DNA of 64,000 nt, taken from positions 1-64,000 of the forward strand of contig CBDFFH010000025.1 in NCBI GenBank assembly GCA_965246715.1, given 5' to 3'. The notes beneath the pieces are model-generated. The model worked only from the letters and a program-made list of their open reading frames with translations. It was not told where the DNA came from and did no database searches. Shown here one piece after another: positions 1 through 64,000 of the stretch (the first letter of the stretch is position 1; every line of letters begins with the position of its first letter). A program made the position numbers and the translations under genes. Origin of the DNA: Chamaesiphon sp. (lineage in GTDB: Bacteria; Cyanobacteriota; Cyanobacteriia; Cyanobacteriales; Chamaesiphonaceae).

Positions 1-473
1 GATGTCTCCGGTTGGGGAAAAACAACATCCCCAAAACCCAGATCGAGTTGAATATTCACCTTGGCTCTGTCCAAATAACCCAAACACCGCACCCGCACGC
101 CCTGATAGTCAGCATCCTTGGTAATTGGCTCGGTTACGAGCGATGCTGGGTCGAAAACCATGCCATCGGGTTCGACTCTCAGAGCGATAATCTCCTGCAT
201 CAGGCGGATAATCTGACTCGGATCGTTGCTAGTTTTGCCCAACATATCGATATCCATCGTCGGACGCGACTCCGAGGCATTCCACACCCGCAGCATCAGT
301 CCGCCCTTGAGGATAAACTGTTTGGCATAAGGCGATTGGGACAAGCGGTACAAGAACCGCTCCATTCCATAGTATTGCAGGAGTTCGTTAAACGGACGGC
401 GATCTTGCTTGGCTTGATTCAGGAGCCGTTGCCGCACTGAAGCTGCAATATTCTTCATCGGTCGCTCGGTCAT
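1..473 (-). CDS. abiEii: AbiEii-family nucleotidyltransferase toxin (type IV TA), runs off the window edge
   Basis: Not in ORF track. Manual minus-strand translation from ATG at 473: MTERPMKNIAASVRQRLLNQAKQDRRPFNELLQYYGMERFLYRLSQSPYAKQFILKGGLMLRVWNASESRPTMDIDMLG, with the AbiEii LKGG...R.T.DID motif. ATGA overlap with the abiEi stop. Confidence 0.9.
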   Translation of the reverse strand, partial: MTERPMKNIAASVRQRLLNQAKQDRRPFNELLQYYGMERFLYRLSQSPYAKQFILKGGLMLRVWNASESRPTMDIDMLGKTSNDPSQIIRLMQEIIALRVEPDGMVFDPASLVTEPITKDADYQGVRVRCLGYLDRAKVNIQLDLGFGDVVFPQPET

Positions 474-1072
474 AGCATCACTTCCAGGTAAGGTTTAATT
501 ACCGTTCCCACGCGGCAAATTTGGGCATATTCTAAGATCGATGCAAAGTTCGCCCGTTTGCGTTCTTTGTAGAGTTCTAAAGCCTCCAAAAACACATCCA
601 TCCCGATTTGATGTCGAAACTTGCAGCAGTCGGCAATGGTTTTCTCTGGGTTATAGACCCGAATTGGGATTTCATCAACTTCACGGATTTCAATCCCTGC
701 ATTGAAACTTGCTGTGGAAAAGCGGTGGAGGGTGATGGGTGGATAGTCGAGCCTGGGCGACTCAGACCCTTTAGGGAGTGCAATTTCCACATTTCGCGGA
801 ATCTGAGTGGTAATACCATGAATGGCTAGTGCTGAAATCAAGCAAATTACCCCCTGGGGAATTCGAGTGGCGACAGTAAATAGGTCTGGGTCGGATACAG
901 GAGCCTGTTCACAGAGGCGATAAACGCCACGAGAGATCTGTTCGAGCGTACCGCTGTCTCGAAGCTGGTAGAGGGTGCGGGGGTGAATGCCTGCTTTGAG
1001 AGCCTGAGCCGTCCGAATGAATCGACCTTGCGCTTGAATCGATTGCAATGCCTTGGTTGCAGCAGTCGCCAC
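470..1072 (-). CDS. abiEi: AbiEi-family antitoxin / transcriptional regulator
   Basis: 200 aa; N-terminal wHTH (LEQISRGVY), GVICLISALAIHGIT and PEKTIADC motifs; GTG start with AGGAG upstream; coupled to abiEii. Confidence 0.9.
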   Translation of the reverse strand: MATAATKALQSIQAQGRFIRTAQALKAGIHPRTLYQLRDSGTLEQISRGVYRLCEQAPVSDPDLFTVATRIPQGVICLISALAIHGITTQIPRNVEIALPKGSESPRLDYPPITLHRFSTASFNAGIEIREVDEIPIRVYNPEKTIADCCKFRHQIGMDVFLEALELYKERKRANFASILEYAQICRVGTVIKPYLEVML

Positions 1073-1086
1073 TGGTTCGCTCCTAA

Positions 1087-1140
1087 TTTTGGATAATATT
1101 ACTTATACTTGTTAATATCTATAGGTATTATTATCCAAAA
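1087..1140. promoter_or_regulatory. Inverted-repeat operator, probable AbiEi autoregulation site
   Basis: TTTTGGATAATATTACTTATA (1087-1107) and TATAGGTATTATTATCCAAAA (1120-1140) form a 21-bp inverted repeat with 2 mismatches just upstream of abiEi. Confidence 0.65.
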
Positions 1141-1247
1141 ACAGGCAAATGTCAAAGACACTCGATCTAGCAACTGTGCTAGAGATATCGAGCAAGAACC
1201 TCATAGACTAGGATTACACCCCCAGCAAGCATTTACCAAAAACCGCC

Positions 1248-4200
1248 ATGTCCAGCATCTACGACAACATCGACCAAATTCTCCTCCCAGAATTGCAAGC
1301 TTACCTAAACCAAGCTTATCGAGCGGATTTTTGCGTTGGCTACTTCAACTTACGGGGGTGGCGGGAGATTGATGCGGACATCAGCAACTTTCAAGGGGGT
1401 GAAGATCGTTGTTGTCGGCTGCTAGTGGGCATGTACAAACTTCCCAACGAAGAACTACGTCGTGCCCTAGCAATTGGCACGTCTGACGATCGGATCGACC
1501 AAGGACAGGCAGTACGCTTGAAGATGTTGATGGCGCAAGAATTTAGAGAACAGTTAACCTATGGCACTCCTTCTGCTGCTGATGAAGCGGGTTTAAAGCG
1601 ACTGCGCCAACAGTTATTAGACGGACAACTTCAGGTCAAACTATACCTGCGCCACCTACTCCACGCCAAACTTTACCTAATCTATCGGGAAGATCGAGCC
1701 ACGCCGATTATTAGCTATGTGGGGAGCAGCAATCTGACCTTATCCGGCTTAAAGCGTCAGGGTGAGTTGAATGTGGAAGTAACCGACAAGGATGATACGC
1801 GGAAACTGGAGGGATGGTTTCAAGATCGGTGGGAAGATAAGTTCTGTCTGGATATCTCTCAAGAGTTAGCTGATATTATCGACGAAAGTTGGGCGGGTCG
1901 ATCGCTCAAGCCCTACTATGTCTACTTGAAGATGGCATATCACTTATCTCAAGAAGCGCGAGATGGCTTGAGTAATTACCAGACTCCGGCTAATTTCGGT
2001 TTATTACCGTTCCAAGAAGCTGCGGTCAAGATTGCCGCCCAACACATCAATAAACGCGGCGGCGTAATTGTCGGCGATGTCGTCGGCTTGGGGAAAACCC
2101 TCGTTGGAACTGCCCTCGCCCACCTCTGTGAAGAGGAGTATGGCACTAGCACCTTGATTATTTGTCCGAAGAATTTGGTGAAAATGTGGCAGCGGTATAT
2201 CGACACCTATGGACTGCGGGGTAGGGTAGTTTCGATCAGTCAAGTAGATCGAGTATTACCAGAGATTCCCGCTCGGTTCCGGTTGGTATTGATCGATGAA
2301 AGCCATAACCTGCGGAATAAAACAGGTAGCCGCTATCAAGCAATCAAAGACTATATCGAACAGAGCGGTAGTCGGTGTATTCTATTAACAGCCACTCCCT
2401 ACAACAAAACCTATTTAGATATTTCCGCTCAACTGCAACTGTTCCTCAAGCCTGAAGGGGATTTGGGGATTAAACCCGAAGCCTATATCCGCAGTCTGGG
2501 CGGAGAAATCCAGTTTCGGCGCAGACATAGCACCTCGCCCGTGAGATCGTTACTGGCTTTTGAACACAGTACCGAACCTGAAGATTGGCAACAGTTAATG
2601 AGTCAATATATGGTGCGTCGGACGCGGAGTTTTATCAAAAATACCTATGCCAAACGGGATGAGGATAGATACTACTTAGAATTTGCTAATGGCGATCGTT
2701 CTTACTTCCCCAATCGCCATCCCCGTACTGTCAAATTTAAGATTGAAGATCCGCAAACAGATCCTTATGCTCGTCTGTATGACACTAGTGTGGTGACAAT
2801 TATCAATCAACTCAATCTCCCGCGCTATGGGTTGGGAAATTACATCGAGTTGCGTCCAGCGAACGTCGATGAACGACGCGCAAGCTCCGATCCCACCTCA
2901 GAAGAAGCCCAGCAACTAGCTAATTTATCTAACGCTGGACAGCGATTGATGGGCTTTTGTCGGACTAACTTATTCAAACGGTTGGAAAGTAGTGGGATTG
3001 CCTTTATCCAATCGATCGAACGGCATATCTTACGCAATTACGTGTTTCTCTGGGCGATCGAGCATGGATTACCGTTACCCATCGGTACTCAGGATGCGGA
3101 ATTATTAGATGGCGGTGGCAGTGATGAAGATGACAGCTCTTTATTAAATTTAGACTGGGAAACCACCGATGAAGATGCAGCTACCGATGATACCGAATCA
3201 GGTATACATCAAGATTTCCAACTCCGATCCCAGCAAATTTATCAACTCTACCAAACTAGATATCCGCGACGGTTCAAATGGATTCGATCGACTTTATTCG
3301 CCCAGAGTTTGGGGCAAAACTTACAAGATGATGCTAACGCGCTGATGAAAATCCTAGAGTTGGTATCCGATTGGAAGATTGAGGACGATCGTAAACTCAA
3401 CGCCCTGATCGATCTAGTCACACACCAACACGCCGCCGAAAAGATTCTGATTTTTACTCAATTCGCCGATACCGCTCGTTACCTCCACCAAGCGTTAACC
3501 GCTAGGGGATTAGAACGAATTGGATTAGCTACTGGTCAAAGTCCCGACCCGACTGCCCTGGCTTGGCAATTTAGCCCCAGTAGTAATGACAAACCGATTC
3601 GCCCTCAAGATGAATTGAGAATCCTGATTGCTACTGATGTTTTGAGCGAAGGTCAAAATCTCCAAGACTGCGCGGTGATTCTCAACTACGATCTCCCCTG
3701 GGCGATTATTCGGTTGATTCAAAGAGCCGGACGGGTAGACCGGATCGGACAACAGGCTACAGATATTCTCTGCTATTCTTTCCTTCCCGCCGATGGAGTC
3801 GAGCGGCTGATTAACCTGCGGGGACGATTGCGCGACCGACTCGACCAAAATCATGAAGTGGTAGGTAGCGATGAGGCGTTCTTTGAAGATGAGGCTCAGA
3901 GGGTAGTTCTGACCAATCTCTATAACGAACGATCTGGGGTATTAGATGAGGCGGAAGAAGGGGAGGTAGATTTAACTTCCGAAGCTCTGCAAATCTGGCA
4001 GAGTGCTATTGAAGCTCGTCCCGAACTCAAAGGCATTATTGAAAAGTTACCCAATGTGGTTTATTCGACTCGCCACCATCAACCCGACGGCATCGATCCA
4101 GAGGGGGTTTTGCTCTATATGCAAACGGCTGAGGGCAATGATTCTCTGGCGTGGATCGATCGCCAGGGCAATAGCGTCACCCAATCCCAAACCAGGATTC

Positions 4201-4649
4201 TACGGATGGCGCGATGCAGTTACGATACCGCACCCTTACCTCGCCACCCTCTCCACCATCAGTTGGTCGAGCAGGGGGCTGAGTTGCTCGCCGAACAGTC
4301 GAAAACCATCGCGGGCACTTTGGGCAATAAACGGAGTGCGGCGGCGCGAACTTACGATCGACTCTTGGCTTATACCCAGCAAGTCCGTACTGAGTTACCA
4401 CTATTGGCACGGGGTACTGAATGGGAAAGCTTGGAAAGAGCGATCGAGGAGATCAATCAATATCCCCTCCGCCCCAATGCGATCGCCCGTCTCAACCGTG
4501 AATTTAAAGCCAGTATCAAAGATGAGGCTTTAGCGAAATTGGTGGTGTTCCTGCGCGAACACGATGCGCTGTGTATCATCGATAAAGAAACCGATTGGCG
4601 TACCGCTCAAATCATTTGTTCTTTGGGCTTATTCTCTACGCCAGATTAG
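1248..4649 (+). CDS. PLD-nuclease / SNF2-like SF2 helicase fusion (defence-associated)
   Basis: N-terminal LHAKLY...GSSNLT...ELN PLD-type motif; Walker A GDVVGLGKT, Walker B LIDESHN, motif III LTATP, TDVLSEGQNLQ, motif VI QRAGRVDRIGQ. Confidence 0.9.
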   Translation: MSSIYDNIDQILLPELQAYLNQAYRADFCVGYFNLRGWREIDADISNFQGGEDRCCRLLVGMYKLPNEELRRALAIGTSDDRIDQGQAVRLKMLMAQEFREQLTYGTPSAADEAGLKRLRQQLLDGQLQVKLYLRHLLHAKLYLIYREDRATPIISYVGSSNLTLSGLKRQGELNVEVTDKDDTRKLEGWFQDRWEDKFCLDISQELADIIDESWAGRSLKPYYVYLKMAYHLSQEARDGLSNYQTPANFGLLPFQEAAVKIAAQHINKRGGVIVGDVVGLGKTLVGTALAHLCEEEYGTSTLIICPKNLVKMWQRYIDTYGLRGRVVSISQVDRVLPEIPARFRLVLIDESHNLRNKTGSRYQAIKDYIEQSGSRCILLTATPYNKTYLDISAQLQLFLKPEGDLGIKPEAYIRSLGGEIQFRRRHSTSPVRSLLAFEHSTEPEDWQQLMSQYMVRRTRSFIKNTYAKRDEDRYYLEFANGDRSYFPNRHPRTVKFKIEDPQTDPYARLYDTSVVTIINQLNLPRYGLGNYIELRPANVDERRASSDPTSEEAQQLANLSNAGQRLMGFCRTNLFKRLESSGIAFIQSIERHILRNYVFLWAIEHGLPLPIGTQDAELLDGGGSDEDDSSLLNLDWETTDEDAATDDTESGIHQDFQLRSQQIYQLYQTRYPRRFKWIRSTLFAQSLGQNLQDDANALMKILELVSDWKIEDDRKLNALIDLVTHQHAAEKILIFTQFADTARYLHQALTARGLERIGLATGQSPDPTALAWQFSPSSNDKPIRPQDELRILIATDVLSEGQNLQDCAVILNYDLPWAIIRLIQRAGRVDRIGQQATDILCYSFLPADGVERLINLRGRLRDRLDQNHEVVGSDEAFFEDEAQRVVLTNLYNERSGVLDEAEEGEVDLTSEALQIWQSAIEARPELKGIIEKLPNVVYSTRHHQPDGIDPEGVLLYMQTAEGNDSLAWIDRQGNSVTQSQTRILRMARCSYDTAPLPRHPLHHQLVEQGAELLAEQSKTIAGTLGNKRSAAARTYDRLLAYTQQVRTELPLLARGTEWESLERAIEEINQYPLRPNAIARLNREFKASIKDEALAKLVVFLREHDALCIIDKETDWRTAQIICSLGLFSTPD

Positions 4650-5607
4650 CTGTTCACTAGATTAATTAGGGAACACTGACACAATAGAAAACTACGATTT
4701 AATTACCCCGATCCAGATTATGCCCTTACACCGCTCTCGCACTAAACAATATCTCGATCGCTGCGATTTTGAATCTCTATTTATTGAAGAGTTAGGGTGG
4801 GATAAAGGTAATTTAGTAAAACTCGATCTAACCATCGGTACGGAAAATATCAGTGTCAGATCGATCGCCGAAAAGCGAGGATTTACGGTGTTTGATTGTG
4901 AGGTGCTAGAACTGCCAGATCGATCTCGGAGTATGAAGATCGATCGCCAGTTAACTGAATATAGTCGCTCTCATATCCTCATTTTTAGTACCCAATCCAA
5001 ATCCGAACAGGTGTGGATGTGGGTGAGGCAGGAATCAGGAAAACCCATCGCTCCTAAATTTGAACGCTATCGCCAGGGGACATCTGGGGAGAGTCTGCTC
5101 CAAAAACTAGACTCGCTAGTTATTGCTTTTGAGGAAGAGGAAAAAACTACTCTGACAACAGTAACCCAGAAAGTTAAAAAAGCTTTCGATATCGAGAAAG
5201 TTACTAAGAAATTCTTCCAGCGATTCGAGAAGGAACACCAAGCATTTTTGGGATTTATTAGTGGGATTGAAGCAGAATTCGACCGCACTTGGTATGCGTC
5301 CCTGATGTTGAATCGGTTGATGTTTGTCTACTTCATCCAGAAGAAAGGATTTCTCGATAGAAATAGTGACTATTTACGCGATCGATTGAACAAATGTCAA
5401 GCCGAACAGGGCACGGATGAATTCTACTCCTTCTATCGCATCATTCTTCTGCGACTATTTCATGAAGGTTTGGGTAAATCGGCAAGAAATAAGGATTTAG
5501 AACGACTAATCGGTAAAGTTCCTTACCTCAATGGCGGTTTGTTTGAGGTGCATCAATTGGAAGAGAAATACACCACCATTCACATTCCCGATGATGCTTT
5601 TACCAAG

Positions 5608-5645
5608 ATTTTCGACTTTTTCGATGATTTTCGACTTTTTCGATG
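5608..5645 (+). repeat. Perfect 19-bp tandem duplication causing a frameshift
   Basis: ATTTTCGACTTTTTCGATG x2 (5608-5626, 5627-5645). Confidence 0.9.
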
Positions 5646-5662
5646 AATATCAATGGCATTTA

Positions 5663-6567
5663 GAGGATGTTTGAAAAGTCAGTTGGTAAAAAAGCTCACT
5701 CGGTATAGACTACAGATAGATAATGAGTAGTGCTAAGTGAGCAGAATGAGTAAAGCATATCCTAGTAACCTGACCACAGACCAATTTGAATTAATTAGTG
5801 GGATGATTCCAGCACCAAAGCCAGGTGGTCGTCCACGAGAGGTGGAGATCGCAGAGGTAATCAACGCAATCTTCTATCTACTGTGTGAAGGATGTCGTTG
5901 GCGAGCGTTACCAGGAGATTTCCCAGCATGGCAGACGGTATATACTTATTTTCGAGACTGGCGCAAGGATGGAACATGGGTCAAAATCCACGATCGGTTG
6001 AGAGCATGGGTAAGAATAGAACAAGAGCGTCAACCCAGCCCATCAGAGGCTGCAATCGATAGCCAAAGTGTCAAAAGTGCCGCAATGGTCAGTGAGGCAG
6101 TTGGTTATGATGCAGGTAAGCAAATCAAGGGCAGAAAGCGGTTTGTGACAGTAGACACACTCGGCTTAGTCTTACGGGTATGGGTGACAGCAGCCAATAT
6201 CACTGAACGAGATGGTGGCATCCAAGTGTTGAAAAAAGTCAAACAAATGGGTCAATCGGTATCTCGACTGCATACAATTTGGGTGGATGGTGGTTTTAGT
6301 GGTGAGAATTTTCTGCACTTGGTAATGGATGTCTGTCATTGGCTGGTGCAGGTCGTGCTGCGACCAAAAGAACATAAAGGATTTGTGCTATTACCTAAGC
6401 GTTGGGTTGTCGAACGTACCTTTGGTTGGTTAATGAACTGTCGGCGATTGACCAGAGATTATGAGAAACTACCTGAAACATCCGAGACATTTATTTATCT
6501 GGTGATGATCCGTATAATGGTGCGGCGTTTAGCATAAAATTTGACCAGAAACTTTTCAAACATCCTC
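5663..6567 (+). mobile_element. IS5 family (IS1031 group) insertion sequence, 905 bp
   Basis: 17-bp terminal inverted repeats GAGGATGTTTGAAAAGT / ACTTTTCAAACATCCTC; TTA target duplication (5660-5662, 6568-6570); intact transposase. Confidence 0.95.
5737..6537 (+). CDS. IS5-family DDE transposase
   Basis: YPSNLT, GCRWRALP, IDSQSVK, KGRKRF, RWVVERTFGWL motifs. Confidence 0.95.
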   Translation: MSRMSKAYPSNLTTDQFELISGMIPAPKPGGRPREVEIAEVINAIFYLLCEGCRWRALPGDFPAWQTVYTYFRDWRKDGTWVKIHDRLRAWVRIEQERQPSPSEAAIDSQSVKSAAMVSEAVGYDAGKQIKGRKRFVTVDTLGLVLRVWVTAANITERDGGIQVLKKVKQMGQSVSRLHTIWVDGGFSGENFLHLVMDVCHWLVQVVLRPKEHKGFVLLPKRWVVERTFGWLMNCRRLTRDYEKLPETSETFIYLVMIRIMVRRLA

Positions 6568-7033
6568 TTAGACGACCGCCCATTGCGTCAAGATAACGAA
6601 ATCAACCCCGATGTTTTAGGTTATATCTTTGAGAAGTACATCAACCAAAAACAGATGGGGGCGTACTATACCAAAGAAGATATCACCGAATATATCAGCA
6701 AGAATACGATTATTCCCTTCCTGTTTGATGCCGCCGCTCAAGAGTGCGCCGTCGCTTTTCAACCCGATGGCGCGGTGTGGGCACTCCTGAAAGAAAATCC
6801 CAATCGCTACATCTATGCAGCGGTAAGCAAGGGTGTAGACGCACCCCTACCCGCTGACATCGAAGCTGGAATTGAGGCTGTCGCCCAGCGAGACGGCTGG
6901 AATCGCCCTGCTACTGCTGAATATGCCCTGCCTACCGAAACCTGGCGCGAACACGTCGCCCGTTGTCAGCGATGTCTGGATCTCCGTGCCAAACTCGCCC
7001 ACGGGGAAGTTACCAGCATTAATGATTTAATTA

Positions 7034-8263
7034 CTCACATCTTGCACCAGAATATAAGTACTAGATTTAGATCGAGACTAATTCCAAGGCAAGACCCTGC
7101 GAGAGCAGAAAGTCTCGCTTCCGATCGATTTCTACTAAAAGTAAACTCACTGCGATCTGTGGCATTAACTGTTGAAGTGCCAGCTCAGATTCCTGTCTCC
7201 ACTCAGGCGGAAGGCTTACGTTTGAGGATAAATAGACCCAGTGGGTGAGTACAAAACTAATAAAGCTCAGAAGCAGCCAACGGTATACACCTAAAAGTGT
7301 TTGTTGACCGAAGCTAGCCAGCCCAAATCGATATTTAGCAGTCTTGAAAAATCCTTCAATTGCCCATCGACGACTGCCCCACCAAGCAATCGTACTGCCT
7401 TTAAGAGCGCGGGTCGAAATCACAAATCTTTTCTCCAACTTACCATCCCGTTTTAAGTAGAACCAGGAAGCCGTAACCACGCCCTCTAAACCTGATAGCT
7501 TAACTTGTTGACCCTTCTTGCCTAGCATCTTCATCTGTCTCCCATCTGCCAGTTTCCGGTTATTCGGTATACCAACAATTGCTTGATGACGAAGTTTTTT
7601 GACCCCGTTGAGGAATTCGACACTACTAAATCCAGTATCGGCTAATACTTGGACTCGAAAGCGGTAAGTGAGTTTCTTGGGCAAGGTGCGGAGCAATTTT
7701 AGCCCCAATTGAGCAGGAGTAGTTGTGCCTTTACCACGCCAGGAACGGAACGCCCAAGGTATTCTCCACTGTCCAACGACTAAGTACAGTACAACCAAAT
7801 GCAGTCCTCGCTTACCGTTGAGAATATGTATCAACGTTGCAAATGCTTTGAATTTCCCCCTTTTCTCCAATGTAGTCAGATCGATAATTACCTGCAAGTA
7901 AGGTCTTTGTCCTTTGGCTGTGTAATTACTCAACTGTTTCAAAATATGTTGGCGAGTCGTACGAATCACGGCTCTGGTTGGCCACCCATATTCATTGAAA
8001 AATCTGCTCAAAGCCGCAGGTGATTTAATCACCCCATGTTCTGGTAACATTTGACCATTCTTAGGTTCCATAAATAGAGCGAAACTAGCTTGGAGACTAA
8101 GTTTCTGATAGGGACTGGGCATCAGCTCTAACAACGTGTAGAGTATTAATTGGGCGTACGGGAGAATGGTATTCACTGTTCTCATCAATGTTTTTACACG
8201 CCCTTTTTCTCATATTTTGACTCCTGCGAAAATCAGTTGTTATGTACTGGTGCAAGATGTGAG
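7034..8263 (-). mobile_element. IS701/IS4-like insertion sequence, about 1230 bp
   Basis: Terminal inverted repeats CTCACATCTTGCACCAG (7034) / CTGGTGCAAGATGTGAG (ending 8263) around a DDE transposase; no clear extended target duplication. Confidence 0.85.
7067..8188 (-). CDS. DDE transposase (IS701/IS4-like)
   Basis: IIDLTTLEK, LADTGF, RRWAIEGFFKTAK motifs. Confidence 0.88.
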   Translation of the reverse strand: MMRTVNTILPYAQLILYTLLELMPSPYQKLSLQASFALFMEPKNGQMLPEHGVIKSPAALSRFFNEYGWPTRAVIRTTRQHILKQLSNYTAKGQRPYLQVIIDLTTLEKRGKFKAFATLIHILNGKRGLHLVVLYLVVGQWRIPWAFRSWRGKGTTTPAQLGLKLLRTLPKKLTYRFRVQVLADTGFSSVEFLNGVKKLRHQAIVGIPNNRKLADGRQMKMLGKKGQQVKLSGLEGVVTASWFYLKRDGKLEKRFVISTRALKGSTIAWWGSRRWAIEGFFKTAKYRFGLASFGQQTLLGVYRWLLLSFISFVLTHWVYLSSNVSLPPEWRQESELALQQLMPQIAVSLLLVEIDRKRDFLLSQGLALELVSI

Positions 8264-8265
8264 TA

Positions 8266-8422
8266 TACTGACCTTGCACCAATACGGAAAGACTAGTAAA
8301 AGCAGGGATCTGAGGGTACCCACCAGGGGCACCCCTACACAATTAACCTGTAGGGGTGCCCCTGGTGGGTACCCTGGATCTACGCCGCTCGATAGTAGAT
8401 TCAAACTGGTGCAAGATCTGAG
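8266..8422. mobile_element. MITE with ends related to the adjacent IS, carrying a REP-like hairpin
   Basis: Ends TACTGACCTTGCACCA / CTGGTGCAAGATCTGAG; internal perfect 27-bp inverted repeat AGGGTACCCACCAGGGGCACCCCTACA (8313-8339 / 8349-8375). Confidence 0.75.
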
Positions 8423-8449
8423 TGTATAGATAATTTTGGATCGAGAGCG

Positions 8450-9283
8450 ATGGACGTAGCAGTGATAGAGAATATTAACTCTCAATTGCACCAATTAGCC
8501 CTGCAAGAGCAAATCGTCATCCTGTATGCTTGCGAGTCAGGGAGTCAGGCGTGGGGCTTTCCTTCGCCTGATAGCGACTATGATGTGCGGTTCATCTATC
8601 TGCGTCCGCTGGACTGGTATCTGTCGATCGAGGATCGGCGCGATACGATCGATTTACCTGTAGACAAGGTATTAGATATCAATGGTTGGGATCTGAGGAA
8701 GGCGCTGAAGTTATTTAAAGGCTCTAATTCGGTTATTTATGAATGGATTCAATCGCCGCTCGCGTACGAATCGGATGGTAATCTGACCGCAGAATTACTC
8801 ACTTTAGCAAATAGTTATTACTCGCCGCGTGCTGGCATCCATCACTATCTGAACATGGCGACAAATTGTTACCAGGAATCCCTACAATCCTCACCAGTCA
8901 AGCTGAAAAAGTATTTCTATGCCATCAGGCCGATCCTTGCTGCGCGCTGGATTGTGGAGCATCGCACCGTGCCACCGATGGTCTTGAGTCAGTTACTACC
9001 GACAATTAGCGATCGTCCTGAAATTTTAGCTGAGATCGATCGATTATTAGCTATCAAACAAACTGCTACGGAAGCGATGACAATTCCAGTGAGTGCAGTT
9101 CTTAATGATTTTATTAGATCGGAAATAGAATATTGCGACAATGCCGTCAAACTCATCCCCAAACATTACCCAGATTCATCAAAACTAGATGCATTATTCA
9201 GAAGATATGTACTGAGCCTGAATGGCTATACACAAGACCAAGCTGAGGAGAAGTTTCCCGTGCTACCCGATTACCTGGAATAA
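8450..9283 (+). CDS. Pol-beta superfamily nucleotidyltransferase (YcgL/RlaP-like)
   Basis: ACESGSQAWGFPSPDSDYDVRFIY, GWDLRKAL and LKKYFY motifs. Confidence 0.85.
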   Translation: MDVAVIENINSQLHQLALQEQIVILYACESGSQAWGFPSPDSDYDVRFIYLRPLDWYLSIEDRRDTIDLPVDKVLDINGWDLRKALKLFKGSNSVIYEWIQSPLAYESDGNLTAELLTLANSYYSPRAGIHHYLNMATNCYQESLQSSPVKLKKYFYAIRPILAARWIVEHRTVPPMVLSQLLPTISDRPEILAEIDRLLAIKQTATEAMTIPVSAVLNDFIRSEIEYCDNAVKLIPKHYPDSSKLDALFRRYVLSLNGYTQDQAEEKFPVLPDYLE

Positions 9284-9291
9284 TGGTTATA

Positions 9292-9543
9292 TAACCTAAG
9301 TTGCTACCTACTGAGTACCTGCGACTTGTCTTGTTGCGCTTTTTACGTCGGGAGACCCGACGAGCGCGCACCGCAAAGTCGCGGCTAATATTGCAAAGTC
9401 CGCTTTCGCGGACTGAATTACTTAGTCCGCGAAAGCGGACTTCGTATTCCGAGGAGTGGTTTTGCGGCGCACTCTGCGGAGGTTTCCTCCGCTTAGAAGT
9501 GCGACAAGACAACCACTTTGAGTGTAGGTAGCAACTTGGGTAC
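9292..9543. mobile_element. MITE with internal REP-like palindromes
   Basis: Ends AACCTAAGTTGCTACCTAC / GTAGGTAGCAACTTGGGTA; internal AAGTCCGCTTTCGCGGACT...AGTCCGCGAAAGCGGACTT. Confidence 0.7.
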
Positions 9544-9577
9544 TATATAACTCATAATTTATAATTCATAATTTAGA

Positions 9578-10552
9578 ATGGATATCAAGCGCGGCTTTGT
9601 AGAAGCGATCGGAAATACACCCTTGATTCGGCTCGATAGTTTTAGTGATGAAACTGGGTGCGAGATTTTAGGGAAGGCCGAATTTCTCAATCCAGGTGGG
9701 TCGGTCAAAGACCGTGCGGCTTTGTATATCATTGAAGCTGCCGAGCGCGATGGTACGCTCGAGCCAGGTGGCACTGTTGTCGAAGGTACCGCTGGAAATA
9801 CGGGTATCGGGCTGGCGCATATTTGCAACGCCAAGGGGTATAAATGCCTGATTATCATCCCCGACACCCAATCGGCAGAAAAAATTGAAGCATTACGTAC
9901 GCTCGGCGCAGAAGTCCGCACCGTGCCAGCAGTGCCCTATAAAGACCCGAATAACTATGTCAAATTATCCGGTCGCGTTGCGGCGGAAATGGATAATGCG
10001 ATCTGGGCGAATCAGTTTGAAAATCTTGCCAATCGGCTCTCTCACTACGAAACCACCGCTCCCGAAATGTGGGCGCAAACAGATGGCAAAATCGATGGCT
10101 GGGTGGCCTCAACTGGAACTGGCGGTACGTTTGCTGGTGTATCGATGTTTTTAAAAGAAAAGAACCCCGCGATTAAATGCGTTGTCGCCGACCCAATGGG
10201 GAGTGGTTTGTATAGTTATGTAAAAACTGGGAAAATCGAACTCGAAGGTAGTTCGATTACGGAAGGGATCGGAAATAGCCGCGTGACGGGAAATCTGGAA
10301 GGTGTACCCATCGATGATGCGATTCAAATCGACGACCAGGAGTGTATCGAGGTAGTCTATCAACTCTTACGTAAAGATGGATTATTTATGGGCGGCTCAG
10401 TCGGCATCAATGTCGCCGCTGCGGTGAGATTAGCTAAACAAATGGGGCCAGGACACACGATCGTGACGATATTATGCGATGGTGGGGCAAGATATCAATC
10501 GAAGCTATTCAATCGCGAGTGGTTGGCGACCAAGGGACTGGTAATTGATTAG
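9578..10552 (+). CDS. cysK: Cysteine synthase (O-acetylserine thiol-lyase)
   Basis: IGNTPLIRL, KAEFLNPGGSVKDR (PLP lysine), GTGGT motifs. Confidence 0.93.
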   Translation: MDIKRGFVEAIGNTPLIRLDSFSDETGCEILGKAEFLNPGGSVKDRAALYIIEAAERDGTLEPGGTVVEGTAGNTGIGLAHICNAKGYKCLIIIPDTQSAEKIEALRTLGAEVRTVPAVPYKDPNNYVKLSGRVAAEMDNAIWANQFENLANRLSHYETTAPEMWAQTDGKIDGWVASTGTGGTFAGVSMFLKEKNPAIKCVVADPMGSGLYSYVKTGKIELEGSSITEGIGNSRVTGNLEGVPIDDAIQIDDQECIEVVYQLLRKDGLFMGGSVGINVAAAVRLAKQMGPGHTIVTILCDGGARYQSKLFNREWLATKGLVID

Positions 10553-10669
10553 AATATAATCAGAATCATTCACAAATCTAGATTCTGTAGGGGTAGGTTT
10601 ATGCAGACAAATCTTGCCGCTGATTAACAATTCTCCAACAAAAATTACCCTCACAGCTAGAGTATTTTT

Positions 10670-11383
10670 ATGAATCAAGCCGTCATGCCGATCGTTCGTA
10701 ACGCAGAAGATCGCGGTCGAGTTCAAATCGATTGGTTGCAGAGTTATCATACCTTTTCTTTTGGTAGTTACCACGACCCAAACCAGATGGGGTTCCGGAG
10801 TCTCCGAGTCATCAATGACGATGTTGTCAGCCCTAGTGGTGGCTTTGCAACTCACGGACACCGTGATATGGAAATTATCACCTACGTGCTGTCTGGTGCC
10901 CTCGCCCACAAAGACAGTCTCGGCACTGGTGCTGTAATTTATCCAGGCGAAGTCCAGCGGATGAGTGCAGGCATGGGCATTCAACATAGTGAGTTCAACA
11001 ACTCTGACACCGAACCCGTCCATTTACTCCAGATTTGGATTATTCCCGATACTCTAAATCTACAACCCAGCTACGAACAAAAAGCTTTTCCGACTGCTGA
11101 AAAACAGGGTAAATTACGCCTCGTAGCGGCTCGCGACGGCCGCGATGGTGCTGTTACTATCCATCAGGATGCGAATATGTATGTGGGGCTGCTAGGCACC
11201 GATGACAAGATATCTTATCAGGTGCCACCCGATCGATATGTGTGGTTGCATGTGGCGACAGGAGAAGTATCGATCGGCGATCGAGTATTAAAACAAGGGG
11301 ATGCGATCGCGTATTCTGGAAGCAATTCGATCGAGTTATCCAGTCCGAGTCAGGCGGAGATTTTATTATTTGATTTAGCTTAG
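10670..11383 (+). CDS. Pirin family protein (YhhW-like)
   Basis: HTFSFG, LRVINDD, HGHRDMEI, MSAGMGIQHSE, LLQIW motifs. Confidence 0.93.
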   Translation: MNQAVMPIVRNAEDRGRVQIDWLQSYHTFSFGSYHDPNQMGFRSLRVINDDVVSPSGGFATHGHRDMEIITYVLSGALAHKDSLGTGAVIYPGEVQRMSAGMGIQHSEFNNSDTEPVHLLQIWIIPDTLNLQPSYEQKAFPTAEKQGKLRLVAARDGRDGAVTIHQDANMYVGLLGTDDKISYQVPPDRYVWLHVATGEVSIGDRVLKQGDAIAYSGSNSIELSSPSQAEILLFDLA

Positions 11384-11414
11384 TCACCATGTGCGATCGC
11401 CAGCATCAATCTCA

Positions 11415-11599
11415 GAGGGTGTCTGAAAAGTCCGATCCTTGTTAGCCTAGCGATTGAAATCGCCGCTAAATTTGCAAAACCTGCCTACGCAGGTTACAGA
11501 AACTGTTAGTCCGAGTAGGCGGACTTTGTATCACTAGCGGCGGTTTCAACCGCTGGTTTACTTTGATATGATAGCAAGAATATTTTCAGGCAATCGCTC
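11415..11599. mobile_element. Degenerate MITE with IS1031-like ends and REP-like cargo
   Basis: Left end GAGGGTGTCTGAAAAGT; decayed right end ATTTTCAGGCAATCGCTC; internal AACCTGCCTACGCAGGTT and AGTCCGAGTAGGCGGACT hairpins. Confidence 0.6.
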
Positions 11600-11668
11600 C
11601 TATTTTCTGAGGCTACGTGTGCATAATATCGGCATATAACATTGTGATTACTTCTACACAGGTTATCA

Positions 11669-12367
11669 ATGAGTATAGAATTAATCCAAACCATGCAATG
11701 GACGAATCTTTGCTGGGAAGCTAGCTTTGAAAGTATCATAGAACTTGATACTATTCTTCCCAGGATCGGGAAAGTATACCCAATTAAACTTGAGGATAAT
11801 GAGGATTTTGAGAAGGAGGGAAAAGCATTTTTATTGTGGCAGCCACCGCATTCGGAACTAAATGGTTGGCACGATAAGCGACCGTCTGAAATACTTAAAA
11901 GCTATGTTTTGGATGGAGTAATTAAAAATGCAAGCCCCAATGGATTGGAATTCGATTTTGAGGTAAACGATAGGATCGGATTGATTGATTTTTTTAGTGT
12001 CGTTAGCTTAGATGAGGTCTCACCTTTATCTCGTATCGGCGGACAACCAAATGGAACTTCTTCAATTCAATGGTCAGATGCCAGTTACCTGTTGAAGGCT
12101 AAAGTTGGAGATTATTGGTACTTGAGTGGCCATGAATGTCAAACATCACTAGAAGTGATATTTTCATATGTTGGTGATAAAATATGTATTCATTATTCTG
12201 CTACTTTACATACCCCAGCATGGTATGAGACGAAAGTAACTAAGTACTTCTTGGATGAAAGCGAAAACATAGTAATTAGCGATCGGGTTAAAAAAGCAAC
12301 AGAAATATTTGAACCAAATAAATATACATTACAAGAAAATCAGATTTACGGAGCAGAGTACTGGTGA
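11669..12367 (+). CDS. Hypothetical protein (AT-rich)
   Basis: 232-aa ORF with no recognised motif, flanked by MITEs. Confidence 0.65.
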   Translation: MSIELIQTMQWTNLCWEASFESIIELDTILPRIGKVYPIKLEDNEDFEKEGKAFLLWQPPHSELNGWHDKRPSEILKSYVLDGVIKNASPNGLEFDFEVNDRIGLIDFFSVVSLDEVSPLSRIGGQPNGTSSIQWSDASYLLKAKVGDYWYLSGHECQTSLEVIFSYVGDKICIHYSATLHTPAWYETKVTKYFLDESENIVISDRVKKATEIFEPNKYTLQENQIYGAEYW

Positions 12368-12392
12368 TTCAAAAATCGCAATTATGAAGCGG

Positions 12393-12534
12393 CAGCAATT
12401 CCAAATTCAAACCTGAAAGAGACTTTTTACGTTCTCCATGCAAAATTTATTGACTTTGTTCTCAATAAGTCAACGATAGCTCAAGGCTTGTCAGTCTCAA
12501 GTAGCGTCAAAATATTTTGAATTTGGAATTGCTG
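12393..12534. mobile_element. MITE, 142 bp, 9-bp target duplication
   Basis: Perfect 19-bp terminal inverted repeats CAGCAATTCCAAATTCAAA / TTTGAATTTGGAATTGCTG; direct repeats ATGAAGCGG at 12384-12392 and 12535-12543. Confidence 0.88.
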
Positions 12535-12631
12535 ATGAAGCGGTCATTACTGCTCGATTGCTCGATCGATAGACTCCGCGAAAAGAGCCGCCAAAAAATT
12601 CGGTAAAAAAGTGATTGCATAGGAGCTAGAT

Positions 12632-12874
12632 GTGAGTGATGATAATTCGATCGATCGGTTATCCCATCAAGATAAACTTCGATCGATCCACTTTCTCCTT
12701 CTGGCAGTTGCCAAGGAAGAAGGGTGCAACTTGGAACTACCTGGAGCAGCAGATCCAGTAAATGTGCTGCTGCTCCAACAACTTGCGTCTACTGAGGCAG
12801 TAGTATGGTGGCCTCAAACGGATAGCGCATCCGTTCGATCATTGTTAGATCTTTTGGTTGCAGCTGAAATTTAG
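12632..12874 (+). CDS. Small hypothetical protein
   Basis: 80-aa ORF, GTG start with AGGAG upstream; stop lies within the downstream palindrome. Confidence 0.45.
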   Translation: MSDDNSIDRLSHQDKLRSIHFLLLAVAKEEGCNLELPGAADPVNVLLLQQLASTEAVVWWPQTDSASVRSLLDLLVAAEI

Positions 12875-12893
12875 GGTAGGGGCAATTCATGAA

Positions 12894-14119
12894 GGGAGCA
12901 TCCCACTTTTTATTTAGCGATCGCAAATTAACCCGTTGAGGTAGGCGCAGCGATGCGCTAATACTTGAGGAACATTTTCAGATTTCCACTGCGCTCCAGA
13001 AATTTTAGTCCGGCGATCGATCTGTTTAATTGTAGACTCAATGGAACCAGAACCAATAGAGCAGATTTGTTCGGCTTGAAAATAATAATAATTAATTATC
13101 CGATGACGATGTTTCTCTAAATAAGCACAAAAGTTTTCAGCTTGCTTGAGATTACAATCACCAAACAACTTAATCGTCTCATCAACTTTTCCGTACCAGA
13201 GTAATTCTCTGGCTGCAAATAATCTTTGGTTGGAACCGCCAATTTTATGGAGATTTTCCATCAAATGAAACCAGTCGAGAATTTCTCTTCTTTCACCAAT
13301 AGGTACAAATTCCTTGATGATATTCCATACCCCGTCATGGCCATCACCTAAGCAAGTAACAACTGGAGCTAATTCTTGACTATTTACCCAATTAACGATC
13401 GTCTCATTTTCTTGAAATGATGATGCAATTTTTTGCTGTTGATGTAGTACTGTTGCTTTGTATCCTTTCCAGCTACACACCTCTCCCTTTGGGGTTCTCA
13501 CTCGAATATTCCCCCCATCTACACTCAATTCTGCCACGGGTGTCTCAGCTTGAGGCAATTCAAATTCTTGTCTGTGAATTAACCTCTGTTGGGCACTTTT
13601 TGATATCTCCACTCCAGTTAAATATTTGACTTCCTCTGTTGTCCTTTCGTAAGAAATTGATGCACTTATACGCAAGCAACAAGCTTCCAAATACGGACTG
13701 ATTTGGGTATGACTTTTGATATTTAGCTTGGCTGCCTGTTTGCTTGTGATTGCTAATTCTCCAATTATGCTTTGGATCTGTCTTTTATATCCTCCAGTTT
13801 CGACTGTGACATTTTCGATAAAAAAATTCCGACGGATGGCATCACATACTCTTGCATTCTCGCTCTCACCGCTTCTTCGATTTTTCCTAAGCTTGTTAGT
13901 TCTTCTTTTGGTGTATTTTTATACAATATTTTGGCAATAGCTTTTGTGTGTCGATCGAGTTCTTTTTGCTCTTCTGGACTCATTACACTACCTTAGTTTA
14001 CTTGACCCCATTATCTCAAGATTATGCTCCCTCTGCTGCTATTTTCACCAGATTTCTCGATCGCCATACTAGTACATACGCTTTATCTACATAAAACTAA
14101 TAAAAAGTGGGATGCTCCC
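12894..14119 (-). mobile_element. ISKra4-family insertion sequence
   Basis: Terminal inverted repeats GGGAGCATCCCACTTTTTATT; 9-bp duplication ATTCATGAA (12885-12893, 14120-14128). Confidence 0.9.
12914..13983 (-). CDS. ISKra4-family transposase in two ORFs (13765-13983 and 12914-13690), probable programmed frameshift
   Basis: SVDGG, LGDGHDGVW, ILDWFHL, IGSGSIES motifs; T7 run (GGAATTTTTTTATCG) near 13820 on the minus strand. Confidence 0.85.
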
Positions 14120-14230
14120 ATTCATGAATTGCCCCTACCCTAAATTTCAGGTATTGCTTAAAAAATAAATGAGACCCAGATTCAGCAACGCCTGAAAACG
14201 TAGGTGCTAAAAAAACGCAGCGATCGAATG

Positions 14231-16612
14231 TTACTTTTTCCAGAGCCGTTCTAAATCGGCTTCGCTGGTTTGATTGATGTAATTGGGATAGACGATATCG
14301 CGGAATAGATCCTTAGTAAGCGGAAAGATTTTAGCTTGGACGATCGGATTGTAGTCGCGATCGAGTGTTGCTTTTCGCATTGCTTCGCGTTCGGCTTGCG
14401 AATATTTCCCAACTTGAATTTCGGGAATCCAGGTGGAGTGAATCGTCAGTCCGAGATTGATGTCTGGATGGCTTAAGCGATAGATCGGTTTTCCTTTAAA
14501 ATCGTCAGCATGGAAGATCCAGATTTCGTCTTTGGCGGCAGTTTGAGAATCTCCTGGCTCGGCATCTGACATGATGACACAGACGATATAACCATGAGTG
14601 GTGGGATCTTTATCTGACGGACAAGGCTCTTTGCTGGGGATAAATTGGGGACTGCGCGCCAAATATCCGATCGGAAATTCAAAACTATCGACGATTTCCA
14701 TCCGCTCGGTATCGAGCCGTAAAAGCGTTACAGGCATATCGCCATCGGGTAAACCTTCGATCGGGATGACGCGGTTGTCGCGATCGCGGTATGCTCGATA
14801 GATCCGTTTGGGGATAATTTCCCACGAGAAACCCCAACCCATCCAATACAAATTGGTAATCTTTTCGCCAGTCTCTAACTTGCTATCGCGGCTGAGATTG
14901 CGGTGGGTATTGACAGAAACAGACCAAGTATTGCACTTACTGGGATTGTCCCCCGCATCGCTCAAGAAATTAGCTTTGAGTACCGCACCTGTCTTACCAT
15001 CGATCGTGTAGCGCGCGACGCTATTGAGATCTACAGGTGCAGGTTGCATTCCCAGGTAATCTTTATGCAGGCATTTGACAGGTGGTTTTTCGGGTAGACC
15101 TTGATTAACCCCCGCTAGCATTTCAATTCCCTTGGTAATCGGTGGGGTTTTTTCGCAGTCGAGATTCACCGATTCATCGTATTCCCCAATCCATTCAGTT
15201 ACGTCCCAGCCACCATTATGCGCCGACATCAGGGTAATCTTATTATCGGGATTGCGGTAATCGGTGACAAAGTGAGAAACTTCACGCGGCAGGGTAATTT
15301 TTATCGCCGTAAGTGTTGGTTTTTCGCCTGAAGGAATGGGTCGATCGAGATCGGCTCTTTTAACCAGATATAAATTAGCATATGGCAATGGTTGAACTAA
15401 TTTTGTAAAGGTAATCGATAACCAATAACCGATCTGTGCCGAGAATTTGCGGATATACCCATACAAGAATGGTGCAAAAATTTGGGACAATTCGATTTTA
15501 AAGGCAATATCACCAACGAGAATATAATCCTCAGTCAACGCCATCTGGTGAATCGCTTGCTGGATAATTACGGGTTCGCCATTGGGGAGGACGAGTCGCC
15601 ACTTTTCAAAGCTTTGGCTGTCGAATCGATACCTAATCAAACTGGTAAATGCACCCCACGGATTGGTGAGAATAATCCCATCTTCGCTCAGTCTAGCCTT
15701 GAGCCACCGCCGAAATCGATCGGCAATATTGAGTAAACTGACTCCAGCGGAATAATTTGCGGTTATAAATTCTCCAGCAGATGTCACTGGTACGTGTAAA
15801 TGGTCGCAGACGGGGTGAGCGGGGTTGGAATAGGGTTGAAATACTTGGGTAATCCATGCGGGTTGTTTGGGTGCCAATCCTTGCCAATTGCTAGCCTCAC
15901 CGATGGGTTCGAGCAATTCCAATGTATCGGGGTCGATGATATGCGGACGCGCGGCATCGAAAGTGGCGAGTAAATGCTCTTTGGTGGCGACAAAGGCCGT
16001 ATTCATCTGGTTTCGCGTCCCCAATACCAGACTGCTCCGCACCATCCCCCCATCGAGGAAACGGTAGCCGATTTTGTCATATTTTGGTAGAAGTTGGGTA
16101 GCAAGATCGGCATAATAACACGGCGGTTTCATCATCCGCGTTTTGAGGAGCGCCCTTCCAGCCTCAAATACCAGCCGATAGAGCATCCCATCGCCATTGA
16201 GTACCATTCGATCGCTGCGGGCATATTGAGCGGCATTGTTGGTCGTTACAGGTGGCAACGGACAAGCAAAAAAAGCATAGCCCCAGAGATCTTTAGGAAG
16301 TCGATCGAGATCGGGTATTTGATGTTGGATCGATTCGGGTAATAAATCGCGATACCGATCGAATTTCTCGCGATCGGCACTCAACAATACACCGTAGATC
16401 GGCTGTCTATCTGCACTCAACGCTACTAATATTTCAGGCTTGATTTGACTCGCCGCTTCGGGAGTGAGATACCAGCAAAGTTGTAAATCTAAAGGGGTCG
16501 GATCGTGCTCGTGTCGCCGTTTGCGGACATCTATGAGATTGGTACCGATCGCGGAATGGGGGATAAAACCTACGTTTGATTCTGGACTGGTATTTGCTGG
16601 GACTTCGGACAT
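14231..16612 (-). CDS. Carotenoid-cleavage / lignostilbene dioxygenase (RPE65) family protein, long form
   Basis: NGDGMLYRL, NTAF, DAARP motifs; four candidate Fe-ligand His (PAHP, AIHQ, VSHF, TIHSTW); C-terminal SPQFIP...GYIV. Confidence 0.8.
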   Translation of the reverse strand: MSEVPANTSPESNVGFIPHSAIGTNLIDVRKRRHEHDPTPLDLQLCWYLTPEAASQIKPEILVALSADRQPIYGVLLSADREKFDRYRDLLPESIQHQIPDLDRLPKDLWGYAFFACPLPPVTTNNAAQYARSDRMVLNGDGMLYRLVFEAGRALLKTRMMKPPCYYADLATQLLPKYDKIGYRFLDGGMVRSSLVLGTRNQMNTAFVATKEHLLATFDAARPHIIDPDTLELLEPIGEASNWQGLAPKQPAWITQVFQPYSNPAHPVCDHLHVPVTSAGEFITANYSAGVSLLNIADRFRRWLKARLSEDGIILTNPWGAFTSLIRYRFDSQSFEKWRLVLPNGEPVIIQQAIHQMALTEDYILVGDIAFKIELSQIFAPFLYGYIRKFSAQIGYWLSITFTKLVQPLPYANLYLVKRADLDRPIPSGEKPTLTAIKITLPREVSHFVTDYRNPDNKITLMSAHNGGWDVTEWIGEYDESVNLDCEKTPPITKGIEMLAGVNQGLPEKPPVKCLHKDYLGMQPAPVDLNSVARYTIDGKTGAVLKANFLSDAGDNPSKCNTWSVSVNTHRNLSRDSKLETGEKITNLYWMGWGFSWEIIPKRIYRAYRDRDNRVIPIEGLPDGDMPVTLLRLDTERMEIVDSFEFPIGYLARSPQFIPSKEPCPSDKDPTTHGYIVCVIMSDAEPGDSQTAAKDEIWIFHADDFKGKPIYRLSHPDINLGLTIHSTWIPEIQVGKYSQAEREAMRKATLDRDYNPIVQAKIFPLTKDLFRDIVYPNYINQTSEADLERLWKK

Positions 16613-16821
16613 ATATGTGGCTCCACAGATGAAATAATCCAGAGATTTGGGGTTCAGCTTTTGAAATGCTTTGTGGCTCGATCGATTCAGAAGTAGTATC
16701 GATTTTAGCCTGATTCGACTTTATACTACGCAATCGATCGGCTTAATTTCGCAATTGTTCGCGATCTCACTTTGTCGGGCATAGTAGGTAGAGTTGAATA
16801 TTCATTTTTACATTACATCCC

Positions 16822-17586
16822 ATGACAGAAGAAATATTTTTATCTCGTTCCGCAGATGCTGAAATGGAAGAAGCATCAGTAAATGCTAGAAAATCGTTTA
16901 AGATTTTTTGGCGAGAATTGTCATGGGAAACACGAAGAATCGTTCCAGGAATTGACATGAGTGTGATAAAGAGAGGTTTCCCTACAAATAAAAAAGGTAA
17001 TCTGTCAGTTGAATATATGTGGGTTGGAGACATTTCATTTGATGGCAAAGTAATCACTGGAAATCTACTCAACCAGCCAAATCAAATAGAAAATCTAAAT
17101 CAAGGTGACATTGTACAATTTGATTATGAAGAAATATCAGATTGGATGTACTCAATTAGTGGCAAGGTTTATGGCGCGTTCACGGTAAATGTTCTTAGAA
17201 GCCGAATGACAAAAAAGGAATTGAAGGAACATGATGATGCTTGGGGTCTAGATTTTGGAGATCCGCTCAATCTCAACATCGATCCAATACTTTCGTTTAG
17301 CAAGTTTTTACTCACCCCATCGATCGATCTGCCAGAGCATACTATGAGTGAGAACATGGTAGATAAATCCGAAGATGAAATCAGAGAAATGGAAGGAAAA
17401 ATTAACGATCCTATTGTTTTTAATATGACCATGCTTCAATTTGAATCGTTAGCAGGAAATCTTACTCAGGTAGAACTACTACTAAAGTATGGTGCAGACA
17501 AGAGAATAAAAAATGTGCATGGTCAAACAGCACAAGATTTAGCCAAAATGTTTAATTGGGAAAAGATATCGGCGGTAGTTAAATGA
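16822..17586 (+). CDS. DUF2314 (YegJ-like) protein with C-terminal ankyrin-like repeat
   Basis: ARKSFKIFWRELSWE, EYMWV, ISDWMY, YGAFTV; VELLLKYGAD...GQTAQDLA. Confidence 0.75.
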   Translation: MTEEIFLSRSADAEMEEASVNARKSFKIFWRELSWETRRIVPGIDMSVIKRGFPTNKKGNLSVEYMWVGDISFDGKVITGNLLNQPNQIENLNQGDIVQFDYEEISDWMYSISGKVYGAFTVNVLRSRMTKKELKEHDDAWGLDFGDPLNLNIDPILSFSKFLLTPSIDLPEHTMSENMVDKSEDEIREMEGKINDPIVFNMTMLQFESLAGNLTQVELLLKYGADKRIKNVHGQTAQDLAKMFNWEKISAVVK

Positions 17587-17594
17587 TGCCTTGA

Positions 17595-17714
17595 GAGGGT
17601 GTCTGAAAAGTAAGATCGAAGACCCAAACGCCCCCTAAATCCCCCAATTATGGTGGACTTTTCGATCCGGTTCCCCCAGAATTGGGGGTTAGGGGGCACT
17701 TTTCAGACACCCTC
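17595..17714. mobile_element. MITE with IS1031-like ends, 120 bp
   Basis: Perfect 17-bp inverted repeats GAGGGTGTCTGAAAAGT / ACTTTTCAGACACCCTC; TGA duplication; internal CCCCCTAAATCCCCCAATT...TTGGGGGTTAGGGGG repeat. Confidence 0.88.
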
Positions 17715-17820
17715 TGATATAATCAATCGAAAGCATTCAAATTCGATCGATTATTTTACTCAATCTACCTAGTTAGTAGAATCGTTCATAATCTTCGTGA
17801 CTACCGATCGCAATCCATTT

Positions 17821-17950
17821 GCATTGATTTACCTTCAGTAATCTCTCGCTTGACTTAGAGCCAGAAACATATCAAGACATGACAAAAACCGACTTAGATT
17901 TCGATCGTATTCGTGATGATGCTAGATTTATAGAATTAGTCGATCGATAG
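17821..17950 (+). pseudogene. Remnant of a TPR-protein C-terminus
   Basis: Reads DLEPETYQDMTKTDLDFDRIRDDARFIELVDR*, resembling the cyanobacterial TPR terminal cap; upstream frame broken. Confidence 0.5.
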
Positions 17951-18044
17951 ATATTTAGATCCTTTACAGATCGATCGCTTTTTTCGATCGTGGCATATAA
18001 TAACGGTCTATATCTGTTTTGAACATGAGACTGGAGGAAAAAGC

Positions 18045-19067
18045 ATGAGTAAGAAATCGGCACAAGTTCCCCAGCAAATGCAGGAAAAATTCGATCGTAT
18101 CACTGCAATCTCCGATGAATTTGCCAAACAGCATCTCAACGATGAATACGCTCAACTCATTCGCTTGGCTACTGCCGCCCTCTGTCGCAAACGACCGTCA
18201 CCTCTAGTTACTGGCAAAGACAAAACCTGGGCTTGTGGCATTACTCATGCGATTGGGATGGTAAATTTTCTGTTCGATCCGGCGATGACACTACATATCA
18301 GTGCGAGTAAGCTATATGAATGGTTTGGAGTCGCCTCCAGTACCGGACAGGGCAAATCCAAAATCGTGCGAGATCTATTAGATATGTCGCTGATGGATAC
18401 CGATTGGTGCTTACCCAGTCAATTGGATAACAATCCGCTGGCTTGGATGATTATGGTCGATGGATCGATTGTCGATGTCAGATCTGCGCCACGAGCAATT
18501 CAAGAAACAGCTTTTGCAAAAGGTTTGATTCCATACGTGCCCGATGCGGGTAAATCGGTGAAGGTTGAGGCGACAACAAAATCTAGCCAGAAGGCAAAAA
18601 TAGTTAACTCTAACCCCAATGCCTTATATACGCTGGAAGTGCTACTGATTGATGGCCCAGTGACAGAGAAATTTATCAATAAAAATCCCGAAGTATCCCG
18701 CACGATCGAAATAAAAGGTAGCAATACTTTAATGGATTTACACGATATTATTTTTACAGCATTCAATCGCAAAGATGCCCACATGTATGAGTTTCAAGTG
18801 GGCGGAAATGGCCCCAACGATCCTGATGCCAGACGCTATGGTTTGAAACAAACAGCAGATTCAGATCTAGCTGGCAATGTGGATGACACGACGATTACCA
18901 ATGTGGGTTTGACTGTGGGTGAGTTTTTTGGCTACTGGTTTGATTTTGGCGACGATTGGTGGCATCAAGTGCAAGTAATTTCGATCTCTGACGATGCTCC
19001 GAAGAAGAAATATCCCTGTATTACTAGTAAAGTCGGAGCGAGTCCGCCACAGTACGCTAATTTTTAG
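18045..19067 (+). CDS. DUF6398 + plasmid pRiA4b ORF3-like domain protein
   Basis: ALCRKRPSPL, WACGI, NFLFD in the N-terminus; TLMDLHDII, HMYEF, YWFDFGDDWWHQV in the C-terminus. Confidence 0.8.
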   Translation: MSKKSAQVPQQMQEKFDRITAISDEFAKQHLNDEYAQLIRLATAALCRKRPSPLVTGKDKTWACGITHAIGMVNFLFDPAMTLHISASKLYEWFGVASSTGQGKSKIVRDLLDMSLMDTDWCLPSQLDNNPLAWMIMVDGSIVDVRSAPRAIQETAFAKGLIPYVPDAGKSVKVEATTKSSQKAKIVNSNPNALYTLEVLLIDGPVTEKFINKNPEVSRTIEIKGSNTLMDLHDIIFTAFNRKDAHMYEFQVGGNGPNDPDARRYGLKQTADSDLAGNVDDTTITNVGLTVGEFFGYWFDFGDDWWHQVQVISISDDAPKKKYPCITSKVGASPPQYANF

Positions 19068-19132
19068 TAAGGGTGTGGCTAACAAAACGTGCTTTTGGGA
19101 GAAGCTTGATGGATTCTAGCTTCGCTTTTACA

Positions 19133-19340
19133 CCACCCTCAAATAAATTTGCGGATGCGCGCTCCTCGGGTTCCCCGAGGGTTTAGCGCACCAAGCAGGG
19201 GCTAATAGCAAAAGTTCATTGAAACGAACTAATTAATTTGGCAGTTCTCTGAAGAGAACTTGAGCTATTAGCCCGAACTTATAGTTCAGGGCGGTGCTGG
19301 AGCGGAGCAGATCGATTTTCCTTTTCCCGAACTGAGGCTA
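19133..19340. repeat. Composite REP-like / MITE repeat
   Basis: GGGCTAATAGCAAAAGTTC...GAACTTGAGCTATTAGCCC palindrome; ends in CCGAACTGAGG, the inverse of the element end at 63925. Confidence 0.6.
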
Positions 19341-19367
19341 GCTACGACAATGATTGAAGCTGAAAGT

Positions 19368-20492
19368 TCAATACATCTCATATTTCATTAATTGGCAAGG
19401 CAATGTGCCATTGTAAACGGTCGTTCGTTCGGTAGAACGCAACCCGATCGATTTTGCTAATTCTTTATTTCCACTCAGCACGTAAGCCGTCCAACCCTTG
19501 AACCGATTCTTTAGGATATCGCCCAATAGTTTATAAAAAGCCCCCAAATCTTCACCGCGTCCCAGGCGTTCCCCATAAGGCGGATTGCAGAGCAAAATCC
19601 CTGTATCTGCTGGAGCTTCAACATCCGCTAGTTCGCGCACGGCAAAATCGATATAGCTACCCACACCGGATTTGAGCGCGTTAGACTGGGCTTGCTTAAT
19701 TACGTCATAATTACGATCGCTACCGACGATCGTTAACTGAAGATCGCGCTGTTCGTTTGCTTCAGCCTCTTTCAATAATCGATCGAATAAATCCGGATCG
19801 AAGTCTAGCCAGCGCTCGAAGCCAAAGCTTTCGCGAAATACGCCCGGAGCGATATGGAGTGCCTGCATCGTGGCTTCTAGGGGCAATGTACCCGAACCAC
19901 AGAGCGGATCGACGAAGGCTAAGTCCGGAGTCCAGCCGGACATTTTGACTAATGCAGCTGCTAGTGACTCTTTCAATGGTGCGTCGCCGACAGCAGTGCG
20001 ATAGCCACGACGGTGGAGGCTGCTTCCAGAGCTGTCTAGACTGACACTACAGAGATCTTTGTCGATATGGACGTTAATCCGGACATCGGGGTCGGCGATA
20101 TCGACATTCGATCGATCTCCAAATTGCTTGGTTTGTTGGGCGGTAATCGCGCGTTTGACTTGTACCGCTGTAAAATGACTATGGTTTAAAGTTTCATTTT
20201 TACCCGTCACGGTGACAGCCATCGTCAAATCTGGGGTAAGGTACTGTCCCCAATCGATACTTTGGATGCTTTCAAATAGTTCATTGTCATCGATACTGGG
20301 TAAGTCGCCGAGTTTTACTAATACGCGAAATGGCAACCGCGCCCACAGATTGATGCGATAGAGTAATTCGCGATCGCCATGAAACGAGACTCCACAAAAA
20401 CCAGGAGCGATATCTGTTGCGCCGATTTCGGTTAGTTCTGCTGCGGCTAGTTGTTCCAAGCCTCTGGCTACTGTTGCAAAGTATTCAGTCAT
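19368..20492 (-). CDS. THUMP-domain rRNA m2G methyltransferase (RlmL-like)
   Basis: SLHRRGYR, APLKESLAA, DPLCGSGT, NPPYGERL motifs. Confidence 0.9.
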   Translation of the reverse strand: MTEYFATVARGLEQLAAAELTEIGATDIAPGFCGVSFHGDRELLYRINLWARLPFRVLVKLGDLPSIDDNELFESIQSIDWGQYLTPDLTMAVTVTGKNETLNHSHFTAVQVKRAITAQQTKQFGDRSNVDIADPDVRINVHIDKDLCSVSLDSSGSSLHRRGYRTAVGDAPLKESLAAALVKMSGWTPDLAFVDPLCGSGTLPLEATMQALHIAPGVFRESFGFERWLDFDPDLFDRLLKEAEANEQRDLQLTIVGSDRNYDVIKQAQSNALKSGVGSYIDFAVRELADVEAPADTGILLCNPPYGERLGRGEDLGAFYKLLGDILKNRFKGWTAYVLSGNKELAKSIGLRSTERTTVYNGTLPCQLMKYEMY

Positions 20493-20581
20493 CTTCAGTC
20501 ACTAAAATTTGGGCGATGCCAGATGGGTTCGCTAATGACAAATCATCTATATTCTAGATAGCTTGTAATGGTCTTAGGCTA

Positions 20582-20655
20582 CGGGTGAAGAGGGACTTGA
20601 ACCCCCGACCGACTGCTTAGAAGGCAGTTGCTCTATCCGACTGAGCTATTCACCC
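20582..20655 (-). tRNA. trnR: tRNA-Arg(UCU)
   Basis: Reverse complement GGGTGAATAGCTCAGTCGGATAGAGCAACTGCCTTCTAAGCAGTCGGTCGGGGGTTCAAGTCCCTCTTCACCCG; cloverleaf, anticodon TCT, CCA not encoded. Confidence 0.96.
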
Positions 20656-20822
20656 ACATTAGCCCAGTATTATAGCACACTTTAATGACGATTGCAGCGA
20701 TCGCAAGTTTTAGATCGAGCAAAATATCCCAACCCGCAAGATTTAGTTCGGCAATAATACTGTAGGTATTATCCAGCGATTCGAGATTAAATATTATCAA
20801 CTATTTTTTCTCGATCGAAGAT

Positions 20823-21509
20823 ATGCCAGTTATTGAGTCCCAACTAGTTAAAATCGGGATCGCTACTATTGCTGGCGGTAAAAAATCGGTATTGAGACTC
20901 AATTATCAATCGCAACTCTACGATCTAGTTCGGGTTTTTGCCATTCATAAACTCGAATCAACCGCTCCGAGTCTACCCGATCGCCTCGAGCAAAAATTGC
21001 AGCAATTTCTGGGAGTCCGATCGCGTGATGCTGTCAGAAATGCGTTAGCAAATGGGTATTTACTGGTGCGAGAGATCGGCTACTACTCGCTATGGCAGAT
21101 AGCGCGAACGACTCTAACCATGGTAGATTCCAGCGTTCGCTCCGAGCGCGAAGGAGCGGGTAAGTTCGCATTGCAGCAAGCTAGCATTTGGCTATTTCAA
21201 GAATTATGGCTCCAGTTAGACGAATTATTAGGCGATCGACAATTGCAGCTATTGAGTAAGAGTTTAATTACCGTCACGCCCCATGTGCGCTCGTGGGTGG
21301 ATCTCGAGCGATTATCTACACTCGATCCGTTGACAGCCCAAGAATTAACAGCTTGGTCTGAGGAAGACTCGATCGCTTTCACTCGCGAACTTTATCATCT
21401 AACTCAGAAAAAGCTCGGCCATGAATTTGGTACCAAATTGACGATCGAGATCGTCCGATCGATGCCAGATGCCCTCAGCCAGACCTTAGCACGTGTTTTA
21501 AATCTCTAA
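20823..21509 (+). CDS. Hypothetical protein
   Basis: 228-aa ORF, first of three co-oriented genes. Confidence 0.75.
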   Translation: MPVIESQLVKIGIATIAGGKKSVLRLNYQSQLYDLVRVFAIHKLESTAPSLPDRLEQKLQQFLGVRSRDAVRNALANGYLLVREIGYYSLWQIARTTLTMVDSSVRSEREGAGKFALQQASIWLFQELWLQLDELLGDRQLQLLSKSLITVTPHVRSWVDLERLSTLDPLTAQELTAWSEEDSIAFTRELYHLTQKKLGHEFGTKLTIEIVRSMPDALSQTLARVLNL

Positions 21510-21551
21510 TCTTAATTTCGCCCCCTGCTCCTCTATTCTTTCACTTTTAAT

Positions 21552-22574
21552 ATGAATAAATTATCGCCAACCGACTTAGAGCGGCAAACTTGGATTAAAG
21601 GGGAATATGTTACTTATGGGGGCATAATTTGGTCGGTGCTGGCGTTGATTTTGTATCTTAATTTTAGTGTCGTCGATCCTGGTAGTGCGCGTTCTACTTG
21701 GTTTATCATCACGACCATGGGATTTGAAGAAATTGGGTTGTTAGTAGCGGGACTGTTGTGTTGGCGCAACTGGCAAAGTGATTATATTCCTAGCGGTAGA
21801 GCAGTATGGCTGTTATTTGCGATCGCGATGGTTGCTTTTTTTATCGGAAATTTGTGCTTTAGTTTGTGGGAATTAATCTGGGGACTAGATCCAGCCGCTT
21901 CAGCCGGAAATCCTTTTTTTGTTTTATTTTATTTAATGCTGATTGGTGGAGTGCGACTGGCGATTCTCGATCGAGATGTTCGGTTGGCAGGGCAGCAATG
22001 GGCGGCAGTGGTGAGTGTCGCTACCTGCGGGCTAGTTATCGGTTGTTGGTTGACTACAGTTTCGGCTAGAGCGGAGTTATCAACTGCTCAGTCACCATTG
22101 GCGATCGATCGGCAAGTTGAATTCCCGCACCAAGATGGCCTGATGTTGGGCACTAGTACGCCACTGAGGCTCGCTCCCGCTATGCCCACAGTTGTATCCC
22201 CAGCTTATCCACAGCAGCCTAGCTGGGTCTTGACGGTCGATCGCTGGATGCGGCCACTTGTGAGTACCTTCAATCTGTTCTACGTCCTCTGCGACCTGAT
22301 CTTGCTCGTGTTTGCAGCGATTCTATTTTTAGGATTCTGGGGCGGTCAAATGGGTTTGCCGTGGCGAATGACCGCTCAAGCTGTATTATGTTTTTATATT
22401 GCCGATACTTGGTTTGCATATGCCAATAATCAAGTGCAAGGATATCAAAGTGGCTCTATCATGGAAGTGTTCTGGGTTTTTGGCATCGTGCAGTTTGGCA
22501 TCGCTGCTGCGTTAGAATTTGATAACTCCATTCGTGCTCGCCGTCTAGCTCGCCGACGGACTGCTATTAAATAA
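21552..22574 (+). CDS. Multi-pass membrane protein of unknown function
   Basis: About 8 hydrophobic segments; FWGG..GLPW and YIADTWF motifs. Confidence 0.8.
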   Translation: MNKLSPTDLERQTWIKGEYVTYGGIIWSVLALILYLNFSVVDPGSARSTWFIITTMGFEEIGLLVAGLLCWRNWQSDYIPSGRAVWLLFAIAMVAFFIGNLCFSLWELIWGLDPAASAGNPFFVLFYLMLIGGVRLAILDRDVRLAGQQWAAVVSVATCGLVIGCWLTTVSARAELSTAQSPLAIDRQVEFPHQDGLMLGTSTPLRLAPAMPTVVSPAYPQQPSWVLTVDRWMRPLVSTFNLFYVLCDLILLVFAAILFLGFWGGQMGLPWRMTAQAVLCFYIADTWFAYANNQVQGYQSGSIMEVFWVFGIVQFGIAAALEFDNSIRARRLARRRTAIK

Positions 22575-22576
22575 AT

Positions 22577-23974
22577 ATGAGTCCTAAAAAAATTACCGAT
22601 GCAGATAAATTAGAGATTGTCGATCTCTATCGTCAGTCTGGAGAGACTACCGCATCTCTGGCAATTCGTTATGGAGTCAGCAATTCTACGATCAGCCGTC
22701 TGCTCAAAACGAGTATTCATGAGGATGAATACGAGCTACTGATCCAGCAAAAACGCGGAGCCAAAGCAGGTAGCGAAGAAAGTTTAGTGGCAATTGCTGG
22801 TGCAGACGGTCAACCGTTCGATGAGCCGATACTAATCTCACCAGTGGCGAGCGGCATCGCAGTAGACAGCAATTTTGGTGAAGCTGGATTGGAAGAGAGC
22901 AACATTCGATCGCCAGAGATTGTGGCTGAAACCTCGATCGATCCACCAGAAATCCCCTCGCTCCAAACCCAAGAAAATTTATTCGACGTAGAAAGCAAGA
23001 CAATAGCGGCTTCGACTCAGCGCGAGCGCGATTTTGAGGCTAAATCTCCACCGCAATCGGCTGTCGCAGTTCGGGAGAGTAGCGTTTCACAGCTGCCAAC
23101 AGCCAGCATGACTGACGAACAAAGTGCCAGTAAACGTCTGGTACGTCGTCGCTCTTCAGCACGACTGGATGATGTCACTCCAGCATTAGTCAGTGCCGAA
23201 ACCAGTCCGACAACAGATTTCGATCGATCGGAAGTGGAAAACTCAGCTCGCGTCACAACTCCAGCAAATTTATCCACCAACGATCTCCGTGATTCCACAG
23301 TAGAGATCGTACCTTCTACTGCCAAGAGTATCAGAACCCGCGTCTCGCAGATGCCAGTATTGCGGGGCGTAGTTGGTAACCGAGATGACTACTTTGCTGA
23401 GTCAGTCGCGCCTACTGCCAGTGAAGCGCCACGAGAGCTGTCAGAAAACTCTGGCATCGACCGCGATAAAACAGGTGGCAAACTATTCGAGGAGGAGATT
23501 GAAGAAGATGTCGAGGATGTCAATGTCCTAGCAGCAATGTTTGGCGAAGAAATTGCCGAAGGGGATGATGAGGATGACGAAGATGACGATTGGGAGGAAG
23601 AATCTGTAAGTATCGATGGATTTAGCGATCGAGATTTGTTGTTAACTGGCGATCGATCTCACCTCCAAGTTACACCACTCTCGCAAGCTACGCTCCCACG
23701 TACCTGTTATATCGTCATCGACAAGTTTGCCGAATTGATCGTGCGTCCGCTCAAGGATTTTGCGGAATTAGGACAGATTCCTGGCGAAGAAATCCAGCAG
23801 CGCACCTTACCGATTTTTGACAATCACCGTGTCGCCAAACGCTTCTCTAATCAGCGCACGCAACGGGTAATTAAGGTGCCAGATAGCCGCGTATTCCAGA
23901 AAACGATCGGTCACTTGCGATCGAAAGGAATTGCCAGATTACTAGTAGATGGCAATATTTACTCACTTAACTAA
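22577..23974 (+). CDS. N-terminal HTH protein with acidic disordered linker and a folded-looking C-terminal domain
   Basis: ETTASLAIRYGVSNSTISRLLK HTH; D/E-rich tract; C-terminal LPRTCYIVID...LPIFDNHRVAKRFS. Confidence 0.8.
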   Translation: MSPKKITDADKLEIVDLYRQSGETTASLAIRYGVSNSTISRLLKTSIHEDEYELLIQQKRGAKAGSEESLVAIAGADGQPFDEPILISPVASGIAVDSNFGEAGLEESNIRSPEIVAETSIDPPEIPSLQTQENLFDVESKTIAASTQRERDFEAKSPPQSAVAVRESSVSQLPTASMTDEQSASKRLVRRRSSARLDDVTPALVSAETSPTTDFDRSEVENSARVTTPANLSTNDLRDSTVEIVPSTAKSIRTRVSQMPVLRGVVGNRDDYFAESVAPTASEAPRELSENSGIDRDKTGGKLFEEEIEEDVEDVNVLAAMFGEEIAEGDDEDDEDDDWEEESVSIDGFSDRDLLLTGDRSHLQVTPLSQATLPRTCYIVIDKFAELIVRPLKDFAELGQIPGEEIQQRTLPIFDNHRVAKRFSNQRTQRVIKVPDSRVFQKTIGHLRSKGIARLLVDGNIYSLN

Positions 23975-24116
23975 CGCTCGTAGTAGCGGCGGCAATGCCG
24001 GGAATCGAAATTAGTAGATCTCTTTATGCTGGCCGTAAATCCGCACAAAATCTGGCAATTACCTGGGCATCTGCACGCGAGATAACCCGATCGTGCGGAT
24101 GCTGGGATATCACTCT

Positions 24117-25415
24117 CTAACCAGCATAAAAACAGCGATCGGGATTGAGAATGTTGTCAGGATCGAACTGTTGTTTGATGGCACGCATCAGCGGTACGGC
24201 ATTACCGCGATAGCCCCAGACATCGATTTGGCGTTTGACAGCTTCAGGCGCTTGTAGCACGGAGAGATAACCACCGGCTGTCTCACACTCATTCCGAAGG
24301 GGAAAAATATCGCTCGATCGCTCGATCGCACAGGCTCCAATCCCGCTACTGAGATGGATTACACCGCGTGCGGTATTGTCAGTGAGTCGATCGAGTGTGG
24401 CGATTGTGGCGACAGCAGCAGTCGATCTCACGCCTAGTTTACAGGCGATTGGCGTAGTTCCCCAAATTCCCGTCTGAATCCCGCGCCAGAGATTACTTGC
24501 TGGTGCTGCTTGCCAGCTCCCACCTTTAACGCCAAGTCCTCGTGCCAGATTCAGCAATTGCGCTGACTGCTGGGCGATACTTTCGGGAATAGTGGCAAAT
24601 TTGACGACGAGACTGGGTGTATTACTAATCTCCAGATGCTGGCTGAATGCGGTAGAGAGCACGTCTACGGCGACCGGTGTTAAAGTACTCTTTAGCAATA
24701 TTTTCGCTACCTCTACGAGCTTGGATGCCTCTCCAGTGAGGATGACGGTGCCAGAATGAGCGGGGAGTGGATACACCCGAAAAGTAACTTCAGTCAAAAC
24801 TCCCAGCGTGCCATAGGAGCCAGTAAATAACTTCATCATGTCGTAGCCAGCGACGTTTTTGACGACTCTGCCCCCAGCCTTCGCCATTTTGCCATCAGCA
24901 CGGACAAAATTTATGCCTAATAGTAGGTCGCGCACGCCCCCATAACGATGCCGGAGTGAACCTGCATCGGCAGTGGCAATAATGCCGCCAATCGTCGCGC
25001 GATCGGGATAAGCTGGGTCGAGTGGTAAAAACTGTTGTGCGGTAGCCAAAATCTGCTGCAAGCGATCGAACTTCATCCCGGCTTCGACCGTAACTGTTAA
25101 ATCGCCAACGGCATGGTCGATGAGTCGATCGAGTTTTTGGGTGCTAATAGTGGTCTTGGCACCTGTCACACAGCCGCCCCAGTCGGATTTACTCTGATTT
25201 CCAGCAACTAAAATTGGCGATTTGGTGTGGTGAGCGATGCGAACTAATTCGGCGAGTTCGGATGCTGTCGCTGGCAGATCCTTGGCGCAGCCGTTCTGAG
25301 GGAGTATCGGTAAAACGAGATCGTCAGTGCTGTCGCCCATAAAAGTTGTGTTCCGGTCGGAATATGTGAGAGTAAAGTGGCTATCTGCTGGCAATTCATT
25401 TCGCGCCACCAACAC
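24117..25415 (-). CDS. glcE: FAD-binding oxidoreductase, glycolate oxidase GlcE-like (true start may be near 25340)
   Basis: DLTVTVEAG, ATIGG, GGRVVKNVAGYD, GSYGTLG, FDPDNILNP motifs. Confidence 0.85.
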   Translation of the reverse strand: MLVARNELPADSHFTLTYSDRNTTFMGDSTDDLVLPILPQNGCAKDLPATASELAELVRIAHHTKSPILVAGNQSKSDWGGCVTGAKTTISTQKLDRLIDHAVGDLTVTVEAGMKFDRLQQILATAQQFLPLDPAYPDRATIGGIIATADAGSLRHRYGGVRDLLLGINFVRADGKMAKAGGRVVKNVAGYDMMKLFTGSYGTLGVLTEVTFRVYPLPAHSGTVILTGEASKLVEVAKILLKSTLTPVAVDVLSTAFSQHLEISNTPSLVVKFATIPESIAQQSAQLLNLARGLGVKGGSWQAAPASNLWRGIQTGIWGTTPIACKLGVRSTAAVATIATLDRLTDNTARGVIHLSSGIGACAIERSSDIFPLRNECETAGGYLSVLQAPEAVKRQIDVWGYRGNAVPLMRAIKQQFDPDNILNPDRCFYAG

Positions 25416-25761
25416 AAGGCAATATTTTAGAGCATAATTAATCTAGTGCAACATCATCCCAATCGAGCGACGAATAGAGCATCGAAGTCCAGCTTACCGC
25501 ATTCGCACCCTGGATGACTTCCCGAACGAGATGTGGAGAGCGTGACCCAGCACGATTTAATTAGTTAGAGCAAAGTTTCTCGATCCCAACGTAAACATGT
25601 TCCAACCCTCCCCTATCAAGGGAAATAAATAACAAGTTTTTCCGTCCCTTCAAGCTTCCGTCCATTTGAGGCGCAGAAAATCTCTCCGATCTGAAACACT
25701 TGCACCAGTTATCCTCGATGTGATTTCAATCCCAAATCCCAAATCCAAAATCCCAAATCGA

Positions 25762-27642
25762 ATGACAGTTGTCGACAGTAATCGAGTAGAGACGATCCAG
25801 TTTACGATCGAGCCAGAATCGCTAGCGGAAATTACGCGGACTCTAGGTGCTGATGGTAGTAGACTGTTACTTCTTGCCGAACCCTGTGCTCGTCGCGCTC
25901 AAATCTTTACCCATGGAGTACAACCAAAAACGGCCACCCCGATCGAAAAAAATCATTTGTGGCAGGAGCTATTATACGAGGGATCTGCCGAACGCCAGCG
26001 CGTTGGTGTCGTTACTGCCGCTAACTTGGTAGCAGCTAATCCAACCGCGAATCACATCCGCCAAATCGAGAGTATCGCCCATCAACCACAGCTAGAACTG
26101 CTGCTCGAATCATTTGCGACAGTTGGGATCGAGTCGCTGTTAATCTTGCCATTGAGCTACGCGCGCCAATGTGTGGGTTGTCTGACGTTATTTAGATCTA
26201 CGCCTTCGCCTGCTGGAGATTACGGTTGGACGATCGAGGAATCAAATTTAGCCCAAAGTCTGGCGATGCAATTATATCTCAGTGTGATGCACAGACGAGT
26301 CAAACAGATGTTCGGCGATCGGGTGTATTACGATCTGCTGACTGGCTTGCCCAATCGGTTGTTTCTGCACCAACAACTGACCCTCGAACTAGCAAAAATG
26401 CAGTCAGCCGATCGAGTTTTAGCAGTTATATTTCTCGATTTGGATCGATTTAAAAATATTAATGATAGTCTCGGTCATGGTTTTGGCGATCGCTTGCTGC
26501 AATTAATTGCTGAGCGCCTACAACAAGTACTCCAACCCACAGCCATCGTCGGCCGTTGGAGTGGCGATGAATTTATGTTATTAATACCCGATCTCGATAA
26601 CGTATCGGTAGTGAGTGAAATTGCCGAGCGGATCTTGCAGTGCTTCGAGCGTCCGTTTGTCTTCGCGCAAAGTTTTCCGAGATTGAAAACTAACTCAGTA
26701 TATGTCAAAGCAAGTATGGGAATTGCGATTGCTACCGATCGCGATGTCGATTTAGAAAGTATGCTCAAGGATGCCGATACCGCCCTCGGTCGGGCAAAGC
26801 AAAGTGGGAAGAATAATTATCAGATTTACAATAATGCTACCGCAAGTCAATCGATCGATCCATTTCAATTAGAAAATATTCTCTATCGGGCGATCGACGA
26901 TCGGCAATTAATCTTGCATTATCAGCCACAAATCGATCTTAAAACCGGAAGAGTTGTAGGTGTCGAATCATTATTGCGCTGTAAAAATCTGGCCGATCGC
27001 GCGATCGGCCCCGATTTATTCATTCCGATTGCTGAAGAAACTGGCTCGATTTTACCGATTGGTGAATGGGTTTTACGCACTGCTTGTCAGCAAAATAAGT
27101 TATGGCAAGAAATGGGCTTAGGATACTTTCCGATCGCGATTAATTTTTCGCTCGGGCAACTGCAAGATTGCAAGCTGCTCTCCCGAATTATCGATATTTT
27201 AGCTGAGACTGGTCTCCCGCCTACTTATTTAGAAATAGAAATTACCGAAAGTACGGCGATCGACGATCTACCATTAACAATCTCAATTTTGGCAGGCTTA
27301 CAAAAAATCGGGGTAAAAATTTCACTAGATGATTTTGGTACGGGATTTTCTTCGTTAGCCGCTCTCAAATATTTACCACTCGATCGGCTGAAGATAGATC
27401 GATTATTCATTCAACAACTCAGTGCTAATAGTGTCGATGCAGCGATTGTCAAAACTATTGTTAATTTAGGTCGCGAACTAAATCTTAATGTCATTGCCGA
27501 GGGCGTAGAAACAGTGAAACAACTAGAATTTTTACGCTCGATCGATTGTGATGCCGTTCAGGGTTTCTTATTTAGCCGCCCGTTACCCGCAGTAGAGCTA
27601 GAACCACTAATTACTAATGGCTATTGGCACGATCGCCGCTAA
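25762..27642 (+). CDS. GAF-GGDEF-EAL c-di-GMP signalling protein
   Basis: DLLTGLPNR, FKNINDSLGH, SGDEF, ESLLR, LDDFGTGFSS, AEGVET, QGFLFS; ATG at 25762 preferred over the track's TTG. Confidence 0.9.
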   Translation: MTVVDSNRVETIQFTIEPESLAEITRTLGADGSRLLLLAEPCARRAQIFTHGVQPKTATPIEKNHLWQELLYEGSAERQRVGVVTAANLVAANPTANHIRQIESIAHQPQLELLLESFATVGIESLLILPLSYARQCVGCLTLFRSTPSPAGDYGWTIEESNLAQSLAMQLYLSVMHRRVKQMFGDRVYYDLLTGLPNRLFLHQQLTLELAKMQSADRVLAVIFLDLDRFKNINDSLGHGFGDRLLQLIAERLQQVLQPTAIVGRWSGDEFMLLIPDLDNVSVVSEIAERILQCFERPFVFAQSFPRLKTNSVYVKASMGIAIATDRDVDLESMLKDADTALGRAKQSGKNNYQIYNNATASQSIDPFQLENILYRAIDDRQLILHYQPQIDLKTGRVVGVESLLRCKNLADRAIGPDLFIPIAEETGSILPIGEWVLRTACQQNKLWQEMGLGYFPIAINFSLGQLQDCKLLSRIIDILAETGLPPTYLEIEITESTAIDDLPLTISILAGLQKIGVKISLDDFGTGFSSLAALKYLPLDRLKIDRLFIQQLSANSVDAAIVKTIVNLGRELNLNVIAEGVETVKQLEFLRSIDCDAVQGFLFSRPLPAVELEPLITNGYWHDRR

Positions 27643-27952
27643 TAAAATTAAGATCTATTCGCTTGCTATAAATATTTATTGACAAGTATTTCTTATTTTT
27701 GGCACATCAATGAATGCTTCGTGAGATTAGAACCGTTTTATTTATTATCCTGAAAAATTCATAAATTTTCAGCTGATACAATTGTTTGAAGCTTATCTTG
27801 AAAAGTCTCACGATCGAGTAAATAAGCGCGAGCGTCACTTCAAGCTGTCATTTAAACCAGCTAAATCATATCGTTCATTCAAAAAAAGGCTATAGTATTT
27901 AAGAACTCCCACCTCAAAATTCATAACTCGTCATTCATAATTCATAATTCAT

Positions 27953-28312
27953 ATGTCCTCACTTCAAGTTTATGGAATTCCTACCTGTGGTACTTGCAAA
28001 AAAGCGCTTCAATGGCTAGATGCACAGGAAATTAGTTATGAATTTATCAACACCAAGGAACAGCCACCGAGTGCGGAACAAATAGCTAGTTGGGTTGAAA
28101 GCTTGGGCTATCAACCCATGCGAAATACTTCCGGTCAATCCTACCGCGCGTTGGATGAAACTAAAGATAAGTGGCAGGATACCGACTGGGTAACAGCTTT
28201 TAGCGATGATGTGATGTTACTAAAACGTCCTTTATTCGTAAAAAATGGCCGAGCTATTGCCGTTGGTTTCCGCAATCCGACCGAAATCGAACAACGATTG
28301 GAAGCTAGTTAA
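27953..28312 (+). CDS. ArsC/Spx/MgsR family protein
   Basis: YGIPTCGTCKKA CxxC motif, LLKRP. Confidence 0.88.
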   Translation: MSSLQVYGIPTCGTCKKALQWLDAQEISYEFINTKEQPPSAEQIASWVESLGYQPMRNTSGQSYRALDETKDKWQDTDWVTAFSDDVMLLKRPLFVKNGRAIAVGFRNPTEIEQRLEAS

Positions 28313-28430
28313 TTCTTTAAACTTCATTTAGCTTCATTCAACAGGCGAGCATTGCTTGCCTGATAAAGTGCTTGAAAAGCCCGAATATCGCCCCTAAATG
28401 TCGATCCAGTAGCTAGTCTATAGCTACTAA

Positions 28431-29879
28431 CTAGTTAGTCTTCTGATTGAGTGACTTATACGTTTGCTCCTTTTGCACCCAATCGCGACCTAGCTTGATT
28501 GTCACATCAGAGTAGAGATTGCCCGAACTATCGACCTTGACTTCTCCAAAGCCTAATAAATTCGATAAACCTTGAGCTACCTCCGGATTGCCCTTTTGAG
28601 CGACAAATTCGGTGGTCTTTAAGTCTTCTTTGAGTTTGAGATTGGTATCGAGATGGACGTTTTGATAACCCGCTTTATTTAGTCGCTTGACTAATCGAGC
28701 GGTCGCGTCTGGGAAATGACTGGTATCTTGAATATTAATCCGCAGACTTGCCACTTTCGGTTGTTCGATCGTCAGCGTACCGCGATCGAAATACCTCGCC
28801 ATCATATTTTGAATCCCCTTCTCATCGGGCAGCCAGTAACTAATCTCATGTTTGCCGTCACCATTATAATCACCCGGCATCATCAACATCTGCATCTTGG
28901 ACTTGCCATTGTGCATCATAAAGCCACCCACGGCGAGTAATTCTTCGACGGTAAGATTGGTATCGACGTGGGATTGGATTACTGAAAATAGTTGAGGAAT
29001 TCGCGTAATCGTCACTGGATTGAGCGATTGTTCGATCAATGCCTTAACGACCATCTGCTGGCGCTGCATCCGCCCGATATCGCCATTTGCATCGTGCCGG
29101 TAGCGGAGCAATCCGAGCAATTTCATCCCATCGAGATGTTGTTTGCCAGCTTTGAGATTGACATAAAAATGCTGCGAGTCATCTTGATATTTAATATCTT
29201 TCGGCACGGTAACGGTTACACCACCTAACTCATCGATGAGTTTCGCTACACCCAGATTATTGAGGCGAATGTACCGATCGATCGCGACACCACCCAAAAC
29301 CTTACTGACTTCCTTCGCGGCAGCAGCAGGGCCGCTTTCGTGGTCGACAGCATTAATCTTTTCTGTCCCATGTCCGGTGCGTTCGATCTTCGTATCGCGG
29401 GGAATCCCCAGAATTACCGTCCGCTGGGTTTGCGGGTCGAATCGCAGCAGCATGATCGTATCGGACAGGCCATCTAGGGAATCGACCTCTGCGTCATAGC
29501 CAGTTTTTTTCCGAGTACTACCGTCGCTGTTTTTGACATCGGAGAGATTAGTCTTAATCCCCAAAAGTAAGATATTTACAGGTTTGGAAACTTCGGGAAC
29601 CTGTAACAAATTCCTAGAAAAAGCTTCTTTGCCATTTTGATTGAAAAATGCGGCATCTGCCGCAGAAAGCGTCCGTTGTTGCAGTGGTGCAGCAGTGAGC
29701 GAGACAGCTAAAAAGGCACCAGCAGCAGCCGAAAGCGCACCGAGACCGCCCATGACTAGCCAGACCCATAATGGCATTTTGTGATGCTTTTTGGCCTGCT
29801 GGCGGCGTACCATTGGCGGTTGAGATTTTGCCGATTTGCGGCGCTGCCGATCGATTTTTCTAGCTTCCACTTTACTCAC
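28431..29879 (-). CDS. LCP (LytR-CpsA-Psr) family protein
   Basis: N-terminal TM segment; SDTIMLL, IPRDT, KINA, RYRHD..GDIGRMQRQQ; LytR C-terminal domain. Confidence 0.92.
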   Translation of the reverse strand: MSKVEARKIDRQRRKSAKSQPPMVRRQQAKKHHKMPLWVWLVMGGLGALSAAAGAFLAVSLTAAPLQQRTLSAADAAFFNQNGKEAFSRNLLQVPEVSKPVNILLLGIKTNLSDVKNSDGSTRKKTGYDAEVDSLDGLSDTIMLLRFDPQTQRTVILGIPRDTKIERTGHGTEKINAVDHESGPAAAAKEVSKVLGGVAIDRYIRLNNLGVAKLIDELGGVTVTVPKDIKYQDDSQHFYVNLKAGKQHLDGMKLLGLLRYRHDANGDIGRMQRQQMVVKALIEQSLNPVTITRIPQLFSVIQSHVDTNLTVEELLAVGGFMMHNGKSKMQMLMMPGDYNGDGKHEISYWLPDEKGIQNMMARYFDRGTLTIEQPKVASLRINIQDTSHFPDATARLVKRLNKAGYQNVHLDTNLKLKEDLKTTEFVAQKGNPEVAQGLSNLLGFGEVKVDSSGNLYSDVTIKLGRDWVQKEQTYKSLNQKTN

Positions 29880-29958
29880 AGTTTAATTAATTGGGGTGGG
29901 GTATAAATAATTGCTGTCGTGGTCGTCTTTAAATTGTCTTTCGTAGTCGTGGTGGTTT

Positions 29959-30399
29959 TTAATTGTCTTTCGTAGCTGCTTTGTCTGGTACTATCCGTTC
30001 GGCTAAGGCACTAAACCCTGGCAACCGCACTGATTTCTTTTGCCAGAGTAACACCATCAGCCATACACTAGCGATAAAGTAGCTGGAGGTAGCCAGACCA
30101 TTCAGAAATAATAACCGGAGTGCGAGGGCTGTCGATGCACCTGCGAGATCTGTGCCCACATCTAGACTCAGATAAGCACTCAACCACATTAAGGCCAAGA
30201 GGATCGATAAGCGACAGGCCGCTAATTGACGGCGATCGCGTTGGCGACGGTAGAGTGCCCAGATTGAAGGTACTAGTCCAATGACGGGTGTAAGGTATAG
30301 AAATGTTTCTAACCGTTCGAGTGCGTCGCGCTCTCGATTGCACACCGGCTCTACTTGGGGGGTATCGCTCATCAATGTCATCGGGTTTGTTCCTACCAA
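29959..30399 (-). CDS. Small membrane protein of unknown function
   Basis: Three hydrophobic segments; start uncertain. Confidence 0.7.
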   Translation of the reverse strand: MVGTNPMTLMSDTPQVEPVCNRERDALERLETFLYLTPVIGLVPSIWALYRRQRDRRQLAACRLSILLALMWLSAYLSLDVGTDLAGASTALALRLLFLNGLATSSYFIASVWLMVLLWQKKSVRLPGFSALAERIVPDKAATKDN

Positions 30400-30699
30400 C
30401 GCTAATATTTGTTCTGTATAGATCTAAAATCCCCAGTTTTTAACTATTTAGCACTATGTCGCTAAGTTTTTTTTGAAAAAGTTACAACTGCGCAATTACA
30501 GCAGGATAAATTCGCCTTTTGAGCAAGTTAATGTATAATATTTAACAACTGGCTTAAAAAGTTAACCTTTTCTTAATTATTTCAGATTTTCAGCTCTTTA
30601 CACAAGTGAAAATAGTCATTATTTGGCTAAGGAATAAGAAATATCCAATTGTGAATAGAGGATCGGCGATCGGGAATATGTCAAATGGGATACAAGATG

Positions 30700-32403
30700 C
30701 TAATTTTTAGCAGGAACCGTCCACCAGGCAAGAGCATAAGCTTGCTGAGGTAAGTTGATAGCTTGACGAAAGTGAACGCGGATTTTATATTTACCCGGAT
30801 CGTGAATTTGATGAAAAAGATGTTGGACGCTATCTACTTTGCTCGTGGATGCCCACAAGCTGCGATCGATATTATCATCTTCGGCATGCATTAAGTAGAG
30901 ATCGAGATGATTGAGGCCGCGATCGCGAAATTTATCGCCGAGATCGTATTTATTATTGGGATTGGGATCTGCTAATTCTACCAGACGATCCCATGCTAGC
31001 GTCATCGCCACCCAACTATTTTCGGCCAAAGGTCGCTCGATCGGATAATCTCGATACGTCCCTACACCGACTGTATTGTAATCCCAGCCGATGGGGGGCA
31101 CGGATGGGGTCGGTTGATACTGTCCAGCGCTAAACTGTTGATAAGCGCGCATCGCATGTAACTGTCCCGCACCCAATTGATAATCTAGCGGAATTTGCCG
31201 ATCGGTGTAAGCTTCGGATTCAAGCCAATCGCGATTATTTTTGGCCAACATCGTCCGCGTCATCCCCAGGCGCAAGCCATCACCGAGATCTTTAATTTTA
31301 TCGGCAGAATTTAACAGTACGGCCTTCATGACCTCATGCCGCCGCGCATCGAGACTCCAATGCGCTTCCAAGTTAGCAGAAATCTGGGATTTAGCTCGAT
31401 CGATCGAACTTAGATTCCGGCTGGTCGTCCGCAGCTTACCCTTGTCCACGATTAACTTCCGCGCGCGTAACTGGCGATCTCCAAACTCCTGTAATAAAGC
31501 CACCGTCCCCGTAACGTGCGGTGTGGCAAAACTGGTACCATTAGCGGTCACGGCCTTACCTGCGAGATTGTACAGACGGAGATTGCCACCAGGAGCCACT
31601 AAGCCGATCGATCGCCGATTGTCATTATTAACTTCCAGATCCTTGAGTTTTGTGGCTGTGCCGATCGGCTGTTCGCTGAGATTGGCAAAATCTAATTTAG
31701 TGTAAATGCCCTGCCGGATTGTAGAGTAGGCGATATTGAGACCGTTATAGTTATCGGTGGGAATCGAGATGCCGCCTTTACCCTGATTGCCAGCAACTAA
31801 ATATAAGACATTGTGGGCGCGCGCCGACCAATCCAGACATTGCGTAAATAGCGCATTGCCATCCAAGCTGGCCTGCGGACGCGGATCTCGCTCTAGTGGC
31901 TCCCCAAAGCTCAAATTGGTCGCGCGGACATCACCCCCATTCTGGGTAGCAATATGTTGGAGCGAGAGGCATTCCTCTGGCTGCCCGGTAAGCTTGGGAT
32001 TGCCCACGGCCGCAGCATAGAGCCGTGCATCGGGAGCCACACCGATCGCGTCTTTCTCCCGACCGATCATGACGGAGGCGACCATCATCGCGTGCTGTTC
32101 GACGTGAGTATTGGCTTTGGCCGCCCCATTTTGATAAAAGATTTGTTCGAGCTTAAACTTGGGGTTTTGAGCTGCCTTATCCCAGCCAAATTGCCCCGGA
32201 CGACCGATTTCCACTTGCCCGATCGCAATTTTTTTACCGGTGAGCTGGTAAGGTGCCCGATGCAATTGCACGGCATCGATCCCAGCAACACCGATCGAGC
32301 TGACCATCGGTAATGCCCAACTCGGTGTGACGATAAAAATTGCGATCGCGATCCCGAGCGTTATCCGCTGCCATTGTTTACCCACTATCTGCCTTAGCCT
32401 CAC
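30700..32403 (-). CDS. Secreted S8 (subtilisin-like) serine peptidase
   Basis: Signal peptide; HAMMVA, GVAPDA, AGNQG, GTSFATPHV motifs. Confidence 0.88.
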   Translation of the reverse strand: MRLRQIVGKQWQRITLGIAIAIFIVTPSWALPMVSSIGVAGIDAVQLHRAPYQLTGKKIAIGQVEIGRPGQFGWDKAAQNPKFKLEQIFYQNGAAKANTHVEQHAMMVASVMIGREKDAIGVAPDARLYAAAVGNPKLTGQPEECLSLQHIATQNGGDVRATNLSFGEPLERDPRPQASLDGNALFTQCLDWSARAHNVLYLVAGNQGKGGISIPTDNYNGLNIAYSTIRQGIYTKLDFANLSEQPIGTATKLKDLEVNNDNRRSIGLVAPGGNLRLYNLAGKAVTANGTSFATPHVTGTVALLQEFGDRQLRARKLIVDKGKLRTTSRNLSSIDRAKSQISANLEAHWSLDARRHEVMKAVLLNSADKIKDLGDGLRLGMTRTMLAKNNRDWLESEAYTDRQIPLDYQLGAGQLHAMRAYQQFSAGQYQPTPSVPPIGWDYNTVGVGTYRDYPIERPLAENSWVAMTLAWDRLVELADPNPNNKYDLGDKFRDRGLNHLDLYLMHAEDDNIDRSLWASTSKVDSVQHLFHQIHDPGKYKIRVHFRQAINLPQQAYALAWWTVPAKN

Positions 32404-32493
32404 TTTCTACATTTTGTTACAGTATTGCCAGTCCTAGCTCAAATTAACGCACACTGTGAACAGATAAAATTCTCGTGATTGGAGGAATCTCTC

Positions 32494-32583
32494 ATGTCTG
32501 ATACTCAAGTCTTTGTGGCTTTAGCCATTGCGCTGATTCCTGGATTGTTGGCATTACGTTTGTCTACCGAATTATATAAATAG
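32494..32583 (+). CDS. psaM: Photosystem I reaction centre subunit XII
   Basis: Not in ORF track. MSDTQVFVALAIALIPGLLALRLSTELYK, with GGAGG RBS upstream. Confidence 0.96.
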   Translation: MSDTQVFVALAIALIPGLLALRLSTELYK

Positions 32584-32652
32584 TTCGATCGGACGAGCGC
32601 TTGGAAGGGAGATCGCTATTTTCAGCAGATCTAACTTCGAGCATATTAAGCC

Positions 32653-32684
32653 GAGGAGCAGTCAATTGACTACTCCTCATTTTT
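32653..32684 (+). terminator. Rho-independent terminator after psaM
   Basis: GAGGAGCAGTC-AATT-GACTACTCCTC hairpin followed by ATTTTT. Confidence 0.65.
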
Positions 32685-32854
32685 ATCAACTAACTCGGCA
32701 TTGCCAAGAGTAAGATTTATAGCTCCTCTCTCCCTCCCCGCCTAATTCAGCACGCCAAAAATCCTGTGTGTCATTTGGATCTCAGTATTTTGACAGGAGC
32801 TATGGGGCAGAGCGTATAATAAGTAAAAAATTTATTGGGAATATTTTAAGTCTG

Positions 32855-33331
32855 ATGAATGCACTACCTTCGTTCGAGCCGCCAGAAGAGCGATTGCCAT
32901 CTAGGACAGCAAACCGCGCGCAACAAACCCGATCGCACAGCTCGCAATCGCCGCTAATAGAGCGCCCTGAAGGTAAGCGCCGCTCGCAGGTTAGAGCGAA
33001 TCCAGCTTACGCTCATCGCCGCCAGGGATTGGAAGTAGGCATCAAATTAGTTACTTATTCATCATTGTCGATGTTTGGTCTCGTGACCTTGGTTAATTCA
33101 CTTGGATACAACTGGGCGCAGCATAGTAAATTAGAGCATCTGGCAACGGCATTACAAGATGCACGGGTCAGAACTGCCAAAGTCAATCGCAATTTTGCGC
33201 ATTCCTTCGATCCACAGTTAGAGCAGACTATCATGGAAGAAAATAGCTATAAAGTCGCACCCAATCGACTTCAAATCGTTATTTCTAGCCCCACGATCGC
33301 TCAGTCTGCATCAAAGACTCCTAGTAAGTAA
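32855..33331 (+). CDS. Single-TM plus coiled-coil hypothetical protein (septum-initiator-like topology)
   Basis: Basic N-terminus, one TM segment, coiled coil ending FDPQ; ATG at 32855 preferred. Confidence 0.7.
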   Translation: MNALPSFEPPEERLPSRTANRAQQTRSHSSQSPLIERPEGKRRSQVRANPAYAHRRQGLEVGIKLVTYSSLSMFGLVTLVNSLGYNWAQHSKLEHLATALQDARVRTAKVNRNFAHSFDPQLEQTIMEENSYKVAPNRLQIVISSPTIAQSASKTPSK

Positions 33332-33417
33332 CGCAGGGGAGAACTAGACTGCTACTATTCGATCCAAAAGTAGCGGTTCCCAACCTCACAAAGATAATCC
33401 GGGGATTGGGAAGTACG

Positions 33418-33921
33418 TCAGTGAGATGTTCTAGATGGTGCGTTGGCGATCGAATGGGGGGTAGCGGTGAATTCGCTGGTCTCGCTCGCGGATTGCACGT
33501 TCGACTGCTTGTTAGTAAGCCAAATTTGTCCCTGTAAATGTCCAGTAGTGGCGATCTTCCCCACAATTCGGACGCTCGTTAATTGGGGGCAGCTCGCGAT
33601 CGGGAGCGGCCCGCTCAGATTTAGTTGGCGATCGGATAACTGACCGGATAGTGTGGGACGAGTGGTGGTGGAGGTAGCGTTGCCACTATTCTCGACTAGA
33701 CTGGCATTGAGATATATCCCCGACTGTTGAAGATCGAGCAAAAGTTGTTTGTTTTGCAGACAATTGGGTAAATTGCGATCGACGATTGAGTATCTACCTG
33801 TAATTGCAAGCGGCGCTTTGATATGAGCCTCGCCATAATTGGTGATTAAGAGAAAAAAGGCGATCGAGCCGCCAATCGCCAGACTGTATAATCCGAGCGA
33901 GCGAGCTGAAAAATTTTTCAT
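33418..33921 (-). CDS. Hypothetical membrane-anchored protein coupled to the antiporter
   Basis: N-terminal TM segment; ATGA overlap with the antiporter stop. Confidence 0.75.
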   Translation of the reverse strand: MKNFSARSLGLYSLAIGGSIAFFLLITNYGEAHIKAPLAITGRYSIVDRNLPNCLQNKQLLLDLQQSGIYLNASLVENSGNATSTTTRPTLSGQLSDRQLNLSGPLPIASCPQLTSVRIVGKIATTGHLQGQIWLTNKQSNVQSASETSEFTATPHSIANAPSRTSH

Positions 33922-36119
33922 AATGGTTGGTCGGTGTCTAAGGCAAAGCTCAGATGCGTACTAAATTGACTGTAACGGCGCACGATTAATAATGAAGACG
34001 CGCAACGGGTGGCAAGTCGATCGGTATAACTATCCAGTGTCGGTTTTCGCCGTCCCCAAGTTCTGCCGATGCCAGTAATTGTCAGATCTACCTGCTGTGA
34101 AAATTGCTCGATCGTGGCAATCGGATCGTTCGACGCGATCGTCGAAATATTCACTCGCGATTTAACACTCTCTGGCAGATTTTCCAATAAACTAGCTAGC
34201 TCGGCACTGAATTCATTATCTTGAGTGTCGGGTAAAGCAATGTGGATCAGTTTCAATTGTCGCTGGCGATCGTTCCAGAGCATTCTCAGGGCAATTTCTA
34301 CCGCGAGATCGTCATGATTGTTGGCGGTATAGGGGACGAATAAGGTTTTGTATGCGCAGGCTAGGAGCGGCTCTGGGCTAGTATCGATAAATACGGCCGT
34401 ATCGGCTGGAGTCTGAGCAAGCATCTGGGCGACCCTCCCGCCCAAACGGTTGTTGGTAAAAGTGGGACGGTGCCAGCCCAGCAGCACGAGATCCGCTCGA
34501 TCCAAGGTGGCGATAATTGCGGTTTTCTGGGCGACATCATAGCCAATTTGGACGATCGGTTGGAATAGCGATCTCAGTGAGACTGGTTCGAGCGTGGCAA
34601 TTGCGGCATTCAATCGCGCTAGTCGACGGTCGATCGCCCGATTTGCCTCGACTGGCGTACTTTTAAATAAGTAGTCCTCTTCTAGCTCGATCAGGTTTAA
34701 CGGGTTGACAATCGCTGACTGGCGATCGTTGTGAGCGATCGACATTGCCAGCTGGAGCAGTCCTGTTTGAGTATTGGGATTGGCAACGGGAACTAGGATC
34801 CGATAACCGATCGACGCAGAATCTACTGCATTTAACGATGACTGGTGCGATAATGCCGCAGATGCTGCGAGATCTTCTGTAGGTTGAGTTTGCAAGCGGA
34901 TCGATTTTTTTGGATACGTCCATTCCAAGAGGGGTGAAGTCATAAACGTCGTCACCAAGGCCATGACTACCAGCATCGTAAACAACAACGGTGAAATCAC
35001 GCCCAAATCTAGTCCGATATTGAGCACGATTAGTTCGGTCAAGCCGCGCGTATTCATCAACCACCCGAGTGCGGAAGCTTCTTGTTTGCCGATCTTACAA
35101 CTCCTGGCGGCGTAATAAGTCCCGACATATTTCCCGACGATCGCCACCCCCAGGATTGCCAAACATAGCAACCATAATTCTGGACTATTTAACAACCCAA
35201 TTTGAGTTTTTAGGCCGCTATAAGCAAAGAAAACTGGCAGTAAAAATATTAAAACAAAGTCCTCAGTTTTTTCGGCAATTTGTCTCACCAATCCTGGATT
35301 CTTGGGCATCGCCGCCCCGAGTAAAAATGCCCCAAAAATGAGGTGAATTCCGATCGCTTCGGTAATCAGTGCTGACAACACCACTGCCATATAAATTCCC
35401 GCCAACATCAGTTGGGACAATTTACCCGTGCGATCGTAATAAGTAGATAGCATTTTCAGCAGCCAGCGCCCGACGGTCAACATTGCGCCGATATACAGCA
35501 AGGAGCAAATAATCGTCGGCACCGCCCCAACCATACTATTGGTTTTAGTGACCGCAATTGCTAAAGCCAACAAACACCAAGCCGTGACATCATCTACTGC
35601 GGCACATGTCAATGCCAGGGTACCCAATCGGGTATTTTGTAGGTTATTTTCGGTGATAATTCTGGCCAATACTGGGAAGGCCGTAATCGACATTGCTGCA
35701 CCTAAAAATAGCGCAAATGCCGTAAACGACACACTCGCATTAGAGACGATCGGATAAATAACTAATGATAAAATTCCGGCTAACGAAAACGGGACTAAAA
35801 TACTCACTCCCGATGTCAAGACTGCCGTATTGAGATTGCCGCGTAAATATTTCGGATCTAATTCTAGCCCAATTAAAAACATGAAAAATATTAACCCAAT
35901 TTGCGATAGCACATTCAAAAAGGGAATCGCTGTCGGTGGAAATATTAAGCCTGATAATTCTGGTGATAGCCAGCCCAATAACGATGGGCCTAACGCAATC
36001 CCTGCAACTATTTCACCAATTACTAATGGTTGTTCGATCGATCTAAATAGCCAACCGACCAACCGCGACCCACCAATCACAATTAGTACTTCAATTAATA
36101 CCAGGACGACTGTACTCAT
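33918..36119 (-). CDS. Cation:proton antiporter (CPA2) with C-terminal USP-like domain
   Basis: QPLVIGEIVAGIALGPS, SITAFPVLARI, AAVDDV, NTRGLTEL; ILVPVANP USP-like region. Confidence 0.92.
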   Translation of the reverse strand: MSTVVLVLIEVLIVIGGSRLVGWLFRSIEQPLVIGEIVAGIALGPSLLGWLSPELSGLIFPPTAIPFLNVLSQIGLIFFMFLIGLELDPKYLRGNLNTAVLTSGVSILVPFSLAGILSLVIYPIVSNASVSFTAFALFLGAAMSITAFPVLARIITENNLQNTRLGTLALTCAAVDDVTAWCLLALAIAVTKTNSMVGAVPTIICSLLYIGAMLTVGRWLLKMLSTYYDRTGKLSQLMLAGIYMAVVLSALITEAIGIHLIFGAFLLGAAMPKNPGLVRQIAEKTEDFVLIFLLPVFFAYSGLKTQIGLLNSPELWLLCLAILGVAIVGKYVGTYYAARSCKIGKQEASALGWLMNTRGLTELIVLNIGLDLGVISPLLFTMLVVMALVTTFMTSPLLEWTYPKKSIRLQTQPTEDLAASAALSHQSSLNAVDSASIGYRILVPVANPNTQTGLLQLAMSIAHNDRQSAIVNPLNLIELEEDYLFKSTPVEANRAIDRRLARLNAAIATLEPVSLRSLFQPIVQIGYDVAQKTAIIATLDRADLVLLGWHRPTFTNNRLGGRVAQMLAQTPADTAVFIDTSPEPLLACAYKTLFVPYTANNHDDLAVEIALRMLWNDRQRQLKLIHIALPDTQDNEFSAELASLLENLPESVKSRVNISTIASNDPIATIEQFSQQVDLTITGIGRTWGRRKPTLDSYTDRLATRCASSLLIVRRYSQFSTHLSFALDTDQPL

Positions 36120-36405
36120 AAGATTTATTGTAAAGGCGGATTAAGGCTTGATAAATTTCAAATGTCAATATTGAATTACCTATTTGATGAGGATTGGTTC
36201 GTCAGTCACCCCTCTTACGAACATCTCAGATCTTCCACTAAAAATCAAGCTCGATCGAGCTTTACATCACAAATAACTAACGATCGATAATTAGGTAAGT
36301 AGAGCGGCGCAAATATTTACAACATCAGAAAAGACTGAAACCTAGATGGTGGGCATTGCCCAACTTACACATCTTTAAATACCTAACGATAACTAGCCGC
36401 TAATC

Positions 36406-37269
36406 CTATTTCCACTGACTAACAAATTCTAATCCTTTTTCTCGGCCGTGACGATACACCGAAACTAGACCGGTGGGTGTTGCTTTCGTAAAATCTACCC
36501 CAAATTCCGTGAGCGGTCGATCGGGACGAATTAGTGAGATCGGCCTACCACCGCTGGAGTTGGGGACTGGATCGATATGAAACATATCCTGATACAACGT
36601 CCCTGGTTCGTTAGAAATCGCGATCGTCTGTTGATATCCTGCGGCTACCATCGCTAATGCCGGACACAGACAAGTATAAGCGGCATCTACATATGGCCGA
36701 CCATCGATCCAAGCTGGCAGATCCCACGCGTGCATGATTCGCGAGGACGCATAAGCTACAGCCGGAAAGCTATTGGGTGTAATCCGAAAGGGTTCGGGGT
36801 GATGTGTGCTAAATAACGTCAAGCGCAGATTGGCATCTACCCAACTGCGATCTTTTTGGACGGAGGCGCGTAATAGGCGTTTGCCTAGTGCTTGTGCCTC
36901 GTGGCTTTGAGTTTGCGCGGCTGCGGTGGGATTAATTACTGCATTGGTAGCGATATACAGAGCGGGAGTCTGCGGCTGATATAACTGTTTCCGTAACGGC
37001 TTACTAAAGATCCGAATTCCCCGCTGCACCACTTTACTCATATTTTGCCGAGGTTGTTGCAAGGCATCCAGTCCTGCCAACCAATAGTCTACTCCTAAAT
37101 TTCCGGCGCGACCGATCGCTGCCCAACTTGTCGGAATTACGGATGAAGATGCGGCTGCATAGGCATCGGCGACGATTCCAGATTCTTCCAGTGCAGTCAA
37201 TACTCCATGAGCAAAAGCTCCTTTAAAACTACCCACTGGAGTAGCGATCGCTAATGATTTACCCTTCAA
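36406..37269 (-). CDS. Divergent patatin-like protein
   Basis: GSFKGAFAHGVL, AASSS, AYASS and YVDA at positions matching patatin motifs. Confidence 0.6.
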   Translation of the reverse strand: MKGKSLAIATPVGSFKGAFAHGVLTALEESGIVADAYAAASSSVIPTSWAAIGRAGNLGVDYWLAGLDALQQPRQNMSKVVQRGIRIFSKPLRKQLYQPQTPALYIATNAVINPTAAAQTQSHEAQALGKRLLRASVQKDRSWVDANLRLTLFSTHHPEPFRITPNSFPAVAYASSRIMHAWDLPAWIDGRPYVDAAYTCLCPALAMVAAGYQQTIAISNEPGTLYQDMFHIDPVPNSSGGRPISLIRPDRPLTEFGVDFTKATPTGLVSVYRHGREKGLEFVSQWK

Positions 37270-37364
37270 TATGATTTAGCACAAATTCAACTGCTGTTAT
37301 TTTAACCGCCCCAGTACCTTTGACATGGCTTTTAGCTCGGAGCGAGATCTCCGATCGATCGTCC

Positions 37365-38258
37365 TTAACCAGAGGTGAGAAAGGGATGAATTGCCGCGTA
37401 TAATTCAGTCGCATATTCTTCATGCAATCCTAGCGTCCCTGGTAATGTAACGCTGACAACACCTGCTACTTCAGCGAGTGCACGCATTTCTGCTTTCGAT
37501 TTGGGTGGACTATTCTCGCCGATCGCGATTAGGACGGGTATATTTAAAGATTGTAAATGCGCCAGCGCCTCAGCTCGATCGAGATAAGGATCTAGCCCCC
37601 CAGTTACGAATGCTCCCGCACCAAATCTCGCTCCTGGCTGTTGAGTCAGTTGGCGTTTGCCAGTCATAAACTCAGGCGTTAATTTACTTGCATCGGTATA
37701 AACATGTCGCCGATACATGAATCCTAAAAAGCTAGGAGTAGTATTTAGTTGGTACAAAAATTGACCGATAATCGGCGTACGAATCAGATCCCGCGCTATC
37801 TTCAACCACGGCTTTTGTCCTTTGGCCATCGTCGGCAATGGCCCACGCCATGTAGGTGCGACGAGAACCAGCTTGGCAACGCGCTGAGGCAATCTGGCAG
37901 CGGTATCGAGTGCATAGCCCGCAGCATGGCCGGCGGCGATAATCGTTACGGGAGCAGATCCATAAATCTCGCGCAGAAAGTCTTCGATGAATTGGCGATA
38001 AAGTGGCGGCGCATAATCTAACGATGGTCGATCGGAATCGCCAAAACCGGGGAAATCGACAGTAGTAACCTGAAACTCCGAGCGTAGATATGCTGCCAAT
38101 CCAGACATCTCAGTACGGCTAGAAACTGTGCTAAAGGCAGGTAACAGGAGTATCGGTTCTCCTGCCCCATCAGTCTCGTAGGCAATGCTTACTGACTGTC
38201 CTTGCCAGTTCCATGAGTATGTTTGGGTGGTGTGTTGGGGGATATCGATGAGTGTCAT
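37365..38258 (-). CDS. Alpha/beta-fold hydrolase
   Basis: LLLPAFSTVS, VDFPGFGDS, LVLVAPTW, GLHEE motifs; ATG at 38258 preferred. Confidence 0.85.
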   Translation of the reverse strand: MTLIDIPQHTTQTYSWNWQGQSVSIAYETDGAGEPILLLPAFSTVSSRTEMSGLAAYLRSEFQVTTVDFPGFGDSDRPSLDYAPPLYRQFIEDFLREIYGSAPVTIIAAGHAAGYALDTAARLPQRVAKLVLVAPTWRGPLPTMAKGQKPWLKIARDLIRTPIIGQFLYQLNTTPSFLGFMYRRHVYTDASKLTPEFMTGKRQLTQQPGARFGAGAFVTGGLDPYLDRAEALAHLQSLNIPVLIAIGENSPPKSKAEMRALAEVAGVVSVTLPGTLGLHEEYATELYAAIHPFLTSG

Positions 38259-38648
38259 TTTGGATTTTGGATTGTTTGTTCGCAATTCTTTCGGTATAGC
38301 AGATCGCTGTTCTATATTCGATGCTGATTCGTGCGGTTTCAACTAGACATCACCAGACGGTTTTTCGACCCAAAATTTTTCTCTAGCCTCAATCTCGACA
38401 ACTTTCAATGGTACGGCGATCGTGCGATCCTCTCAACTAATTCTAACAAATCGTACTCTTGACAAAGATTGATGAGGGTACGATTTTCACAAGGACCATC
38501 TGAGTCGATCTGTTGGGCTTCGCCTTGCTCGACCCAACCTCCAGATCTTCTTTTTCATGCAACGCCGATATTTCTAGGGTGCGGGACTAGCCACTACGCA
38601 CTAAATAGGGGACAATATCGATCGCAGACGAGTGGATAAAACAAACTA

Positions 38649-39683
38649 ATGGTTCAAGAGAGAACTTTACCCGCATTTGAGCCACAGCCGGGAGAAATTA
38701 CCAAAGCAGAAGGCTCGATGTTGTACCGAGACATGATTCTGGGTCGCTTCTTTGAGGACAAGTGCGCGGAGATGTACTATCGAGGCAAAATGTTTGGTTT
38801 TGTCCATTTGTACAACGGTCAAGAAGCAGTAGCCTCCGGCGTGATTAAGGCGATGCGCCCAGGTGAGGACTATGTTTCGAGTACTTACCGCGACCACGTT
38901 CATGCACTTAGTGCGGGCGTACCCGCACGTGAGGTGATGGCGGAGTTATTTGGCAAGGAGACAGGCTGTAGCAAAGGGCGCGGCGGCTCGATGCACATGT
39001 TTTCCAAAGAGCATCAGTTTTTGGGTGGTTATGCCTTTATCGCTGAAGGGATTCCGGTGGCGACGGGCGCGGCATTTGCGAGTAAATATCGGCGCGAAGC
39101 TTTGGGAGATGCGAGTTCGGATTTGGTATCGGCTTGTTTCTTTGGTGATGGTGCTGCCAACAACGGACAGTTCTTTGAATGTCTGAATATGGCAGCATTA
39201 TGGAAGTTGCCGATGATTTATGTCGTTGAAAATAATAAATGGGCGATCGGAATGTCGCACGAACGCGCGACTTCAGTACCCGAAATCTTCAAAAAAGGTG
39301 CTGCTTTCGGGATGCACGGCGTGGAAGTCGATGGGATGGATGTCTTAGCTGTCTATCGCGTCGCTAAAGAGGCGATCGCGCGCGCACGTGCTGGGGAAGG
39401 CCCAACGCTGATCGAAGCCCTCACGTACCGTTTTCGCGGTCACTCACTGGCAGATCCAGACGAACTCAGATCGAAAGAAGAAAAAGACTTCTGGCTCGCT
39501 CGCGATCCGATCGAAAAGTTTGCTGGTTATCTCGTCAATTCAGGTTTGATGACTCAAGACGAGATCGCGGGACTTAACAAGGAAATACAAGATATCGTCG
39601 ATGATTCGGTCGAGTTTGCGGAAAATAGTCCCGAACCCAATCCTGATGAATTACGCCGCTATATCTTCGCTGGCGATTCGTAA
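38649..39683 (+). CDS. pdhA: Pyruvate dehydrogenase E1 alpha subunit
   Basis: [25 protein letters not shown] motif, [10 protein letters not shown]. Confidence 0.97.
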
Positions 39684-39698
39684 TTTTGCGCGATCGAT

Positions 39699-39731
39699 TT
39701 CCCTAATTCTTAGATTTTAAGAGTTAGGGAA
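39699..39731 (+). terminator. Hairpin after pdhA
   Basis: TTCCCTAATTCTTA-GATTT-TAAGAGTTAGGGAA. Confidence 0.5.
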
Positions 39732-39894
39732 TATCGTGCTGTTTGTTCTCGATCGATGGAATTCTACCGATCGATCTATGTAAGGTCAGTTCGATATATA
39801 AATCGATCGTTCAGAAGTACAAATGTTGTTGTGAGAAGCAAAAACCCGGATCTGGGGGTCGGAACCCCAGACCCCCCGCTGAGGCGCTACCGTG

Positions 39895-40103
39895 TATAGA
39901 ACCCATTTGAGATCTTTTAAGCGATCGGGTAGAATCGATTAAAATCGGTGAAGTCCAAGCAGGGCAGTGGAAATCATGGGATATTCAAGTGATGTGACAG
40001 CTAAACGTTCAAATGCCAAGCTCAAGCTGTGTTTTATTCGGCTCATGCTCAAACGTTTAGCTGTCACATCTACCCACTGAAAAGATCTCAAATGGGTTCT
40101 ATA
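39895..40103. mobile_element. MITE sharing its end with the truncated IS at 48693
   Basis: 24-bp inverted repeats TATAGAACCCATTTGAGATCTTTT / AAAAGATCTCAAATGGGTTCTATA; internal inverted repeat GATGTGACAGCTAAACGTT; first ~50 bp nearly identical to 48693 onward. Confidence 0.85.
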
Positions 40104-40215
40104 GAGTGCCTACGATTGAAATCGTGGCTAATGTTGCCAAGTCCGCCTGCGCGGACTTCGGATCACGAGTAGCTGTTTTAAGCGCTTGAGTTACAAGTAT
40201 CAACTTGGGTTATTT

Positions 40216-41571
40216 TTATCGGTATTCTCGAAAATCATCAACCTGACGCTCCGGATCTGGGGCAAATGCCAGCCAGAGTGGATATTGTAAGATCGACAGG
40301 CTAATTTGTCCTTCCGAATTATCGATAATAATCAGTGGCATTTCTTTATTCGCGACGATGCGATCGGCTCTTTGCACGAGTGCTTCGGGATCTTCAAATA
40401 AAATAATTCCCCCATTGCCACCAAAATCGGGCTTAGAGAGTCCCAAACAATCTTGAAAGCCTCTGCGCCAGTCACCGAGACGCTCCGGTAGGTTGGCGAG
40501 GACGAGCGTGCGGAGATAGTCACCATAGAGTTCTCTAAGTGCCGATACCGCCGCTGCCGCTACCAAAATATTCTGGAGGCGACTGCCCATCGATCGTACT
40601 GCACCGCGCCCGTCTTTCGCAAAAAACCAGTCCGAAATTTTATCAGCGTGGACTGCTTCTAGCGTGCGGCGCAGTTGCCATGCTGGCGCGTAATAATCCG
40701 GAGCCGTGCGATAGCGATCGATCGAACTTTTTACCTTACTGGCGGTGGCTTTAAAGGCAGGTTCGGCAAATTGAGGTGTTTGGTTCCGAGGGGTAGCGGG
40801 AGCTGGCGTGGTGGTGCTCAGTGGAGTCTGAATGCGAATTTGAGCGGGGGGTGGTTGTGGAAATTCAATTTCTTCAGCGATGACGACTAAATCTTGCAAA
40901 CTACCCACGAGGTAATCTTTAAATCCTTGCAAGCGAATGGCGATATCTTGAGACGCACCCGCAAAACTTTTATCGATCTCTTGCTTGATGCGATCGCGAC
41001 GGCGTTCGAGTTGTTCGACGGAGATTTGTAATTTTTGGCGACGTTGCTCCAGATCGGCAATAGATGTTTGAACGATTTGCCCGAAACTTATCTGGGTATC
41101 GTCGATTTGTTTTTGGAGCTGTAATTTAGTTGTTTGCAGTCTAGCGATCTCTGCTTTGATCTCAGCTTCCGATCGCAACAGTAACTCGATTTTGGGATTG
41201 TTAGTATTGTCTGTTTCTAGCTCTGAGTCTAATTCTTGACCGATCTCATCGAGCAAAATACTCCAATTGTCTGTCATCGACGATCGATCTTCTGGCACAG
41301 CAGCTCTGTCTGTCGGGGTGGATGTCTCTGGCTGTGTTAACTCCAGGGTTACCGCTGATTCGATCGGCTCTGACGGTTGGGTTGGAGCGGAATCGACAAC
41401 TGCATCGCTTTCCCAAACATCACCGAGCGGCTCCGCTGTGGGTGAGACCTCTTCAACCACACTCACATCGATAATAATTTCCGGCGGCTGTGGGGATGTC
41501 TTGACATTTTGTTGGCGATCGGGATTTCCGTCAGGGTTCATAGATTTTGGCGTAGGGAGCGCTAAGGGCAT
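40216..41571 (-). CDS. DUF3086 family coiled-coil protein
   Basis: FAGASQDIAIRLQGFKDYLVGSLQDL, PDYYAPAWQLRRT, PERLGDWRRGFQDCLG. Confidence 0.85.
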   Translation of the reverse strand: MPLALPTPKSMNPDGNPDRQQNVKTSPQPPEIIIDVSVVEEVSPTAEPLGDVWESDAVVDSAPTQPSEPIESAVTLELTQPETSTPTDRAAVPEDRSSMTDNWSILLDEIGQELDSELETDNTNNPKIELLLRSEAEIKAEIARLQTTKLQLQKQIDDTQISFGQIVQTSIADLEQRRQKLQISVEQLERRRDRIKQEIDKSFAGASQDIAIRLQGFKDYLVGSLQDLVVIAEEIEFPQPPPAQIRIQTPLSTTTPAPATPRNQTPQFAEPAFKATASKVKSSIDRYRTAPDYYAPAWQLRRTLEAVHADKISDWFFAKDGRGAVRSMGSRLQNILVAAAAVSALRELYGDYLRTLVLANLPERLGDWRRGFQDCLGLSKPDFGGNGGIILFEDPEALVQRADRIVANKEMPLIIIDNSEGQISLSILQYPLWLAFAPDPERQVDDFREYR

Positions 41572-41598
41572 CGGTTATCGAGGGGGGTGCGAGCGCTG

Positions 41599-42015
41599 TT
41601 AGGAGTGCGTTGTCGATCGATCCCGTCCGGTGCGAGGAAAATAATGTTCGAGGCAAGTCCGTAGCAGCTGCGCGTCGAAGATAATCGGTAAAAAGTGGAT
41701 GCTATTGACTTCTTTAAAGTAAAACAAAATGGGTACGGGTTGCCAAAAAATCTCCCAATTTTCCCATTCACTGTAGGGAAATGTACGGATTAAGCTATTA
41801 CTGCGATAGACTTCTAGCGCGACGGTTGTAAATTTCAATCTAATTAAAACTGCTTGGATCGATAGAAATATCCCAAAGATTCCCAGTCCCAAACCTACCC
41901 AGGGTTGAATGATGGCAATAAAAATCGCGATCGCCACAATCGCGATCGGGATGCGATAACTGGGTTGAAGTTCGATTTCGGCAGGTAACTGAGTTGGTGC
42001 GGGGATACTTGTCAC
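41599..42015 (-). CDS. DUF3119 family membrane protein
   Basis: FPYSEWENWEIFW.PVPILFYFKEVNSIHFLPIIFD. Confidence 0.88.
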   Translation of the reverse strand: MTSIPAPTQLPAEIELQPSYRIPIAIVAIAIFIAIIQPWVGLGLGIFGIFLSIQAVLIRLKFTTVALEVYRSNSLIRTFPYSEWENWEIFWQPVPILFYFKEVNSIHFLPIIFDAQLLRTCLEHYFPRTGRDRSTTHS

Positions 42016-42516
42016 AGGCTTACAATTTCGATCGCTACAACTCCTCTATTTTAACAGCAGGAAGATCGATTATGAACGATCGCTAATGAATTATAAAATG
42101 GCTCTGGACATAGACTGTGGGTTGAAGTAACAATATCGAACTCGTAGCTTCATCTTTGGCAAATCCGTGTTAAATATTTTCAAAATCCGACACCTCCGTA
42201 ATTTCACTGATGCAAATCGCCCGACATCGCAACAGAAGCTAGCTAGACGCTATCCAAAGTTCCGTATTCATCGCGATCTCAAATCTGAGGTTACCCGAGC
42301 ATAATAGATGAAGTGAGTGGATGATTCACGATCTAAAGTTGAGTGAATGAGTGTTTAGAGGTAGGGTGAGATTGGTTCCGACTATGGCTACATCCAAAGC
42401 GATTGCTGAGATCGACCGATGTAGCGCTCGCCACCCTCGATCTCCAGCTATCCGGTGGTGTCTGAATGCTAAGATTGGTAGTAATCGACACTAAAACTAG
42501 TTAGCCATAAATAACA

Positions 42517-43023
42517 ATGAAGTTAAATTTTCGCCGGACGATCGCAGGTTGGTTATTGCCTGTATTAATTGTTGCGATCTCGTTTATCTCGATCGGTATT
42601 TGTCCCCGAGCAGCGATTGCTGATGATTTTACCAAAGCAACTTTAGGTAGTGTTGACTTCAGTGACAAAGATTTAACTAGTTTTGAGTTTACCCAAGCCA
42701 GTGTGCGCGGTGGCAAGTTTGTTAATGCAAATATGACGGGCGTGAGCCTGATCGGTGGCGATTTTGATTCGGCTGATTTCACTGGGGCAAATCTGACTAA
42801 TGCGGCGCTAGACACAACTCGGCTGACACGAGCAAATTTAACAAATACGATTTTTATCGGTGCTTTTGTCACGAACACTAATTTTGGTGGTGCAACTATC
42901 GACGGAGCAGATTTTACCGATGTATTGCTCCGCAAAGATGTTCAAAAGAAATTGTGTGCGATCGCTAAAGGCACCAATCCGAAAACTGGCAAATCTACTA
43001 GAGAATCATTAGACTGTCCATAA
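42517..43023 (+). CDS. Pentapeptide repeat protein, exported/lumenal type
   Basis: Signal peptide; A(D/N)(L/F)xx repeats; C-terminal LCAIAKGTNP...TRESLDC. Confidence 0.92.
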   Translation: MKLNFRRTIAGWLLPVLIVAISFISIGICPRAAIADDFTKATLGSVDFSDKDLTSFEFTQASVRGGKFVNANMTGVSLIGGDFDSADFTGANLTNAALDTTRLTRANLTNTIFIGAFVTNTNFGGATIDGADFTDVLLRKDVQKKLCAIAKGTNPKTGKSTRESLDCP

Positions 43024-43109
43024 TCGAGCGAGTCGGGCGGTACATTTATGAAAATAGCTCTCGAAACTTATTAATAATCTCTAAGAAAGACCTACAATTA
43101 TATATCCTA

Positions 43110-43131
43110 GATTAATTCGATCGAATTAATC
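43110..43131. promoter_or_regulatory. Perfect 22-bp palindrome upstream of the methylase
   Basis: GATTAATTCGATCGAATTAATC. Confidence 0.4.
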
Positions 43132-43185
43132 CTAAATAGCCTCGATCGTTATTTTTTGAGGTTTTATACTGCCGCAACTCAATCT

Positions 43186-43983
43186 ATGACTATCTCCCTG
43201 GTAACAAGTCCGCTCAAGCCGATCTTGAAATGGGCTGGAGGCAAGCGATGGTTGTTGCCTAGATTGCTAGAGCTATGGCAACCAAGTCGTGGATCTCGCT
43301 TAGTAGAGCCTTTTATGGGTAGCCTATCGGTAGCTCTAGGGCTACAGCCGCACCGCGCCCTACTTAACGATGTCAATCCGCATCTAACTAATTTTTATCG
43401 TCATCTACAGCAAGGATTGGAAGTGACGATCGAGATGGAAAACGATAGTATTCTTTATTATCAAATGCGATCGCGGTTCAATCAATTGACTCGCGATAAG
43501 CAAGAAGACACTAGCGAAGCAGCACAAATATTTTATTATCTAAATCGGACGGGATTTAATGGCTTGTGCCGATTTAATAATAGTGGCGAATTTAATGTGC
43601 CATTCGGACGATATAAAACTATTAATTATACAACCGATTTTAGTGCGTATCAAATTCCCTTACAAGCCTGGAAAATTACGTGTAATGATTTTGAGGAATT
43701 AACGCTAGAACCTGAAGATTTTATTTACGCCGATCCGCCTTATGATGTGCAATTTACTAAATACAGTAAGACTGATTTTACCTGGGAAGATCAATTGCGA
43801 TTGACTCAATGGCTAGCCCAGCATCCTGGAAAAGTTGTCTTATCTAACCAAGCAACCGATCGAATTGTTGATTTGTACAAAGAATCTGGGTTTACTATAA
43901 CAATAGTAGATGCACCACGGCGCATTTCTTGTAATGGCGATCGTCGCCCAGCCAAAGAAGTAATAGCATGTAAGGGGTTCTAG
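43186..43983 (+). CDS. Dam-family (D12 class) N6-adenine DNA methyltransferase
   Basis: LKWAGGK, VEPFMGS, LNRTGFNGLCRFN, DPPY motifs; ATG at 43186. Confidence 0.93.
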   Translation: MTISLVTSPLKPILKWAGGKRWLLPRLLELWQPSRGSRLVEPFMGSLSVALGLQPHRALLNDVNPHLTNFYRHLQQGLEVTIEMENDSILYYQMRSRFNQLTRDKQEDTSEAAQIFYYLNRTGFNGLCRFNNSGEFNVPFGRYKTINYTTDFSAYQIPLQAWKITCNDFEELTLEPEDFIYADPPYDVQFTKYSKTDFTWEDQLRLTQWLAQHPGKVVLSNQATDRIVDLYKESGFTITIVDAPRRISCNGDRRPAKEVIACKGF

Positions 43984-43987
43984 GTCA

Positions 43988-44431
43988 ATGTCTAAAATTG
44001 GTGTTAACACAGGCAAGATATTCGAGCAGCTTTTTGATACGGTTTTACCAACACAAGGTTATCGAATTCTGCCTAAAGATGAATATCAGTCATTCTTAGC
44101 ACCAACGATTAGTGGAGGAAAGCATTTGCCAGATCGAGTAATTGAAACTCCCGATCTCCGGTGGATTATTTTATCTAAGAAGTGGCAAGAAACATCAGGT
44201 ACGGCCGAACAAAAAGTCCCATTTGAAATAATAAAATTAATTGATGCTATTGCAAAAAGTAATGATAGATTCCCCTACGCTTACTTAATTATAGGCGGGG
44301 AGGGTTGGAATCCTAAGTTGAAAGAAGCTTATCTAAATGGAGATTTGAACAAGTATATTAATGGTACTGAATTAGTAAAAGTTGTTAATTCGGATCAATT
44401 TCTTACTTTAGTTAATCGTAAAAAGTTGTAG
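43988..44431 (+). CDS. Small PD-(D/E)XK nuclease, putative restriction endonuclease
   Basis: GKIFE...PD...SKKWQETSGTAEQK; 4 bp downstream of the methylase. Confidence 0.75.
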   Translation: MSKIGVNTGKIFEQLFDTVLPTQGYRILPKDEYQSFLAPTISGGKHLPDRVIETPDLRWIILSKKWQETSGTAEQKVPFEIIKLIDAIAKSNDRFPYAYLIIGGEGWNPKLKEAYLNGDLNKYINGTELVKVVNSDQFLTLVNRKKL

Positions 44432-44765
44432 AAATATATTTTTCAACCTCTAGTTAGTAGATAAAATAATAGAGCTTTACTAACTGAATCGATCGCTGGT
44501 AGTTCATGCTCAACAATTGCCGTTCCAATTGCTACAAAGTGAGTTAGCAGATCGCGAAATGGGCCAGCATTGGCAAAAATATTCTAAATTGACTGTCCGA
44601 CAACACTCAGATAGCGATCGACCGCTTGATTCGATCGCAAAATTAGCATAACTCTCGAATTGTTGTTTTGCATCATTCACAATGAATTTTAGCTCTCGTC
44701 CCAAGTGACAAGACTTACCAAAAATAACTATTCTCTATGTTCGCTATTCTTCAAATTAACCTAGC

Positions 44766-45233
44766 ATGTTAAAAGCGATCGCTATTAATAAATTGACTGC
44801 TATTTTTATTGTCTATGCTGGGTTGAGTTTAATTATTCATCTATGGTCGGCATTTACATCGATGGCGTGGATAATTTATATATTTACCCTAGCTCCATTT
44901 TATGGCTTTTGCTCGCTCTGGCTGGTCTCAATTATCCTCAATCGCTCGAAAACACAGTCGATCGTCATCAAATATCGAGTATGGCTATTGCTACCGATCG
45001 TGATGCTTCAAGCTTTAGTTATCCTGTGCAGTCCAGCTAGTTGTTACGGATGGCATCAGGGAGCTACTTGTTACTCTTTTATCCAAATGTATGCAGATAA
45101 GTTATTTGTGTTCGGAGAAATGTTAGACCGCCCACATTGGCAAATTGAATCGATGTTTATCCCTGTATTATTTATATACATGCTATCGATTATTTATTTT
45201 TGGCTGAAGTGTCAGAGTGAGAATGCTCGGTGA
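44766..45233 (+). CDS. Hypothetical membrane protein
   Basis: Four hydrophobic segments; CYGWHQGATCYSF loop. Confidence 0.7.
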   Translation: MLKAIAINKLTAIFIVYAGLSLIIHLWSAFTSMAWIIYIFTLAPFYGFCSLWLVSIILNRSKTQSIVIKYRVWLLLPIVMLQALVILCSPASCYGWHQGATCYSFIQMYADKLFVFGEMLDRPHWQIESMFIPVLFIYMLSIIYFWLKCQSENAR

Positions 45234-45239
45234 GTGAAA

Positions 45240-45650
45240 TCACTCTAAATATGTGTACTTAATTGTCTCGATGATTACACTATTCGCACCTGGAAATTCA
45301 TAATTATCGAGTTCGGCTACTTCCACCCACTTGACTTCATCACACTCGATCGGTTGGGGAATACCACTGAGATGCTGACAATTATGTACGATTAGGGTCA
45401 AGGAAAAATCTGGATAAGTATGGTCGATCGAAATCATATGCCCTCCTACAGCAATCTCGATCCCCAACTCTTCGCGAACCTCCCGGAGGATGCATTCCGC
45501 AACCGTTTCACCTGCTTCGATTTTACCGCCAGGAAACTCCCACAGCCCGCCCATCGAGCCACTCATCTTCCGCTTATCGATCAAAATTTGGGCGGATTCA
45601 TTCCAGATGACCGCGACACCGATTTGTTTGTGGGGTAAGATTGTAGTCAA
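45240..45650 (-). CDS. mutT: 8-oxo-dGTP diphosphatase (Nudix)
   Basis: WEFPGGKIEAGETVAECILREVREELGI Nudix box. Confidence 0.9.
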   Translation of the reverse strand: MTTILPHKQIGVAVIWNESAQILIDKRKMSGSMGGLWEFPGGKIEAGETVAECILREVREELGIEIAVGGHMISIDHTYPDFSLTLIVHNCQHLSGIPQPIECDEVKWVEVAELDNYEFPGANSVIIETIKYTYLE

Positions 45651-45715
45651 AATTTATCGTGGATAGTCGATCGTAAGTTATAACTTTGTCTGTTTGCGGC
45701 TGCTCATAGACCTAT

Positions 45716-45738
45716 AAAAAAGTCCGCTCGTGCGGACT
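45716..45738 (-). terminator. Terminator after the sigma factor gene
   Basis: AGTCCGCACGAGCGGACT hairpin followed by a T run on the minus strand. Confidence 0.55.
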
Positions 45739-45747
45739 AGATTGAGA

Positions 45748-46707
45748 CTATGAAGCTAAGTATTCGCCAATATCAGCTTTGCGTTTGCGGAGTTTAGCGA
45801 TTGCTTCGCGCTCGATTTGACGGACACGCTCGCGGCTGATATTGAGCAAATCGCCGATCTTGGCGAGTGTCAGCGGCTGAGTATCCTTCAATCCAAAGCG
45901 GAGTGTCAGTACTTGTTGCTGTTGAGGGGTTAATTCGGACATCATCCGCTCCAAGTCATTTTGCAGGGAAGAGTTAGTTACATATTCCTCTGGCGAGATC
46001 CCAGGATCTTCGAGCAGATCGCCCAACTCGGTGTCTTGATTGTCACCGACACGTAGATCTAGGGACAGCGGCTGACGCGCGCGTTCTAGATACTCACGGA
46101 CTTGTTTGGGAGTTAATTCTAGCTCGGCAGCTAGCTCATTAATCGTTGCCGCGCGGCCAAATTGTTGAGCCAGAGCGCGTTGTGCTTTCTTGATCTTGTT
46201 GAGCTTTTCAGTAATGTGGATCGGAAGTCGAATCGCCCGTGCCTTCTCCGCGATCGCACGGGTAATCGCTTGGCGAATCCACCAGTAAGCGTAGGTAGAG
46301 AAACGGTAGCCCTTGCTGGGGTCGAATTTTTCAACGCCACGTTGCATTCCGATCGTGCCTTCTTGAATCAGATCTAAGAGGTCGATATTGCGTTTGATGT
46401 ATTTCTTGGCGACAGAAACTACCAACCGCAGATTGGCTTCAACCATCCGTCGCTTGGCATTTTCGCCAGCAGAGATGATTTTTTGGAGTTGGATTGGATC
46501 GACATCGTTTGCAGCAGTCGCCCATTCAGTCAAACTTGGTTCGCGACCGAGTTCTTCTGTAAGAGTGTTTTTGACTGCTACTAAAGCAACCAACTGCTGT
46601 ACCTGCTTTCCATACAGGATTTCCTGTTCGTGAGTGAGCAGGGGCACACGCCCGATTTCACGGAGGTAGGTACGGACAGTATCGGTTGATGCTTGAGCAG
46701 TTTTCAT
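45748..46707 (-). CDS. sigD: Group 2 RNA polymerase sigma factor (SigD-like)
   Basis: [52 protein letters not shown]; no region 1.1; paralogue assignment less certain. Confidence 0.8.
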
Positions 46708-47108
46708 GACTCTGGCTAAAATGTAGGGGTAATTTAGATGCAAAATCTCGTTCGAGCAGCGTCTCCAATGCAGGATCGCAGAAATTACTCTACTAAATAC
46801 AGTCGATCGCCGATCTGCGATGACTGTTGCATTGGGGCGATCGACAGTGCTTAGTTCTTAAGTTTGTCTATGACGTTTATTCTAATAATCTTAACATTTC
46901 TAAACATTCACTGACTATATTTTTCGATCCTCAGCCAATTGGCTGAGAGTAAGGATTCTGATAGTATTGAGATTGTACCAGATCGGTATTTACACCCACA
47001 TCGGTACAAATAACCGCACAAATTGATGAGGGTTTACTTGCATAATAGTTAAAATTTATTTACACAGCCGCGATCTACAACACAATTTAGGAGCTATTCT
47101 TGGAATCT

Positions 47109-47708
47109 ATGCAGACACTTTGGCTGGTTCGTCACGCCCACAGATTGGACTTTATCGAGCCAGACTGGTTTGAAACTGCAATTTATCCATACGATCCGCC
47201 ACTTTCAGTGGCGGGAGTCGAGCGATCGATTGCTTTGGCTCATGAATTGAGTCGAGCGCCAATCGAGGCAATCTTCACCTCTCCGTTCCTGCGGACGATC
47301 CAGACGGTAGATCCCTTAGCTCGCATACTTGGGTTACCCATTCGGTTGGAATGGGGCTTATGTGAATGGTTATGTCGTGACTGGACACCAGCATTGCCGA
47401 AAACTATGGCGATCGATGAATTAAAACTGGACTATCCAAACATCGATCTCACTTATCAATCTCTAGTTGTACCTTGCTACCCTGAAACTCCTGAGGAACT
47501 AGATGCACGTTTAATTATTATAGCAGATAAATTAGTACAAAACAATTGTCAAAATATTTTGGCGATCGCTCATAAAGGTTCTGTACTGGGGATTGTAGCC
47601 GCTTTGACTGGTGACGCTCGCTGGCGGGCTTACGATCTTGCTTGTGGTGAGGTAATTAAATTAGTTCGGTTGGAAAATAAATGGCATTCAGATATCGTCG
47701 ATCGGTAA
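47109..47708 (+). CDS. Histidine phosphatase family protein
   Basis: LVRHAHR, SPFLRTIQT, AHKG motifs. Confidence 0.85.
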   Translation: MQTLWLVRHAHRLDFIEPDWFETAIYPYDPPLSVAGVERSIALAHELSRAPIEAIFTSPFLRTIQTVDPLARILGLPIRLEWGLCEWLCRDWTPALPKTMAIDELKLDYPNIDLTYQSLVVPCYPETPEELDARLIIIADKLVQNNCQNILAIAHKGSVLGIVAALTGDARWRAYDLACGEVIKLVRLENKWHSDIVDR

Positions 47709-48278
47709 TCCGTGGCGGAGTGCAGATAATCTTGCCTGTGCTTTAGGATCCAGTGAGTTAAACAGGAAACGTCCTGATGATTGCTTTTGCGGACGATGCC
47801 GTCGCTGCGATCGTTTGGCACTAAAATCGACATCCGAAATCAGTTGGAGCGAGGAGATCCATTCAGCCCCAAACCCGATCGCTGTCAGTTGTTGAGCGCG
47901 ATCGGATGTAGCAACGATCAGTCTCGAAGCTGAATAGTTTAAGTCATGGCGAAAGGCAGCACAGAACTTTTCGATATATGTATCGGCAGTTTCGAGGAAG
48001 TCAGTGTAGTGAACCGATAAGTTCGGAGTAACTGCTTCGCAGTAGGCTGGTAAGTCTCGACTATAGGCATCAAAGACCACCTTAGTCTCATAATCTTCAA
48101 AGGCGCTAAAGTTAATCAGCGCTTCGATTAGTGCCGATCGAGCTGATTCTAATTCTTCGGCGGAACTGGACTGAAGTGGGTTGCGTTTCTTGTGAGCGCG
48201 ATCGTGTAAGTCTGTCCAGGCTCCAATCACGTTGTAGCCGTCAACGAGCAACACTGCTTGTTTACGTGAGGGAGGCAT
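47688..48278 (-). CDS. NYN-domain RNase (YacP/Rae1-like)
   Basis: LLVDGYNVIG, VVFDA, TADTYIE, VATSD motifs. Confidence 0.9.
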   Translation of the reverse strand: MPPSRKQAVLLVDGYNVIGAWTDLHDRAHKKRNPLQSSSAEELESARSALIEALINFSAFEDYETKVVFDAYSRDLPAYCEAVTPNLSVHYTDFLETADTYIEKFCAAFRHDLNYSASRLIVATSDRAQQLTAIGFGAEWISSLQLISDVDFSAKRSQRRHRPQKQSSGRFLFNSLDPKAQARLSALRHGLPIDDI

Positions 48279-48557
48279 GATTTAACTCACAAGTTTCTTA
48301 ACAAAATTTGATATTATTCACCTTTAGCTTAACAAATTGTGAGTAAAGTTGGTAGGGTCAGGGATAAAGGGCAAAGGGTAATCGAACCTGAGTTTGGGAT
48401 AAGAGGAGCCTGGAGACTGAAGTCTCGATCGAGCAAACCCCATCATCTTTCGTTCGCGGAGCGTCCAATTGGCGGAATCGAGTATTCAATTTCAGCAGAT
48501 CGATCGTCACTACAACGATCGATTAAAATTTAATTTAAGTATCGAGAAAATGAGCTT

Positions 48558-48692
48558 GTGAAGAAAACGCCAGTCGATCTGTATCGCATGGGAAATGCGA
48601 TCTCTTCTAGAATGGATAATATCCGATCCAAGGATATCGATATGTATGAAGCTGAGGGGAAGATGTGGGTAGCTGCAAACTCAGGAGGCATT
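48558..48692 (+). pseudogene. 5' fragment of a small gene (resembles Tse2-like ADP-ribosyltransferase toxins) cut by an IS
   Basis: MKKTPVDLYRMGN...WVAANSGGI, interrupted exactly at the IS end. Confidence 0.5.
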
Positions 48693-49520
48693 TATAGAAT
48701 CCATTTGAGATCTTTTAAGCGATCGGGTAGAATCGATTAAAAAATGATTATGGAAATCATTGATTATGGGAGCCGAGCTATCCGATCGATATTCTTCTGT
48801 CCAGCGATCGCTTGTGTCGATAGTATCAGCATTTTGCAATTCTGCCAAAAGACGAGCCGCGATCGCATCGTAACGACTCAATAAAAGCTGGTAAAGCAGG
48901 AGGTTGCCAAAAGAGCAAAAATCTGGTTTAACAAAGAGATGAGCAGAAACAGCGATACTAGTCCAGCCAAAGCAAACACACCAGAGTCGGAGGTCGAAGG
49001 TTTGCGGCGACTAGTGGAGGAACAGCGAAAACTCATAGAAAAACTGGCGTTGCTGAATATGGGTATGATTTGTTGTCGGGGTACCCACAAGGGGCACCCC
49101 GACAAAAATTGTTTGTGCGTTTCATACATTAATTCAGCAACGCCGAAAAACTATTCAAGCAACTGGAAAATCCGAAAGAAAGAATCGAACAGCTAGAAGC
49201 AGAATTGAGGGCAAAAAAGAAACTAAAAGGAAAGCCCAGACTAATTGCCAGTCTGTTGAACCAGCCCGAACAGAAAGAGCCAAATTCAGAAAAAAGAGCA
49301 GCTTGGGCCAAAAATAGTAAAAAATCTAACTTTGAGATCGACGAAGAAATATCCATCCAGCCCGACAGCATACCCCCCAAAGCGAAATTCAATGGCTATC
49401 GAAACTATGATGTACAAGAGCTAATAATCAAGCGGCATAACATCCGATTTCAGCTAGCAGAATACATCACAGAAGAGGGGAAAACAATAGTAGGAGAGCT
49501 ACCGACAGAATATCAAGGAA
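48693..49520 (+). mobile_element. Truncated IS with transposase remnant (48939-49519), itself hit by a MITE
   Basis: Left end TATAGAATCCATTTGAGATCTTTTAAGCGATCGGGTAGAATCG shared with the MITE at 39895. ORFs 48939 and 49205 join in frame once the MITE is removed (coiled coil, then GYRNYDVQEL, IS66-like N-terminus). No right end. Confidence 0.7.
49046..49144. mobile_element. 99-bp MITE with 8-bp target duplication
   Basis: Inverted repeats GGCGTTGCTGAAT / ATTCAGCAACGCC; GAAAAACT at 49038-49045 and 49145-49152; internal TGTCGGGGTACCCACAAGGGGCACCCCGACA hairpin. Confidence 0.9.
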
Positions 49521-49558
49521 TAGTTGGAGTAGTAATAGTCTATGGCTAACAGCTCAAA

Positions 49559-51034
49559 ATGACAATCTCAACTGAGTTAACCCAACACCAAACCCCGCTT
49601 GTCAATGCTCTTCAAGAGTGGGTAAATAAATCTCACGCACCGTTTTATACGCCAGGACACAAGCGGGGTCAAGGGATGAATTTATTACTAAAACAGCAGT
49701 GGGGGAATGACATTTTTGGTTGGGATTTGCCAGAATTACCAGGATTGGATAATCTCCATGCGCCAGATGGCGTTATCGTTGAGGCCCAAGAGTTAGCCGC
49801 GATTGCTTTTGGTGCAACGCAAACGTGGTTTTTAACGAACGGTTCGACAGTAGGTGTAATTGCGGCAATTTTGGCTACTTGTGGGGAAGGTGAGAAGATT
49901 ATTTTGCCGCGTAATATTCATTCTTCGGCGATCGCTGGCATCATTCATGCTGGGGCGATCCCGATTTTTCTTACACCAGAGTACGATCCGGCACTAGATT
50001 TGGCACATGGGATCGCTCCAGCGGCAGTTAAATTCGCCCTAGAGCAACATCCAGATGCTAAAGCGGTAATGTTGGTGTATCCAACTTATTATGGCGCTTG
50101 CGGCGATTTAACAGCGATCGCGGAGATCGTTCACAGTTACGATCTTCCCTTATTGGTAGATGAGGCTCATGGTGCGCATTTTGGCTTTCATCCCGATTTG
50201 CCGCCAGCAGCGTTGACTGCTGGCGCGGATCTCGCCGTGCAATCGACGCATAAGTTATTGGGTTCGCTAACGCAATCGGCAATGTTGCATGTAAATAGCG
50301 ATCGGTTAAACCCGAAACGGATCGCTCAGGCGTTACGATCGATCCAATCGACTAGTCCCAGTTATTTACTATTAGCTTCACTGGATGCCGCTCGCCACCA
50401 GATGGCACTACATGGGCAAAAATTGATGGAGGAGACGATCGCATTAGCCAAGATTGCCAGATTGGAAATCGCGCAGATCGATGGACTCTCGGTACTCGAA
50501 TTCACGCAGCCAACGCCAGGATTTACATATCTCGATCCGACGCGGTTGACTGTTACGGTGACGGATCTCAATCTCACTGGATTTGCGGTGGATGAGATTT
50601 TAACCACTGAGTTGGGCATCGTCGCCGAATTGCCCTCGCGTCAACATTTGACATTTATTATTAGTTTGGGGAATACGCGTGCGGATGTCGATCGATTGGT
50701 CGCTGGATTTAGGAAATTCGCCACAACTTATCGTCAGGAGTTACCGTTACAATTACCGCAGATTCAACCGCCAAGTCGGATTTTAACAGCAATGGCGATT
50801 TCGCCGCGCTGCGCGAGTCGAGCGTTGCATGTGAGTGTAGCTAGCGATAACGCGATCGGTAAAATTAGTGCCGAATCCATTTGTCCCTACCCACCAGGAA
50901 TTCCCGTCATCATTCCTGGTGAAATTATTACCACCGATGCGCTAGAATACTTGCGACAGATCCTCGAACTTGGTGGCGAACTCGTCGGGTGTAGCGATCC
51001 GAATTTAGACACGATCGAGATCGTAGATCTTTAA
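49559..51034 (+). CDS. Orn/Lys/Arg decarboxylase (PLP, fold I)
   Basis: FYTPGHK, NGSTVG, VDEAHG, QSTHK, STSPSY, CPYPPGIP motifs. Confidence 0.92.
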   Translation: MTISTELTQHQTPLVNALQEWVNKSHAPFYTPGHKRGQGMNLLLKQQWGNDIFGWDLPELPGLDNLHAPDGVIVEAQELAAIAFGATQTWFLTNGSTVGVIAAILATCGEGEKIILPRNIHSSAIAGIIHAGAIPIFLTPEYDPALDLAHGIAPAAVKFALEQHPDAKAVMLVYPTYYGACGDLTAIAEIVHSYDLPLLVDEAHGAHFGFHPDLPPAALTAGADLAVQSTHKLLGSLTQSAMLHVNSDRLNPKRIAQALRSIQSTSPSYLLLASLDAARHQMALHGQKLMEETIALAKIARLEIAQIDGLSVLEFTQPTPGFTYLDPTRLTVTVTDLNLTGFAVDEILTTELGIVAELPSRQHLTFIISLGNTRADVDRLVAGFRKFATTYRQELPLQLPQIQPPSRILTAMAISPRCASRALHVSVASDNAIGKISAESICPYPPGIPVIIPGEIITTDALEYLRQILELGGELVGCSDPNLDTIEIVDL

Positions 51035-51222
51035 AGAATTATGAATTGTAAATTATGAATTAGGCTCAGGTAAGATTTTTAGCGCACTCGATCGGTGATA
51101 GTTAGTGTCGCTGCTCGCGTAAATATCAACGCACATTAATTAGGTATTTGGTAAATATCGATCTATTGTGGAGTAATAGATCGATTGCTGTCCGACCCGT
51201 TTTATACCCTGACTGCTAGATT

Positions 51223-51822
51223 ATGTCCGAACTGTGGAAATATGTATCGCCAGGGATTCCAGATCGATTATTTGAAAGATTGCCGGGGATTCCGATGAGT
51301 CAACGCGAAATCAGATTATTGCTGATTTCTGCTTTGAGATTGGAGGCAAATTCCGTCGTTTGGGATATCGGTGCGGGTACGGGGACGATTCCGGTAGAAA
51401 TTGGGTTACTATGCCCTGAAGGTCGAATTATCGCGATCGAGCGCGATGAGGAAGTAGCAAATCTAATTCAGCTTAACTGCGATCGGTTTGAAGTAACCAA
51501 CGTCCAAATTGTCATCGGTAGCGCGCCCCAATGTCTCAAACAAATTACCACTCAACCGCAACGCGTCTGTATCGAGGGTGGTACGGCGATTAAATCTATT
51601 TTGCAGCAAGTTTGGGCATACTTACCAATGACGGGGCGAATCGTCGTCACCGCAGATAGTCTCGAAGCTCTCTACGAAGTTTCGGAAAGTTTTACCCAGC
51701 TCCGCGCACGTAATGTCGAAGTCGTCCAAGCCGCAGTCAATCGTTTAGAAACTAGAGGCAATAGTCGGCGTTTTGCGGCTGTCGATCCGATGTTTATTTT
51801 GAGCGCGGAGAAGTTGGAGTAA
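51223..51822 (+). CDS. cbiT: Precorrin-6B C15-methyltransferase (decarboxylating)
   Basis: PGIPD..F, WDIGAGTGTI, AIERD motifs. Confidence 0.9.
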   Translation: MSELWKYVSPGIPDRLFERLPGIPMSQREIRLLLISALRLEANSVVWDIGAGTGTIPVEIGLLCPEGRIIAIERDEEVANLIQLNCDRFEVTNVQIVIGSAPQCLKQITTQPQRVCIEGGTAIKSILQQVWAYLPMTGRIVVTADSLEALYEVSESFTQLRARNVEVVQAAVNRLETRGNSRRFAAVDPMFILSAEKLE

Positions 51823-51957
51823 AGTGAATAGTGGCTAGTGGCTAGTGAATAGATGGTGAAGAAAGATTGTAGTTGTCTTCATTTGTCCTTGCCCACGCTC
51901 CTGAAAGTGCTACAATCCACTCCCCCATTCCCCATTTACCCATTTACCGATCTAAAA

Positions 51958-52836
51958 ATGTCTTCAACCCGCGTCATCAGTACCATAGTAGCGATCGCAG
52001 TAGCTCTATGTATGTTAATCCTGGGTGGTTGGTACTTTACGATCGGGATGTGCCTGATTGTTTACTTAGGACAAAAAGAGTATTTTCAATTAGTCCGAGC
52101 GAAGGGGATCGAGCCAGCTAGTAAAACCACATTGATTGCTAGCCAAGTCTTATTGCTAGTCAGTGCATTTGCTCCAGAAGTGGACAATGCACTCTTTCCG
52201 ATCGTGGGCACGGCGATTTGCTTTTACTTGCTGTTTTTGCCTAAAATAGCCTCGATCGCGGATATCTCGACATCGATCTTCGGGCTATTTTATGGGGGCT
52301 ATCTACCCAGCTACTGGATTCGGCTCCGAGTCGGATTGGACTTAGATTCGAGTGCGGCAATTGCTTTCCCGTTTCATACCGATTGGGCGGGTGTCTGGAA
52401 AAGTTTCGATTTGAGCTTACTGCCACGCTCGTTTACGCTGACATTACTTTCATTTATGTGTATTATGGCAGCCGATATCGGTGCCTATCTGTTTGGTAAG
52501 TGGCTGGGACGCACGCGACTGTCAGAGATCAGCCCCAAAAAAACCGTGGAAGGAGCGATGTTTGGCATTTTGGGTAGCCTGCTCGTTGGTGTGCTTGGCG
52601 GTTGGGCACTAAGCTGGCACAATGCTTTTGTCGGGGGTGTGGCGTTGGGAAGTTTGATCGGTATGACGAGTTTATTAGGCGATTTGACTGAATCTTTACT
52701 CAAGCGGGATGCTGGGGTTAAAGATTCGGGCGAATTAATCCCCGGTCATGGTGGGATCCTCGATCGTACCGATAGTTATATTTTTACTGCGCCGCTAGTT
52801 TATTATTTTTTCACGCTGATTCTACCGCTGATTTAG
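51958..52836 (+). CDS. cdsA: Phosphatidate cytidylyltransferase
   Basis: ISPKKTVEG, GDLTESLLKRDAGVKDSGELIPGHGGILDRTDS; ATG at 51958. Confidence 0.95.
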   Translation: MSSTRVISTIVAIAVALCMLILGGWYFTIGMCLIVYLGQKEYFQLVRAKGIEPASKTTLIASQVLLLVSAFAPEVDNALFPIVGTAICFYLLFLPKIASIADISTSIFGLFYGGYLPSYWIRLRVGLDLDSSAAIAFPFHTDWAGVWKSFDLSLLPRSFTLTLLSFMCIMAADIGAYLFGKWLGRTRLSEISPKKTVEGAMFGILGSLLVGVLGGWALSWHNAFVGGVALGSLIGMTSLLGDLTESLLKRDAGVKDSGELIPGHGGILDRTDSYIFTAPLVYYFFTLILPLI

Positions 52837-52899
52837 AATTGTCGAGACCACTAAAATTGAGGTAGGCGTGCCCCTAGTTTACTCCCCTCAGCTCTTCGG

Positions 52900-53192
52900 C
52901 TACCGTGGATACACAAGTTTGTTAGAGTTGCTGCGTAGACAAGACAGGGGAGGGAGCTAAAGCCCCCCTTTCTAAGGCAGGGTGGTTTCATACAAGAAAA
53001 TAAAAATGCAAGAACCTTGGTGCTCAGTCTTCAACCGCCCTGAAATGAATTTCGGGCTAAGAGCAAAAGTCCACTGCAGTGGACTGAGCGATTTTTCTTT
53101 CGGTGTATGAAACCACCCTGCCTTTCTAAGGGGGGTTGGGGGGGGTAAACCAACCTAAAACGAAGCCCAGCCGACTTGTGTATCCACAGTAG
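52900..53192. mobile_element. MITE (outer) with 11-bp target duplication
   Basis: Ends CTACCGTGGATACACAAGT / ACTTGTGTATCCACAGTAG; CAGCTCTTCGG at 52889-52899 and 53193-53203. Confidence 0.88.
52978..53120. mobile_element. MITE (inner, nested) with 11-bp target duplication
   Basis: Ends CAGGGTGGTTTCATACA / TGTATGAAACCACCCTG; CCTTTCTAAGG at 52967-52977 and 53121-53131. Confidence 0.88.
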
Positions 53193-53243
53193 CAGCTCTT
53201 CGGAGAAGTGCTGGGGGAGTGGTTGACGAGACTAAATCGGTTC

Positions 53244-55706
53244 TTAAAACGGCCACTTCCAATTCACCGACTCAGGTTTGTCGATGCCGTACGTGCGGGC
53301 GTGGTTGAGACATTCGATCTTCATGTTTTTGAGGTGCTCCCGCAGATGTGCGCCGATAGCTTGCAACTTGGGTACTCGATCGATTGCATCTATTGCCAGA
53401 CTATAGCGATCGATCTCATTGAGGATCGCCAACTCCAACTGCGTGTTGATATTGCCTTTTTCCTTATAGCCGCGCACATGGAGATTGTCATGATTGGTGC
53501 GGCGATAAGTGAGTCGGTGGATCAGCCAGGGGTAGCCGTGGAAGTTAAAGATAATCGGTCGATCGATTGTAAATAACGAGTCAAAATCTTTGGCATTCAA
53601 ACCGTGAGGATGTTCGGTATTTGGCTGGAGCTTGAATAGATCGACGACATTAATAAATCGCACCTTAAGATCGGGGAAATGTTCGCGCAGGATCGCCGTA
53701 GCCGCCAGCGATTCCAATGTCGGAACATCGCCCGCACACGCCATCACTAAATCGGGGACTTCGCCACGATCGGTACTCGCCCATTCCCAAATCCCCAAAC
53801 CCTTAGTACAGTGGACGATCGCGGCTTCTCGATCGAGATATTGCAAGTGCATTTGCTTGTCTGCCACGATCGCATTGACATTATCGCTACTCTGCAAGCA
53901 ATGGTCGGCAACGGAAAGTAAGCAATTGATATCTGGCGGCAGATAAATCCGTGTCACTTTTGGATCTTTATTCACCAATATATCCAAAAAGCCAGGATCT
54001 TGATGGGTAAAACCATTATGTTCTTGTCGCCAGACGGTAGAAGTAATCAGAAAATTTAGCGAAGAGATCGACGCTCGCCACGGGATCCGATTGCAAGTTT
54101 CCAACCATTTGCAATGCTGGTTGACCATCGAATCGATGATATGGATAAAGGCTTCATAAGTCGAGAAGAACCCATGTCGACCGCTCAATAAATAGCCCTC
54201 TAGCCAGCCTTCTAAGGTGTGTTCGCTGAGGATTTCCATCACACGACCATCATTTGCCAATTCACCACCATCAAGGTCTTCTGGCAGGAACTTGGCAATC
54301 CAGAATTTCTTACTCGCTTCGTAAATTGCCGTAAGTTTATTGGAGGTATTTTCATCGGGACTAAATACCCGAAAATTATGGGGATTATCACTAATGATAT
54401 CGCGCAAAAATACGCCTAGTGGATAGGTATTTCCGGCTTCGATTCGGCCGGGATGGGGTACCTCGATCCCGTAGTTCCGAAAGTCTGGCAGCTTGAGTTT
54501 CTGGCGCAAGAGACCACCATTAGCGTGAGGATTGGCGCTCATCCGGCGCATTCCGGTGGGCGCGAGTGCTTGTAATTCGGGGATGAGCTTACCACTTTCG
54601 TCAAATAATTCTTCTGGTTTGTAGCTGCGCATCCAATTTTCGAGAATGTGTAGATGCTCGGGATTCTCCTTAATTTGACCGATCGGTATTTGATGCGATC
54701 GCCAGAATCCTTCCACTTTATGTCCATCGACTTCTTTGGGGCAAGTCCAGCCTTTGGGCGATCGCAAAATTATCATCGGCCAATACGGACGCTCGGCAAC
54801 CTCACAACTGCGGGCTATTTGCTGGATGTTCCGAATTTCCTGCACGCAGTGGTCTAAAGTCGCAGCCATCGCTTGATGCATCGATTGCGGGTCGTCACCT
54901 TCGATAAAATATGGCGTATAGCCATACCCTCGGAACAGATGTTCGAGTTCCTCGTGGGTGACGCGCGACAACACCGTCGGGTTATCGATCTTGTAGCCAT
55001 TAAGGTGCAAGATCGGCAGTACCGCACCATCCCGAATCGGATTGACAAACTTACTCGAATGCCAAGCTGTGGCCATCGGCCCGGTTTCGGCTTCACCATC
55101 GCCGACGACCGCGATCGAAATTAGGTCGGGATTGTCAAAGATCGCTCCATAAGCGTGAGAGAGCGCATAACCCAGCTCGCCGCCTTCATGGATCGAGCCT
55201 GGTAGTTCGGAAGTACAGTGGCTGCCAATACCACCTGGAAACGAAAAATGTTGAAAAAATTTCTTTAAACCCGCTTCATCCTGACTTTTATCGGTGTAAA
55301 CCTCACTATAAGTTCCTTCCAAATAAACGGGGCCGAGTACGCCGGGAGCGCCATGCCCTGGCCCTGCGATAAAGATCGCATTTAAGTCTAGTTTTTTTAT
55401 CAGGCGGTTGACATGAATGTACATAAACGCTAAACCAGGACTCGATCCCCAGTGACCCAAGAGGCGATTCTTGATATGCTCTGGTTGCAGCGGCGATCTT
55501 AATAGCGGGTTGTCAGATAAGTAAATCATTCCGACAGCAATGTAGCAACAAGCCCGCCAATAAGCATCTATTTTGCGAAGTTCTTCTGAATCTAGTGGCT
55601 GACCTGTGATGGTGGCGCGTGCTCGTCCATAAGCACTCGTCGAGTTTACGTCAGAGGGATCGCTCGCCATCTCCTGAGGTCGGGAATTTACCAACATAAG
55701 CTTCAC
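53244..55706 (-). CDS. xfp: Phosphoketolase (XFP); start may be the downstream ATG of MASDP
   Basis: [44 protein letters not shown] motifs. Confidence 0.95.
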
Positions 55707-55957
55707 AAAGGGTTGAATTTACTGAACTTTGATGAGAGGGCGACATGCTGCCAATTTCTTAACCCTAACAAACGAATTTGAGGAAATTGTGAGGAGCTGA
55801 TTCATTTATGCTTGATGCGATCGGATTTATTGCTTGATAAAGCGCGATCGCGCAAAGAATCGATAGCTATAAAATTTACGGCTATCGATCGAGTCCACTT
55901 TAAGAAATTGGTAAATTAGAGTTGCTTGAGAGCTTACGTTTTTCGACCGATCGACCT

Positions 55958-57898
55958 TTATTTAATCGCCAACTGGCGATCTTTAACCTTGGCGTACTGA
56001 CCCATCGGCTGATATTCTGGCACTAAGTCCCCTAGTGCCACGACACATTCAGCCACGTTGCCCCGAGCTGCGGCTTCCAACAAATCGTTAAGTTGCTGCG
56101 ACAGTTCTTTCCAACCTAACTTCGCTTCGTGGGCGCAGAAAATCTTCGGATGCCCTGTCGGCATCGCGGCATTACAATCGATTAACAGTTCTTCGTAGAT
56201 TTTCTCACCAGGGCGCAACCCAGTAATTTCGATTTTGATATCCTTGTGGGGTTCCATCCCATGCAAGCGAATCATTTGTGTAGCCAGATCGTAGATTTTG
56301 ACAGGTTCGCCCATATCGAGAAGAAACACTTCACCACCCGTTGCCATCGCACCTGCTTGAATCACCAAAGTAGCAGCTTCGGGGATAGTCATGAAGTAGC
56401 GGGTAATATCGGCATGGGTAACAGTCAAGGATTTTCCGGACGCGATTTGCTCGCGGAAGCGGGGAACTACCGAGCCACTACTCCCCAGCACGTTACCGAA
56501 TCGCACCATCGTAAAGCAAGTAGTGTGGGTAGGGAGATCGGCTAAACCTTGCAGTACCAACTCAGCGGCGCGTTTGGTCGCACCCATGATGTTCGTCGGA
56601 CGAACGGCTTTATCGGTAGAGATCAGGACAAATTTGTGGACTCGACAAGCGATCGCGCATTTAGCAGCAGTTAATGTACCGCCAATATTATTGATCGCCC
56701 CAGAGATGGGATTGGCTTCGACGATCGGCACGTGCTTGTAGGCTGCTGCGTGATAGACAGTTTCAACTTGATAGTCAGTCAGCACCTGCGTCAACTTTTG
56801 AGCGTCAGTGACCGATCCCAGGCAAGCAACTTTCGCTAATTCGGGGTAATTTTCGCCTAATTCCATGTCCATCTGGTAGAGTGCAAATTCATGCAACTCA
56901 TAGATGATAAGTATTTTAGGCTGCTGCTTGGCAATTTGCCGACAGAGTTCCGACCCGATCGATCCCCCGCCTCCAGTTACTAATACCACTCGATCGGTAA
57001 TGTCATGCTGAAGTAATTCGGGTCTTGCGGCAATCGGTTTTCGGCCTAAAAGATCTTCGATGTCTAATTCGCGAATTTTATTGACCGAGACATGACCGCT
57101 CAAAATCTCAGTGATACTCGGTACGGTTTTGACTGGTACGCCCAAAATTTGGAGTTGCTGTAAGATCTCCCGTTTGCGCTGTCCTTCGATCGAGGGCATC
57201 GCCAGGAGAATCTCTTCGAACCCAATATTTGCTTTTAACTTCAGCAAATCTGCTGGGGCATATACCCGCGTACCCTGGACGTTACGACCCTGAAGATAGC
57301 GACTATCATCGACAAACCCGATCGATTGTTTACCACGGTCTCCAGCCAAGGCTTGAGCGAGGATACAACCAGCGCTACCAGCGCCATAGATGACGACCCG
57401 ACAAGTATGTTTAATGGGATAGTTGATCCGGCGGACTTGACCTAAAGTCAACCGGACGCTCAGCCGAAAACCGACGATTAAAATTAGTGTTAGTATTCCA
57501 TCATCGATCGGCAATGACATTGGGATCGTCGGGTCTACATACAATTTAACGATCGCGGCAGTAATTAACGAACTGCATAAGACCGCCTTGGCAATCGTTA
57601 ACAGAAATTCTCCACCCGTGTACCGTAAGACCTGTTGATAAATCCCCAACACCCAAAACATTCCGATCGTGACGGCGATCTTCAGCACCACAAATGTGCC
57701 ATGCTGCCAGAGTTCCATGGGTATGAAGCCAAATCCCCACTCAATCCCGATCGCCGCACAAATTGAAGTCAGGAACAAACCGATGTCGATCGCCGTCAGG
57801 ATCGTATACTTCTGACTGTTAGAAAGTGCATCAACCAGTTTTTCAAGAGTTTTTGCTGTAGCTTCAATACTCAACAAAGATCGGCTGTTAGTGAACAT
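55958..57898 (-). CDS. Membrane-bound UDP-GlcNAc 4,6-dehydratase (CapD/PglF/WbpM-like)
   Basis: Four N-terminal TM segments; TGGGGSIGSE, HAAAYKHVP, STDKAV, RFGNVLGSSGSV, GLRPGEK. Confidence 0.92.
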   Translation of the reverse strand: MFTNSRSLLSIEATAKTLEKLVDALSNSQKYTILTAIDIGLFLTSICAAIGIEWGFGFIPMELWQHGTFVVLKIAVTIGMFWVLGIYQQVLRYTGGEFLLTIAKAVLCSSLITAAIVKLYVDPTIPMSLPIDDGILTLILIVGFRLSVRLTLGQVRRINYPIKHTCRVVIYGAGSAGCILAQALAGDRGKQSIGFVDDSRYLQGRNVQGTRVYAPADLLKLKANIGFEEILLAMPSIEGQRKREILQQLQILGVPVKTVPSITEILSGHVSVNKIRELDIEDLLGRKPIAARPELLQHDITDRVVLVTGGGGSIGSELCRQIAKQQPKILIIYELHEFALYQMDMELGENYPELAKVACLGSVTDAQKLTQVLTDYQVETVYHAAAYKHVPIVEANPISGAINNIGGTLTAAKCAIACRVHKFVLISTDKAVRPTNIMGATKRAAELVLQGLADLPTHTTCFTMVRFGNVLGSSGSVVPRFREQIASGKSLTVTHADITRYFMTIPEAATLVIQAGAMATGGEVFLLDMGEPVKIYDLATQMIRLHGMEPHKDIKIEITGLRPGEKIYEELLIDCNAAMPTGHPKIFCAHEAKLGWKELSQQLNDLLEAAARGNVAECVVALGDLVPEYQPMGQYAKVKDRQLAIK

Positions 57899-58379
57899 AG
57901 TGTTATGACACGATCGACGGTTTTAACAAAGTGGAAATTATTTTTTCAACCAAGTTTGAAACTTGATTTCTCTACTTTACTAACAATATCGCAATCTAAC
58001 CGATAAGTTAGTTTAGTAAATTGGCAACCGATCGAACGAACCGATCTAAACTGAGGACTTTTGAGCGACTGCGATGCTCGGGGACAGCTTATGGGAGTTT
58101 GACCAATACTTCTAAAGTATATTTTTTTCCGGCAAATGTACTCAGCCAAATATCTGAACTTGGCAGACAGAGGCTGAGAGCAATTGCGCTACTGTCTCGA
58201 TCTGAAAAGTCTTGGATTAGGAAAAAATATGCGTAAATTCAACTGATGGGTGGAACAAACTACTGCCCAAAAGCGATCGCTTTATAAACTTACAACAAAT
58301 AATTAATTTCTCTCGATCCGGAAATTTACAGTAGAATGTAAGTGAATACTTTTCCGGTGAGGAGTGCACTAGGGAAACC

Positions 58380-60113
58380 ATGAACAAAAAAAACCAACAA
58401 TCTAATTTCAAATACGCCCAAGTCGGTCGAATTGCAGCTTTGCTATTAGGCTCGATTGCGACAGGTATGCTGGCTACCGGATCGGCATTTGCCGAATCGA
58501 ATGCGCCTCGTATCAATGACTCGCTTGGCAAGCTCACTACATCAGCGCCAACGACCGAGACGCTCAAAACCGATCGCCCGACTACTGCGCCAGCAGCAAA
58601 ACAGATCGCACAAGCTAGCGATGTTGCCGGTAATTGGGCCGAACCTTTCATCAGAGTTTTAGTTGAGAAAGATATCATCAAGGGCTATCCTGATGGAACT
58701 TTCCGACCCGACCAACCGATCACTCGCGCCGAATTTGCCGCGTTACTCAACAAAGCTTTCGAGCTTCAACCCGTGCGGGCTGCTCGTAAATTTAAAGACG
58801 TACCCAAAAAATATTGGGCCGCAGATGTCATCCAAAAAGCTTACCAAAGTGGATTTTTGGCTGGCTATCCCAACGGTACCTTTGCTCCCAAACAAAATAT
58901 CGTCCGGATTCAAAGTTTAGTTTCGCTAGTTAATGGCAGCAAGTTAGAGCCGACTGGCACATTAGATCTAAATAGCGTATTTGGCGATGCCGCTCAAGTA
59001 CCTAGTTACGGTCAGAACGCATTAATCGCCGCAACCCAACGTTGCGTAGCTGTGAGTGTCGAGTACGATAGCAGCAAACTCCCTGGTGGTAACTTCGGCC
59101 CCAATACCGTTGCCACTCGTGCTGATGTAGCTGCATATATCCACCAAGTATTAGTCGGTGCGGGCAAATTAACTGCTTTACCGGCTAACAGTCCTGGGAA
59201 TAAATACGTTGCATCTTGTCCTCAAGGTACATACGTAACTAGCATTAGTGGTACCACTACGCCGCCACCTGCTACTGTGACTGCTGATGAAGCGATCTCT
59301 AAATTAAGCGTTCCCGGTCAATTACCCGAAATTGCGGGTAAATCTGGTGCTGTCAATACATTCCCCGTCGGCGGTCTCGGTACGCCGACAGCATTTGGAG
59401 CGAGCACGGGCTTATTTGTTGGTGCTAGCTACCAAAATCAAACTCGTCCGAATATCTACGGGACTCCACCAAACACTGCTGTACCCTTCACGGCAGAAAC
59501 AAATAAACGTCCAGAGACTTATGCCTACTCTGCTGGCATCGGTCTGGGTGACGCGCGTAACTTTGTAGGCTTAGAGACAGTTGCGACCACTTACAACCGA
59601 CCTAACGCTGGTATTTTTGATAATGGTGGCATCAGTTTCAAGCTGCACAAATTAATCGGCGAAAACTTTGCGATCGCTGGTGGATTTGAAAATGCGATTA
59701 CGTTCGGTAACAACTCAGGTGGTTTCTCCACTCGTGATGGCGGCGTAAATGGCGGTCGGACTGGCTACGGTGTGGCTAGTATCGTCCTCAATCCCGATCC
59801 TAATCCTGGCTTCTTTAGCAATACAACACTATCAGTCGGTGCTGGTGCTGGTCGCTTCCGGACTGTTGGTGATATCCGCAATGGACGCGATACTGTCAAC
59901 GTCTTTGGTAGTATCGGTACTCGGTTATCCTCTAACTTCTCCCTCGTTGCTGACTGGAATGGTCAAGATTTGGGAGTTGGTTTACCCATTACCATTCCTT
60001 TCGGCGATGGTGGTGCTTCCTTCCAAGTGACTCCTGCGCTTGTCGATCTAGTAAATAATGAAACTGGCGGTTCACGCTTTGTTGTCAGCGGTGGTTTGGG
60101 TTTCCAATTCTAA
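58380..60113 (+). CDS. SLH-domain protein with probable C-terminal outer-membrane beta-barrel
   Basis: Signal peptide; three SLH repeats (GYPDGTFRP...TRAE, GYPNGTFAP, TRAD); Gly/aromatic beta-rich C-terminus ending GLGFQF. Confidence 0.85.
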   Translation: MNKKNQQSNFKYAQVGRIAALLLGSIATGMLATGSAFAESNAPRINDSLGKLTTSAPTTETLKTDRPTTAPAAKQIAQASDVAGNWAEPFIRVLVEKDIIKGYPDGTFRPDQPITRAEFAALLNKAFELQPVRAARKFKDVPKKYWAADVIQKAYQSGFLAGYPNGTFAPKQNIVRIQSLVSLVNGSKLEPTGTLDLNSVFGDAAQVPSYGQNALIAATQRCVAVSVEYDSSKLPGGNFGPNTVATRADVAAYIHQVLVGAGKLTALPANSPGNKYVASCPQGTYVTSISGTTTPPPATVTADEAISKLSVPGQLPEIAGKSGAVNTFPVGGLGTPTAFGASTGLFVGASYQNQTRPNIYGTPPNTAVPFTAETNKRPETYAYSAGIGLGDARNFVGLETVATTYNRPNAGIFDNGGISFKLHKLIGENFAIAGGFENAITFGNNSGGFSTRDGGVNGGRTGYGVASIVLNPDPNPGFFSNTTLSVGAGAGRFRTVGDIRNGRDTVNVFGSIGTRLSSNFSLVADWNGQDLGVGLPITIPFGDGGASFQVTPALVDLVNNETGGSRFVVSGGLGFQF

Positions 60114-60210
60114 TCGCAGCTAGTCGATTGTCGATCTGAGGGAAGTTTGAGCACTTGCGCTCATGCTTCCCAATCGAATTATTCATCTTCGTCATACACG
60201 AGTGCAAACT

Positions 60211-60876
60211 ATGAAAATATCTGCTTATCTCTTAGGATTGCTGGCGGTAGCTAGTCCGATCGCCTTCAATATTACTGCGGCTAACGCTCAAGTCGGTAAC
60301 GGATCTGACAACGGTAATACCTTCAATTCGTTCGTCAATGTTGGTGGCGGCGGTATTCGCGGCGGTGGCGGTCAACCTTCCTATGCATCCGCAAGTCAAA
60401 GTGCTGTAGACCAATTTTCACAGTCTTTAACTGCGAATAGCCTCGGCGACCAAGCTACTTTCGATACGATCAATGGTGGCGCACCTGGGCCTTTAGTTGC
60501 AGCTTTAGTACCCAGCGGCGTTCCTGCTGATGGTGCGACTGGTAAAGCCGCTGCTAATTTAGCTACTACCGTTCAAGGGCTGCGGTCTGGTGACGGTAAG
60601 ATCAATGCCACCAAACTCAATGCAGCAGTGCCAGCTTATAACGACTACGTGAAAGCGCTAGTTGGCGAACTAGGCCCAGAAAAAGCACTTGCTAACGCAC
60701 CTGCTGGCCAAAAAGCACTGCAAGGATTGTTGAGCCAATTAGTTCAAGTTGCCAGCCAATCGGCACCTGCGCCCGCACAGTCGGCACCTAGCACACCTTC
60801 TGCGCCTAGTACACCTTCGGATCCAACAGTTCCATCTGTACCTACTACTCCACCTGCACCCCCAACTCCTAGATAG
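60211..60876 (+). CDS. Secreted Ala/Gly-rich protein with Pro/Ser/Thr tail
   Basis: Signal peptide ending ANA-Q; KLNAAVPAYN helix; PSTPSAPSTPS tail. Confidence 0.8.
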   Translation: MKISAYLLGLLAVASPIAFNITAANAQVGNGSDNGNTFNSFVNVGGGGIRGGGGQPSYASASQSAVDQFSQSLTANSLGDQATFDTINGGAPGPLVAALVPSGVPADGATGKAAANLATTVQGLRSGDGKINATKLNAAVPAYNDYVKALVGELGPEKALANAPAGQKALQGLLSQLVQVASQSAPAPAQSAPSTPSAPSTPSDPTVPSVPTTPPAPPTPR

Positions 60877-60912
60877 TAGCTCGATCTAAATTATCGACTG
60901 CTAGGATGTAAC

Positions 60913-60957
60913 TAACAGGAGTGAGAAACAGGGTTTTCTCACTCCTGTTATTGTTTT
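60913..60957 (+). terminator. Rho-independent terminator
   Basis: TAACAGGAGTGAGAAA-CAGGGT-TTTCTCACTCCTGTTA followed by TTGTTTT. Confidence 0.75.
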
Positions 60958-60987
60958 AGATATATACACTTATTGCTACTCCCCTGT

Positions 60988-61986
60988 ATGACCGAAACAA
61001 TCACCGATGGCTTGCCCACACAGATATCGATCGAGTTATCGAGTAACGATCGCGCGATTGCATTAGCAGGTACTCAGGACGAAAATCTGAAAATCTTGGC
61101 GCAACAAACTGGGGCGAGATTGGTATTGCGCGGACAGGATCTAATTGTCAGTGGTACGAGCGCTCAAATCGATCGTGCGAGCGCGATTATTCGGCTATTA
61201 CAACCATTCTGGCAAGAGGGGAAGCAGATTTCCGCCGTAGAAATTCGGACAGCAGTACAAGCGTTGGACGATGGCAAGCAAGAGCGATTGCGGGCGATGC
61301 AAACTGAAATTCTCGCGACCAATCGTAAAGGCGATCGAATTCGCCCGAAAACTGTCGCCCAGTGGGAATACGTGCGTGCCATCCGCGAACACGAACTGAC
61401 TTTTTGTATCGGCCCTGCGGGGACTGGGAAAACTTATTTAGCAGCAGTTTTAGCTGTTCGCGCCTTACTAGATGGAGAGTGCGAACGCATAGTGCTGACG
61501 CGTCCAGCCGTCGAAGCAGGGGAGAAATTAGGGTTTTTGCCTGGAGATCTCCAGCAGAAAGTCGATCCGTTTTTGCGCCCATTGTATGACGCTCTGCATG
61601 AATTTATCGATGCCGATAAGATTCCGAGCCTGATGGAGAAAGGGACGATCGAAATTGCACCGTTGGCTTACATGCGGGGGCGGACGTTAAGCAATGCCTT
61701 TGTAATTGTCGATGAGGCACAGAATACTACCCCATCACAAATGAAAATGTTACTGACGCGGCTCGGTTATCGATCGCGCATGGTCGTGACTGGCGATGTG
61801 ACGCAAACCGATTTACCGGCAAATCAAACTTCCGGATTGGTTATTTCCCAACAAATATTGCAGAATATCAAAGGGATTAAATTCTGCTATTTTACTAAAA
61901 GCGATGTCGTGCGCCACGCACTAGTAGAGCGAATTGTCGCAGCATACGAACGACACGAGACCGTAAATCGATCGAAAAGTGATTGA
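60988..61986 (+). CDS. phoH: PhoH family ATPase
   Basis: GPAGTGKT, RPAVEAGEKLGFLPG, MRGRT, DEAQN, GDVTQTD motifs. Confidence 0.95.
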   Translation: MTETITDGLPTQISIELSSNDRAIALAGTQDENLKILAQQTGARLVLRGQDLIVSGTSAQIDRASAIIRLLQPFWQEGKQISAVEIRTAVQALDDGKQERLRAMQTEILATNRKGDRIRPKTVAQWEYVRAIREHELTFCIGPAGTGKTYLAAVLAVRALLDGECERIVLTRPAVEAGEKLGFLPGDLQQKVDPFLRPLYDALHEFIDADKIPSLMEKGTIEIAPLAYMRGRTLSNAFVIVDEAQNTTPSQMKMLLTRLGYRSRMVVTGDVTQTDLPANQTSGLVISQQILQNIKGIKFCYFTKSDVVRHALVERIVAAYERHETVNRSKSD

Positions 61987-62050
61987 TTCTATGCTGCAAT
62001 CGTTTCTACCACATAAGCTGTAGATAAAACCTACCCGCAGTGCCAAAATT

Positions 62051-63025
62051 CTACAATGGTAGCTCCCTGGCACTGCGGAGTTTGCGGTATTGTAACTGAA
62101 GTGCGTCTGCAGCGACAAAAATTTCGGCAGTAAGTTCGTCAGGAATTAGTTGGGGAGATTGAGATTCGACAATCGGCCGATCTTGCTCGAAGATTTTCAT
62201 CGTTCGCCGATCGGCATCTCGATCTGCCCACTTTCCGGTAAAAAAGCTCCGAAAGTTCACCCATTTACTTATGGTAGTATTCAGATCGATCGGGACGTGA
62301 GCTGTCCAAATTGTTAATTGACCGAAGGGAAGATAGACTTCGAGAAAGGTGAGATTGGGCAATACAAATCCCGTGCGGGTTTTAATCGGCGGGCGCTCTT
62401 TTTTTGCCAGCAGTTTCCACAAACCTTTCGGGGGATTAGCATCGAGCATCACTGTCGCACTAGCGCCCCAGTCAAAATTTTCAATTATCAAATCGTCAAT
62501 TTCGGGCGCTTCAGGATTGCCAAATGCGCCTCCATGCACGAAAGGTGCGTGAGCAAAATCTAAACTGTTTTCCAACACGCGCTCGTAATTAGCATTCCAG
62601 TGAAATTCACCATGAATCGATCTCAGCTCCTTGGCTCCAAATTGGGGAATATCTGGCAGGGGGATTTGCTCCGCTCGCGCTGACTCGCCAATAAAAATCC
62701 AGACCCAACCATATTTTTCCCGGACTGGATAAGTGGTAATTTTGGCTCGATCGGGAATTTTAGCGGAGCCTTGCTGTGAAGGAATTTTCACACAAGTACC
62801 ATCCGATCGATATTGCCAACCATGATAGGGACAAACCAGACAATCTCCTTCTACCCAACCATTGGCTAAAGCTGCTCCACGATGGCTACAGGCATCGTCC
62901 ATCGCGTAAATTTGCCCATCAGCAGTGCGAAACAGTACTAGCTTGCGATCGATGATGTGCAGCGAGCGTGGTCGAGCATCGATGAGATTGCTAAATTCGA
63001 CAGCATACCAAAAGTTGTTTAACAT
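62051..63025 (-). CDS. Rieske non-heme iron oxygenase (VanA-like alpha subunit)
   Basis: CSHRG and CPYHGW Rieske ligands; ENSLDFAHAPFVH and QD mononuclear iron site. Confidence 0.9.
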   Translation of the reverse strand: MLNNFWYAVEFSNLIDARPRSLHIIDRKLVLFRTADGQIYAMDDACSHRGAALANGWVEGDCLVCPYHGWQYRSDGTCVKIPSQQGSAKIPDRAKITTYPVREKYGWVWIFIGESARAEQIPLPDIPQFGAKELRSIHGEFHWNANYERVLENSLDFAHAPFVHGGAFGNPEAPEIDDLIIENFDWGASATVMLDANPPKGLWKLLAKKERPPIKTRTGFVLPNLTFLEVYLPFGQLTIWTAHVPIDLNTTISKWVNFRSFFTGKWADRDADRRTMKIFEQDRPIVESQSPQLIPDELTAEIFVAADALQLQYRKLRSARELPL

Positions 63026-63342
63026 CTTATCTCGATCGACTTCTAGTGGTCACTATAGCAATTTCAGCAGCGCTTAACCGCCGAGTGCGCCGATCTCCGA
63101 CCTAAATAATCCTGATAAAAATTCGCGATCGAATTCGGTCGATAGCGAAGCTAATTTCCAGAAGGTCGTATTTTTAGAGTTACTCGGTGGAGTACCTCTT
63201 AAGCAAATATCCTTAACCCGTTGGCGTAGCCTCTCCGGTAGGAGAAACTCACGTTAAATTAGTTAATAATCGCTCTGTACATACTGGTATTCATTAAGAT
63301 CGCTCTGACGAGAAAACAGATATCCCTCAATCTTTAAAATTT

Positions 63343-63897
63343 ATGTCTCGCCGTTATTTTCTCAATAGTTTATTAGCAATGTGTCTGAGTGCGATCGCGT
63401 GGCTGAATGTCACCCCTGCAGTATGGGCGATGGGCGGGAAACTACCGACATTGGATCTACCCGCACCTGAATTTACACTACCGACGAATACAGGTAAAGG
63501 GCAAATCTCGCTCGCTGATTATTCAGGGAAATGGGTGGTTTTATATTTTTACCCTAAAGACTTTACTTCTGGCTGTACCTTGGAAGCACGGAGATTTCAA
63601 CAAGATATCAGCAAGTATCAACAACGCCATGCCGAAATTGTCGGTGTGAGTGCGGATTCGATCGATTCTCATGCGGAATTTTGCGATTCGGAGGGGTTGA
63701 AGTTCCCGCTTTTGGCCGATACCGATGGGGCGATTAGTAAGGCTTATGGTTCGTGGATGGGGATTTATTCGATGCGTCACAGCTTTATCATCGATCCGCA
63801 AGGTATTTTGCGTGCTACGTTTACGGATGTCAATCCTACCGCTCACAGTAAGGAAGTATTAACCGAACTCGATAAGCTCCAACACGTGAGAGTTTAA
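63343..63897 (+). CDS. bcp: Peroxiredoxin Q (BCP) with twin-arginine-like signal
   Basis: SRRYFL N-terminus; VLYFYPKDFTSGCTLEA. Confidence 0.92.
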   Translation: MSRRYFLNSLLAMCLSAIAWLNVTPAVWAMGGKLPTLDLPAPEFTLPTNTGKGQISLADYSGKWVVLYFYPKDFTSGCTLEARRFQQDISKYQQRHAEIVGVSADSIDSHAEFCDSEGLKFPLLADTDGAISKAYGSWMGIYSMRHSFIIDPQGILRATFTDVNPTAHSKEVLTELDKLQHVRV

Positions 63898-63924
63898 TAA
63901 TTTATCTACTGTCATGTCAGTAAT

Positions 63925-64000
63925 TAACCTCAGTTCGGATTAAGGATATTGGCTTCGCTCTAGCACCGCCGGCGGTTAAAACCGCTGCTTATGATGCAAA
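63925..64000. mobile_element. Left end of a MITE/REP element, truncated by the window edge
   Basis: TAACCTCAGTTCGG (inverse at about 19327-19340), then GCGGTTAAAACCGC hairpin like those at 11450-11555. Confidence 0.55.

Follow-up and report, generated by a model that had tools for sequence, protein, structure and literature searches.

A fused PLD-SNF2 helicase-nuclease gene beside a transposon-broken methylase gene in Chamaesiphon: a candidate two-gene restriction-modification pair

The locus lies near the start of the 64,000-nucleotide stretch of Chamaesiphon sp. DNA analyzed here (hereafter the window), and comprises an intact helicase-nuclease gene, the remnants of a putative N6-adenine methyltransferase gene accompanied by two insertion elements, and a divergent AbiE pair (Table 1).

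Table 1. Features of the locus (positions in the window)
Feature	Position	Strand	Details
AbiEi/AbiEii type IV toxin-antitoxin pair	3..1072 (AbiEi 470-1072, AbiEii 3-473)	-	divergent neighbour
HKD(PLD)-SNF2 helicase-nuclease, intact, 1133 aa	1248..4649	+	PLD aa ~1-205; SNF2 ATPase aa ~235-890; C-terminal region aa ~905-1133; from ORF, Pfam, aligned orthologues, AlphaFold model
5' piece of putative N6-adenine methyltransferase pseudogene	4720..5662	+	N-terminal domain (aa 1-142) and helical domain
19-bp tandem duplication shifting the methylase frame	5607..5644	+	
IS5-family element in the methylase gene	5663..6567 (transposase 5737-6537)	+	NF033580 above cut-off
Middle piece of methylase pseudogene	6571..7032	+	codons 309-462 of P0222, 93% identical
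IS701-like element where the methylase ends	7033..8264 (transposase 7067-8188)	-	below NCBIfam cut-offs

The first-pass annotation described the first of these genes as encoding a protein that joins a single HxK...GSxN nuclease motif to a SNF2 helicase, and this description was borne out. PLDc_2 (aa 60-195), SNF2-rel_dom and Helicase_C (aa 716-834) of Pfam all matched the protein, in which one HxK...GSSN motif was found; H139, K141, S160 and N162 of this motif, together with E173, are invariant in 64/64 aligned orthologues. The SNF2 portion carries Walker A (GDVVGLGKT at 276), DESH at 350 and motif VI (QRAGRVDR at 825), and is followed by an alpha/beta plus helical region specific to the clade. 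The AlphaFold model (mean pLDDT of 76) matched both SWI2/SNF2 ATPases and PLD folds, with the helicase fold nearest to RapA and chromatin remodellers. The match to 1z63 had a Z of 18.1 but an rmsd of 17.4 over 374, that to Ino80 (8atf) had a Z of 17.6 and an rmsd of 3.9 over 378, and aa 1-207 matched the PLD fold 5lzk with a Z of 11.6 and an rmsd of 3.2 over 139.

The 70-bp gap (4650-4719) between the helicase-nuclease gene and the next ORF was annotated correctly, but what follows is a transposon-broken pseudogene rather than the large N6-methyltransferase claimed. Its reading frame ends at position 5646 because of the 19-bp duplication, which is spanned by an identical contig in run X1 and absent from a ~94% alike contig in run X7. 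The IS5-family element is flanked by a duplicated TTA, and the genome has more identical copies of it. The flanks of the IS701-like element, unlike those of two other copies, share no 2-bp duplication, as would fit a loss of the methylase's catalytic 3' half through an IS-linked deletion. What survives corresponds to codons ~1-462 of a ~1110-aa gene, motif I, motif IV and the recognition domain being gone. A tblastn search of the genome (99.8% complete, 55 contigs) with P0222, an intact relative 92-96% identical to the methylase of the window, recovered residues 1-297 and 308-466 only, and the missing 3' half was not found elsewhere in the genome. The putative N6-methyltransferase identity of the gene is assigned by homology: the PADLOC model PDLC03628 matched the two pieces (3e-126 and 1e-78), and the intact relatives carry DPxCGSG and NPP[Y/W]. 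Because the methylase gene is broken, the copy of the pair in the window is disabled and cannot methylate; it matters only as evidence that a genome can bear an intact helicase-nuclease gene whose methylase has been lost.

AbiEi/AbiEii, the latter cut off by the contig end, indeed diverge from the helicase-nuclease gene as had been annotated. Besides the window, only one locus (L002) among 177 others has AbiE; the link to the pair is incidental, and AbiE lies outside the conserved unit. A promoter scan of positions 1000-1300 found three sigma-70-like sites, all directed to abiE, and none directed to the helicase gene.

A single ORF matching both PLD and SNF2 was found at 141 loci, 87 of which belong to the clade of the window. 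The methylase gene adjoins the helicase gene at 76/87 loci of this clade, and at all of the other 11 the sequence runs out within 2.4 kb downstream. Of 34 full-length helicases in the even cyanobacterial sample, 32 have the cognate methylase as a neighbour, complete and adjacent in 26 (23 downstream and 3 upstream) and partial in 6, while the remaining 2 lie at contig ends. The two-gene synteny that the first-pass annotation had offered as a check is thus conserved, and intact pairs, such as that of Pelobacter pPRO1 (L066), are widespread as a tightly linked unit. Apart from the methylase, no neighbour family occurred in more than 10 of 73 loci, and neighbour clustering yielded no conserved small gene other than one encoding a DprA-like protein. 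The latter was considered as a usual third part, as it is present at 20 loci overall, but is regarded as optional because none of the 47 loci in the even cyanobacterial sample has one.

The distribution of the core clade is patchy (matches in 5/401 genomes of the Pseudomonadota sample and 2/301 of the Bacillota sample). Plasmid-borne copies of the pair occur and pseudogenes are frequent, and a search for phage-encoded copies returned two short partial matches only. Any PADLOC match was obtained for 11/85 large flanking proteins, and the defence-island context is modest because 5/85 look like separate defence effectors beyond the GmrSD/ATPase type (PADLOC, E<=1e-30). An intact helicase gene beside a broken methylase gene was observed in the window and at three further loci (L253, L258 and L263). 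Among the loci retrieved with helicase queries, such breakage appeared far commoner than the reverse (~12 versus 1), but the asymmetry vanished in the even cyanobacterial sample (3 versus 2-3) and is attributed to ascertainment bias.

The recognition domains of the methylases are exchanged between close relatives. Five methylases that are 92-97% alike outside this domain are 23-32% identical within it, and P0214 is 66% identical to P0222 overall, yet 85% identical in the recognition domain. Swapping of this kind between near-identical methylases is a signature of restriction-modification. Conserved PD-(D/E)xK residues were not found in 83 methylase N-terminal domains: where the first catalytic residue is expected, no single acidic residue exceeds 25%, position 59 is E in 20/83, and K is outside the five commonest residues at position 61. 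Thus, the PLD is the only candidate nuclease of the pair. The predicted helix-strand order of the N-terminal domain is compatible with a restriction-endonuclease fold, and its ESM Atlas lead was MmeI_N (0.85). In hhalign, HSDR_N_2 and MmeI_N scored 1.9% and 0.1%, respectively, by which homology to HSDR_N or MmeI_N is not shown, and the comparison with Pfam and PDB sequences gave no meaningful match.

The N-terminal domain is carried by 1798 sequence clusters. Its co-evolution with the helicase was considered and rejected as a general rule, the support being mixed. It holds across cyanobacterial body swaps, in which the domain follows the helicase (between L176 and L012, the helicases are 93% identical, the N-terminal domains 68% and the cores 36%), but not overall, with Spearman coefficients of 0.43 with the helicase versus 0.50 with the methylase core after 15/53 loci were dropped where the motif anchor failed. 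Furthermore, helicases 92% identical to each other (L035/L036 versus L052/L056) pair with N-terminal domains just 24% identical. The class of the methylase body changes seven times on the helicase tree (38 loci), four times on the N-terminal-domain tree and twice on the core tree. The N-terminal domain co-occurs with the helicase's C-terminal region in 75/76 versus 0/40 cases, a contrast that is partly circular because both profiles derive from one clade.

An intact, directly orthologous pair is present on pSYSX of Synechocystis sp. PCC 6803, namely a helicase-related protein (65% identical to that of the window) and Slr6050, or M.Ssp6803IV (59% and 73% identical to the two methylase pieces); unlike in the window, the two are separated by a gene for a VapC-type toxin and another small gene. 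According to excerpts of PMC6105098, Slr6050 (1100 aa) was tentatively assigned GA(m6A)GGC by elimination, and expression of the protein failed. This site is markable on one strand only because its complement has no adenine. The same excerpts treat Slr6050 as an orphan methylase and contain the word 'helicase' zero times.

With moderate confidence, we propose that the conserved pair is a restriction-modification system driven by ATP: sites would be selected by the methylase, and a helicase-nuclease dimer would translocate and cut. Through its exchangeable recognition domain, the intact methylase of ~1100 aa would attach to a short asymmetric site and methylate a single strand of it; where the site is unmethylated, it would bring in the helicase-nuclease, presumably through direct protein contact. 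As there is a single HKD motif per chain, one PLD active site would require the helicase-nuclease to be a dimer. The SNF2 motor would then drive it along double-stranded DNA, and a cut may follow when it runs into another methylase bound at an unmethylated site, probably most readily if the two are inverted relative to each other; such two-site cutting has been proposed for MANTIS and is known for Type III/ISP enzymes. An anti-phage role would be expected of this activity. The first-pass annotation inferred compact ATP-driven restriction from the window itself. As a hypothesis for intact pairs, this agrees with the conserved unit, the recognition-domain swaps, the methylases without conserved nuclease residues and the searches of genome and flanks in which DrmA/B, DUF499 and PglZ were not found, but it does not apply to the copy in the window.

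Alternatively, and with rather low probability, the pair restricts without translocating and cutting, by abortive action or by blocking replication in the manner of BREX/DISARM, or it depends on factors that are unlinked or supplied by the host. The best Foldseek matches of the methylase model are BrxX/PglX (alignment from residue ~158), cutting by MtsD of MANTIS has not been reconstituted, and BREX type 1 was reviewed as 'restriction without cleavage' (PMC12707154). Nevertheless, the PLD active site is invariant, and the partners of such systems were not found: no match to DUF499 (PF04465; control matches in 2/14 genomes), DUF1998/MZB (DrmB; PF09369; control matches in 8/14 genomes) or PglZ (PF08665) was found in the 99.8% complete genome, and none of the DrmA, DrmB, BrxC and PglZ models matched the 85 large flanking proteins (E<=1e-30). 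The annotated absence of drmA and drmB therefore held for both the genome and the flanks.

A little less probable still is an addiction-type arrangement, in which the helicase-nuclease works without the methylase protein and is simply kept in check by methylation. Under our proposal, in which all specificity comes from the methylase, its deletion should be harmless, yet the slr6050 knockout would not segregate while the type I methylase gene slr6095 was deletable, according to excerpts of PMC6105098; this counts against our proposal and favors addiction. However, the helicases are >55% identical while recognition domains swap freely, so that the helicase is unlikely to read each site itself, and intact helicases persist beside dead methylases, including in the window. 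We consider it improbable, to a slightly greater degree, that the pair has no part in defence, being an orphan methylase with an epigenetic role accompanied by a SNF2 protein of repair or remodelling. The RapA- and remodeller-like helicase fold would suit this, and restriction endonucleases are described as virtually absent from Synechocystis 6803 (excerpts of PMC6105098), but the patchy distribution, plasmid copies, frequent pseudogenes and rapid recognition-domain turnover argue otherwise. Finally, it is very unlikely that the methylase acts by itself as a conventional Type IIG enzyme, with a nuclease of its own and the helicase as an accessory: PDLC03628 covers the intact relatives end to end (1085-1459 bits), and the MmeI_N lead and a weak HSDR_N similarity of Slr6050 (excerpts of PMC6105098) point the same way, but there is no conserved D...(D/E)xK in the 83 N-terminal domains and the linkage to the helicase is near-obligate.

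Should the intact pair restrict as we propose, it would be the simplest of the defence systems that combine SNF2 and a methylase (MANTIS, DISARM, ARMADA and BREX-related systems), and the switching-on of a motor-nuclease by a site-bound methylase, the shared open step of the group, would become approachable with two proteins. It would also correct many 'Type IIG' annotations, and might account for a barrier to transformation and for a so far unexplained essential methylase in a model cyanobacterium. More tentatively, a Type IIG/IIL enzyme may have lost its nuclease, the domain having become a dock for the dimeric SNF2-PLD motor that cuts, which would make the pair a minimal DISARM/ARMADA/MANTIS core without any loader ATPase. 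In that case, each of the ~1800 clusters now annotated as a lone 'Type IIG' enzyme would be half of a system, and a live restriction system would be present in Synechocystis 6803, explaining the undeletable slr6050.

In the full-text literature (with REBASE, subscription papers and supplements outside the scope), we found no paper naming or testing the two-gene system; the pair may be called under-characterised, as it was in the first-pass annotation, albeit its methylase is already modelled as Type IIG in PADLOC. The closest described system is MANTIS (Gao_RL/Gao_29; Type-2 DUF499 BREX-related, MtsA-D) rather than DISARM, with which the first-pass annotation had compared it. MANTIS likewise has an HKD/PLD fused N-terminally to an SF2/SNF2 motor; its N6-adenine methylase hemimethylates asymmetric 6-bp sites and sets specificity, and MtsD, of PLD-SF2 layout, is a dimer with one PLD site, although the purified protein showed no nuclease activity in vitro (bioRxiv 10.64898/2026.09.23.753747, PMC12839542). 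The pair differs from MANTIS in its IIG/BrxX-like methylase and in the DUF499 AAA+ ATPase (MtsA) not found in the genome. MtsB of MANTIS is a DUF3780 protein, whereas the only small gene recurring around the pair in neighbour clustering was the optional DprA-like one. The helicase of the window scored 151 bits against the MtsD family NF042964 (cut-off of 1100), and its clade was separated from five above-cut-off MtsD proteins with an SH-aLRT of 100 in a quick tree with long-branch warnings, for which L001-L063 were thinned by two thirds and 22/111 rows were dropped as the motif anchor failed.

A PLD nuclease is also part of DISARM. In class I this is the separate DrmC, while the PLD of the window is fused to the SNF2 protein, which scored 145 bits against DrmD (cut-off of 610). 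In DISARM class I and ARMADA, as here, the gene of a RapA-like SNF2 helicase adjoins that of a large adenine methylase resembling PglX/IIG, according to excerpts of PMC12458937; their YprA/DUF1998 helicase was not found here. Type IIG/IIL enzymes (Eco57I, DrdV and MmeI) share with the intact relatives, but not with the copy in the window, which has lost the methylase motifs and recognition domain, a single chain of N-terminal and helical domains, gamma-class N6 methylase and recognition domain; DrdV aligned with the methylase model from residue 4 (Z of ~11, rmsd of 15). The pair differs from these enzymes in the N-terminal domain without conserved nuclease residues and in the near-obligate, separate ATP-driven PLD nuclease.

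In Type III (Res-Mod) and Type ISP enzymes, an ATP-driven motor links hemimethylated asymmetric sites, and CglI/NgoAVII are grouped with these and with SauUSI as comparable enzymes. SauUSI combines, as here, a PLD nuclease with a helicase motor, but contains an SRA reader itself and cleaves DNA that is methylated. What sets the pair apart from all of these is the SNF2-family motor, the N-terminal PLD and the separate IIG-like gamma methylase. A two-gene arrangement of the same kind, likewise with a recognition domain that varies, appears in Bacteroides ovatus, for which an invertible Type II RM gene and a PLD(cd09178)-SNF gene are listed descriptively (Table 3 of PMC9881135). The likeness is by description alone and the methylase there is Cj0031-like; this pair probably represents a more distant clade.

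The first-pass annotation read the helicase gene as a single 1133-aa protein joining a PLD nuclease to an SNF2 helicase, and the ORF call, Pfam, the motifs, and the predicted model agreed with this reading. Pfam detected PLDc_2 (aa 60-195), an SNF2-related domain, and Helicase_C. Each chain bears a single HxK...GSSN motif, and the residues H139, K141, S160, N162, and E173, which we take to correspond to the active site of Nuc/BfiI, are invariant in the 64 aligned orthologues, which also show next to no variation in Walker A, DESH, and motif VI. The predicted model (pLDDT of 76) resembles SWI2/SNF2 ATPases and RapA, with the PLD-fold match at aa 1-207, and SauUSI was a loose structural match (Z of 13.2, rmsd of 26 over 433). 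No Pfam match was found in the C-terminal 230 aa, for which RapA_C (0.84) is no more than an Atlas lead. The 70-bp gap to the methylase gene, which starts at 4720, and the divergent AbiE module (AbiEi/AbiEii) upstream of the helicase were likewise confirmed.

On the other hand, the large methyltransferase beside the helicase is a pseudogene in the window (see the table). P0222, an intact relative of 1114 aa, shares 96% and 93% identity with the two window pieces. As the matches of P0222 in the Chamaesiphon genome are confined to its residues 1-297 and 308-466, no copy of motif I, motif IV, or the recognition domain turned up in the assembly (99.8% complete, 55 contigs). Contigs of run X1, possibly the source sample, are identical over the duplication and the IS junctions; a contig of run X7 (~94% alike) has neither the 19-bp duplication nor IS5, and another contig in the read-run comparison continues beyond 7039. 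The flanks of the IS701-like element lack the 2-bp duplication present at the two other exact-ended copies. The pair is disabled in the Chamaesiphon genome. The short repeat behind the IS701-like element is likely a MITE, and related sequences occur at 33 places in the genome; the pieces on contigs C26 and C9 are further decayed restriction genes.

Features of the window and of other parts of the Chamaesiphon genome
Feature	Position	Strand	Remarks
PLD-SNF2 helicase gene	1248-4649	+	1133 aa; ORF call and Pfam
19-bp tandem duplication	5607-5644		Closes the methylase frame at 5646
IS5	5663-6567		TTA duplicated at flanks; in the methylase gene, which resumes at 6571
IS701-like element	7033-8264		Methylase gene stops there
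Short non-coding repeat	8265-8425		Ends resemble the adjoining IS701-like element
27-bp perfect inverted repeat	8313-8375		Within the short repeat
RlaP-family nucleotidyltransferase gene	8450-9283	+	PF10127, 4e-83; directly after the deletion point
MmeI-like gene	C26:8700-11700		In pieces
Eco57I-domain fragment	C9:66529-67005		Broken
Partial and full copies of the same IS5	C25:66383-67800		In tandem, just past the window end

In the intact methylases, the N-terminal domain (1-142) is followed by a helical domain, the DPxCGSG and NPP[Y/W] motifs, a recognition domain of variable sequence, and a tail that is conserved. In structural searches, the catalytic half resembles M.BseCI, CamA, and M.TaqI (Z of 14-17, rmsd of about 4), and BrxX and DrdV aligned from residues ~158 and 4, respectively, both with high rmsd. 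Five relatives are 92-97% alike outside the recognition domain but share 23-32% identity inside it. The class of the methylase body changed 7 times on the helicase tree (38 loci), entire bodies being exchanged, and a Rhodococcus locus (L065) has an MmeI-like body carrying the same N-terminal domain. The profile of this domain gave 1798 clusters at 50% identity. The domain may descend from the PD-(D/E)xK fold; hhalign gave 1.9% for HSDR_N_2 and 0.1% for MmeI_N, the latter being the Atlas lead (0.85). The evidence that this domain docks the helicase is indirect and mixed. Four stretches of P0351 (1050 aa), in which cyclic-nucleotide-binding and iron-sulphur motifs were seen by eye, match the domain, suggesting its reuse as a module outside methylases. 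Extra C-terminal domains, either Schlafen/AlbA_2 or PF04480/PF18741 (DUF559 per one source), occur on the methylases at L035:7650-11612 and L032:14731-16392 and on P0152, P0193-P0197, and P0317, and are possibly add-on nucleases.

The search for related loci confirmed 346 candidate stretches, of which 63 loci from several phyla were kept. Among the 401 genomes from the cyanobacterial phylum, 96 had matches at E<=1e-20 (all clades counted), and matches were found in 44/251, 5/401, and 3/301 genomes of the Chloroflexota, Pseudomonadota, and Bacillota samples, respectively. PLD and SNF2 matches lie in one ORF at 141 of the 148 tallied loci. The two genes had been expected to be consistently linked, and this held in the window's clade, where the methylase adjoins the helicase in 76 of 87 loci; every one of the other 11 ends within 2.4 kb downstream, with L061 among them running directly into an unrelated gene. 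Among the 54 more distant loci, 40 adjoin other IIG-like methylases. Because the tallied loci were partly picked by likeness, we re-examined an even sample (all but one of the 48 further core-clade places in the cyanobacterial set). Full-length helicases were present at 34 of the 47 places, accompanied by a complete methylase in 26 cases (upstream in three) and a partial one in six, with contig ends at the remaining two. An intact helicase accompanies a dead methylase in this window and at L253, L258, and L263; an apparent excess of such loci disappeared in the even sample. No conserved third gene was found; the biggest neighbour family within 3 kb, a small DprA-like gene, reached 10/73 loci (20 overall, 0/47 in the even sample). 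The gene order is inverted, with the methylase first, in one subgroup of the cyanobacterial loci and at two Chloroflexota-type loci (among L256/L290, L257/L291, L261/L294, L033, and L164/L304). Small passenger genes often lie between or right behind the pair in cyanobacteria (L007-L016, L022, L026, and L064), some presumably XisH/XisI-like and DUF29-like, others VapC-type by annotation. A short Argonaute system immediately adjoins the pair at L154:9583-13301.

An orthologous pair is present on pSYSX of Synechocystis 6803, and we take its 1100-aa methylase to be Slr6050, matched by plasmid, length, and domain (the tag is absent from the record). In the accessible text of PMC6105098, GA(m6A)GGC was tentatively given to Slr6050 by elimination, its expression was unsuccessful, and the slr6050 knockout would not segregate, whereas that of the type I methylase did. 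Because the complement of GA(m6A)GGC lacks adenine, marking is limited to one strand, in keeping with a motor that compares two sites.

Borrowing from MANTIS, we regard it as fairly probable that the methylase would bind and hemimethylate asymmetric sites and, at an unmethylated site, load a PLD-SNF2 dimer, which would translocate using ATP and cut upon meeting a second complex. MANTIS MtsD is a dimer with a single PLD site, and MANTIS restriction works best with inverted sites, as far as the accessible part of bioRxiv 10.64898/2026.09.23.753747 goes; cutting was not reconstituted there. The failure to delete slr6050 fits a live partner nuclease but sits uneasily with this favoured model, in which the methylase is required for cutting. 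That the pair restricts without a cutting step, or depends on unlinked factors, is unlikely. It is also unlikely that the helicase-nuclease acts independently, restrained by the methyl mark. A non-defence role is decidedly unlikely. That the methylase is an ordinary IIG enzyme is very improbable: PADLOC model PDLC03628 (Type IIG) covers the intact protein end to end, but no PD-(D/E)xK residues are conserved in the N-terminal domain (83 sequences), contrary to the expectation for a classical IIG enzyme.

The earlier claim that no drmA/drmB are visible in the window was upheld, as no DUF1998 helicase was found in the Chamaesiphon genome or the large flanking proteins scanned; thus, with DISARM and ARMADA as described in the accessible part of PMC12458937, the pair belongs to neither. 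The BREX marker PglZ (PF08665) had no match in this genome, and the pair is not BREX; BrxX proteins were formerly listed as Type IIG (PMC12707154, accessible part). DUF499, by which BR systems are defined in the accessible part of PMC12839542, was not found in the genome, and the helicase scored 151 bits against the cut-off of 1100 for the MtsD model NF042964. Therefore, the pair is not MANTIS/BR type 2, and the window's helicase clade was monophyletic and apart from MtsD with an SH-aLRT of 100 in a quick tree (89 of 111 rows used; long-branch warnings). Members of a distant PLD-SNF2 clade (L126-L129, L143, and L147) have DrmMI-like methylases of 1500-1860 aa at their flanks, along with genes of 2000 aa or pairs of 730 aa that lack a strong PADLOC match, and are possibly larger unnamed systems. 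No paper naming or testing the pair was found in full-text searches of the openly available literature; subscription journals, supplements, and REBASE could list it. A PLD-SNF gene next to one of Type II is already listed, untested, in the accessible part of PMC9881135. HKD-SF2 fusions are recognised restriction components of Type I/III-like systems in the accessible part of PMC10853773, and the PADLOC HKD+Snf2 model matches the helicase (2e-43). The pair is a real, widespread, and unnamed candidate restriction-like module of two genes, distinct from DISARM, ARMADA, BREX, and MANTIS.
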